Of a DNA stretch of 64,000 nucleotides, positions 1 through 64,000 are shown piece after piece. The notes below the pieces were generated by a model, which worked only from the letters and a program-made list of their open reading frames with translations, had not been told where the DNA came from and searched no databases. Numbering within the stretch: position 1 is the first letter of the stretch; each line of letters starts with the position of its first letter. The DNA lies in the NCBI GenBank assembly GCA_038496445.1, contig JALMLS010000071.1, positions 94,181-158,180 on the forward strand, in the 5' to 3' direction. Source of the stretch: Trichosphaerium sp. ATCC 40318 (lineage: Eukaryota; Protista; Tubulinea). A program made the position numbers and the translations under genes.

Positions 1-196
1 GCGAACAATACTTAAACGTGAGATTAAGTTAGTCAAAAAATAATGAAAACTGTGGCTGTCGTGGCTTCGAAGATAAAGCCACTTAAGCATGCGGTCCAGT
101 TATAACTCGTTACTCACACCAGCCACTTCATTTTGCTACACTTAAAGAACTCAGTTTGTTATCAACAAACTAATATTGTTTTTATTACAAGTAACT

Positions 197-2308
197 TCAC
201 GTTGTCACCTCCATATTGTTTAGTTCTGTTGAGTCTGCAGCTGAAGTAATAACTGTGCCAACTGCAAAAACATTCTTTGGTCGCCTTTTGAAAGGAAACA
301 GCCACAGCGGTCGGTAAACAAGAGCAAGTATGATTATAACAGTAACCAGTAGTAGGATAGGTACTGTTATAGCAGGTATTATAATTGGTAAATTATTGCT
401 TATGTTTTCCGAACTACAAGTGGACAGATTCAAAACAATAAGTAACCTGGTGCCATCTATAAGAATAAAGTAAGAATTACAAATAACAAATAGTAATACC
501 CATTATGACAGCTGATGCTGACCTGCAATCATTGTCTGATGTAGTCACAGTTGGTACTTCTTTCAGTTTCGGACAATTAGGAAGTCCTTTTTGTACAAAA
601 AAATCGAATGTAGTATTTGCATACTCTGTAGAATTAACAAGAATAACTTGTGAGTCTAGGCGATTTGTTAGTGTTGTGAGACGTACAGCTTTTTTTGCAC
701 CTTCTAAAACCAAGCATTCAGTCACATTGATTAAAAGGGGAGCCATAAGCACAAAGATACTATTTGATACAATGAGATTGCCTAAAAAGGAATAAGCCAA
801 GTGACATAAATCTGTTTTGAATCTACCTAGTATATTGATAGACGATGATAGGATAATGCGAGAGGACGTAATTGTCCAGATATTGTTAATGCATACAGCT
901 TCTGGTAAATCTAATGTAACACCACCACAGTATTTGGTACTGTTTTGTGTGCTGTTATTTGACAAACCAGGAGTTGTTGGAGGTTGTGATGGAGTTGATG
1001 ATGTAGGTTGTGTTGTTGGGGTCTCCGTAGTTGGAGATTGGGTAGTTGGAGTTTGTGTTGGAGTGTGTGTAGGAGCGGAAGTAGGTAAAGGCCGAAACAC
1101 AATAATATTCGCAACTCTGACAAGTGTTGTGCCATCTATCGGGTTCAGCCCCACGCTTTTAAAAACGGAACCACTGTTCTCGTAGACAAAAATCAGAGGA
1201 CCTACAAACCTTAGAAGGGCAAACAAAGACTTTTTTTTAAGTAAATACGCTAGTACCAGTTTCAAATACTCTCCATATGTGAATACCAGCAACAAAAACC
1301 AGCGACCCAGAAGCAGAAACGATATTTTCAATGTCAGTACCGTTGATATTTGGGTTGAAACTTGTAAATGATGCTAGACTGGTACTCATATCAATGTTGT
1401 CTAAGAAGTGTGCTGTTAATTTTGAGAAAAAAAATTGAGGTCATACCAACATTGCTATGAATCCAAATGGTGTCATTAATGCCTATTGCTAGTGAATTAT
1501 CCAAAAAAGCGCAAGCCTGTAATAGATGTTAAAGAAAACATGGAAGGTAAGAGTAAGGAGTACTTGAGTGACGAGGTTTGTTGCAATAAATGCTTTTTTC
1601 TGTGGGATCAAAGAAGTAGCATTGAACTCGAACAGATGTAGACCTTGTTCATTCCCTGCGGACACAGAAACTGCCAAGAATTTATTTTGATCATCTATGG
1701 ATATTTGTCCTATTGTACTACTGTCTACATCCGGTATAACAAAGCCATCAACTAAAGAAAATACAATTCCATTCCAGTTGTAAATATTCTAAAAATAGAG
1801 TGTCAATGTCGCGTGACACGGAGTGTTTGCTTTTATCTTACAATAGTATCACTGGCGCCACCGCCTACATATAGATACTCATCACTAATACCTTTGAATG
1901 CGAGGCCTACAAACGTTTTAGCTCACACTAAAAAGCAAGCTATGCGAGTTTCATATTTACTCCCTAAGTAGCGCATGTCGAACCTTGAGGTTGATCGCCA
2001 CTTGTTGCAAAATCACTCGGTGATATAACTTGTACTGAACCTGAACAACGAGTTAGCGTTAAGTAGAATAATACAGTGACAAACCTTTAAAAACTCCTTC
2101 GCCATCTGCACTATAAAAAATACTACTGTTTGAATACATAATTGCTTGTGTTATTGGTTGTCCGTAAACAAACGAAAGCACTAGTAGAAAAAGTAAGCGT
2201 ACTGCGATAGCGTTGAAGAATGAAAGGATTTAAAGTACCTTGTAGGAAGCAAACAAGTACAAGTAAATTAGAGAATACTTTATAGCGCGTATTACGCTCA
2301 TTAGACAT
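197..2308 (-). CDS. Multi-exon type I cell-surface protein: N-terminal hydrophobic segment, Thr/Pro-rich stalk, Cys-containing ectodomain, C-terminal TM helix
   Basis: ORF pieces 2123-2308 (hydrophobic N-terminus), 477-1331 (PTSAPTHTPTQTPTT stalk) and 197-433 (IIIPAITVPILLLVTVIIILALV then basic residues); GT-AG introns between. Exact exons not resolved. Confidence 0.6.
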
Positions 2309-2459
2309 ATTTCTCCTGAAAGTTGTTTCTTTCTATACTGATAACGTAGTAGTACACTCTATGCTACTAAGAAAATAATCAGCTACGTCAGAGCAGTGTT
2401 CAGCAAGAGTTTAACTAGTTCGTCTCCAAGTGTTCAGACAACACTAATACACCAAGTTC

Positions 2460-3123
2460 TTAAATAAACCAATAAAACACTCGCGTGATAAGGGATTGAC
2501 CGAAGACGGAAGATGGACCCAGAATAGGAAATAAAGTGCGACTTATCTAGAACAACTTAATTTTAAGTTGTCCCTCACAATAGCCGGCTTAAAAAAGTAG
2601 GTTCTGGCCGTCGTCTAATGATCATGCCAGTTTCAAAGCAAGGTATGCACCTTCCGCTACAGTGCGTGAGCTAGGTGCAAAAGCGTATATACCTGCAGGT
2701 CTCTCTGATAACATAGTTGACCAAGGTTTTAAAAAGAAAATAGTGACCAAAACACTTAAAGAAGTTCAGCGTATTCTGGTTACAACACGCATGATATATA
2801 TATCAAGATGTAAAAAGCACGAGAAATGGTGGAAATATAACAATGGCGAATATGTCCAATGTCCGGAATTAGACAGCATATATAGACGGTTTGTAGAACC
2901 GCTATCACATAATTTATTAATTACAACTTCCTGAGGTGAATCTCGATCCACCCGAAAGGACAACAGCGGGTCTACTCAGACTACCCAACCCCATGTAAGA
3001 GGCACGCAAAGCACGCCTTGGGAAGGGTACATGGCGGCTAACGCAGTGACTTATGTGCGATACGATTAAGGACTCTGAGGAATTTTGACTTGTCAAATAC
3101 CTACTTCAAAAAAAAAAAAAAAA
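2460..3123 (+). mobile_element. 5'-truncated non-LTR retrotransposon remnant (ORF C-terminus, structured 3' UTR, poly(A))
   Basis: Intronless ORF tail ELGAKAYIP...IYISRCKKHEKWW resembles C-termini of non-LTR RT proteins; GC-richer 3' UTR with hairpin CCATGTA 2991-2997 / TACATGG 3028-3034; A16 tail 3108-3123. No TSD found; 5' edge approximate. Confidence 0.5.
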
Positions 3124-3315
3124 CAGGACGTATTTGTCAAAGCTGAGGTGAGCCCTTGGCTATAAAATTTTACCAAGGCCAAAGAGCAGTGGACTCCTTG
3201 GCGTTTGTAAGTGATTTTGCTCAATTAGTACCCTTGAACGTGTAATAGATAATACCTGTAAGCACGTGCGTAAAGGTTAAGTTGCCTTAAACATTTTGGC
3301 TAACATTTTTCGGGT

Positions 3316-4159
3316 ATGGCCACACCTCTGCAGGTAGCGACCCTTATAACACTGTGTTGCGCTCTAAAGTTGTAATAGATCACAAGAGACACAGCATCAG
3401 CCAAATGCCCTCTATTGCTTACCTTTTGAGCTACAGCTAGATATTGTTGAACTAGACCATGAAGTGTATGTAAAGTATCCCCTTTTATCAAAACAAACGG
3501 CAACAAGCACGAGGTTTGATAACATGTTTAATAAACACGGCAAATGGATAAAAAGACAGAGTTTAAACATCACACCTGCACAAAAAAGATACCTTTGGTT
3601 TGGGACGCAGAATGTCATGCCATCGACAGAGTGTTTTTACAGACATGGTAAACTACATGGAGAAGCTAGGGCGTGGGAAAGGGGTTTATTGGTAAAACAA
3701 TGTTGGTATGTTGATGGTAAACTTGATGGAGAGTATCGGAAGTGGAATCCTAGTGGCAAGTTGGAGCTACAACGTAATTATGTCAAAGGAAAATTATCAG
3801 GAGCATATAAGAGATGGTTTGAGAGTGGCTTATTGCAAGAACACCGTCATTACACCAATGGTATCGAAGATGGAGAAATTACACTATGGTACCATAATGG
3901 CCAATTGTGTAGACAAGCTACCTATGTGAATGGTAAGTACGAAGGAGAGTACAAGTCGTGGTATGATAACTCGCAATTGTATCAACAAGGTTATTACATA
4001 AATGGTAAACTAGATGGAGAGTACTGGGAGTGGCACAAAAACGGGAATAAACGGATGAAGCGCAATTTTGTCAAAGGTGAACTTCAAGGAGATTACAAGC
4101 AGTGGCATACAAATGGCAGAGAAATGGATAGGTATCATGCTAACCCAGTGTTCTATTGA
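3316..4159 (+). pseudogene. F-box-like/MORN-variant repeat gene, copy A (frameshift near 3413)
   Basis: Exon 1 3316-3333 (MATPLQ), intron 3334-3378; CLPFELQLDIVELD-YPLLSKQ-TRF-KHGKW followed by about six 24-aa WxxNG...YxxGxxxG repeats; about 2 nt missing relative to KCLLLCLP of copy F. Confidence 0.75.
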
Positions 4160-4491
4160 GAACGATATGTAATGAACAAAGTAAGGCTTTTATGTTGTGA
4201 CGTGTACAAGTATAATAACTTGGGTATGCCTTAATTCCGTACCTGGCGTACAGTATGTGAGAAAAATATGTATTGGATGTGTACCCAATAAATCTTCAAG
4301 CAGTATCAGTCTTGTAAAAGAACAACACTTGCACATAGAAAAGCAAAAATGAGACATTTTTGGACAATAATATCAACCACAAGGGGAATGAAATTACAGT
4401 CACGCCGAGATAAGCTTTTGTAGACAAGGAAAAAAAGTCACGTGCACTGCGACTTAACTTTCTAGTTCACAACGTGCCACTAACCGTCGCA

Positions 4492-7400
4492 ATGAGGAAT
4501 ATAGCTCATATACTTATCTTTACGTTACTTTTATGTGTTGGAGCCAGTTTGGCCGACATTGCTGACGAAACAAACGTCCAACTCTGGGATTGCGGTATAA
4601 TACATCTAAAATACTTATTTAACGCTATCCTAGGTTCAAACCCTCAAAAATGGGCCTACCACTCTGACGATCAAACAATTCGCTTGGAACAAGACTGTAC
4701 GACTTTAAAATGAACATACCATATCACTATGTTAAATCTCAGGCGCATTACCGTTTCAGAAAAGTTTTTCCGTTTAATATTTGAAAGTACTAACACAAAT
4801 CAAGCGAAATGTCTTGATATCGCGAACTATGGGACATCTGATGGAAGTAACGTTTGGTTGTACACTTGCCATACTAGCGATCCAGACCCTTCTCATAAGA
4901 ATCAAGAGTGGGTGCTTAAATCAGACGGCAGTATTGTGAGGTATTTATCTTTTTACCATTAAAAGTTGAAACAGAAAAACTTCGCTCGAAAAGTCTAGCT
5001 ACATTTTTTTGCCTTGTTCTCTCACACTTTCAATAGTACTCTATCAGGTAAATGTCTTGATGCTTCTGCTTATGGTACTTCGCCTGGTACAAACATACAA
5101 ATATGGTGAGCGAAAAGTACAAAACTGTTTTTTTTTCTTTGTCACGTGACATAACTTTTTCGGAGTAACTTTCTAACACACCTGAAACAGGACTTGTACT
5201 GGCGCTGATAATCAAAAATGGAGTTTCAACGCCACTGACTCCAGTTTGAGAGGAAAACAATCAGGTGAGTAGTGTTTTAGCGTTTAACTTACTTCTTGTG
5301 TTTTTACCTAATTAAAGGTCTTTGTGTTAACGTTGGTGCTAAATACGGCAGCCCATGCGAAGACGCAACAAATAAGGGATATCCTTTCTGCAACACTGCA
5401 TTGTCATTTAGCGACCGCGTCAAAGATCTTGTATCAAGGTACTTGAACTTAGATCCCTTAAGCTACATCCTATTGTGACATGTTAATATAGAATCCCTGC
5501 CTCTGATAAAATTGGTCTATTTGCAAACGGTGCAGCAGCTGTACCAAGCCTCAAGCTTCCGTCTTATCAGTGGTGGAGCGAAGCTTTACATGGAGTTGCA
5601 GGTACTACTGACTCACAAACCCAAGTAGATTAATAAATTGTTTAAAGGAAGTCCTGGCGTTTCATTTGGCGGAACTACGCCTTATGCAACAAGCTTCCCA
5701 CAAATTGTATCAACTGGATGCACTTTTGATTCTAAACTTGTTTCTGAGATTGGTAAAGTTGTTGGTACAGGCACGTGCTCTTTTCAACGAACCGTTTTTA
5801 GTTTTAAAGCTAAAATATAATTACAGAGGGTCGTGCTATGCATAACGAAGGACATGCTGGACTTACTTTCTGGTAATTTTGACAAACTAACGCTTCATCT
5901 TACTGATATCTTATGAATAGGGCACCAAACGTTAACATCTTCCGTGATCGTATGCTGATGTTTGCTATTTCTCATTTTCGCTGATTTTGCTTCTTAGCTC
6001 GATGGGGTCGTGGTCAAGAAACTCCTGGAGAAGATCCTTACCATGCTGCCGAGTATGCTTATAATTACGTATCTGCTCTTCAAGGTGATGATCCAAAGTA
6101 CTTGCAAATATCTTCTTGCTGCAAACATTGTACGTCTTGTTTTACCCTTACAAAATTGAAGTATTAATTTTAATCGTTTTTTATCAAAGTCGCTGCATAC
6201 AACCTTGAAAATTGGGGTGGAAAGAACAGACACGACTTTAACGCTATTGTAACACAACAAGTACGCAAGTTATCGTACAGGGATTGATACTTATTTTGTA
6301 TTAGGATCTTGATGACACTTACTTTCCAGCATTTAAGGTACGATTCACTTTTGTGAGAGCTTTTTCTTACTTGTTTCATTCAGAGTTGTTCTATGAGAGC
6401 CAAAGCAAGTTCAGTAATGTGCAGTTATAATGCAGTTAATGGTGTACCATCATGCGCTGACTCGAGTATTCTAAATGACTTGGTACGTGCTTTTCGTTTT
6501 CTTTTTTACTTGCAACTGTACATACCTAACATAAACAATTTAGCTTCGTGCCAAATGGGACTTCCAAGGTTACATCACTTCTGATTGTGGCGCTGTATCG
6601 AGTACATATATCATATCACGTGTTTTGTCAATATTAATTTATCATGTAGACGTTTATTCAACGCATCACTACACAAACACAACAGATGAAACATGTAAAG
6701 TCGTTTTAGAAGCTGGAATGGATATTGATTGTGGCGGTTTCCTAAAGGACAACCTTGAAAAAGCTATTGCGTAAGTAACTTCAATCTGCTTTAACCAACC
6801 AATACTTATTTTATTATGGGTTAGGAATAAGGCAGTGTCATCAGAAACTGTTGATAAGGCATTGTACAATTTGTACATGGTTCAATTTAGATTGGGCATG
6901 TTCGATCCTCCTTCAAGTCTTTCAAAATACTCATCACTCAGTGCCAAGGATGTTGATACAACGCCTTCTAGAGTACGCTCGGTCTTTGAATATACAAGAG
7001 TTGAAACTTACGATATCATTCTAGGATCTCGCTTTGACAGCAGCATTGAAAGCAATGACTTTGTTGAAGAATGATGATAATACTTTACCTTTTAGTAAAT
7101 CAATGTCAAAGATTGCTCTTGTTGGTCCTAACGCTGATGCTACAAACGTTATGCAAGGAAATTACAACGGAAGGGCACCTTACTTGATATCTCCACAAGC
7201 AGGATTAGCAAAGTACGCTTTTGCTTGTTAATACTTGGCTGGAAAGGGTTTTTTGTTAATTGTTTGTGAAGGTTTACCACTGTTGACTATGTCAAAGGAT
7301 GTGACATAAGCTCAAGCGATAAATCTGGGTTTACAGCTGCTTGTGATGCCGCCAAGTCATCAGATGCTACTGTTATGATCATGGGTTTGGATCAAAGTCA

Positions 7401-8599
7401 AGAAAAAGAAGGCCATGATAGGTAAATAATATATGTGATTGGCAAACGTTTAACAATCTTCAGAGATATAATCTCTTTCCCTGGTGTCCAAGAAGATTTC
7501 ATATCCGAAATAGCTGGATGTTCCAAAGGTCCTGTAGTATTGGTGATCATGTCAGGAGGTCAAGTTGATTTATCACTCGCAAAAGCAAACAAGAAGGTAA
7601 CTATCATTTCTTTACATCTTAACCAATACTTACCAATCAACAGGTCGGTGCCATCATGTTTGTTGGATATCCAGGACAATCTGGTGGTGATGCTATCGCT
7701 CAAACAATCTTTGGAGAGAACTCACCAGGTAATTAAGTAACAGTACGAGTATAGAAACGCTAACACGTGGTTTTTCAATCAAAAGCTGGAAGACTTTCGT
7801 ACACAATTTATCCTGCAGATTATCTCAAGAATGTATCAATGTTCAACATGAACATGCGTCCATCTGAAAACTATCCTGGTAATGTCAAGTAAACTGAAAT
7901 ACGTGCTATTATCTCACGTTGTTTATTAGGAAGAAGTTACAGATTCTACAACAACGCTCAAGGCACTGTGTACCCAGTACGTGTTAAAACATTCAACAGA
8001 AAAAGCTTGCTAAACAAAAATTAGTTTGGACATGGTCTTACATACACTAACTTCAGCGTCTCAACAACTTCTTCAGTATCTTCTATCCCTATCTACAAGA
8101 TAAAGGTATATGTCTCTCTAGAAACAAACAATCAAAGCAAGCTCTTACACATTGTTTCAGGAAGGTGTTAAAGGTGACAAACAACTACGTGCTTGGGAAC
8201 AACCTTCAATCTCAGGTACAACAAACACTCCTCATTGTATTCTCAACATTCTTGTAGATGTTTCAGTAGTTGTAAAGAATACAGGAAGTGTCACAAGCGA
8301 TTACACATTCCTTTCATTCGCAGTACCACCAACACCTGGTAAAAACGGCAATCCATTGAAATACCTCCACTTCTTCACTCGATTGTATGATGTGAAACCA
8401 AACGAGTCAAGAACTGTTGTTGTTCCTCTTCGTGCAACTGATCTCATTTTGGCTGACACGTGCGTCTCTTGTTTGGTAAATACTTGATCATAGCAATAAC
8501 GTTGATGATAGGGATGGCGTTCGAAGACCAATACCTGGAACATGGAAGATAGAGATTGGACCATACGCAACATCATCTACAACCTTCCTTGTAGAGTGA
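4492..8599 (+). CDS. Secreted GH3 beta-xylosidase/arabinofuranosidase-like enzyme with N-terminal ricin-B lectin domain and C-terminal Fn3-like domain
   Basis: Signal peptide [21 protein letters not shown]; ricin QxW motifs ([24 protein letters not shown]); [62 protein letters not shown]; about 30 short introns; TGA 8597-8599. Confidence 0.93.
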
Positions 8600-8736
8600 G
8601 CCAAGCTTGCTGAATTTCCTTCAACAAGTCAAGGCGTGTTCAGGGTGTTTTTATAAAAACTGAGCTCCACAATACTTGACCTTTTGTTTTGAATTTATTA
8701 TCGCAACTCTGTGAGCACAATGCGTTTTTAAAGTCT

Positions 8737-9970
8737 CTATGCATAGTAGTATTTTTTATGTATCCTGTAGAATTTATCATCGCGGGGCTTGACTACCCAA
8801 TAGCGGTCACTCAATTCACCATCAACGTAATTTCTTTTGTGAATAAGTCGTCCGTTAAAGTCCCAAACCTCGTCTGACCTCTCACCGGTTAATTGCCTTG
8901 AAAACTTTAGTTGCCCATTTTTATACCATCTCTTGTGAACGTCTGGTGTTTTGTGTAGCTTAATTTGTCCGTTTGGATACCACTCTTCAAATATACTGAA
9001 GTCCACGTGCTCTTTCGGTTGTATGTCTGTAAATACTTTTTTTTTGTAGGAAGTTATTTGTCCGTTAGTGTATTGCTCCTCTTCCTCAACGGTACCCATG
9101 TTAAAAAGTAACCGTGTCTTCCGTTGACCGACTTTATTTTTGTATATCCATTCACCATGTTTCTTAAATTGTACCCTCATGCCTTGTACCCGTGTGTGTC
9201 CATTCGAGTATTTCTCAGTATACGAACCATTTTTGCGCCCGTCTTCATAGAACTCATGTATTGTAATACGCCCTGAACCTGAAGCTACGTATTTTTGTTC
9301 GCCATCAAGGACTCCATGTTTGTAAGTTCTTAGGTGTTGCTGATATCCTCCAAATTCTGTTTGTGCTCCATGAAGCTTTCCATTGTTGTCAAACGATTTT
9401 CTTCGAAGAAGGAACACCTCGCTTGTTCCACTACGTCGCCATGCCTTCCATTTGCCAATTTGTTTCAACCGCAATGAGTAGTGAGTCATCATGGCCGCTC
9501 TTCGTGATAGAACATGCCTGAAAAAGTATCAGTCTGATGGTAATTCCAAGTAAACAAAAATAGTCACCATTTTGAGTGTGTAGTGCGGTCCATCTCACAG
9601 ATATATTGTTGTATTTCAGGTGGTAGTGACAACACCATAGAACCATCATCACAAGGAATGGATGTTAATTTTTTTGTGGGTACACGTGGTATAAAAAACA
9701 TAGAACCTGAGATAGGTATTAAATCGCAGTTTATGCTCAACTTTAAACATACTCTGTTTGGGAACGAAAACAAATGGTTCTACATCAAGTCTTGACGTTT
9801 GTTGTTTGGCTTTAAAAACAAAAACATCATCTTGCTCTTTATCACCTGTAGTCTTTGATAACACGTTGACAGGTTTGAAAACAAACGGTGCAGAACGGGC
9901 TTTTGGGAGTTAATACAAAGTTCTTTGTGGTCCAAGTTTTACCTTTGTCTAGACTTGGCCACGCTTTCAT
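8737..9970 (-). CDS. F-box-like/MORN-variant repeat protein, copy B (4 exons, 364 aa, apparently intact)
   Basis: Exons 9970-9943, 9899-9753, 9706-9568, 9517-8737 with phase-consistent GT-AG introns of 43, 46 and 50 nt; VLSLPPEIQQYICEMD...KWHVLSRRAAMMTHY...KQIGKW then degenerate MORN-variant repeats. Confidence 0.8.
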
Positions 9971-10919
9971 TCCGTAGCTACGTATTTGTTGTGATGTTTT
10001 GGATTACAAAAATAAGTCACGTGAATTATGCGAACGCATTTGTGCTGCACAAAAAAGAGCACTGCGCTTTCCAAGAAAATTGTGGTTAAAGAACAAAAAA
10101 CTCTTTCGAAGAATCGTCTATTTACTAACTTCACTCCAAATACAAAACATGTAGTTATGTACAAAAATCAGAGAATAGACCCTTAGGAACGTGTACCCAA
10201 TGCCTGTACAGCTTCTTTTGTTATACTCGTTTTGCTATTGACATGAATATACTTGATGTACTTCATACAAGAGTCATACAATCCAAAAGTGCAAGAAGAA
10301 TAAGTGTTTGTGAAACCAAATTACAGTATTCGTAATGGTTCACCATGACGGTTTTTAATGTTGTCTCCATTGCCCGTATTTTCTGTGGTTTAAGAACATG
10401 GAAAGGTATGTAGCTCCAAACTTAGGAAGGTTGGAGTACAGAATTGATACTATGAACTTTAATAAATTATGAAGGTATTGCATACAATTAATATAATTTA
10501 AACTATGAAGGTATAAATTATTGCACATAATTAATCTTTAGGTGTACCATGAGCACCTATCATGTAAAAATTCTGAACTGATCTCAATGCCCAAAACCTG
10601 TATTGGATGCGGCAAAGCTATGTAATGATCCCTGAAATAATAACTGACTAAGACCGTACAACTAGAACTTTGAATGAAAATAAACCAAACAAAATCACAT
10701 TATTATCTTAGAATAGTAAAATAATAAATGGTTTCCAATAATAGATACTCCTCGTTGCTTACCATTTTGCTTGAGTAAAGTAAGTTACCCAAAACGGTTA
10801 TTACTTTGAATGACTGTTTTACTGGGGATGTGGAGGAGTCATGATTCCTTGGCAAAACGATAAATTCCTTAGATAACACAAAGAAGACCCAATTTTTGCT
10901 ACAAAATAGAACAGTTTAT

Positions 10920-12342
10920 TTATTCCTTGTAACATTGTAACGCTTTGATGACTTTGATACGTTCAGACAAACTGAAACCGATCTCTATGAGTGCATCCAT
11001 ATCAATTTCTGAAATTTTGGCACGTGCTACATTCATAAGTGATCCAAGCTCTTGTGCTCGTTTACTTTCAAAGCCCAATCTAATTAATTCCAACTCCCAA
11101 TCTGTTACTGACTGTTGCACTGAGTCATTTTGAGTATTAGTGAAACTTTCCTACATAAAAAGGTAAATCATTTCTATGTACCAATTCTAAAGAGTACCTC
11201 ATTGATGTCAGAAACAGTAGGCTTGCTACTCCATGAATTTTGAGATATAAGTTCCTCAATTGAATTTGTCTTTGACAAAATATCAATGGCATCTTGAAGT
11301 ATATGATAATCTTCAAGAGCATCTCCAAACTTTTTGTACTCATATTCAGGATCAGCTACAAGCTTTGGTAAGTACTTTTCTCCTGGGCTCTCTTTCAATA
11401 TCGAATGTAGATGTTTTGTATCTACTTTATTTGGTGTTGTCAAATCATTTTTATCTCTACCACTCATAGGTTCAACCGTTGGAGTTACATTGCTCTTTGC
11501 TTCCTTAAGGGGGGCAGGTATTAATTTACCCTCTTTGATTTTTTTGCCATCTTTGAATTCACAAAGAATTTTACTTCCGTCCTGGAAATTTTATCACTCC
11601 TTCTCCATGGTACTTATTGTCTTTAAAATTGCCAATATAAACTACCCCATCTTGTGTTATGGACTCTCCTAAGCCATGAAATTTGCCATTTTTATATTCA
11701 CCTGAATGCACAACCCCACTTGGCGTAGTTGTTTTCCCATCACCATGTAGTTTACCATCTTTAAACACCAACCATTTTAGTTCCATCAGAGAAGTGCACT
11801 TCTCCTACGCCTTCTAAGAAGCCCTTGTTGAATTTGCCAATACAAACAGTTCCATTTGGTAGTATCATCTTGCCTAGACCATGGGGTTTCCCATCTTTAA
11901 TTCTGCCAATAAATCTACTTCTGTCTGGTAATAGCCGCACTCCTTTGAATGTAAGTTGTTGGGGTTTGCACTCTTGCTCCGCGTCTGTAATGTCAGGTGT
12001 TAAAACCAGTGATACACTGCTAATCACTCCATTGTTGATTTCACAACTATATGTCGTTCCATCAGATTGTGTTAAAAGTGCTTTGCCGTGGATCTCGCCT
12101 TCTTTAAATTCACCTGTATATTTATTTCCATTCGGCATTGCTATTGTTGCGCTACCACTTCGGGACCCCTTGTTGAAGTTTCCAGTATATATAGTTCCAT
12201 CTGTAAATATCATCTCTCCTTCACCATGGGGTAAGCCATTTTTAATTCCGCCAATATATCTAGTTCCGTCTTGAAATATCCACTCTCTGGGGCGTTTGCT
12301 CGCACCTGTATTTTCACCAACATATTTGGTTGTTTCTGCCAT
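10920..12342 (-). pseudogene. Classic MORN-repeat protein with C-terminal SAM-like domain, frameshifted
   Basis: YxGxxxxGxxHGxG repeats (YIGGIKNGLPHGEG, YTGEFKEGEIHGKA); disruptions near 11765 and 11575; after an intron, EIDMDALIEIGFSLSERIKVIKAL matches the SAM C-terminal helix pattern. Confidence 0.75.
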
Positions 12343-13082
12343 GTTTAGTATTATTACTTAGTTTCTAACGTAATTTGATGATACACGTGGGTGTGATCAC
12401 TTTTTGTTCGCAACAAACGAGCTTAGGGGTCAAAGTGTTTCAACCATCGCTGAAAACTTCTCTTACAGTTTCTTGGTTTGTAAAGGTAAGTGAGTTTGAT
12501 GTCTATCCCTGGTTGTAGATCCTTTCTTTACCCTCCCTGGTTGCAAGTGATTGCCAACTGCTTATACGCTCGACGAAGGCTTATGGTCAGAATACATATT
12601 GCGCTTTATTGGCAAACTAATAAGCTGACATTACATTCCCACAGATGCCTTTTTTACTTAATGACCACAGGGTGGCAAGTTGGGTTAGTGGAACCCTTTC
12701 ATTTCCCACGAATCGGAGTGGTTTTTTATTACTCCCTGCAGTTGAAAGATGGCAAAGGTGCTTGTACCACCAATGATCCGTGTTGTGTGAATAAAAGCTG
12801 GTTTCATTTCACCAGGGAAGATTTTGTGGCGGGCAAACGGCCGTTGTGTTGATCTGTACAAGATAAACAATCGACCTATTTCTTTGATTCAACATAAACA
12901 CGGCAAAAACTACATCCCTGGAGGAAATAAGCAATGTCTTATTCTAGAACGTTCTTGTAAATTTAATCATGTTAAAGAAGTGCAAACAAACGAGCTAGTA
13001 ACCAAACCTGGACTCTACAGTTTTATGCATAACCATCATACGTATCAGTTCCTATCACTCACATAACTTAAAAAAGTTCCAA

Positions 13083-14749
13083 TTAAGAAATAAGGAGATA
13101 TAAACAATAGACAATTTTGGTGGCTATGGCTAACCTACAACATAGACTGTTTGAGAAATTGTGCGTGCGTATTGAAACTACAAATTGGTAAGTCTTTTTA
13201 TTGAAACAATGATAACGCAATACCAGTATGTCTTCGGTGATTGCCTCTAAACTGTAGTTGAGTAACAATAGATGTTTAGTTTGTTGTACATTGCTCACTT
13301 GTAGTCCTCTTTCCAATAGGCGTCATAGTTACAATAAACGCAATGATAAGTATACATTCTGTAATACTTAGAATAGTTCTAAAAACAACACTTGATGTGA
13401 CGTGTTCTTCTCTTTCGGTTGTAAATGTAACAAGATGTAACAATGACATTAATAGAAGGGTGCTAAATACTGTAGCAAATACAATCGTAGCAACTATAAC
13501 CAGGACGTGTATCTAGAAACATTGTGATTACATAAACACATGTGAATAGAAGCAAGAAAAAAAGAAGAAAAAAAAAAGGCATTTTGATGTAAATAGTCGC
13601 AAAAAAGATACAAATGATGTCAAACATCTTTGTAAAAATAGGCAAAACATTAAAATTCACTAGGGCTGCACTAAATTCGTCCGAAGGCTTACCTTTTTTC
13701 GCAGTTCTTTGAATGTGTCTTTACTTGTGCTTAGCGTCTTTCTTGTTTTGTATCCCATGTAAATTAAGCTACCAAACACAAATATGAATACAAGTAGTAC
13801 GTAAATAGTATACAACAACCAAACGATCGAAGTATCTCCTCTGATGAAGACCAAAAGAGCAAAAACAAGCAGTTCAACAAAAAAAATAGCTAAAACAAGT
13901 TACATAGATACATCAAGCAGAACTAACTTAATACATGCCTCCAACGACTAAATATGATAGTGTAGATATGAACAACCTCATTGCACGACTTGGTCTGGGC
14001 TCTACAAGCGCCCTAAAGTCTGTAAGTACCAAGAAACCGAACATCAATTACCATAATCTCAATACAAATATTGGTGTCGAAAACAAGACAGCCTTGGCTA
14101 TTCTTTCAATAAAAATCTCAAGCCTCCATGAAATATTCCTCGTATTGAAAGGGTCGAAAACGGCAGAACCAAAATTTCCTATGAAAAAAATAGGCCACGT
14201 GCGTTTTTTTTGACGAAAACGACATAACAAATTGACAATCAGTAACGCGATTTTGCGACTGTATAAAATAAAGTTCTATGCTTGTTAATACGTACCTACG
14301 CAAACCAAGAAAATAAAAAGCCAGAGCATTTTTACAGTCATTGAGTTACGGTTATATGGAGGTTTGTATATTTCGTAGCGGATGACACAATACCTAAAGA
14401 GGACAAACAAGTTAAAACCGGAAAAACTATTCCTAACAAAACAAAAACCAACTGGCTGTTAATCTTACACTGTATAGCTTCCTAGTAGTCCAAATATCAT
14501 GCCAAAAACTATATTATAAGCCAGAACCAATCCACCTTTGTAAAAAGATTAATTTGGATAAGAAAACTGGCAAATCACGTGACATACTCGAGGGCCCAAG
14601 CTGACACCTAGAAAAAAGTTAATTAGAGTAAGGAAACCGTTTATTTGTTACCATTCACCTGCACGCCCGTAGAAACATTCGCATTCTCCATTAAAACATA
14701 ATCCCCCTCCATAGCAATTATTATCAGCGCAGGTTATATTCGGATTCAT
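13083..14749 (-). CDS. EGF-like domain plus multi-pass (about 7TM) membrane protein
   Basis: MNPNITCADNNCYGGGLCFNGECECFYGRAGEW|C gives EGF Cys spacing; successive hydrophobic exons (LAYNIVFGMIFGLL, IVWLLYTIYVLLVFIFVFGSL, VLVIVATIVFATVF, ILSITECILIIAFIV). 3' end uncertain. Confidence 0.65.
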
Positions 14750-14989
14750 CGTCTTTGAATCTTGAGAACTTCAAAGACTTAGTCACTGCCTAACAAATTA
14801 TAATTTTTGCAAGTACATAAACACTCATTGTATTGGTGGTGAAGACAGTAATTTTTTAATTACATGATAGCACTATGCAATGACCTTTACTACTCTCAAA
14901 CAATTACAGCCAGCTTTTGGAACTTGGAACACTACAAACCGAGACACAAAAACAAAGTGCGAAAACGCATTTACTTCATACAATTCAAT

Positions 14990-15200
14990 TTGATTCCACT
15001 GATGTAACAGATGAAGATGTTAAAGTATTGAAAGGTGCGCTCAAATCAACGTATTTCATTGCGAAATAACAGATGAAAGCATTAAATCATTGGCAGGTGC
15101 TTATTCTATTTGTGTAAGCTATTGTGAGCACGTGACATACGAAAGCCTTGCAGTTTTGAAAAGTGTTCACTCTTTACGATTGTGGTACATCTAGCAGGTA
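14990..15200 (+). pseudogene. Degenerate leucine-rich-repeat fragment
   Basis: DSTDVTDEDVKVLKG / TDESIKSLAGAYSICVSYCEHVTYESLAVLKSVHSL LRR-type units; no intact ORF. Confidence 0.45.
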
Positions 15201-15413
15201 TACTATCAAGTCACTACAAGATGCCTCAGTCCAGGTTCTGGGAGAATATTAGATAGGCCACAGTCTTGGTTAGAAACTGCATTATTCTAAACAATAAATA
15301 GTTACAATCACATTTTTCTTATTCATTAAAGACTACCACTGAAATCTGTGAACAGAATGTCAAATAAAATGGTTAAGTTCAGTTTTAAGTAGAATCAACA
15401 AAGAACGCCACCA

Positions 15414-15752
15414 ATGCAAATAAAAATAAAAACACTAACAGGAAAGGATATAATGATTGAACTGGAGCCAAGTGACACTATTGAAAACGTAAAAGTAAAA
15501 ATCGAAGACCAAGAAGGTGCAAAAACAAGATTAAACGCTCTAATCAAGTAAAATAATACATTTGTAGGTATTCCAACTGACCAACAGAGACTTATCTTTG
15601 CTGGGAAGAGACTAGAGGATTGCAAGACTTTAGCGCATTATAAAGTAGAAGATGGTTCTATGTTACACCTTGTGCTACGACTTAGAGGGGATAGCGGTAG
15701 TCATGGTCAGGTCAAGGACGTCCAGAACAACACTACCTGTCGTTTAATGTAG
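15414..15752 (+). CDS. Ubiquitin/NEDD8-like protein, 95 aa, G76D plus 19-aa extension ending in CaaX (CRLM)
   Basis: Exons 15414-15516 and 15568-15752: [95 protein letters not shown]. Missed by the ORF track. Confidence 0.85.
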
Positions 15753-16311
15753 AAGCGACATCTCCTCTTGCTATAATCAAGACCTGTACATAGTTAAATA
15801 AACACAACTAGGAGCCCAAAACCGTTGACTTAGCACTGATTAGTCAGTAAGTGCTCTTCAAGAGACACACCATAAGGATCATAAATACTGTTGAAGGTAT
15901 CAAGTCAATAAGAGATTCACATGATTGGGCAAGGATTGAAATTAGCCATGCTGTGTACCGAATACAATCAATAGTAAATTCAAAAGCTTAACACTATCAC
16001 ATGGCTATTGACTCAAGTTGGAAACTCATTGTACACATTTAACTCTTTTAATTGTTTCAAGGTTGTTACTAAACATATAAAATCAAAATATATTTGTAAA
16101 CGAGGATAAGTCTATCAAATCCTGCAAAGGTACATCCATTTAGCTATATATACTTAACAGTTTGAATGTTGTACGTGTACTTGTAACCTTTTGCAAGTAC
16201 TTGATACCCTTGTCGTTTCATAAAGCTAAGCTTAAATGTTTGTTTTTTAATACAAATATCATTTATTGCTTTTTTTGTTGTAATTTTGTTTATGTTCAAT
16301 CATCTTCTTTC

Positions 16312-17498
16312 CTACCATAACTTATGTGGTTCAGGCCTAGAATGTTTAAGCCACCAGTACTTGCTTTCTCCTTCACCGCAGAAAGATTCAAAGTGTGGTC
16401 TTTGCATTTCACTATAGAAGTGTTTGAAAGCATATATCCTTAGTTCCTAAAGGTTGTTTTATCAAAAGTGTTGTTTGTATAAACAGCTTTAGCTTACTGG
16501 AACATAAGCAGCCATACGATCACACATTTCCATAAACTGCGGTTGAATTTGTGTGATGTGTAAATCAGCAAGCATGGCTGCAGTGCCAACATCCTCATAG
16601 AAGTTTAGCTTTGGTCTTTTTTCTTTTGGCTGATTTGTACAAAGTATTAGTTTACCACGTGGTAAGTAGGACGTTGCGCACAATTATCCAGTAGCTATTA
16701 TACATATGTAATGCTAGGTCATGTGATAGTATATATGCACCGCCAATAGCGTATTTAAGAGGAAGATATTTGCTTGGTACAGAAGAAGTTGAGTCATTGT
16801 ATATTCCTGTAATCCCATAGTACACTCCTCTCTTTGGGAAGTACTTTGAATACTCCAATATCTTGTTTGGAAGAAGCCACGAGTCATCATCACCTTTTTA
16901 AAGGCATTAGATGTCAGGTGATGACAGGCGATGACAGGTTCTGTCGGGTTTTATTTGTGTATCAAAAATTGGTACATTTTAGAATGTAGTCAAAGTTGTA
17001 AGTCTCAATCGCGTATTTTATAAACAACATCGTCTTCATAGAAAGGTCCTCGTATCTATCTACCATTTGAACAAGTTTAATGTCTCCATATGTCTCGTTC
17101 TCTATCTGTCTTGAGCATGAAAGGCTAATTAAAAAAAAACATGCAGATTCCTGTAACAATATTGTTGTTAATACTTACCGTTTCTAAGTTCCTTTATGGT
17201 ATCAGGACCTTTATGTACAAGCTATTTTTAGTGTTTACAGGTTCCACCACGTGTTTCTTATCGGTGTTCTCCTCTGTGCGTATAGCGGTGCCGAAAATAC
17301 TCCAAAAATTATTTTTCTGTGCGGTAGCGATTGGTTTCTTTGTCTAGGAATGTACGGAACTGAATCTCTAATTTTAGCCATAGACGAGACTTCTGGAAGG
17401 CTTAGTTGTATGATTTGATTTTTTGGCCTTGTACTCACAAAAAACAATATTAATATTATACTGTACAATAAGAGCCAATATGATTGCCAGATACGCAT
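16312..17498 (-). CDS. GT31 beta-1,3-galactosyltransferase-family type II membrane glycosyltransferase
   Basis: N-terminal TM; RRTPIRNTWW, ENETYGDI, DRYEDLSMKT, YILKGDDD (DxD), GGAYILSHDLA, EDVG motifs. Confidence 0.85.
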
Positions 17499-17890
17499 TT
17501 GCACGGTGTATAACAAGTGCTATCTTGACAAATAGAGACTACGATTTTAGAATTTATTTCATGACTATGACTCGCTCACAAAATCACTTACAAACTTGCC
17601 AGTATACACGTAATAGACTTGTATATTTGTGGGTAAAGAAACTGATGGTTTTCACTCAAGTAATCGTGAAAGAATATTGGTGACTAAAGCAGTAGGCAGA
17701 TCATACAAATAAATTATCGGACCAAACACCTTCGCATTACTCCAGGCCATTATCACAAATAGCCATTTATAGATATTACAAGGCCATGGCTGTAGAGAAG
17801 ACAAGTCTGTGGTAACAACCCATAGATAAATCGCTCCAAATAGAAAGAGCACATAAAACCGTTTCAACTGTCTCATCATTACAGAACTAA

Positions 17891-18924
17891 CAAAACCTGA
17901 TGGAAGCTAAGCAACAAAAAGAATGGCTGTACACGTGTTTTCTCCGTTACAGACGTTTGGGTAAGACTTGGTATGACTCATAAATCAACTACAAACGCCT
18001 ACAACGTGTACAAGAACATGGCGAGCGGCAATCACCCACATCCCACCCAAAAATTTCCTTTTCAATTTGTTTTAAAAACCTGTAAAACTTTCTTTTATTT
18101 TCCAAGTGTTTCTTGTATAATAGATAACAAATGCTTGGCGCTGCGCTAGAGCCACAAGACATTTTGTCTTCCTCCCAAACATCGTCTAAGTTGAGTCCCT
18201 TTGGTTAGTTGATAGAAGAGTAGTAGTTAGTATCAGAACTCTAACGATCATAGGCTGCTATGCAGTACCTAATCATAGTTTATATAGAGCTTTTCCCTAA
18301 CGGCAGAACTCACCTCTATATCGGACCTTATAATTTTCTTGGCCCAGACCGAGTTCCTAAGTTAATTACGTGCTACTTACGAGGACATGCTGGCTAATGT
18401 AACGATTCAAGCTTTCACACTACGTCGGATTAAGATGGAACTTTTCACAATTCCACCTCGCAATGCATACACCCACTAAGCTAGACGGAGGACTCCCTTA
18501 AATTGTTTTCGACCAAATGGCTAGGAAGCCCCACGCGTGGTGCACACACTGCAACTACTACAATTTACTCAATATTTTCGTTTCTTTTTATACCCATAAA
18601 AACTAGTGAGAAATAAATTGTGGGATACAGAGCGTACTTCACTGAAAATTCTATTGCAATTACTCAAATATGGATAATGCACATTTCAAAACGCTCTTAA
18701 AGGCTTGCGCTTGCTAGTTACAAGTGTGAAAACCGTATCAGCGAAGTTTTGGTTCAAAAAACGTGCAACTAATCGAGAACTTCTTTTTCTGGTTGTATTG
18801 TCGATACACTTCACTAAATCTAATTTAAGTACTCAAAAACGGATAATACGTATTTAAACACGCTCATACAGGTCTGTGGTAGCTAGTTACTTGTGTGGAA
18901 ACCTTATCGGCGATGTTTTGGTTC
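17891..18924. repeat. Inverted duplicate of 29361-30085 (the other copy lacks about 320 nt)
   Basis: 18243-18924 is the reverse complement of 29361-30054; 17891-17923 matches 30053-30085. Confidence 0.9.
18220..18561 (-). ncRNA. Putative ~342-nt structured RNA, family unassigned
   Basis: Ends pair (GUAGUAGUU-gc-AGUGU with AUACU-AACUACUAC); several 8-10 bp helices that use G-U pairs only on the minus strand; TATAAAA at 18592-18586, 31 nt upstream; no ORF; near-identical second copy. Confidence 0.5.
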
Positions 18925-18934
18925 ACAAAACGTG
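18661..18934. repeat. Diverged tandem duplication, about 105-nt unit with 169-nt period
   Basis: TACTCAAA..GGATAAT..GCTAGTTAC..GTGTG.AAACC.TATC..GTTTTGGTTCA.AAAACGTG starting at 18661 and 18830. Confidence 0.75.
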
Positions 18935-19642
18935 ACACGATGTATGTTGTGTACCCAATAAAAACGCAAGTAAAGGTCTGGATTAGAAAGTTGTCACAAA
19001 TGGAATTCGGTTAGTAAGGCTTCGTGTGTATTTATTGAGCGTACATAAACACAATAAAGTACCTAACATTCAAGTGTGTTGGTGACTTTTACAGGTTTCA
19101 ACAGAGTACGTAGTTTAATGAACGAATTTAAAAACAGTTGCAGTTATCACCGTTGGCATGGCTATGTTGTTGTAGGTTTTAGTGTAAACAGTATTTTACC
19201 CAGCTCTATGCAACCAATTTGAACCAAAGTCACAACTTAAGGGAGCATAGTATTAGAGAAACACTGAGTACCATCCAAACAACGGTAGTAATTCTTAAAA
19301 GGTCAAAGTATAATAAACGGTAGGCCACTCTCATATCAAATTCATGCTTTTTGCAAAGCCCACACTGGTGTTATAGAAGATGCTACAACCAAGATAGTTT
19401 GTAACTGTAAAGTTCAGTGACTGGACCATTGTCAAATGTTTGAAGGAACTGCTTATGTTGATAGCAAGTCACCTAAAGCGGCTATTCCTTAAATGTATTA
19501 ATTGTCTACACGTGTTTTTTTATGTTACTTAATACTGGTATTTATTGTATCATAAGGATTAAGACGTACATACAAACTCGTATAGCCTGTTGTACCCTAA
19601 TTAGGTCATCGCTATACTCACAAGTATTAAATAGTATTTAAA

Positions 19643-20250
19643 ATGGGCGCACGACAATCAACAACACCTGAGGTAATTAGTTTATGCCAAATGATGTACT
19701 TAAACCAAGCATAGGACATAATTTCTGAAGCAGAGCAATCTTGCCACCTACTACACCTTCCAGTGGAGCTACACCTTATTATCACAGAGCTAGATGTTCA
19801 AGTTTATATCACGTGGGCACTCTTATCCAAGCGCACAGCAAGAACAAGATTTGATTCTGATCTTAACAAACATGGCATGTGGCTGAAAACAAGAAGAGTA
19901 ACCAGAGCTATACCACCTTACGTAATCTCAAAACTAAAAATCATAGAGAGAGGATATTGGAAACATGGTCAACGTCATGGCGAGTCTACTTGTTATTTTA
20001 ACAATGGGAAACTGGGATTACAAAGAACTTTTGTTGATGGAAAACAAGAGGGAGAATGCAAGGAGTGGTATGATAACGGTCAATTAGCAAGCTTGCGGTA
20101 TTATGTCAATGGTGAGGTTGAAGGACAGTACAAGAGATGGCACTCTAATGGTAAATGGTACTTTTAAAAAAGGTCAGCGCCACGGAGAGCAAAAAAAATG
20201 GGATTTTAATGGTGAATTACATGGGCATGTGCTGTATATAAATGATGTAC
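19643..20250 (+). pseudogene. F-box-like/MORN-variant gene, copy C (MGARQS N-terminus; 11-nt deletion near 20158)
   Basis: Exon 1 19643-19672 MGARQSTTPE, intron 19673-19714, CHLLHLPVELHLIITELD; lacks TGTCAGCAATG present in copy D, giving a stop at 20167. Confidence 0.8.
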
Positions 20251-20776
20251 TTCAAACAACAATAATATAAAATAAGAGTGTACTTCCTTGACCAAGGTGT
20301 CCTCCAAAAAGCTTTCTCTGTGTCACTAATACAAAAGAATCATTCAATTTTTCAACTTGTATGGAAAATTTAGCAGGGCGTCCTACTTTTGGACCTTTTT
20401 AAGTAACTTTGTTAACATATTTGCCGATAGTGTCCTATTTGTGCAACAACAGTGCATTAACCACAGCTTTACACCACCGAAACCTGTGAACAGAATGTTA
20501 GAATAACTGTTGACAACTAATACGCAATTGTTTGGGAGAAAACACAACGTCTTAGTGACTATCAATAGCACACTGATGTCGTGTATATTTGTTACATAAA
20601 ACACCACAGCGCACTCGTGCGAATTATATTATATTCAGTAAAGATATGAATTTCAAGGTTGAGCTTAGGTCTCACGAATTCAAACGCCAGCTGAAATGAT
20701 TGACATACTCATTCATCAATCAAAAAAAAAAAGTGTTAAGTTTAGTTTTAAGTAGAACCAACAAAGAACGCCACCA

Positions 20777-20880
20777 ATGAAGATAAAAATAAAAACACTA
20801 CCAGGAAATGATATAATAATTGAACTGGAGCCAAGTGACACTATTGAAAACGTAAAAGTAAAAATCGAATTCAAAGAAGG
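20777..20880 (+). pseudogene. Ubiquitin-like gene fragment (exon 1 only)
   Basis: [35 protein letters not shown], then joined at the splice donor to the 20894 repeat module. Confidence 0.8.
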
Positions 20881-21116
20881 TACCATGACATTTTCATATC
20901 AAATTCACACTTTTTGCAAAGCCCACACTGTAGAAGATGTTACAACCACGATTGTTATTTTCTCTTTGTAATTGTAAAGAACTTTACATTCAGTGACTAG
21001 ACCATTGTCAAATGTTTGAAGGAACAGGTTAAGTTGATAGCAAGTCACCTAAAGCGGCTATTCAAAATATATTTCCCTTTGGTGACAGCAAAAAATAGAA
21101 CAGTTTATTAATTCGT

Positions 21117-21715
21117 TCACACATTGTTACGCTTAGCTTTGATGACTTTGATACGTTCAGACAAACTGAAACCGATCTCTATGAGTGCATCCATATCAAT
21201 TTCTGAAATTTTGGCACGTGCTTCATTCATAAGTGATCCAAGCTCTTGTGCTCGGTTATTGTCAAAGCCCAATCTCACCAATTCCAACTCCCAATCTGGT
21301 ACTGACTGTTGCACTGAGTCATTTTGAGTATTAGTGAAACTTTCCTACACAAGAGATGTAAATCAGTTCTATGGATCAATTCTAAAGAGTACCTCATTGA
21401 TGTCAGAAACAGTAGGCTTATTACTCCATGAATTTTGAGATATAAGTTCAGAAATATTCTTGCTTTACCATGGAACACCCCTTTTTTAAATTCGCCACTA
21501 AATTCAGCGCCGCTTGACATAATTGCTCGCCCTGTGGCGTGTAACGTGCCTTCTGAAATTCCGCCAGTGTATTTAGAACAATCCGACAATATCATATCTA
21601 CTTCACCAGTGAGTTTGCCATCCTTACTTTCGCCATCTACAACAAAGGAGCTTAGTAAACCAAAACTGGCCCTACAAATATAGACATAACTACCATATGT
21701 ATCAGTTCCTACCAC
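21117..21715 (-). pseudogene. Internally deleted MORN + SAM-like gene copy
   Basis: About 21092-21449 is a direct copy of about 10903-11254; MORN units YTGGISEGTLHATG and FSGEFKKGVFHGKA. Confidence 0.75.
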
Positions 21716-21910
21716 CTAGTTCCTGCTGACAACACTTAAAAAAAAACTGCCAATTAAGCGAAGAAATAAATAGCTAGCTATGCTCAAGAAGACCACGGAA
21801 TGTATCGTTATTAACTTGTTAGCATTTGGTGGGTCACCTTTACGAAAAAGAAACGTCAGACTGATTTTACATTTTGTTTTTTTTTTATTTGGACTCCATT
21901 AGCTTTTTCT

Positions 21911-24900
21911 TCACTTCTTGGGTTTCATAAAGCTTGAAAAAAGACGTTTCATAATACCAAGCCTTGGTTGTCTTGTTTCATTATCATCATCACCTTCATC
22001 ACCATCTTTAGATCCTTTTTTTTCGGCTAATAGTGTTTTTTCTCTTTCTTCTTTTTCTTTCTTTTCTTTTGCTTCTTTTTCAGCTCTTTCTTTTGCTAAC
22101 TTCTCTGCAGCAATTGCTTCTTCTAATGCATCAGGTTTTCTAACATAATCAAAAGCATAGTATCCCTCAGGAGGAGAAAACTTGAATGGTTTTCTTCCAA
22201 AATTGAAGTCAGCCTCTGTCACATATCTATTCATAGATAACCCAGGTGCTAACCCACCAGTTGTGTCAATACCAACAAAACAATTTCCTATAATAACAGT
22301 AAGCAAAGCAACAAAAATGCATCAACACTGAAAGGCAAGGATTTTGTTCGACTTTCAAGAACATAAAAGTTATTGGTTTTGTACCTAGGTCTTTTCCATT
22401 GTGTCCAAAACCTAATGTTCGGTTATCCAAGTCTACGTAGCATTGAATAATATCTCCTTTGTTCCAATGAGACACTATAAAGGGAAGAAATAAGTAATAA
22501 ATTGCACACAATAAACCACAAACAAATCAAAAAATGAAAAAAAATGAGTCCACAAGTAGAGCAGAACAAAACCAAAGGTAAAAACTAACCTTTGCTCTTT
22601 ATCGGAATAATATCTTTAGCATGCCATATAATAACTCTACCAAGATCTATACCCCATCCATACTCGTCATCACCAACACCACAACCTTTCATACGATTCA
22701 TATCACAAGCAGGTCGTATCCAACCTAAAAAAAAGTCAAAACCTCCGGCTTTGTTTAAAGAAAAAAAACCAACAAAACACTGTCGGTTTAGGTATTGTAT
22801 CTGTTTTATACCTATCTGCATTACTCCGGCATCATTCAGTATCTCTACTTCATAATACCATCTACCAGTTTGTGCGAATACATTCGCTTTTCCACTTTCA
22901 AAGAACGGAAAGATATTTTTTGTACGTGTTCCTCCAGCATCAACAATAACACCTTCAGTAGCACGTTCCATAACCACGTCCTTTTCTTTATCATATTGAA
23001 AATCTCCTAAACATAATAATCAGTGAATAATTTTCTTGTAGAGCAAATTAGAGTATAAGGAAGCCGTAAAACAACCAAAAGAAGAAATATAAGAAAAAAG
23101 GAGGAAAGCTTCCACAAGGTTCCTTTAAAAAAAAGCCTTTATGGCGAATTCTACTGCAAAGCACAAAACAATACGAGTAGTATAAAAAAGTACTAGATTA
23201 ATTAAAAACTGTAAAATAAGGTTACCATCTATGACATCAATAGTTGATTTTATCCAAAAGCCTGCAATCTTTTCTGTTTCGTCCTTTTTCGCTTCCGTGC
23301 CAAAAACAGAGAGCTTACTTGCAGCCTTCCATTGTTGGTACTTAGACTTTAAGTACTCTTGTATTTGAGAAAGCTCAAAAGCATATTCAATTCGTACAGC
23401 CTCATGAGAGGCTAAGCTGTGGATAACAAACATTGCTGTGTTAAAAGTTTCACCATCAGTTTTTTTGAGTATTTTCAGCATGAACGTCAACAAGTTGAGC
23501 TTACACACTTGGAGAGCTATATCTTCTAAACCAAAAGAGTTAATACAACATAAAAGTAAATCATCAAAATAAATGGCAAGCGAGTTTGATAACCAAACAA
23601 ACAATAGTAAGAAGAGAAAAAAAAGATAGAAAAAATTTACCTTTCAAACAAAACGTGTGGAGTAGTTGTAAAGCACTACGTTCTTTACCCGCCTCAGCGG
23701 TAACTACACAATCAACAGTCTTTTGTTGTAAATCTCCTACAGATAATTATAAGCAAACACAAGTTCTTCAACCAAAACCAGAATATCGGCTTTTTTGCAA
23801 CGTACGATTATCTGTGAATAAAACAAGAAGCTCCATGATAAGACCCAAGAAGTATTGTGTCCATTTTCCATGACCTTCTATTTTTTTACGAAGAATTGTT
23901 ATTCCTCCTCTATCCAGAAACTCGCTTACACTCTGTTCTAAACAAAAAAATGTTACCGAAAAAAACTTACAAAGGAAGAAGTTGCTTTCTTTGAAAAAGA
24001 GCCGTAACACCAAGATACTTTCTCCACAATTTCCAAAACGACTGTGAAGTAAATATAGATAACATAGGAGAATTTAAGCGTACCATAATTATTCAGTACA
24101 TGAGACAGGAGCTGAATACCAGCAACTTTTGATGGAAATAAAGTCAAGATTTGGAATATCATTTCATAACCTCCTTGCTCAATAAAGAACGAAATATTCC
24201 TCTCTAAGGAAAGATGAGTATTGTAAAAAGAATTTAAAAGGTCCTTTAGACCCAAAAACCAAGAAATACGGATTTTCTCCCTAATTTTGTTTGGGCGTTG
24301 TGTTTTATCTTACCTGATAGTAAAAAGTACTCTACTAGACCACATAGCTTCCATGTGCCCTCATCATCCATCTTTTCAATACAATACTTGCAAATATCTA
24401 TAGCAGATTTAAAATCATCCAAATTCGTTACACCTAAAGACTGTTATTTAGCACATGAGCAGCGGAGTCAAAAAAAAAAACTTGAATCAATCTACTAAGT
24501 CAAAAATTTGTTATGTGCTTCGTACGCTTTTCATGTAATAAGAATCCGACACCATGGTATTTCAGACGATTCATAGATGTGATTAACTAGATAAAGAAAA
24601 GTTAGAGGGCGAAGACATGATGTAGATAAAACATACGCTATAGATATACTTTGAATCTGTTTTGTAGTGTTTTTTAAGCGCTGGAAACATTAAAGACCAA
24701 GCATCAAGATCAATAGCAACTTTGAAAAAGTTGGGCCCCATCTCATTGCCTTCTTTGTGATCTAAACAAAACATAAGCAAACAAAGGGAAAAAAATAAAC
24801 ATAACAAAAAATTGCACAAGAAGCTGCAACCATAGTTACCAATGGCGTTGTAGTGGTTGAACACCAATGCTAACAGCTAATAAACATGATATTTTCTCAC

Positions 24901-26775
24901 ATACCATTGATAGCTATAATACCCAAAGCCTCACTAGCAGCTACCTTTAATTGCGTTTAGTATGGATCAATTGTAAAAAAAAAATATATTGTCGTTCAAA
25001 TTTATACTTATGCCGTACTTGAACTTCAGGGTGATCACTGTTGTTCCGTACAATATCACAAAGCATCTCAGCTATCTTTTTTTCTTCAAAATATTCCCAA
25101 TCATCAATACCATACGTCTTAACAGTCTTACCTACAAGCAACAAAAACGTAAGTTCATCACCTACACGGAAAAAAACAAAGCATTGTAACTGCATGTGTC
25201 TATCACGTGTGGCTATAAACACTTACGCATTATCTGATAGAATATTGTACTAAGAGTAGAGAGCGCGAATTGAAGCTCTTTACCACCTCCATAACGAATT
25301 TTATTCAAGATTGTATCCAACACATTTTGCTGTAAAGGTCGCTTCAAAATGACCGATAGTCTCAACCCAAGATCAGCGAATGGATCTTGACCCAATTGAG
25401 ATATATAATCAAATGTGCATAAGTGCGATACACACCTAGATCCCTTTCCTAGAACAAGCCTAAATGATGAATTAGCGCACTTCAGAAAAAAAGTTTCACG
25501 ACTTAAAAAAAAACATCTAAAAAAACGCACTTTGCTGTTGGTGCATCGACACCACCTGGAATTATATTTCTCATAAATACACCAGCATCATCTGCAATCT
25601 CAGTAGTTTGCATAGAATCGTATGTGCCAAGAGCCATTCTACATAGGAGGCCAGATTTTGCTTTCCACAAGATTTTTCCCTTTATTCCTAAACAAAAATT
25701 AGAAGCTCGGTTCCAGTTGTTTTTTGCGTACTTGAGTGTAGAATGGTCGTTTCACCATGTGTTACCCATCCTGCTATTATTAGTGGTTTATCAATATGAA
25801 CATCATTTATGAATAGAGAGTCAGATAAGAGAATGACATCCCAAGGTTTAGCAGCACTTACAGAAAAAATTAGAAATTTTTTTCTGGACATGGTAAAAAC
25901 TTCAATACGCACTCAATAGCATCCTGCATCAATAAATATTTTCTTTTCGTACGCTTGGGTGTACCTTCTTCTTCATGTGGCTCTAAAGTATCATGGCTTT
26001 TACAAACAAAGGAAAACGAAGTCTACAAAATGTAAGCGAAGGTAAACAATAAAAAAATATTAATTCAATAAAAAAAGAATTCAGCATCCGTACGATTGCG
26101 CGGTACAAAAACTTCCCAGTGAGCTCAGGTATTAAACCATGATACCCTTGACCTGTAGGATCAGCCTTAATTACTTTAATAAAGTTTATCATGAGTGTTT
26201 CAAGAGCAAATGGTTTATCTTTCGGAGAAATAATTTTTTTTTTTCCTGCGTCATCTTCTTCTTTTTTCGAAGCCAGTTCTTCTTGTTCTTTGTCGAATTC
26301 TGCCACGTTTTTTTGAATGCTTTTAACGTATTGTTGGTAAACAGGCTGCCTTTTAAGCGCGTTAGAGTTTTTTAACGTCTGCAATTAGAATTAAAGTGTT
26401 TTATAACGGTTTTGCGGCCATTCGAAGTTTCTAGCCAAAAATACAAATGAATTTCATTGATTTCAGGAGAATAAGCTTTCAGCTGTTGTGTGGAGTACTT
26501 AAATCACGCTGTAACGCGAAATAGCTAATGTATTGTTTTATGTAAACGAAGAACTTACCAGACGTCTCTGTCGCTATCACCGACTTCCTTCCATAGCATG
26601 CAAACGCGTAATGAGTTACATAAGCTGACGCCATCCAAACATGTTAAAATTTGCACCTACAATATACTTATTATGATGGGGATGCCACTGGGCATACTAA
26701 AAGCTCCAAAGGAAAGTAATCAAATGGACTGGAGTCTGAGTCATCTACAGGCTCTTCTGCGTCCATCAAATCCAT
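21911..26775 (-). CDS. F-box protein with beta-helix-cap-like motif, ARM-like helical region and C-terminal SPRY domain
   Basis: FDYFPLELL|VQILTCLDGVSLCNSLRVCMLWKEV F-box; MQDAIE..AKPWDVILL..IDKPLIIAG; SPRY GRWYYEVEI, MQIGW, GVGDDEYGWGIDLGR, WNKGDIIQCYVDLD, FNFGRKPFKFSPPEGY; charged tail. Start may lie further upstream. Confidence 0.8.
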
Positions 26776-27183
26776 GCTCCTCTTATATTCGGTCAGCTTG
26801 GTTGTCTTTACAGAAATGAATTCGCTTGACAAAAACTTTTGTAAATGGCGCCTAATTTATCCCTCGCAACGTGGTAAATGTACGTCACTTCGTCTAGGTC
26901 GTAACGTAGAGTGGAAAGGATTGTTGAACAGTTAGCTGTTTGTATATTACAGTATGTATTGCATGCTGGACGTTTAGTGACCAACTAAAGCGAAAAGTTA
27001 AACCACTTTTGGGTTAGATGGCTTTTTTACGTTCAAACAGCTGCTTAGCTTGTAAATTGCGCGTGAACAAAAGGTAAAACAATAAAAAAACTTCAATTCC
27101 AAAGAGAGCTTACAACATCTTGAAAGAGAGTTTGAAAAAAACGCGAAAAAATGGTCTCTTGGAGACTACTGTCACTTCCAACT

Positions 27184-28988
<1,805 letters not shown>

Positions 28989-29735
28989 TTTGATTTCTGG
29001 CTTTTCTCGTTTTACAGACAAAACGACTTCATGCAGACTTGTTGTTGACTATTTCTACCCTAAAATTTTTCCTTTTTTTGTTTCGTTCACTTTAATGGAG
29101 CAGCACGAGAGATTCTTCAAGCTAAACGTTCTAGCACTGGAATCTGCATCATTGTTATTGTTTTAACCACTCAGAATACTACTCGTTAACAGAAATACTA
29201 TTTAGTAGTAAAAATCACGTGGAAGTTGATACGTACACTATTCCTAATACGTCGAAGCAAACAGATGCACACTTGTGAATGCAATTGCGGTACTTTAATA
29301 TTTTTCATCTTATTATGTTCAGCGAGGAACCGTCTATACTTCCATGTGGTTATCTTACAGGAACCAAAACATTACCGATAAGGTTTCCACACAAGTAAAT
29401 AGCTACCACAGACCTGTATGAGCGTGTTTAAATACGTATTATTCGTTTTTGAGTACTTAAATTAGATTTAGTGAGTGTATCGACAATACAACCAGAAAAA
29501 GAAGTTCTCGATTAGTTGCACGTTTTTTGAACCAAAACTTCGCTGCTACGGTTTTCACACTTGTAACTAGCTTGCACAAGCCTTTAAGAACGTTTTGAAA
29601 TGTGCATTATCCATATTTGAGTAATTAAAATAGAAATTTCAGTGAAGTAACCTTCTAGAAGCTTCTATTAATACCACAATTTATTTCTGATTAGTTTTTA
29701 TGGGTATAAAAAGAAACGAAAATATTGAGTAAATT

Positions 29736-30054
29736 GTAGTAGTTGCAGTGTGTGCACCACGCGTGGGGCTTCCTAGCCATTTGGTCGAAAACAATTTAAG
29801 GGAGTCCTCCGTCTAGCTTAGTGGGTGTATGCATTGCGAGGTGGATCCGCGAAAAGTTCCATCTTAATCCGACGTAGTGTGAAAGCTTGAATCGTTACAT
29901 TAGCCAGCATGTCCTCGTAAGTAGCACGTAATTAACTTAGGAACTCGGTCTGGGCCAAGAAAATTATAAGGTCCAATACAGAGGTGAGTTCTGCCGTTAG
30001 GGAAAAGCTCTATATAAACTATGATTAGGTACTGCATAGCAGCCTATGATCGTT
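29736..30054 (+). ncRNA. Second, 3'-deleted copy of the putative structured RNA
   Basis: About 6 substitutions versus copy 1 by eye; TATAAAA 29705-29711; 3' strand of the terminal stem lost by deletion. Confidence 0.4.
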
Positions 30055-30362
30055 CTTTTTGATACTTGGCTTTCATCAGGTTTTGCACTATAAACTTGTT
30101 TACAAAAGATTACAAAACAACATCAAAACAGCGTAGTATGGTAAGAAGTCTGCGATAGTTACACTTTAGGCAACAGAAATTGACTGATGTGATTGAATTA
30201 GAATTCCCGTCTTCTTTAACGCACCATTGTTCTTCCCTGTCTTTCAAATTCAGAGACTGCTGCGTGTCGCCAAATGTACGAGGGTAAGGTAGTCAAGTTG
30301 TATACTATTTATTATGTCTTTCGTGTCATGAGTGCATTGATTGATTTAATCAACTTTCCGCC

Positions 30363-30632
30363 TTACATTCGTATCTGAAGGAATAATATAGAACCATCTT
30401 CTACTTTATAATGCGCTAAAGTCTTGCTATCCTCTAGTTCCTTCTCAGCAAAGATAATTCTTTGTAGGTTATTTGGAATACCTACAAATGTATTAATTTA
30501 CTTGATTAGAGTGTTTAATCTTGTTTTTGCACCTTCTTTGAAGTCGATTTTTACTTTTACGTTTTCAATAGTGTCACTTGGCTCCAGTTCAATTATTATC
30601 TCCCCTGTTATTGATTTTATTGTTATCTTCAT
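30363..30632 (-). CDS. Divergent ubiquitin-like protein, about 72 aa, stop codon immediately before GGC GGA (possibly a pseudogene)
   Basis: [34 protein letters not shown]|[38 protein letters not shown]; same intron as the 15414 gene. Confidence 0.7.
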
Positions 30633-30673
30633 TGGTGGCGTTCTTTGTTGATTCTACTTAAAACTAAACTTAA

Positions 30674-30995
30674 GGGCAGTTATCCCAATCAGTGAAGGCT
30701 ATTTGGCCTAATTACCATTCTGTTAACAGTAATTTAAACACAAAAACAGCCTTAGATCCTAATCAGTGAACGCTATTTGGCCTAATTACTGTTACAATAA
30801 TGTCTCAACAGTGGTCCTCTAATTTAATTAAATGCACTCGGGAGTCCCATTCTTTTTATCAAAATATGCTGATTTTTTATTTTTGCTGGATTTATGCTTA
30901 GCGGCCACCTAATTTTTCAAATAAAAACTTACTGGTGGATTGTTACTCCAGAGCCAATTTCTTATCCCACCATGTTGGTTAGAGTGAAAATAACC
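30674..30995. mobile_element. 322-nt insertion with internal ~30-nt direct repeats (possible DNA-transposon end)
   Basis: Absent from the paralogous site near 20725; begins TTAA|GGGCAG; AATCAGTGAA.GCTATTTGGCCTAATTAC occurs twice; no convincing TIR pair. Confidence 0.3.
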
Positions 30996-31215
30996 TTGAT
31001 TGTAAAAATCACTGAGATGAGTGTCAATCATTTCAGCCGGTGTTTGAATTCGTGAGACCGAAGCTCAACCTTGAAATTCATATCTTTACTGAATGTAATT
31101 TGCACAACTGCGCTTTGGTGTTTTATGTACAAATATACACGACATCAGCGCGCTATTGATAGTCACTAAGACGTTGTCTTTCCTCCAAACAATCACGTTT
31201 AGCCTGTCGTAACAG

Positions 31216-31967
31216 TTATTCTAGCATTCTGTTCACAGGTTTCGGTGGTGTAATGCTGTGGCTAATGCACTGTTGTTGCACAAATAGGACACTATCGGCT
31301 AATATGTTAACAAAGTTACTTAAAAAGGAAGTACACTCATTTATATTATTGTTGTTTTTAGTACATCGTTTATATACAGCGTGCTCATGTAATTCACCAT
31401 TAAAATCCCAGCTCTTTTGCTCTCCGTGGCGCTTACCTTTTTTAAAAGTACATTGCTGACACCATTTACCATTAGAGTGCCATCTCTTGTACTGTCCTTC
31501 AAGCTCACCATTGACATAATACCGCAAGCTTGCTAGTTGACCGTTATCATACCACTCCTTGCATTCTCCCTCTTGTTTTCCATCAACAAAAGTTCTTTGT
31601 AATCCCAGTTTCCCGTTCAAGTAGACTCTCCATGACGTTGACCATGTTTCCAATATCCTCTCTCTATGATTTTTAGTTTTGAGATTACATAAGGTGGTAT
31701 AGCTCTGGTTACTCTTCTTGTTTTCAGCCACATGCCGTGTTTGTTAAGATCAGAATCAAATCTTGTTCTTGCTGTGTGCTTGGATAAGAGTGCCCACGTG
31801 ATATAAACTTGAACATCTAGCTCTGTGATAATAAGGTGTAGCTCCACTGGAAGGTGTAGTAGGTGGCAAGATTGCTCTGCTTCCGAAATTATGCCCTATG
31901 CTTGGTTTAAGTACATCATTTGGCATAAACTAATTACTTCAGGTGTTGTTGATTGTCGTGCGCCCAT
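31216..31967 (-). pseudogene. F-box-like/MORN-variant gene, copy D (inverted twin of C; 10-nt deletion near 31618)
   Basis: About 19508-20880 matches the reverse complement of about 30531-32102; MGARQSTTPE exon 1; frameshift joins ORFs 31617-31847 and 31216-31731. Confidence 0.8.
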
Positions 31968-32398
31968 TTTAAATACTATTTAATACTTGTGAGTATAGCG
32001 ATGACCTAATTAGGGTACAACAGGCTATACGAGTTTGTATGTACGTCTTAATCCTTAATGATACAATAAATACCAGTATTAAGTAACATAACAAAACACG
32101 TGAGAACTTAAGGTATTTTTACATTGAAAGAAAATGAATTTTTAGGTACAATTTTTGATACCCACCAACGCTACGAAGAACAAACTATATACTCTGCCCT
32201 TCTGATTTTTCCTATTTTAGTGCCTCCGATAGCATAGAAAGGTTAATGCCCTATTGATTTGCAACTACTTGGTTAAGTATAAAATTGACATAAATGTTGT
32301 CTCGTATTGTATTACATGGCCAAGCTTGTAAGGCCACCGATAATAGTAACAATGAATTTATTTTGAATTGACACAAATGAATACAATTCTTTGTGGCT

Positions 32399-33268
32399 TT
32401 ATACAACAAACTGCTTACATAGAACTCCATTTTGGTCCCAATACTTTTGTTCACCTTTTAGTTTGTCATTTACAAACATACACTCTGTCTTACGTTGCCC
32501 ATTCTTATGCCAAGACTTATGCTTACCATGAACTTTGCCATCTTTATATGTACTCTGTGTGAACAATTGTCCATTCTCCGCATACCATTGCACGAACTCA
32601 CCTTCCTCTTTACCATCAACAACCATACATTGTACAATTAATTGGCCATTATCATGCCACTGTTTGAACTCACCAGTCTGTTTACCATTGACAAACGTAC
32701 AAGCAATCTGAAGACTTCCATTTTTATGCCACTGAACAGCCTTTCCTTGTTTTTTGTCATCAACAAAAAAATAGTCTAGTTCAAGCTGTCCATTGTCATA
32801 CCACTGCTGGTACTTTCCGTTTTTCTCACCAATAGAGTAAGTAGTTTTTATATAGAGTTGCCCGTTTTCATGCCATTTGGTATACAGTCCCGTCTTTTTA
32901 CCATCAACCATAGTGTACCGAGTTTTTAACTTCCCGTTATCGTGCCACGACAACCAAGTACCTTTTTTTTCAAGTGAAGCGTTGTAGTGTGTATTCATTG
33001 CAGCTCTTTTTGATAAATTATGAAACTTGTTAAATACTTCAGCGTCAAAAGTGCATAAATACCATTGAATATCACGTGGTATGTCTAATAGACAGATTTT
33101 GCTACGAATAGTATTCGATGGCAATTTTTTTGGTATTGATGGCTCTAAAACAGTACATGTTAAGACTACTGCAATGAAAACTACTCTTAGGCCAGTTTAT
33201 TTATTCGACAATATGGAATGACAAAAACTTTGTTGAGGTATCCTGCCGCTTTACGTACCTTGAGACAT
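32399..33268 (-). CDS. F-box-like/MORN-variant repeat protein, copy E (intact)
   Basis: Exon 1 33268-33259 (MSQ), intron 33258-33145; ICLLDIPRDIQWYLCTFD...LSKRAAMNTHY; seven full ~24-aa repeats plus a partial one. Confidence 0.82.
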
Positions 33269-33392
33269 AGCATAAAGTGAAAGCGCCACGTATAGGTTAG
33301 TATAGGGACGCTATTGTGAGGTTTACCACTTAAATGCGAGTCACGTGATATTTAAGTTATACACAATGGAAAATTCTCATTATTTTCTTACG

Positions 33393-33546
33393 CTACATAG
33401 TTTGTAGGACCTTGGAAGGGTCTCACGCTTCGGGACCAAAAAGGCCAAGCGAAGAGATAGGTTCGGCTACACTGTTGTTGTTTGTAGGAGCCAGTGGACG
33501 ATACGAATCGTACATTACATTACTCACAGGTTGACAATACCTTTTT
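33393..33546 (+). ncRNA. Putative ~155-nt multi-hairpin small RNA ending in oligo(T)
   Basis: Six consecutive hairpins with plus-strand G-U pairs; T5 at 33542-33546; intergenic between divergent genes. Confidence 0.35.
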
Positions 33547-33736
33547 AGACGCTTCTTTAAACAAGCAACAAGTGTGCTTATTTTTTATTGGTTCAGATCA
33601 AACAGCGACATTAATAAAGTTCACGTACAGCAGCAAAATGTAAAGTTTGTTGAGCTTTATTGACTTTGTATACACCCATTACTGCCTTTATTCGCCTTGC
33701 ATATCCCTTGTTAACTTGTTATACGTCTAACAACCA

Positions 33737-35231
33737 ATGTCGTACCCACCTAACAGAAATCAAAGTTATGCGCCTCAAGGGCAGCAGTATCCTCCACAAC
33801 AAGCTCAAAGCTATGCCCAGCGCCCTAATAGTCAATATCCACCACGACAGCAATATGGGCAAGCACAACCGCCTAATTACGCGCAAGGGCGCTCATATCA
33901 GGCACCACAACACACTCCTAGTCACAATCAACAACAACAATATAATGCGCCAAGCCACGCTCAAAGCGCACCTGTACAACGTGGAGGCTGGGCACGTACA
34001 AACGCTGATGCGTTATAACTGTTTTACACAATTCCGTTTCTAAACGTTAAGAAATCTCGTCAAAACCTGCTTACACCGCGTTAGGTAAGCGAATATTACA
34101 ATCAAGTACCGCCACAACAATTACAAGCTTTAAGAGCATGGTACGAGTTAAAACAAACGATAAACGTACTCCCCGCGTTTTATTATGAGCGAATTAAATA
34201 TTTAACGCCCTATTCTGCAGCTCGTAACTTTTTGGGAAGAAAAGCGTGTCAAAACGTGTTTTAAACACGTTAACATCTTGAAGACTTGGTTTTAAGTATT
34301 TATATAGGTTTCAGAGGGTTGACAGAGACAATAGTGGCACAGTAGAGCCGCATGAATTGCAGCACGTGTCATTTGAAGGTGTACCACTTGGCCTACCTGC
34401 AGCAACAAAAATAGTTAAAGTTTTTGATAAAGATCGTAATGGTACGTTGTTTGTAGGCTATAATTACATTTGTCTTTCGTTGTAACGATAGTAATCAACT
34501 GGTTAATTTCATAACATACAAGAAAGTTGAAAATGTTGTGGTTATAACGTGTTGCTTCGTTTTTTTTTTAAAATTTTCTGAAACAAAAATACGTGACCTA
34601 TTTTTGTTAGCTTCCTTTTTTGAGATTCACGTGTTTTGGGTTAAAAAGTAACCAACCGCTGACAATGTGTCTTTTTTAGGAGCTATTGATTTATACGAAT
34701 ATGTCGCAATGCACCAATTTATTTCTCGTATGCGGTAAGAATTACTTGAACTTCTTTTTTTGTTTGTTTTTCTTTTCACAACCTTGCTGTTTCAATAAAC
34801 CGAAATAGTAACACTGATTTAGGAATGCCTTCTTAAAAGCTGATTCAGATAGATCAGGAAGACTTGAAGCACGTGAGATACAAGGAGCGCTGTCACAGGT
34901 ATTTTAAAATTTTTTTCCGTTTGGTTAATTGTTCTTAATGTTAACCTATTCAAAGGCTGGCTTTGGGTTCGTTGAGTATGCCACTACTTCAGAATTACTA
35001 CATAAATTTGATCAGACAAGGAGAGGATTGTCTTGGGTTGAGTTCTTGATGGTACAGTTTACAAATTCATATTGTTTACATTTTTTTAGTATTAGCTCTG
35101 ACTTCTCATTTTAGCTTGCTGGGCACATTGCTCATGCTCGTTCTATGTTTGAATATAATGATCATAACAGAAGCGGTCAAATAACTATTAATATAAACCA
35201 GTTTGTACAGCTAATGTCTTATCTCACATAG
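33737..35231 (+). CDS. Penta-EF-hand (peflin/ALG-2-like) protein with Q/P/Y-rich N-terminus
   Basis: YPPQQAQSY-rich N-terminus; WFQRVDRDNSGTVEPHEL, FDKDRNGAIDLYEY, ADSDRSGRLEAREI, DHNRSGQITINI. Confidence 0.9.
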
Positions 35232-35844
35232 CCAAAGAAACAAAAAGAATTGCATTGTATAATTATTAAAGCAAAAATTAAAAACTATCCAAATTCGCTT
35301 GTGATTCAGTACTTTAGAACTGTGCTTACCAAACTTTCTCTTCACCAATGCGCTGTTTGCACCAATTATACTCGGGTAAAAGCAGCGTATCATGTGCAAA
35401 GTTTGCCACAAGTTGTGATCTCTAAGTACAATAGTTATCCACTGTCGCTTGTCACACTTGCCAGTGGGTTGAAAGATCATCAGCACTATGAAGCGCTGTG
35501 CTTCGATTTCTAAAGACCCTTACTATACAAGACCACTAAGTGCATGGTAGTTAACCCTTCTTAAAAACGCACAAACAATTTTTCTTCTTCAATTACAAAT
35601 GTACACTCACACGAGGCACCTATCCTAGTACATCCCACATTAATACAATATAAGTAATTATAGTTCGTTTAATCACCAGTATTTACCAAGGCTTTCTTCC
35701 AAGTTTGATAGATTTACTTCGCTAAAACCTAAACTTTCAAATAACCAATTTCTTTACGTGTAAGTTACGAAAAATACTAGAAGTTCTTTGAAGCCACGTA
35801 TAAGGGTAAACACAAGTTACCATAATTATAACCCTCACACAATA

Positions 35845-37709
35845 ATGGCAACAACGCGAAAAGATCAGCCGTTTGACTACTACCTCATTTTAGATTACGG
35901 TTCGTTGATTTCAGCATGTTTTTTAGTGCTAAGACGCGTCTAATGCACATTTAGAAGCGACTTGTGACGATAAAACTAAATTATTGCCACAAGAGATAAT
36001 AGAGCTTCCTACAGTACCTCTCAACGCAAAGACACTCGAATTTGAGCCTGTATTTCAACAATACATAAAACCAGTCGTACGGCCTTTTAAATACAATCAA
36101 ACTAGTACAATAAGAACTACATATATCCCACGCGTCTAATTCATGGTTTCTAACGAGTTTCTCTCACAGGCGAATCCAAAATTAACACCTTTTTGTACCC
36201 AACTTACTGGAATACAACAAGATTGGGTTGACGCCGGTTTACCCTTTCAAGAAGCTCAAGAAGCTCATATAAAATGGCTAACTGAAAAAGGATACTTGGC
36301 TGAAGATAAAAACGTTTGTTTCGTAACATGTGGCGACTGGTAAGTTGTGTAACGTGCATATTAACGCAAAAAAGTTGAGTTTTAATTTTTTGTTTAAGGG
36401 ATTTGGGTAAAATGCTTCCAGCACAAACAAGAGTACTCGGTATTGATAGACATCCTATATTCCTTAGATGGATTAATATAAAACACGCATTCTCTAAGCA
36501 CTATGGTGTTAACGTTAAAGGAATGACAGGAATGTTAAATCACTTAAAGCTTAAATTAGAAGGAAGGTGTGTACTAAAAAAGCTTCGATATTGCGTCTCA
36601 GTGGCCGAATATTTTTATGACTTTGTAATAGACACCACTCAGGCATAGATGATTGCAGAAATATTGCACGAATAGCTAAAAAAATGATCGAGGAAGGAGC
36701 TATATTGAACATAACAGCAACGTACTATTTTTCTACAAAATAACATCACTATGTTTTCACACTTGAGAGTTGACTTTTGCTTTATAGATCGAAAGATGCT
36801 CGATTTCAAGTAAAGCAAGCTTCTCCATTGAATTTTGTGAATGTAAGTACCGTATTTAGGCTTTCATGAATTCATCGCCTCTAGCGTTACACTTACTAAT
36901 GCAGATCGTTCGTTTTCCTGTCTTATACCTTTTTTTTTCCGTCGCTAATGTTGTATTGTATAGATTGGTGCAGGAAAGCTTGTCATGATGCACTCCCCTC
37001 CAAAAAAGTGTTTTATTAGTTACAAAGCGGACCAAGGTTTAAATCACGTTGTTTCTCTTGTCACTGACACAGAAGGAAAACGAGGCACGCCCAGAAATTT
37101 GCGATAAAAACAAGCAATAAAACTAATTGCTTTATAGTGTATGAAGAAAGTTTTAGACAATCTATGATATCATTTACGTCATTGCCTTCTAATTTAAAAG
37201 ATTTAACGCCTAAAGAAGATTCGTATAAATCAGACTTTAAAAAAGGTAACAATAAGCAAACATCTCATAGTTTTATTTTTCAGAGAGAAAAAAACGTGCA
37301 ACAAAATTTCATCATCCTTTTTTTTTTGTCTGTAGAATTGCTAAAATACATTCTATTACAAGTACATTAATAATCTCAATTTTTGTTTGGTTGAGCGACG
37401 TTGTTTTTTTCGTTGTTTGCTATATGATGTGATAATATAGAACATCTTTTTCCTGTTTTTTTCCTTTTTGTTAACGATTTTATTTTAGCTGTTTTGGCTG
37501 TTAGAGATATGCTGAATGATGGTAAACACGTTATGATATTCTGCACTAGTGGTATGCACAGATCTGGAATGTTTACTTTCGGTGTATTGACATCACTTGG
37601 TTACTCCGATGAAGATGCTATGAGCGTTATAGATAAAGCAAGAAAATCAGCTGTAAAGCATATAACGACGGATATTAAAGACTGGGTCGTTAAAGCACTT
37701 GAAGAATAA
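35845..37709 (+). CDS. ERI1/ERI3-type DEDDh 3'-5' exoribonuclease, predicted to be spliced to a C-terminal CX5R (PTP/DSP-fold) phosphatase domain
   Basis: ILDYEATC, EIIELP, LTPFCTQLTGIQQ, VTCGDWD, HHSGIDDCRNI; phase-2 intron 36722-36787 skips TAA 36741 into HVVSL...VMIFCTSGMHRSG. Confidence 0.75.
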
Positions 37710-38112
37710 AATTGTTACCAAGTTAATTCAATCACGTTGCACAAGGTGTTAAGCACTATTAAGAAAATAACAAAAAGTACAAAGTATTGTTAAGTTATTT
37801 TTGCAACTAGAATTGTTTTTCTCACAACAACAATCTCAGTAATAACAACTAAACGCATCACATCTGATGATATTAATATTACAACAGGCTCAGCAGACGT
37901 GTTTCCATTACATGTTGAGATACTGTTTAGCATTATCATTAGAAACGACTTCTCAAACAAATTTAGTATCGTTACAATCAAATATGATATGAAATAGCTA
38001 GATTACGTTTATCGACACTTGTACTGTCAAAATGGGCTAAAATGCGCAAGATATTGAAACATTGATCATGCGACTATTGAACGAAATTTCAAAGACAGAC
38101 TTTTAATATTTA

Positions 38113-39547
38113 CGAGGGAAGTACAAATGCCGTGCTTATGTAAAAGTTAATTACGAAGAAGCACTTTTTGAGTTTTGATCCTACTGGCAGACAGTTATAC
38201 TATGGAATCGCTTGCGACGCTTTGGATAGCTGGTAGTCTCAAAAACTGATCTAGCTTCAAAACAAAATAAGAGACGGGCACTGATGATATCTATAAGTTG
38301 TAGTCGTTTCTAGCAACTTTTCGTTTAAAGCAATGGTGCTCAGAATGTAATGGGAAACTTACAACGTTATTGTCTTGCCACTTTGAGAAAAGGAGATGTG
38401 GCAGTCCGTTTGGCAATAATCTTTTAGTGCATTTTTCTACATGTCTCGAAGACTACATAAAAGACGCATCAAACTGCGCTAGAACAACTCACTTTTTTCC
38501 GTGTTATGACACTCCATAACAGCATTGTTAGACTCAACTACAACGATAGCCAGGAACGTTCATTCAGTATTCGGTTTTGGTTACCGATTGTGCTCAACAG
38601 TGGGCAAAAACCTGAACGAGGATACATTTCTTTGAACAATATTTGAAAAAAATCACTTGAAATTATAATAGCTGTAGATAGCGCTGTAGTCACTTTGTGG
38701 TCGGTTGCTTGGTTACTTACTATATTCTCTTTTCTTAGAAGTACATGTATTATGTTTTCCATACATGCGCATTTGATAGGAATGCAACAGTAGTAGATAA
38801 TCTATTAGAACCAGATAAGTCTGATAATTTTCCAGTGTTGAAAGAAGACACGTAGGACAAAGAAAAGATGATGCAGCAAAAATATTGATGCACTTTCTGA
38901 TTGAAAAAGAGTTTGAACAACAATTATAATTACAGTTGTTGGGCATTTACATCACGTGATCGAATGATGTCATAGTGAAAAAAAAATAAAGAAAAGTTGC
39001 CATCACTCGTTTGGTTTTTAAGCTAAATCGGTTTTTATGAGACTACCAGCTATCCAAAGCGTCGCAAGCGATTCCATAGTAACTGGCTGCCTGTAGGATC
39101 AAAACTCAGACAACACAAAAAGTGCTTCTTCGAAATTAACTTTTACATAAGCACGGCATTTGCACTTCCCTTTCGTTTAAAGCAATGGTACTCAGCATGT
39201 AATGGGAAACTTACAACGTTATTTTCTTGCCACGTTGAGAAAGCAGATATGGCAGTCCGTTTGGCAATAATCTTTTAGTGCATTTTTCTACATGTCTCGA
39301 AGACTACATAAAAGACGCATCTGACTGCGCTAGAACAACTCACTTTTTTCCATATTATGACACTCCGAACAGTGTTGTTAGACTCAACTACAGTGACAAA
39401 TAGGAACGTTCATTCAGTATTCGGTTTTGGTTACCGATTGTGCTCAACAGTGGGCAAAAACCTGAACGAGGATACATTTCTTTGAACAATATTTGAAAAA
39501 AATCACTTGAAATTATAATAGCTGTAGATAGCGCTGTAGTCACTTTG
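38113..39547. repeat. Local duplication-inversion of the upstream flank of the lectin-like gene
   Basis: 38113-38244 is inverted relative to 39034-39170; about 38318-38698 is a direct copy of about 39170-39547. Confidence 0.85.
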
Positions 39548-41108
39548 CAGCATAGCTTTCGGAAGTGCTTAAGTTGCAGTGACTTAGCCCACGTTGCACC
39601 TTTATTGTCATAATCACAACATCAATCCTCATGAACACCTTATCTCTTGTCCTTCTCTTAGTCTGTGCTGCTACTCTCACCTTTGCCGCCTATGAACCTG
39701 GCGTACAAGAATGCTTGACTTCTCTAGGCGCTTACCCAACAGGTACGATTTCTAACATTTCACGTGAATTATCTAAAAATGACCACTGTTGTCAACGTTC
39801 CTTTTTTGCCAAAGACTAACCCTCTTTTGTAGGTGTCGCAAACGATTTCTCATTACTACCTTCCGGTCTCTCTTCAAGGGATTCTCATTGGGGTATTTGT
39901 GGTAGTCCACATCCTGGATTCAACAACTGTTGGGACGACAATGTAGCGCCAAACCAATGTTGCGATTCACGAGTACTAAACGACAACAGTTGGGTTAACC
40001 CAGCCAGTTTCCCAGTTCCAGTACGTTTTAAATCCAAACAATAAGGCCCTACCGTTCTAACTTCGTTTTAACAGGCAGGATGGGTTAGCGCTCCAAGTTA
40101 CAATGACCTAACCTTCACAAACTTCGTATACAACGTTGAACTTACAGCTCCAGAATGCGAAGGCGCTTCAGTCACTGCAAAATGTTGGGCTGACAACTAC
40201 ATTGCTACAGCTACTTTGAACGGTCAACTGATCACTTTGCCTTGCGCCTACCATTCAAATGCATTTAACGCTGCAACCACTTTCACCTTGACTTTGGCAC
40301 CAGGCGTAAACACTCTTGTTGTTGACTTGAGAAACACAAAGCTTGTAAATGGCTTCATGCTCGCTTACACCAACTGCTCCACATGTGAACCAAAACCTTG
40401 CCGTAAAGCTCTTATTGGTACTGGTAGCTCTGTGAATTGTAGAAATGACCCAAATGCTGAAGACCCGCTTCAAAACGCCAAAGACGATTGTGCAGCGTAC
40501 GCTTTTGTTTTGCTTCCTTTGTATTATTTTTTTTTCTGATTTTTTACTGATGTGTTACTAGTCAATGTGTTGCCTTGGGTTTTCCTGTTGTTGCTGACTA
40601 TGGTGGCTGTCATGTAACATCTGTAACTGAGATGGATCTTGGTTGTTGCGACAGTGGTATTATCACTAAAACAACGGCTGAATGCTCTTGCTGCTGCGAT
40701 TGTGACCCTGCCACACCTGCTCCTGGTTCTGTAACCAAAGCTCCAGTGTCTTCTGATAGACAAACTGATGGAGAAACAGAATTTAGCAGAGAATAGACAA
40801 GAAATGTAACCACAAAACAGTGCACTCTAATAAAAAATACTGTTTAAACCACGTGATGAAACCTTTCTCTTTCATTTTCGTTGAAATGAACACTTCTCAT
40901 TACAATCTATGATTTTGTAGGTATTGGACCGAAGTGTTTGCGTGATGATCTCGAAAAAACAAACGGTGGAATGTGCACAAGTAAAGAAGCAATGGTTCTA
41001 AATCGTTTTGGTCATTTCCAAAGAAACTTTAAAGTAACTTGACTTCTCAATTCACATGTATTATATTATTACGTTTTCTTCAAGGTGTACTTGCAAATTC
41101 GCATACTA
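38977..41108. repeat. Left arm of ~2.1-kb inverted segmental duplication (right arm 56311-58520)
   Basis: Exons, introns and flanks match the reverse complement of 56311-58520. Confidence 0.92.
39631..40796 (+). CDS. Secreted Cys-rich protein with jelly-roll lectin-like (WADN; CBM67-like) domain, copy 1
   Basis: Signal peptide; GWVS...KCWADNYIATATLNG...LAPGVNTLVVDLRN...NGFM; Cys-rich C-terminus; 3 introns. Confidence 0.75.
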
Positions 41109-41796
41109 TCAGAACACGTGCTTACCCAATAGCCATGAAAACACAGTGGTGTTATTGTACAAGTACTCGACGTATCGTACAACGCAGGTGAGATGTTAAA
41201 TCGTCACAATAAATTCTTCAGCTTTACAGTGATTAAAAACGAATCCGAGACTTAAGAATACCAAAACAGAAGCGACAGTGCACATAAAAATTTGCTGACT
41301 TTACATTGAACTACTACGCCTAGAGAGTGATAGTACTTCCAATTCTAGTCTTGGATTACAATTACATAAAGAATTAAAGCGGGGTAACGAGTGGCTTTGA
41401 AGAATATCGCAATGAAAATATTTTAACCATAATTCGGATGGAGGAAGCCTTGGATTGAGACATTCCTTATAAAAACGATACACAGTCCGCTTTAAAATAC
41501 AACACATTTGCGTGCACAAATGATTAGTACCCATAAATCACAGTGCTTTATAGTCCCATGTAAAGACATTATTACAGTTTATTTCTTCAATAAACCAATG
41601 AACAAAGTCCTAGTTAGATTGAGCGAGATAAAAAATAGAACAGTTTTTCAAATGAGCCAAACGTACGCTAATAAAAGGCTGCCAGAGTTTTGGTTTCTTC
41701 AAAGGGTGTGTACTAAGCCCAAAATAGGTATACAGTCTTTTATTAAGTCAGATGACACATTATAAGTTCAGTGTGTAATTTATTGCCAAGCAAGAT

Positions 41797-44700
41797 ATGA
41801 GAGGTACCACAGCGTTACTTGTATGTGCCTTATACTACCCAATACCAAATAAAGCGAATTAAGCTCATTACTTTTCAAGGTTTTCGCTTGTATTGCGCTA
41901 TGTGTTTGCCAAAGAGGTATGAAACGACAGGTACAATGGGATACATATACATATAAATTGGAAGAGAGCGCTAATGGCATGGTACGATAGTTTTTACAAA
42001 AGTTTTTTCAACCCAATATGCGTACCAACATTACTCTTAAAGACGTTCTGGACCACTTCCAATACGAGGAAAGTACAAGGCGACGATACTTTACCATCTG
42101 CTACGCACTCAGGTATTTATTCATAACTATCACGTGATAAAACGTCAATAGCCGTTTTCTTTTTGGATGGGTTTTGAAATATATGCCCGCTAGTTCGGTT
42201 TTGTGTTTCCAGAAAATACCGGTATAATAGCTTGTGTTCATATCTTTGTTTAAGGTTTACATCTCGAGGCTGCGAGGCATGAATTCGAACCATTCCAATT
42301 AATAATCGCACCTGGCAGTGGCTCTATCAAGTTCACAATAGACAATTTTTCTAGTTTGGGTATGTATTGCTTTATTTTCTCAGTTTAGCTTATTTTTGAC
42401 TATTTAGACGACACTCAACGGATTGAAGTATCTTATTTGGGATACAGCGGAAATATTGTAGAAGAAAAAAACGTGATAAATAGCGGCGATACCGTGAATC
42501 AACAGGGGTGCGAGACGGATTTTCTCAATAAAAACTTTCATTTTTAACTGATTGTAGTGGTGATCACCTTGTGTTCTGGATCACTGTCTATGTTCCTAAA
42601 GTGCGTATTGATTTACGACCTCTCAATGAGTACTAATACAACACCTGTAGACGGCAACAAAGGGTGAACACACAACCACAATTACGTTAGAAAAAGGTAA
42701 TCATTATTTTACTAGCATTTTTGGCTTACACTTTGTTGTAGGTTCCAATTCATGGACAATACCAGTCGCTCTTCGTGTATTTGACTTTCAATTGCCCGAT
42801 GAAACCCACTTTAAGACACAAATGAATAAAGGAGGAATGACATGTAATGAAAATGGAGGTACACAAAATCTTACTTATTAAAGCATTTCTAACAAAACAA
42901 AGGCGGCCCAGAATTCAAGACCAAATACTGGTTCGAGTACAGGTACCGTAAGCTTCTAATTTGCCTCACTCAAATACAGCATAGGTTGACTCCAAAAGGA
43001 GGTCCAACATGTCCAAGTGGATTCAGATACGGAATCACGTGGGAACAAACGAAAAACGAAACAAACACGTACTAATTGACTTCCAATGTCAACTTGTATT
43101 TATTGTTTTAGATGTAAAAAGTTTGATGATGAGTTATCTCATGAGTCAAGCTGGATATGGACTGTTGGTGGATTAGCTAATAAGTATGTTCTTGGTAATG
43201 GATGGAATGATATTGGGTTTCCTTCAGTACGGAACTAAAACGATAATATTTGTTGTATTCATGCTTCATCTCCAAAGGTTATGTTGGGACAATTTGTCGA
43301 TAATTCTACACCAAGACCTTCAAGTTTTTGCGGTAGGCTCGTTTCATTTATTTCTCAAGTAATGTTACGCTTTAGGCGCTTCTAGAGCTGATCATTACGG
43401 AAACGAACCAGGAAATATCATTGATACTGATACAGCTAATGCTGCTTTGTTCGAAACTCCATACAACACTGAATGGTCTGAATGGCTAAGTAAGTAATTG
43501 CACTTTTTATTGATACATTGACGATGTGTAGGCGGTCTTGAAGATTATTTGAAGAATAATCAATTTGGCTCAATGATTGACAAAGGATACTGGCACGTGA
43601 TTAGACGTTCGAAATAAGGTCTAATATTTTTCCCAGGTATGTCATGAACGAACCATGTGGGTCAGCAGAGGAGTGCGAAGACCATGATGTAGCTGGTTTC
43701 TTGTGTAATCTTTACAAACGAGCTGCTCCAGATCTAAAAATAGCGATATCCGAAGAACCTTCGGCTAAAATAGCAAGCACTTGTTGGGGAGAATGTGGAT
43801 GTACGTAGACCTTTTCTTGTATCACCTTCTATCATGTCTCATTGATCTATTTAGATGATATTTGGATTGCTCATATTGGAGAGCTTAATAAAGGAGATAA
43901 CTTAGAGTATTCTCAATACCGAAGAACAAAAGGCACGCTACTACAACATTCTCTAATACATTACTGATTATCAATATTATAGGTGAAGAGTTATGGACAT
44001 ACAGTCTACCTCAAGATGCTGATCCGTACTGGAATCCTACAGTAGTTAGTAATCAAGGCGTACACGTCAGAACAATAACATGGGTATGTGAGATAAAATT
44101 AGATACCATCCTTTCTCACGTTTTTTCAAGACATCATGGAAGATAAGAGCAACCGGTTATGCTTATTTCGATGCCGGTACGAAAAAAAACTCTTTCAAAC
44201 TTTGCGTTAAAAATAATGTTAAAAGGCACGTGGTGGTCTAATAATAATACACCAAACTTGAGATGGGACCTCTTCAGAGAAGCAATGGAAGATTATGAGT
44301 ATTTGTGGATCGCAAACGGTGGTAAACATCCTGAAGCAGGTACGATGATCTTCACATTCAATTATTTATTTACCGAAATAACAAAGGTGTTGCTTCTCCT
44401 ATTGATAGAACAGTGTCTTCTGTATCTTCCTCTCTTGTAGACTGGAATAAAGATGCAGATGCTCTGATGCTGTTGAGACAACAGGTGGGAGAATACATAG
44501 AAGGTGGTATGCAAGGTGATGCACCAACCATTTTAGTTGCTTGTAACAAACAGCCTCGGGATACATACCATATAAACTTTCAGGTACTAACTTCCTTATC
44601 CACTTATCAACGCTAACAACATCAAGAATCCTTCAGATACCGGACTTGATTTGGGTCAATACACTATGAATGTAGGATGGCCTGCAGCAGCTTTTAATCC

Positions 44701-45651
44701 GGTAAGCCTCCGAAAGGTATCAAATTTCTAATTTGTTCAGGTTGAGGATGATTACGGTTTTACTGGTCCTCATATCGGTAAAAATCCTGGTAGATTACTA
44801 TATAACAACGCTGGAGTATTGAGTAAGCCTGGATACCCAGACTGGGAAAAGACGTTCATCTATGATGACTATGGACGACCAAACGTCTTTGGTAATAATT
44901 TTTTAGCCAAATTAGTGAATACCAGTTAGACACACGTGCTGATTGCTTTAGATTTCTGTGTTGAGAATGGCGTATACAATGTTACAGTATCGGTTGGATT
45001 TCCAGATCGTAAATACAATATGATGCATGTTGAAGTAGAGGTACATTAAGCACAGACTCAAAGTAAAAAGGAAACTAAACATTTTTTGAAGGGAAAAGAG
45101 ATCATTCATGGTCCAAACAATGGACCTTCATTCAAGCTAGAGGCATCTACTGTAGTTTACCTAACTGATTGTTGTATTTCAGTTACATTCGCAACTTTCA
45201 ATGAGTACACAATGGTATGACAAAACGAACTGCTAAATCGAAACACTTTCTTTTGTATTTTATCTCAGCTAAACAGTTCATTCTGACAATTTCTCAATAG
45301 CTTCAAACAATGTCTGTTGTACCTGTAGGACCTCCAGGTATTCGTTCACCGACAGGCACTGAAGTTATAGAGCCAGATGCAGGCGATGATGAGATTTGTA
45401 AGTCAAACCAAATACCTAGTGTCATTGTTCCGCCTACAGCTATCCCGTCAATCCCATCAAGTGCTACACCAAGTGCTACACCAAGTATGAATCCGTCATC
45501 TAATAATACGGATTCAAGGGATTCCAATAACTCTTCTGGACTTATTTCCTTCTTTGCAGGTACATTACATTGGTGTTTGTTTTCTTAACTTTTTCTAATT
45601 TTTTTTGAAGGTCTCTGCTTCCTTTGTCTTTTCTTCTCTATGGAACTCTAG
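41797..45651 (+). CDS. Secreted, probably GPI-anchored DUF4091/GH123-like glycoside hydrolase
   Basis: Signal peptide MRGTTALLVFACIALCVC; AARHEFEPFQ, FWITVYVPK, LRVFDFQLP, YVMNEP, LRWDLFREAMEDYEYL; S/T/P stalk and hydrophobic tail; more than 20 introns. Confidence 0.75.
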
Positions 45652-46024
45652 AATATTCACTATAGATATCGATTTAGTAAATAAAGAATTACTTGTAGTA
45701 AATCTGTTTTTGCTTCGAGTAATTAGAGTAAGAAAGAAAACAAACCAATTTTTGGAGACGTTTTAAAATAACAAACAGAATTAAACTGAGGTCATGGCAG
45801 GACACATTTTTTCATTATTGGAATATCACAGGACTCTGATTTCAAAGTCCTCTTGAGTCTATCGTGTTTATATACAGCGTTTGATGTGATACTTGCAAAT
45901 GCAATTAGTAGTGCACACCTAGATATTACAGTAATATCTAAAAATATGTTTTCAACTAATATCAAGAATCCAGACTAAAATTGACTCGTATCGTGATGTG
46001 AATTACGTGTTGAGCACTTAGTAA

Positions 46025-47264
46025 ATGACAGCCAAACCCAACGCAAAGCAGTCGCATCAGTATACTTTCTTAGGCCGCCATAACGAAGTGTATGCGTAAT
46101 CAAGTTTATTATTGCGCTAACAGGTAATAAAAAGGTCTAAAGAACTATACAAAGCAAGGGAAAACTCTACAGGGCAGATTGTGGCAATAAAAAAAATACA
46201 GATTCCAGATCCTGAGCCGTGGGACGATTTACGAAACAACGCTATTCCTGCAGTGTTCAGAACAGAAAACCCAAACTTTGTTAGAATAATTACAGGCTTC
46301 TTTGAAGACTCCATGTACTTTGTACGCTTTGAGAAAAATATTTTAATTTTCACGTGGCTAACACGTGACACTTGTTATCAAGTGTGTTATGGAGTATTGC
46401 AGTACTGGTTCAATAGGTGACATAATGGAAAGACTTGATGTTTGCTTGAATGAAGGCCAAATATCAAGGATTTTATTAAGTGTGTTATATGCATTGGTGT
46501 ATTTGCATGATAACCATGTCATTCACAGGGAAATTAATTCATGTATGATGTCATCTATTACCTACAACAAATAATTACTTAAAGACCACCTAGATAAAAT
46601 ACTACTCGATGACAATGGCAACCCTAAACTTAGTATTGTTGACAGCTTTTTTTTTTATGTTTAACTTCTTGCAGGACTTCCGTTTCCACGAGGGGATAGG
46701 AATACTTACTCTTTTAATGTATGTTGCATACATAACCTATTTTCAAAATATAATTAAGAATTAGAATACTGGGCTAGCGTACTGGCTTGCTCCTGAAGTT
46801 ATCAAAGGCTTGCAAACTAGTGTATGCAATATTGAGCACATTCTTTATTTGTTGATGTGTATTAAGTTTGCTGTTGATATTTGGTCATTAGCTATAACTG
46901 CAATACAAATGGCTGAAGGAAACCCACCATTATTCGACGTTCATCCCATGAGGGCATGTGATTTTAGAAAAACTCTTCAAAACCAAACTGTGTTAACTGT
47001 TTTTGATAAAGGCACTGTTCATGATTGGCAGAAACCCTCCACCAACATTGACTACCCCTGAGCTATGGACAAGCAACTTTAACTCATTCTTGAAGTGCTG
47101 TTTGGTAAAGAAATCTAAGAATAGATACACAGCAAAGCAAGCATTGAATGTATGCCTCTAAAATCAATCACTTACAGCTAATTTTTTTACAGCATAAGTT
47201 TATTGCTTTGAGTAAACACCAAGGAACACAGTGTCTCATGAGGCTACAGAAAATGAAGAAATAA
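46025..47264 (+). CDS. STE20/MST-family kinase-like protein, probable pseudokinase
   Basis: [50 protein letters not shown] present; HRD is HRE, no DFG or GxGxxG. Confidence 0.8.
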
Positions 47265-47609
47265 TATCAAGCCTTGTATAATTGAAGATTCTTGGAATTG
47301 GAAGTACAAGTCATACACAAGATATAAAAATATTGTATTAAAACAACCATTAGCTTGTTCTATGTTTCTTCCACTACTGTAAAGAATAAAAAACGAGTTA
47401 AATAGTGTTTTGAGTCAACATGTTGTCAAGTAGCTGGCGTGGCATAGCTTGTATTAGTTGAAATAAACCAGTATCAACTTGCCGTAGACGCAAATATAAA
47501 ATAGTAGCGCGTCAAGAAAAAAGATAGGCAATTGACTCTTACAGCTTTTTTCCTTCGTTTGTTAAAAACGTGATACAGTTGTTACTGCTTGATGAGGCTC
47601 CAAAAGAAT

Positions 47610-49833
47610 TTATTGCAACTTTATTACATGTAAAAACAAGACAATCGTAATTACAAGAAATGCATTTGCACCAATTGTGGAAGAGCTACTATCAGTATTG
47701 TTGTTTTCCTAGTAAGTGAGTCAGTCCTCGAGTTATTCTTCTTGTGTTTTTCGTACTGGTTGCTTGTTTCCACTTAAAACATCTGAAAGTGATGTACAAG
47801 CGTTCTGTCCATTGACTCTGTATCGATTGGTAGCTTTAATATCCGACCAAAATGTATCTAGAAACAACTATAAAAATACACTTTAATGTAAAATGTCTCT
47901 TACTGAGAACTGCTTTTGTCCAGTCGTTTTGATCTTCTTCTTTTATTGCCCATACTTTAAGCATGTATCTGTTAGATCCTACATCTTTAGTTATTTCTTT
48001 GTCCCTATAAACAAGAGATGCGAACCAGAAGGTATGTCAGAAGATACAGGAACAGTAAGAGAAGCTATGCCAGATCCAGAAACTGCGACCTTAGCTGAAG
48101 CTCCGTAGAACGAGTATGGAGCTCTATCAAGTAAAATGTCTACTCCAATAAGCAGAGGTTCATTGACACGATACACAACGTTTACTGAGAACATTGAACC
48201 ACCTAACTTAGGTAAATAGAATAGAAAAACTAATCAAGTGGTTGAGTACTTTGTTTTGGAATTTCTATCACGTTTGGTCGCAAGCACAAGTCTACTGGAG
48301 CTTCAACGTGTTAGCTAGTTCTTTAATTAATATATTACCTATTGGTGGCTCCGTTGTTGGCGCATCTGTTGGTGGAATAGGTTGAGTAGGTTGTGTTACG
48401 CTAAAATCAGGAATGGGAAATGGTGTAAAGGAAACTGTTGAAGTGGATGGATGTCTAAGCTTCGCTGAAATAGATTGGTCATTAAACGGGTTTGTCATTG
48501 TTCCCAATAGTTCTGATTGAGCTTGAGATAGAGGTACTACAGAAGCGAAGCCAGGGTCACGTAAAAAATCGCCTGAAGGAATTGATTGACTTGTGAGGTC
48601 TCCGTTTTGATTCCAGTGAACGTTCCCAGACGTCTGAACGTTGTTGCTTGTTTGCTGAGAGTAAGAACCTCCTGACCCTCTTGCGTAGTAAATATTATTC
48701 TCTACAGTAACGTCATCACTGTTTTGAACACCAAGCTCTCCGTCATTGGTGAATGCAACAGTGTAAGCTGGGTTTAGAATCTGAACAAAAACTCTCGTTA
48801 TTTTCAACATATTGATAACATTCAGTGATGTAGACATTCGTACCCTTGTTGTCTGTACGTTATCGAACAGAATATTATTCCGTACATCAACGTGTTGAGA
48901 CTGGAATATATTGATACCCCTTGCTCCGTTTCCGTAGCATAGGTTACCTTCAATAAGAGTTCTTTTGTTGTACGTTGAGTGTTGCTTATTAAGATAATCA
49001 AGAATAATACCTTAAACACATTACCATTGCGATAATTAAACGTTTATGAACAAGAAAATAAACGTACCTTGGCCGTCGGTCATCTGGTTTTGGAAACACG
49101 TGCACCCACGAAGATTAATGTTCCATCTAGCAATATTGTTTCGAATAACAAGTCCGTATCCGTTTAGTTCAGCCATTGATCCAAGGTTGTTCTCTTTGAA
49201 CACTCCAAAAGACATACCACTATTCCCACTATCAGTTAAGAAACCGCAATGCTCTACGATATTGTCTTCAACGAGCACATCACTCGCTCCACCAAAGGCA
49301 ATACAATTATCACCAAAATCATGAAAATAATTGTTTCTTGCAATAAAATGGCCAAGCGGCTTTCCTCCTCCGCCAGACGACGCAGTGTTTATGCCTCTTT
49401 GATAGTATACGTATCCTTGAGGTCTTCCTAATGGATTGCCGTCGTACGGGAACACTTCAAAGCCTTCAATAGTGATAAAACCAGCGCCGTTTATAGAAAA
49501 ACAACTGATGGAAGCACACTTGATTTTTGGCTTGACACCATTTGAGTTGGGTACACCCTTGAATGTTATGTGGTTGCCTATAGAACCTGACTTTGTTATA
49601 AATATATGGTTCCATACGTCTCCATGCGATATATCGTCGTATAAACCTTCGTAGACATTTACAGTGTCACCAGGTTGTAAATTTTGGCTGGCAGCAAACC
49701 TGATTGTTTTCCACGCGTTGTTGAATGATGTACCACTGTTTTGGTTAGAGCCCGTGGTACGCACGTGGTATTCGATACAAAACACCGTTCCGGATGTAAA
49801 TAGCACCAGCAATAATAAGTGGGTAGTTTTCAT
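47610..49833 (-). CDS. Secreted/GPI-anchored right-handed parallel beta-helix (pectate-lyase-like, DUF1565-type N-cap) protein
   Basis: YHVRTTGSNQNSGTS..AWKTI..LQPGDTVNVYEGLY; ITIEGFEV, IARNNYFHD, LVEDNIVEHCG; P/T linker; terminal hydrophobic tail. Confidence 0.8.
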
Positions 49834-51044
49834 GCGTTTGAAGACGTTGTGGTGTTGAGAAAGAGATACTAAAATTATCTTTGTTTGGGGAAATGAAAAG
49901 GGCGTAACAACTAGGTTGCAGTACTTGACTTCATTGGCGTTCTAGTCCCATACACCGAATATAGTCATGCCCAGCTCATTGTGTGATTTAAGTTAGCCTA
50001 ACTCTAGCCTAAGGGTTTGGTTATACAAGCATGGGACATGCGTTTTCTGTAATTGTGTTTACAGAACTCGTTCACGATTTAACAGGTGAGCACTTTGCAG
50101 TTAATGTAGCTCTTAAAAATATAGACAAGTGACTCCATGCCTGTTGGTATTATGTTACATAGCTTTGCAAGGAAACAAGTTCAAAGCTATTCTGTTTGTA
50201 CACTAGAAAGACATTTTGGCTAGGAGAAAAGAGTAATAAACCAAGTGTCTACTCTAGTAAAAAAAGAAGGAGTACAGGGAGCGGTATGAAGATCTAATTG
50301 CGGCGTTAGTTGTAAATGATAAAAAGAGATAATCCAATTCTTATTCGCAAAGGTTGCAGTGCAATTACTTCAGCTGTGATAATCTGCATGGTTCTAACCA
50401 GCTGTGCCAGGTACAGTGTTCTAATATTAAGAATTCATTGAATCTATTTTAGAAAAATACAAATTAGTACTTGGTGTTGTAGTTTATTGTGTTACAAAAT
50501 GTAACGGTAGCAACAATAAGAGCTGGACTTTACTACCTGAGCGGACGGTTGAACAGTTGTTAATGCTACAGTAGTAGGTGCACTCGTTTGATTTAAATCA
50601 CGTTGTAGACATATGGTGTGCCTAAAGTTAAGTTTTCTATTCGAAGTTCAAGAAAAATTCACATTTTTCGGTTTCTCACTCAACAGCGAGTTTTTAAAAG
50701 CAAATAAGCCCAACCAGTAGAGTTTTTTAATAGTAGACGCCTTTATTTGTCTATAACAACTTTTTTAAATTGTTAGTGCTGGATGTTTATCTAGCAACTA
50801 GAAGAGTGATCAACTTCTCTCTTTTTTTGTTTTTTAACGGAGCAGGACCACAAAGAACGAAGAGAACGTTGTGGAGTAGGTGGTTGTTTTCTTCTTATAT
50901 CTTAACTTTTTGATAGCTATGAATATCCAATACATGTATGACTTCTGAATAGGAGGTGAGGAGGGTTTTGTTTGTTTTTGTTTTTTTTTTAGTTTTTGAA
51001 GTTCCTTTTTCTGGTCTTTTTTTTATGAGCCATGATTCGTCTCT

Positions 51045-52761
51045 CTAGTGAGAAGAACCTACGCTTTTAGGGCTTAAAGCTCGCTTTGTTGCATATACAG
51101 CCAGGAAGATACTAGCATTTACAGGAATACCACTAAGCAACTTTGTAAGCAAATCTGTGTGCACAGAGAAAAAAAAACGCAAATTTAGCTGAACAAAAAG
51201 TACGTACCGTACTAAGCATGGCAAGTACCCACGGAAGAAAATCTTAACACCTCCTTCTTTGTAACTTTTTTGAAAACAATCAAGAGTGTTTTTGTATAAA
51301 CGTTTTGCAGGGTCTGGATGATCCTGTAACGAAGTTAGATAAATTGTTTTCAACCAAGCTTATAAACGTACTGTTTGCATTCTTGTTTTGACAAGTTCTA
51401 TTGGATACCAAAGACCCCAGAAGCAAGCACCAGCGGCACCACCTGCCATAAAAACGGTACTATATCTTGGAGCATCACCTTTCTTTGTGAGAGCATCGGT
51501 TACAGTCTAAAGGTATTGTTAATTGGTTTTTTTTTACAAATGTTAAAATGTCATACGCTGTAAGCCCAGAAATATGATCCAAATGCCGGCATGTTCCTCA
51601 AAAGTGTGGCTGTGCCTCCTTGGTATATTCTATAGTCTGTTAGAACTATACTTATCTATGCTATTATTTAATGTACCCTCTTATTCCTTGTTGCTGAATA
51701 ATTTGCTTTACACAATCGTACACGCCAGTAAACTGGCCAGAACCGATTTGTGCTTGCATCTTACACTTGAAAAGATCAATAGGTCCCTAAATAAATAACA
51801 ATTAACCTCTAGACCACAAAAATACGACCAAAACGCAATTGACGCGAATCATTGCAAAAAAGGAAAAAAAAATCCAAAAAATAAAAAAATGACACGTACC
51901 TCGCATACACTAGCTGCGACGCCTGTAAATGCACCTGACATAAACATCCTCTATATATAGAGTTAAATCAATAGTATTAACAAAAAGACAATAAACAATA
52001 AACCCCAAAAAACGAAAGATTTCGTATTTCGTATTTTTATTTGTCAGTTTTTGGAAATTAAGCGTAAAAACGTACCCATCCAGTTGTGTTTCCATTTTTA
52101 TCAGCCCAGAACTGCTTGAAACGACCATTTGAAAAGAAAATAATGGCGTTATGTACTACAGCTCCAGCTAGAGGAGATGCAGCTCCTTTGAATAAACCTC
52201 CAAGTCCTAATTGTCCGTATAAGCAGAATATAATTAATTTAATGGCGCAATTGTAAGTTGTAGATTAATTTGAGAGTGCATTGAAGCGTTTTTGCAGTAA
52301 CTTGAGCGCGGAAGCTTAATTAAGCGCCTAGGCTGTACCTTCTTGTCTGAATGTTTTAACAAACGCATCGCTCATGCCTCCGTAGCGTTCGCTTGTTTGT
52401 AACCTAAAAACTATCAGCGGAAGAAACAGGTAATTACGCCGTCGAGGACGCCTTTACACTACGTGGGGCAGTGATTATAAGACTTTTGTTTGTATTGTAT
52501 GCTTACCTAACTTTTATAGTATCTAAATAGAGTAAGAACAATGTTTGAGTGTGTGCAGAGCTGACAAAGCTAGTTACGCACCAAGAGGATGTCCTACACC
52601 AACTTGCGCAACACCACCCATAGTGCCTGACGCAATATCGAAAAGAGCATCCCTAAGTGTATTAGACAATGTATGGGCTGAAAATATGCTTTGTCACCAT
52701 ACCAATATTTTGATCGTGTACCAGGCACTTTTGCTGTCGTTGATACGCCTTCTCGTTGCAT
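51045..52761 (-). CDS. Mitochondrial carrier (carnitine/acylcarnitine/ornithine carrier-like, SLC25)
   Basis: GHPLDTIKVRLQT, GLFKGAASPL, GPIDLFKCKMQ, YPIELVKTRMQ, FFRGYLPCLVR. Confidence 0.9.
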
Positions 52762-53288
52762 TTATGTCTGTTTTCGTATTTTTTTTGTAGCTGAAAAGGA
52801 TTTAACAACTCAATTTAGCTGTTTAGGTGCAATGTAAGCCTAAACGGATACAATAGTTGGTTAAGAAAAAGAACGAACAAGAAGAGTCAAAGGAAATCTT
52901 TGCAAAAAAAAATTTATCTGTTAGCAAAAGTGCAAATTGCTAACCTGAACGGTTAGTAAAACTCATCGTTCCCCAAAATAATTAGTCAAACAGTGGACAA
53001 TCACGTTGTAACCGCACTAAACATTTTTTATGGTTAATGCAGTCTAATTCGGACAACTAGCTTAGTTAATGCGAAAAACAGTTTAAACGAACCGTAAAAA
53101 ATACAATTAACACATCGGTTTACCTGTAAGTACACGTGGTGGATCCTTTTTTTGAAAACATTTCTTATCAAATTAAAACAACGTTTACAGCGTCAAGCGT
53201 CCACTATCGTTACCTGCGCCTTATACGCAAGGGTCAAATCAATTCTCAAAGTCGTTTTTACATTTTTTTTGATTGAATCGGCTCAGGC

Positions 53289-56231
53289 ATGTCAACTTTT
53301 CTTGTCATCGCTCTAATACCAATCGTTGCTGCCGTATCTGGTTTAGTATGGGTACGTCGGATTTTAAAGTTAACCCGTTAACAGATTCAGTATCTATCAC
53401 GTCTCAGGAGCTATAACCACAGTATTTTATCTGCTCTCAGGAGCTATAACCACAGTATTTTATCTGCTCTTACGCAGTGGTTAGCTTCAGGTATAATAGC
53501 GCGGCTTGGAGGGTATATGAGGAACACGCTAGAAAAAGATACCAAGAACGCCATCAAAGTACAAAGCGAAACTCTGTTAGATATAATCAAGGCGTACAGT
53601 ACATTTTTAAATAAACACAACTAACCAAACCGCCTGTAGCACCAAAAGTACTGTTTTTGGTATTGATAAAGGCGTTGGAGCCATAGAATCAACGGAAGAT
53701 ATCAAAAAGTTTCCTTTGACACGTTATGACACTTACCAAGGTAAAAATGGCTTCAAAACGACTCCTATTGATTATAACATACCCTTACACAATATACAGC
53801 GTATGTAGATCGTATAGCAACTGGTGAGAAGAATGTCATGTCATCTCTTCCTCTCAAAATGCTTGGTACAACTTCAGGAACAAGGTACAAAGTGATTTTT
53901 CGTTGAATCTATTCCCGCCACATTTTCGAACCGTTTTTCGTTTCTTTTTCGAATAAGAACCTCGAATTGGCGTCTGAAAGCCGTAAATATATAAGGCCTT
54001 TATTGTAGAGGTACTAACTTCTTCTACAAGTGGGAGCGTTAAGCGTATTCCTATGGTTAAAAAACAAACAGGGATTTTTTTTCTTCAGGGGATTGCTATC
54101 GCATTAAGTACCCTATGTAAACACTATCCTGGTTGGTTTGGCATGCAAAAGTCACTCAAGGTTATGTTCGAACCTCAGTATAAATACAACGAAGCTGGCA
54201 TTAAGATTGGGCCAAACTCATCTTCTCCAAGTGCGTACAAACCCTTTTGGAGTATAATTTTTTTTCGTAAAAGTTTCACTTTCTTATGCCTTTATAGGCG
54301 AAAGTAAATCGATCATGAGTTTTTACAGTACACCAATGGAAGCTTATATGATTGGTAGTAAATATGTTAACGAAACATTTTACTTACAACTGCTGTTTGC
54401 GTTGAAAGATCGAAATCTTGGCATTTTGGAAGCAAATTTTGCTTCTTTGATTTTTGACCTTCTTGTTTACCTGGAGAACAACTGGGAGTACGAACCTGAT
54501 AGCCGCTACTTTTATAACCAACAAGATTTCTCATTTTTTTTTGTCACGTGACAGTACAAACACCGACTTTATTTTTGACCAATTTGCACTGCTAACCTTT
54601 TTCAAAGAAAACTTGTTGTCGACATTAAAGAAGGAAGAATCCATCCATCAATAAACATACCTATGAAAACACGTAATTTATTAGAGCGTGGACTATGGAG
54701 AGACCCAAAACGTGCAAAGGAGTTGGCTGCTGCCTTCTCTAAAGGTTTCAAGGGTACTTGTTTCAGCAATCAATCAATTTGTTGTCATTTGATCTTGTTG
54801 ACTTACGTGTTAAGGAATTGTGAGGAGGATATGGCCAAACTTGATGTGTGCGCTATGTTGTGACACTGGCAGTAATGCTTTGTATGGTGATAAATTGAGA
54901 TCACGATACTTTGCAAGCTCAGAAGGTTGTTCAAGTATTGAAATATATTCGCCTATTTACGGTGCCACAGAGGTAAGTGCAGTGGAAGTATCAATTACTG
55001 CTTTTGTAAGCTTTTTTAGGGTTTGGTAGGCGTATGTATTGATCCAAAAGTGAAGGCGTATTGTTTCTGTCCTCGATCAATGTAAGGTGCTTTAATTTTT
55101 TTTCAAAACTGTTTGTAAAAAAGGGAGTTTCCTTTGTTTTCTTCACTGCGTTCTATCATACAGGATTCTTTTTCTTTGTTCATCAACCTCTCAGTTTTGC
55201 TTATACAAACTATATTATCTGAGAGCGTTGCATCTGTTCAAAAACACTGAATGCTTATTTGTTTATTAAATTATTGCTTAGGTATTTGGAGTTCATCCCT
55301 GCTGATGAAATTGACTCAGGTACACTATGCCGTTTCTGTTATAAACAATATCAATTAATGTAAATAGAAAATCCTATAGTACTGGATATGACACAAATTA
55401 AACAAGGGAAATCTTACGAGCTTGTAATAACAACATACTCGGGTAAGTTTGTTTTTTTGTTTTCTTGCACTTGTTTTACCTGTGCTTACGTTCTTAACTT
55501 ATTATTAAGGTCTCTTGCGCTATAGATTCGGAGATGTTGTAAAAATACATAGCTACCATAATGAGTGTCCAGTATTTTCTTTTGAATACCGTACAGGACA
55601 GTTACTTGATTTAAAAGGAGAAAAAACAACTGAAATGCAACTTTGGCGTGCTATTACAAAGTTTGTGGATGGTTTAGGATCCAGACTTGTAGACTATACT
55701 GCTTTCCATTATACAAATATAGATCCGTTAGGATGGCCTCAATGTACATTTCATTCAAGTGGTTTTTTTTTTTCTCATTTTTTTTTTACAAACGGCTAAC
55801 CTTGATCCCCTTGTTTAAGACTTTATTGGTGTTGAATTACAAGATTTTGAACGTGAATTAACAGAAGATGAAACGAACGAATTTGACAGAATTTTATGTG
55901 AAAGGTATCAGCTACTGACTAAAAAGGAAGGATAAAGATTCTTTCTGCTTTTTTTCTTATTTTTTTTCTTCTTGTTGTCAAACTTTGTTCTTTTTTAAGA
56001 CTGATATTGGTTACTAGCAACCATGGGTATAGATACCACAGAGAACTAGCGACTATACTACCAGCTCAAGTGATTATTTTTAAAAAAGGATCTTTTGAAG
56101 ATTTATTGGCTTACATACGCAAGACCTCTAAGGCAATCAACCAAATTAAGCTCCCTCGTTTAATGAAGAATCAAGAGTATGTTGATCTATTAATCCGACG
56201 TGCTATAAATTTCTCAAAAAGAGAACAATGA
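53289..56231 (+). CDS. GH3 auxin-responsive-type (GHDC-like) acyl-acid amido synthetase family protein with N-terminal TM
   Basis: FPLTRYDTY, TTSGTSG, SPIYGATE, LEFIP, YELVITT, RYRFGDVV, KGEKT, QIKLPR motifs. Confidence 0.88.
53402..53470 (+). repeat. Perfect in-frame 33-bp tandem duplication (LRSYNHSILSA x2)
   Basis: TCTCAGGAGCTATAACCACAGTATTTTATCTGC at 53402 and 53435. Confidence 0.95.
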
Positions 56232-56695
56232 GACTCAACAACTTACAAATATAGCCAACTGTGCCTCATAAAAACTATGTAGAACATTGCAACAAGCATA
56301 AAAATTAATGTTAGTATGCGAATTTGCAAGTGCGCCTTTAAGATAACGTAACCTAATACATGTGAATTGAGAAGCTCAGCGAGTCAAGTTATTTTAAAGT
56401 TCCTTTTGAGATGCCCAAAACAACGATTTAAAACAATTGCTTCTTTACATGTGCACATTTCACCGTTTGTTTTATAGAGATCATCACGCAAGCACTTCGG
56501 TTTAATATCCTACAGAGTCATAGATTGTCATGAGAGAAGTGTTCATTTCAAGGAAACTGAAAGAGAGAAAGGTGTTGATGCAAATATGATTACACTGATC
56601 CTAATACGCCTGCCATTTATAGCTACTTGGGTACATCACGTGGTTTAAACAGTATTTTTTATTAGAGTGCACTGTTTTGTGGTTACATTTCTTAT

Positions 56696-57861
56696 CTATT
56701 CTCTGCTAAATTCTGTTTCTCCATCAGTTTGTCTATCAGAAGACACTGGAGCTTTGGTTACAGAACCAGGAGCAGGTGTGGCAGGGTCACAATCGCAACA
56801 GCAAGAGCATTCAGCCGTTGTTTTAGTGATAATACCACTGTCGCAACAACCAAGATCCATCTCAGTTACAGATGTTACATGACAGCCACCATAGTCAGCA
56901 ACAACAGGAAATCCCAAGGCAACACATTGACTAGTAAAACATGAGTAAAAAATCAAAAAAAAAATAATACAAAAGGAAGCAAAACAAAAGCGTACGCTGC
57001 ACAATCGTCTTTGGCGTTTTGAAGCGGGTCTTCAGCATTTGGGTCATTTCTACAATTCACAGAGCTACCAGTACCAATAAGAGCTTTACGGCAAGGTTTT
57101 GGTTCACATGTGGAGCAGTTGGTGTAAGCGAGCATGAAGCCATTTACAAGCTTTGTGTTTCTCAAGTCAACAACAAGAGTGTTTACGCCTGGTGCCAAAG
57201 TCAAGGTGAAAGTGGTTGCAGCGTTGAATGCATTTGAATGGTAGGCGCAAGGTAAAGTGATGAGTTGACCGTTCAAAGTAGCTGTAGCAATGTAGTTGTC
57301 AGCCCAACATTTTGCAGTGACTGAAGCGCCTTCACATTCTGGAGCTGTAAGTTCAACGTTGTATACGAAGTTCGTGAAGGTTAGGTCATTGTAACTTGGA
57401 GCGCTAACCCATCCTGCCTGTTAAAAAGAAATTAGAACGGTAGGGTCTTATTGTTTGGCTTGAAAACGTACTGGAACCGGGAAACTGGCTGGGTTAACCC
57501 AACTGTTGTCGTTCAATACTCGTGAATCGCAACATTGGTTTGGCGCTACATTGTCGTCCCAACAGTTGTTGAATCCAGGATGTGGACTACCACAAATGCC
57601 CCAATGAGAATCTCTTGAAGAGAGACCGGAAGGTAGTAATGAGAAATCGTTTGCGACACCTACAAAAGAGGGTTAGTCTTTGGCAAAAAAGGAACGTTGA
57701 CAACAGTGGTCATTTTTAGAGAATTCACGTGAATTCTTAGAAATCGTACCTGTTGGGTAAGCGCCAAGAGAAGTCAAGCATTCTTGTACGCCAGGTTCGT
57801 AGGCAGCAAAGGAGAGGGCAGCAGCACAGAATAAGAGAAGGACAAGAGATGAGGTGTTCAT
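56696..57861 (-). CDS. Secreted lectin-like Cys-rich protein, copy 2
   Basis: Near-identical to 39631-40796; amino-acid changes seen mainly in the signal peptide. Confidence 0.75.
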
Positions 57862-59323
57862 GAGGATTGATGATGTGAATATGACAATAAAGGTGCAACG
57901 TGGGCTAAGTCACTGCAACTTAAGCACTTCCAAAAGCTATACCACAAAGTGACTACAACGCTATCTACAGCTATTAAAACTTCAAGTGATTTTTTTCAAA
58001 TATTGTTCAAAGAAATGTATCCTCGTTCAGGTTTTTGCCCACTGTTGAGCACAATCGGTAACCAAAACCGAATACTGCATGAACTTTCCTAGCTGTTGTT
58101 GTAGTTGTCTAACAATGCTGTTCTGGAGTGTCATAATATGGAAAAAAGTGAGTTGTTCTAGCGCAGTCAGATGCGTCTTTTAGTAGTCTTCGAGACATGT
58201 AGAAAAATGAACCAAAAAGTTTATTGCCAAACGGACTGCCGCAGCCCCTTTTCTCAACGTGGCAAGAAAATAACGTTGTAACTTTCCCATTACATTCTGA
58301 GCACCATTGCTTTAAACAAAAGGGAAGTGCAAATGACGGTATGTAAAAGTTAATTACGCGAAGAAGCGCTTTTTGTGTTGTCTGAGTTTTGATCCTCAGG
58401 CAGACAGTTATACTATGGAATCGCCTGTGATCCCTTAGATACTGGAGTCTCATAAAAACCGATTTAGATTAAAACCCAAACAATAGACGGCCGATGGCAA
58501 CTTTTCTTTATTTTTTTTTTATCAGCACGTGTTTGAAAGGTTTCTATTTTAGATGTACAATTAGTTCTACACCAGCCACCATGGTCGCTAAGATAACTAC
58601 CATTCCCTGAAACTAACAATGATGGGGATACAGCATACGTGGTGTGGTCCAACAAGCAAAGCGTTGTTCAAAACTATTCGTTTACTTTCGATACTTCTGT
58701 TCACACAGCTACATAGGTGGAGCTCGCAGATAAAGAACCAAACGGAAAAGAAACTCTTCTTACGGTAAGCCAAAAGTACGTTGATGGGAATGGTTGTTTG
58801 CTACAAATACACTTTTGCCAAAAAAAAAATCCAAAAGAATAGTTTTCGTCTCTAGTTCCTTTCCAGTTTTTGCTTTGGTCAATGATCTAACTATTAATAC
58901 AGCACCGTACAATTGACTATTACAGAGGCGCCCTTGATCATTCTAACACAATAAATGCCTCAGTCATAACAACTTTATCCATCTTTGAACGTTTTGTTTC
59001 ACTTTTTATTGTGCAAGTGTTTAAACACGTTTGCAAGTTTCTACAAATTAATTGGGGAGCAACCATCCTATAGGCGATAGTTAAATGTAAATAACTACAA
59101 TCATTCATGCTATTGCAAGCATGCACTATGGCTATCAAGCGAAATTGTGAACTACAAATTATGCTAAAAAAAGCCTGTTTCTTTTAAGGCACTTGATTTG
59201 TACGTGTAATTATTTTATTTTGTACTGTTTATGTTACAGAGCTCAATGTATCATCTATGAACCTAAGAAGCTAGTTGTTTTCTGAGATGTCCAGTATCCA
59301 GCTTAAGTTTAAGGAATGTTCCT

Positions 59324-59773
59324 CTAGTTGACACCATTACTGTTCCAATACTTGAACCCTCCATGTCGCTTATTACCACTCTTTGTACTCTCTTTCTTGT
59401 CTACCATTGACAGCCCATTACTATGCCAATATTTGCACTCTCCTTGCAGTATATCATTGATATAATTGGACTGCGTCATTAATTGGCCATTACTATACCA
59501 ATACTTGTACTCTCCATCCCTTTTGCCGTGTTTCCAATGCACTTGACAAACAAGGTTGCTATATCTGTTCCTTCGTTTCCATTTTCCATGCTTTTTCAGC
59601 TCGCTATCAAACCTTGTTGTCATTGCTGTTTGTTTCGAGAGAAGCGGATACTTATAGTACACTGATACGTCTAAATCAATAATATCAAGCTGAAGCTCAA
59701 CTGGAAGGCACAGTAGAAGGCATTTATCCGATTCTGCACTAAAACTATCTTTGTTGGCTTTTAGCCGCTTCAT
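59324..59773 (-). pseudogene. F-box-like/MORN-variant gene, copy F (no intron; 3' repeats eroded)
   Basis: DKCLLLCLPVELQLDIIDLDVSVYYKYPLLSKQTAMTTRFDSELKKHGKW; about two repeats, then deletions and frameshifts. Confidence 0.75.
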
Positions 59774-59937
59774 TTATGATTGAATGCTTAGGTGATTATC
59801 ACGTGGAAAGTTAGTCATTTTATTTCAATTAGCGTTTTTTTTTGCCCCAATTTGCTTCGTATTAAACTCTCAAAGGAATCCACCAAACATCTCTTGGACA
59901 ATACGAATACCAAGATACTCTGTTCCATAAAATGCTG

Positions 59938-60985
59938 GTCACAACAAGTGTTGTTTTTAGAACTATATTAAGTATAACAGAATGTGTACTTATCATTGTG
60001 TTTATTGTAACTATGACGCCTATTGAAAAGAGGAGTACAAGCGAACAATATAGTCAATCATCAAAGACATACTGTTGTGCAATATTATTCTTTCGATTAA
60101 AGTAGTTTTTTAAGTGTTGTCAGTAGGAACTGATACATATGGTAGTTATGTCTACATGTGTAGGGCCAGTTTTGGTTTACTAAGCTCCTTTGTTGTAGAA
60201 ACTACAAAAGTTAAAAGGTCATACCCACGTGGAATATCTACAAGCTTATCAAATTGCGTTAGACATTCATACTACGTAATACTAACAATGGCAGAAACAA
60301 TTGTAATGGCAGGGTGAGCAATTATGTCAAGTGGAACTGAACTGAGTGGCAAATTTAAAAAAGGCGTAGTGCAAAGAACTAATATTAGCTGAAGGAACTA
60401 GATATACTGGCGGAAGTAAAGATGGCGAACCCCATGGTAACGGCATGTTGATACAAAAAAATGGCACAAACATGGGTTGCCTTCACGGCAAAGGAAAAGT
60501 ACAATACTCAGATCGAACTAGAATTATTGGTGAATTTGACAATGGTCTAGGCACTGAATGTAAAGTTCTTTACAAATACAAAAGAGAAAATAACATTGTG
60601 GTTGTAACATCTTCTATAGCACCATGGGCTTTTCAAGTACGAAACAAACAGCAATTCATAAAAGGTCCGTGTATAATACATGGTAGGACCACGAAGGGCT
60701 TTGGCTTCAAATATACTCAGTGTTTGTCTAATACCAAGTCATAAGCTGAGCTAGCAGCTCCTTAAGTAAGAAAATAATGAGAATTTTGTGGTGTTTTCTC
60801 AAGTGCTAGTGAAGTTATAGAGATGTGTTCATGACTTGGATGAAGTACAGTAGCCATTCAGGTATTTGTACAATGTAATTTTCACAAAAGATATGGGCGC
60901 ATCCAGGACAGATTTTGGGCATTGAGATCAGTTCAGAATTTTTACATGATAAGTGCCCTTGATTCTACCTAAAAAAATTAATAAA
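59938..60985 (+). pseudogene. Heavily deleted mosaic copy of the 10.2-13.4 kb MORN locus
   Basis: 59938-60070 is the inverse of about 13270-13400; 60105-60200 the inverse of about 21640-21740; promoter and MAET start at 60288 as at 12342; MORN fragments; 60898-60980 the inverse of about 10530-10610. Confidence 0.75.
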
Positions 60986-61327
60986 TAAGGCGATTTCTCA
61001 GAATGTAGTAGCTCCGCTACACCCCACAATTTGTATACACTTTTTTAAATATGGCGGGTGTATACACGTTGTTTCAAGGCAAAAAGTTAAGGTGCAGGAC
61101 ATTTTTGCTGTTTGATAATTAAAGTGTACCTTTCGCCGTTTTGAGGCCCGCTTGTTGTCTATAGGTAGATTGCGCCCTATTTTACGTTCCTCAACATAAA
61201 TAGTGTTGTATCGCACTGATAAATTCGCGAATTTCTGGACCACATTTGACCTTATTCTGGAACCTGTATAAAAATGAACTAGCAGGATCTTACAACGTTT
61301 CAAGCTTTCAAAGAAAACTGGTGTAAA

Positions 61328-62284
61328 ATGGCAACAACAAAGGTAAAGATGTACTGTAAGACTCCTCACAAACACAATTTAGATTAACAAACAAGAATCG
61401 ACTCCTTGTCGTTTACTACAACTTCCATTAGAGCTACAACTTGATATTATGGATTTAAGCATGGAAACATACACGTTGTGGCCTTTATTATCAAAACAAG
61501 CAGCTGTGAGCACTCGGTTCAACACTAAATTAAAAAAACACGGAGAGCACAAAAAATGGCATCATGGACGTGTAAGGAAGACGTGTATGTATGAGAATGG
61601 TAAACGAGAAGGTATATTTAAGAGGTACAAGAAGAGACGTTTGATAGAAACCTGTTGGTACAAAGATGGTAAAAAAGAAGGAAAGCAGATGATCTGGCAG
61701 AATGGAAAATTAATTGTGGAAGCATACTACCACAACGGTTTGTATGAAGGAGAATACAAGTCATGGTATGAAAATGGTAAAATGAAAAAAAAAAATGTTA
61801 TATCAAAGGTAAACGTGATGGATGTCATGAGGAGTGGTATGACAATGGGCAATTGAAACTCAAACTGTTTTGTGTCAAAGGCATGCTTCATGGAGAGAAC
61901 AAGTCATGGCATAGAAATGGTACTTTAGAGAGGTTAAGCAACTACTGTAAAGGCAAGCGAGAAGGAGATTATGAAAAGTGGGATAGCGCAGGTGTGTTGA
62001 TTGAGAAATGCCGTTATGTGAAGGGCAAGGTACAAGGAGCTTATTTGAAATGGCACAGTAATGGGCAATTGTATTGCAGATTCTTTTATAACAAAAATAG
62101 AAGAGAGGGAGAGTTTAAGACATTTTTTGACAATGGACAATTAGAAAAGAAATGCACGTATAAGAATGATCTCAAAGAAGGAGAGGAAGAGTGCTGGACA
62201 AGAAATGGCACATTGAAAGAACGCTACTTTTATACAATGGGCATCAGAAGACTAGGTTTTGGCTTAATACCCGAACACCCTTAA
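61328..62284 (+). CDS. F-box-like/MORN-variant repeat protein, copy G (1-nt frameshift in A11 run 61785-61795)
   Basis: Exon 1 61328-61342 (MATTK), intron 61343-61382; CRLLQLPLELQLDIMD; about ten repeats; an A12 run would restore the frame and repeat register. Confidence 0.78.
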
Positions 62285-62675
62285 GTCAAATCCCACTTGT
62301 TTGAGAATATGCACTATTAATTCAATGGTAGTGCTTCAAGCTCTGATATGTCCTCATATGTATTGTTTGTGTCTTTTTCTTCCATTGTATTTCAATAATT
62401 GCTATGTAAGAGTTTTATGGTTAGAGGTGGTTAAGGCGAATTTGGTGCTTACAACTGTCAACTTTAACAATACCAACTTGATAATTTCTCACTTGCTCAT
62501 GGATGAACTTGACATATATTTCTAGCCCGATGTTTCTGATGCTCTTCAAACTCACTTTGATACTATTGGTGATTATGAAGAAGAAGGTGAATACTATGAC
62601 GAATAAATTTAATGTTTGACATATGTAAAAATGATCACTGACGTGTATTAGAAAAACTGATTGTATTCCTTCTTT

Positions 62676-63599
62676 CTACTTTTTTTTTATCTTTTTTACC
62701 AAGGACTTTATTGAACACTTTGAGAAGCTTTGATTTATTTTGCCTCTCCCTAACACAAATATATGAGGATTGTGCGACATAAGTTGTGACAAAGACGTAC
62801 TTGCATATTGGTTTATAACCACACGTTGGTAGTGTTCGATAATTAGAGAAAATAGATTTTCTATATTCTTTCCTGTTTTGCAACTCACACTTATGAATGG
62901 TACATCCCATGCCTTTGCACGTGACATTCCTTCTTCATCAGATACTTGTCTATCAACTTCCAGATCGCATTTATTTGCAACCTAGATACACAACAATGTG
63001 AGTAATGTAATGTCTGTGTGAACAAAAGCTGTAGCATACTAATATGATTGGCATTGAATATCTATACAACGGAAGATTTGGTCTCTGAATTTTACGGTAT
63101 CATCAAAGCTTGTTCTATTTTGTATATAGAATATACAATGACAAAAATTTTACAGACACGCATAATATAGATCGCGCATTGCGCAAAATCTTAAAATGAA
63201 AAGTCAATAATTAATACTGCAAACAGTATTTCGTACACTTCTTGCCCAGCAGTGTCTAGCACTTCCAAAATAGTATATTGCTTTCCTTTATTTAGAGACA
63301 TCACAATTGTATCCTCTGATTGCGAAAAAATGTGAGCGAAACCAGAGAAAGAGAGGATGGATGTTGGATATGTTAAATTAGAGTATTCTTACAAAAAAGT
63401 GGGTTTTTGGCGTAATTTTTATACCAATTGTTGGATCGTATTCATCCATGAACCAATCGGTTAGAAATTTAACAATAATCGAAGTCTAATCCAAAGATAG
63501 AGTGAGCTAAACAGCTCACAAGGAATAAAAAAAACAAAAGAAAAGAATGTTTTTACTTACACATCCAACAGCTCCATCGCCCAAAAAGCAGCATTTGAT
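62676..63599 (-). pseudogene. Ras/Rap-family small GTPase, disrupted
   Basis: FLGDGAVG(C)TS, EYDPTIED, LDTAGQE, VANKCDL, SCKTG; frameshifts near 63165 and 63120; no CaaX; start codon not found. Confidence 0.7.
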
Positions 63600-64000
63600 C
63601 TAAAAAGGACGTGCGTCAAATACCATTTTTTTGCAATAAACAAAATTAAATCACGTGGCAGTACCGTTCGCTAGATTTCAACTTTTTGGCATGTTTTTCT
63701 GATATTTTTAGACTTGGTAGCCGGTCTTTAACGTTTTGTCTGTATGTAGAACTAGAAATAACGGTTTAGAGGTACACAACGTCTCCACAACATTTTGAGT
63801 TAATCACCTGTTGATTTTGAGGCAGATTCAGCTGTAAACAAAGCGGTTTATGAGTGTGTTTAAGACCATTTGGTAAGAATTTGAAGAAAATACACAAAAA
63901 TGAAGCTCAGAGAGCTTGGTTTTCTGTGCTTCGCGGCTATTATTAAACTAGTACCTTATGTGTCCATTCGTGGATAAACGCTTTCTTGATATTGTCACCT

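Follow-up and report, generated by a model that had tools for sequence, protein, structure and literature searches.

A lineage-specific, putatively non-conjugatable ubiquitin variant with a CaaX-like C-terminus in the amoeba Trichosphaerium sp. ATCC 40318

Gly76 of ubiquitin is required for adenylation by E1 as well as for cleavage by ubiquitin C-terminal hydrolases, and mutants of this residue are the standard form of DUB-resistant ubiquitin. When uncleavable moieties of such DUB-resistant, G76-mutant ubiquitin are placed at the N-terminus, chains are built onto their K29 and K48 and they are degraded by the UFD pathway; alternatively, they signal via their hydrophobic patch (PMC9703124). Membrane-anchored ubiquitin folds are known from the MUB/UBL3 proteins, which are prenylated and bind the backside of Ube2D-type E2s with their lap-bar loop; in AtMUB3, 19 unstructured C-terminal residues lie ahead of the prenyl-Cys (PMC4996978). 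For prenylation motifs at large, PRENbase uses conservation as the main filter against spurious cases, so that a non-conserved motif counts as a weak prediction (PMC1847700). Among ubiquitin 'pseudogene' variants, UbKEKS is described as targeting proteins (PMC10537958). The gene described here, copy A, is by its predicted protein sequence a lineage-specific, non-conjugatable variant of ubiquitin.

Copy A lies in a window of 64,000 nucleotides, in whose numbering all positions are given. Its ubiquitin-like coding sequence runs on the forward strand from an ATG at 15414 to a TAG stop at 15750-15752 and is made up of two exons (15414-15516 and 15568-15752). Exon 1 encodes M1-E34, ends one base into the G35 codon and is followed by a phase 1 intron of 51 nt (15517-15567, GT..AG) within the Gly35 codon, the last two bases of which open the ubiquitin-fold part of exon 2 (15568-15689), which continues with I36 to G75. 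The remainder of exon 2 (15690-15752) comprises the D76 codon (GAT, 15690-15692), a polar stretch from S77 to T91, the CRLM codons (15738-15749) and the stop. Upstream, 15373-15413 holds a 5' flank, which is a candidate core promoter, and a short 5' UTR, both conserved in two further copies, B and C; downstream, a 3' UTR extends over 15753-15815 with AATAAA at 15797-15802. In the preliminary description the gene had been taken for an intact ORF of 95 amino acids. This ORF is not contiguous: the frame opening at 15414 contains 34 ubiquitin-like codons and then runs into an in-frame TAA (15549-15551) in the intron, where it stops after 45 codons, and the 95-residue product requires removal of the 51-nt intron. 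No contig on record encodes the unspliced 45-residue ORF. An origin of copy A as a retrocopy is ruled out, since the intron is present in the DNA. What sets copy A apart from ubiquitin genes is that an intron interrupts codon 35 and that the gene consists of one unit only, being neither a polyubiquitin nor a fusion to a ribosomal protein.

Parts of the locus are contained in three public runs (X1, X2 and X3), which are available as contigs only, none of them on record as RNA, and which were compared with positions 14500-17000; such contigs prove neither ends nor strand nor level of a transcript. A 173-nt contig of run X3 carries the joint 15514|15566 and thereby skips 51 nt with GT..AG ends, and a 224-nt contig of the same run covers 15592-15815 without any difference or joint, the tail included, while neither the intron nor the flanks of copy A are covered by any X3 contig. 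As the contig is spliced and the contigs are confined to 15398-15815, we infer that X3 derives from RNA. A contig of run X1 (161 nt, 15655-15815) shows two differences from copy A and represents a near-identical allele; the difference that is listed, GAT>GAC at 15692, is synonymous for D76, and the second, unlisted one is near the end of the contig. The contigs start at 15398 (X3) and 15399 (X2), and two of them (record 5 of X3 and record 2 of X1) both end at 15815, 13 nt past AATAAA, which suggests that this position is the poly(A) site. It is therefore very probable that copy A is transcribed and spliced and that its RNA is colinear through the tail; most simply, the contigs stem from an mRNA of some 367 nt in which the predicted splice has been made and the tail is complete. 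The concern raised beforehand that the locus might not be transcribed is answered by the splice joint and the colinear tail in X3, provided that this run is indeed of RNA origin. The 3' UTR also shows a likeness to another place in the window, 15753-15810 being 77% identical over 61 nt to 53564-53623, including TTAAATAAACACAACTA around the poly(A) signal. The latter segment lies in or beside an open frame reading ..NTLEKDTKNAIKVQSETLLDIIKA, and the likeness could go back to a small repeat or to an element that the two 3' ends have in common.

The relation of the encoded protein to ubiquitin is close. It matches ubiquitin in 54 of 75 positions (72%; 25/34 in exon 1, 28/40 in exon 2, plus G35), and when the two exons are scanned separately both exceed the cutoff of the ubiquitin family, the beta-grasp profile PF00240 (25.4 bits), exon 1 with 29.7 bits (E 5e-7, profile positions 1-32) and exon 2 with 51.5 bits (E 9e-14, profile positions 34-72). 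The predicted ubiquitin domain is therefore far beyond chance. Ubiquitin proper is near-invariant, differing between eukaryotes by no more than a few substitutions, and with 54 of 75 residues copy A falls outside this range. Retained are the fold-forming residues, the patch residues L8, I44, H68 and V70, the lysines K6, K11, K27, K29 and K48, as well as R72 and R74, so that the hydrophobic patch, K48 and both arginines listed in the preliminary description are all found in the translation; replaced are F4, K33 (by Q), K63 (by D) and G76 (by D). The same description had called the protein a hybrid of ubiquitin and NEDD8, and this goes too far. Given the 72% identity with ubiquitin, and with each exon having only ubiquitin (1UBQ-type entries among them) or engineered ubiquitin, and no NEDD8, among its 60 best solved chains, the predicted product is a diverged ubiquitin and no NEDD8 hybrid. 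Ala72 is the residue on which the E1 selectivity of NEDD8 rests, and copy A has Arg at this position and no NEDD8 among its closest relatives; a few surface positions, K4, K60 and G64, are all that recalls NEDD8.

At its C-terminus the ubiquitin part reads R72-L73-R74-G75-D76 and is followed by 19 residues, S77 to M95, ending C92-R93-L94-M95, with the same letters in the RNA-derived contig of run X3; the LRLRG-D sequence in place of Gly-Gly and the tail with its terminal CRLM had thus been read correctly. A conjugatable modifier presents a C-terminal Gly-Gly, either directly or after processing, and copy A does not. From this sequence, combined with the established requirements of ubiquitin activation, the earlier view of a blocked C-terminus holds as well: G76D would preclude conjugation and normal processing by DUBs. 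An origin from ubiquitin, outside the MUB/UBL3 lineage, had also been proposed and agrees with the 72% identity and with the match of exon 2 to the MUB/UBL3 profile PF13881, which at 18.5 bits (E 0.0022) remains below the cutoff of 23 although it extends into the tail. Among proteins, a word search with exon 2 returned 61 ordinary ubiquitin-like proteins, none with the tail of copy A and none more than 78% identical. A HMMER search with exon 2 against 1.84 billion representatives gave a best 150 that were dominated by polyubiquitins, whose repeat scores are summed, and that are therefore uninformative on single-domain relatives with the copy A tail. Exact DNA patterns of the family had no match in metagenome and viral contigs.

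Where does the tail come from, and does it do anything? Within the 64-kb window no similar coding sequence was found. Its G+C content (48%) is nearer to that of exon 2 (42%) than to that of the 3' UTR (38%). Random read-through of the same composition gives tails of at least 19 codons in 26% of trials, ending in CxxX in 2.3% and in C-x-aliphatic-X in 0.56% of trials. A ribosomal-protein fusion partner and the next ubiquitin repeat were both considered as sources and dismissed, as neither showed any resemblance to the tail by eye. CRLM fits the C-a-a-X pattern, with X = Met placing it in the farnesyl class. One way to read this is that a farnesyltransferase modifies C92, that -RLM is removed and the end methylated, and that the polar linker of 15 residues then anchors a near-native ubiquitin surface to endomembranes, there to recruit E2s and ubiquitin-binding proteins or titrate them, or to serve as a fixed acceptor of K48/K29 chains, much as a MUB/UBL3 protein would but having arisen independently from ubiquitin. 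With its polar character, its lack of predicted structure and its length of 19 residues, as in AtMUB3 (PMC4996978), the tail would suit such a role, as would the lack of Gly-Gly, common to copy A and the MUBs, the weak PF13881 match that reaches into the tail, and the very probable presence of the tail in RNA and, intact, in a second sample (X1). Moreover, ubiquitin-like arrays ending in CVIL or CVIS occur elsewhere, for example in lamprey. Since the ending is rare by chance (0.56%) and the tether, a polar and flexible stretch, has the length seen in truly prenylated proteins such as AtMUB3, the CaaX box may be functional after all. Then again, copy A was picked from a very large scan, in which an event of this frequency is to be expected somewhere, the PF13881 match is under the curated cutoff, and copy A has no second membrane signal in the form of a polybasic stretch or a nearby Cys. 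In the literature, nothing useful was found on CRLM as a substrate of farnesyltransferase, only an unrelated cancer review.

Membrane tethering is also called into question by the comparison with the paralogs, of which the family as it is visible to us has three: B and C in the window and D from run X3. Paralog B (20736-20881, forward strand, at 20777; found by tblastn, blastn and alignment) is truncated and consists of the 5' flank and exon 1 only, the latter identical to copy A in 28 of 34 amino acids and followed by unrelated sequence in place of an exon 2. From the GT onwards, where the likeness to copy A ceases, this sequence partially matches 19331-19487 and 60534-60616. Paralog C (30366-30673, reverse strand, at 30632) has the 5' flank, both exons and the same intron. 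The homology between A and C covers about 300 nt, beginning some 40 nt 5' of the ATG and extending to where the ubiquitin fold ends; the intron is identical in 49 of 51 positions, and the 41-nt 5' flank of copy A is identical in 40 positions in C and in 39 in B. Run X2 contributes a spliced contig that is assigned to the C type by a gap of 3 nt at 15443 and by letters peculiar to C. C ends ..FLQIRM with a TAA at codon 74, the place of ubiquitin R74, and behind the stop follow GGC GGA, codons for Gly-Gly at the exact position they hold in ubiquitin, which indicates a probably conjugatable ancestor with RxRGG at its end. Through this stop, C represents an independent, second case in which the conjugatable end was lost. 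The I44 patch of C is largely replaced as well (L8I, H68F, V70Q), along with Q40L and G47E.

Paralog D (record 6 of run X3) lies outside the window and is known from a difference table and 30 loose letters. It is expressed, identical to copy A over 15664-15703 and shares with it RLRGDSGS, D76 included. D then contains a second copy of a 14-nt unit (15690-15703), a tandem duplication that makes its end DSGSQ-stop; without the duplication the stop would still fall at the position of K84 of copy A, and the next 17 nt are identical in 11 positions. Because D76 and GDSGS are present in the expressed D, the predicted blocked end is common to an A/D subfamily. CRLM, by contrast, is seen in copy A and its near-identical X1 allele only. 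The preliminary description had named conservation of the CaaX box in the paralogs as a check, and as far as the visible copies go it is not found: the frame of D, the closest expressed one, closes behind DSGSQ, that of C closes at codon 74, and B is without exon 2. For PRENbase, it is chiefly a lack of conservation that marks a motif as spurious (PMC1847700). Taking both sides into account, we consider farnesylation of copy A possible but unlikely, and a membrane-tethering function unlikely as well. The start of the tail shared by A and D, D-S-G, is like that of a DSGxxS phosphodegron, of which it lacks the second Ser.

The surroundings of the copies differ. B and C stand behind F-box/MORN-type sequences in a duplicated and inverted cassette. 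These F-box/MORN-variant sequences (19498-20715, forward strand, and 31013-32111, reverse strand) lie upstream of B and C and are each split over several frames, which could represent introns or frameshifts. Copy A stands behind decayed LRR fragments: just upstream, at 14884-15191 on the forward strand, frame-broken, Cys-containing leucine-rich repeats are seen (..DVTDEDVKVLKG.., ..CEITDESIKSLAG..), which look like decayed cassettes of the F-box-LRR type. Further downstream, 17235-17516 on the reverse strand contains an exon-like ORF with a membrane-anchor-like start and the motif RRTPIRNTWW, which recalls beta-1,3-galactosyltransferases.

But could copy A simply be a relic? It might be a transcribed but functionless copy, in which case G76D, the stop in C and the truncation of B would be successive inactivations of a formerly conjugatable gene in a family with birth-and-death turnover, A being the least decayed copy and its tail a neutral read-through. 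The usable C-terminus has in fact been lost in three of the four visible copies, in three different ways, the Gly-Gly codons behind the stop of C survive from what was probably an RxRGG ancestor, copy A lies among decayed LRR gene fragments, and only about 300 nt of copy A, with a minimal promoter, are common to A and C. Between A and C, moreover, 24 replacements (at 166.5 sites) exceed 3 silent changes (at 43.5 sites), giving an omega of 2.2. The same comparison also contains points that speak against decay. In the non-coding parts A and C differ at 2 of 51 intron positions and 1 of 41 positions of the 5' flank, so that replacement divergence is three times that of intron and flank; tested against the silent sites alone the replacement excess is not significant (p = 0.21), and against silent sites, intron and flank together it is (Fisher p = 0.004), with the reservation that the non-coding parts may be constrained or homogenised. 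An omega above 1 combined with a threefold excess over intron and flank is unlike neutral decay. When the changes are polarised with ubiquitin, 14 fall on the C lineage (among them L8I, Q40L, G47E, H68F, V70Q and the stop), a single one, K33Q, falls on the A lineage and 8 are ambiguous, from which it follows that C is the fast-evolving and A the conservative copy; nearly all of the replacements thus concern C and not A. Between A and D the picture is reversed, with 4.5 silent changes at 19.3 sites and 3.5 replacements at 61.7 sites over codons 53-79 and an omega of about 0.21, a small sample of 27 codons rebuilt from the difference table (Fisher p = 0.08). Given this value, the A/D subfamily looks constrained in its fold and in its blocked end, as far as these few codons can tell. 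Together with the intact frame, the correct splice signals and the very probable expression of copy A, and with an end that is blocked in D too, this leads us to regard lack of function as unlikely.

We therefore lean, with moderate confidence, towards copy A being a functional two-exon gene for a ubiquitin variant that can be neither conjugated nor cleaved. It would belong to a young family whose copies are rapidly gained and lost in an amoeba genome with many F-box receptor genes. As D76 would block both adenylation by E1 and any Gly-Gly-dependent cut by hydrolases, the product would stay a free protein of 95 residues. It would act solely by non-covalent contacts of its ubiquitin/I44 face, for example with ubiquitin-binding domains, E2 backsides, DUBs or the proteasome. 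Since K29 and K48 are kept, copy A is itself a likely substrate for chain extension on these residues, with a turnover of the UFD type; the role of K48 acceptor suggested before would be compatible with the known UFD fate of non-cleavable fusions (PMC9703124). The distal tail including CRLM is specific to copy A and would most simply be a side effect of the indels that affect the family's 3' end, and a lipid anchor would then be unnecessary to explain the gene. A more far-reaching proposal is that of a farnesylated, non-removable near-ubiquitin, derived from ubiquitin independently of MUB/UBL3, that presents a true ubiquitin face on endomembranes as one arm of a diversifying set of variants encoded between F-box receptor genes; positive selection would be changing Q40 and the I44 patch in the sister copies, and the variants would be possible decoys or sensors against ubiquitin-targeting factors of intracellular bacteria and giant viruses; as a whole we hold this to be very unlikely.

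A natural ubiquitin copy that cannot undergo conjugation is, as a rule, set aside as a pseudogene. Copy A is very probably expressed and correctly spliced, shares its blocked end with a paralog and looks constrained. If its CaaX box works, membrane-anchored ubiquitin folds would have originated twice, independently, and if the box is inactive, copy A would be an ordinary lineage-specific variant of ubiquitin. The fast, replacement-biased divergence of the family, beside expanded F-box genes, also bears on how the ubiquitin system diversifies in amoebae.

How, then, does copy A compare with the systems described so far? With ubiquitin it has in common the length of the fold, the L8/I44/H68/V70 patch, K6, K11, K27, K29, K48 and R72-L73-R74-G75; it differs in D76 and 19 further residues instead of G76 and in the replacement of F4, K33 and K63. 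NEDD8 differs from it by A72, where copy A has R72, and copy A also lacks Gly-Gly. The ubiquitin 'pseudogene' variants, exemplified by UbKEKS from UBBP4, are like copy A lineage-specific, expressed and diverged, and were likewise first deemed dead; they are conjugated, UbKEKS reportedly retaining a Gly-Gly end, whereas copy A is predicted to be non-conjugatable. Like the MUB/UBL3 proteins (PF13881), copy A has a single ubiquitin fold that lacks Gly-Gly and is extended by an unstructured tether, about 19 residues in length, with a CaaX at the C-terminus (PMC4996978), here in the form of D76, a polar stretch of 15 residues and CRLM. The MUB/UBL3 proteins are farther from ubiquitin and their CaaX is conserved from plants to animals, whereas the PF13881 score of copy A is below the family cutoff and D, C and B are without CaaX; although no member of this family, copy A might act in a MUB/UBL3-like manner only if it is prenylated. 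Poly-ubiquitin-like arrays resemble copy A in that their last ubiquitin-like repeat is without Gly-Gly and leads into a short tail with a CaaX, and differ from it in comprising 600-800 residues of repeats, in their canonical aliphatic CaaX and in their unrelated origin. Six of the best 150 HMMER matches for exon 2 end in CxxX. XP_078740965.1 of Lampetra fluviatilis, an uncharacterised 'polyubiquitin-like isoform X2', is such an array ending in CVIL, and a Logan protein with five near-identical members, its last repeat without Gly-Gly, ends in CVIS. Finally, the Ub-G76V-X substrates of UFD have an N-terminal ubiquitin moiety with mutated G76, a peptide attached to it, and K29 and K48 (PMC9703124), and the N-terminal ubiquitin, the mutated G76 and both lysines are found in the translation of copy A. 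Those substrates are engineered, whereas copy A is a natural gene in which the attached part is only the tail of 19 residues. Copy A would thus be the natural counterpart of the laboratory Ub-G76V and a probe of a free, non-removable ubiquitin face in cells.
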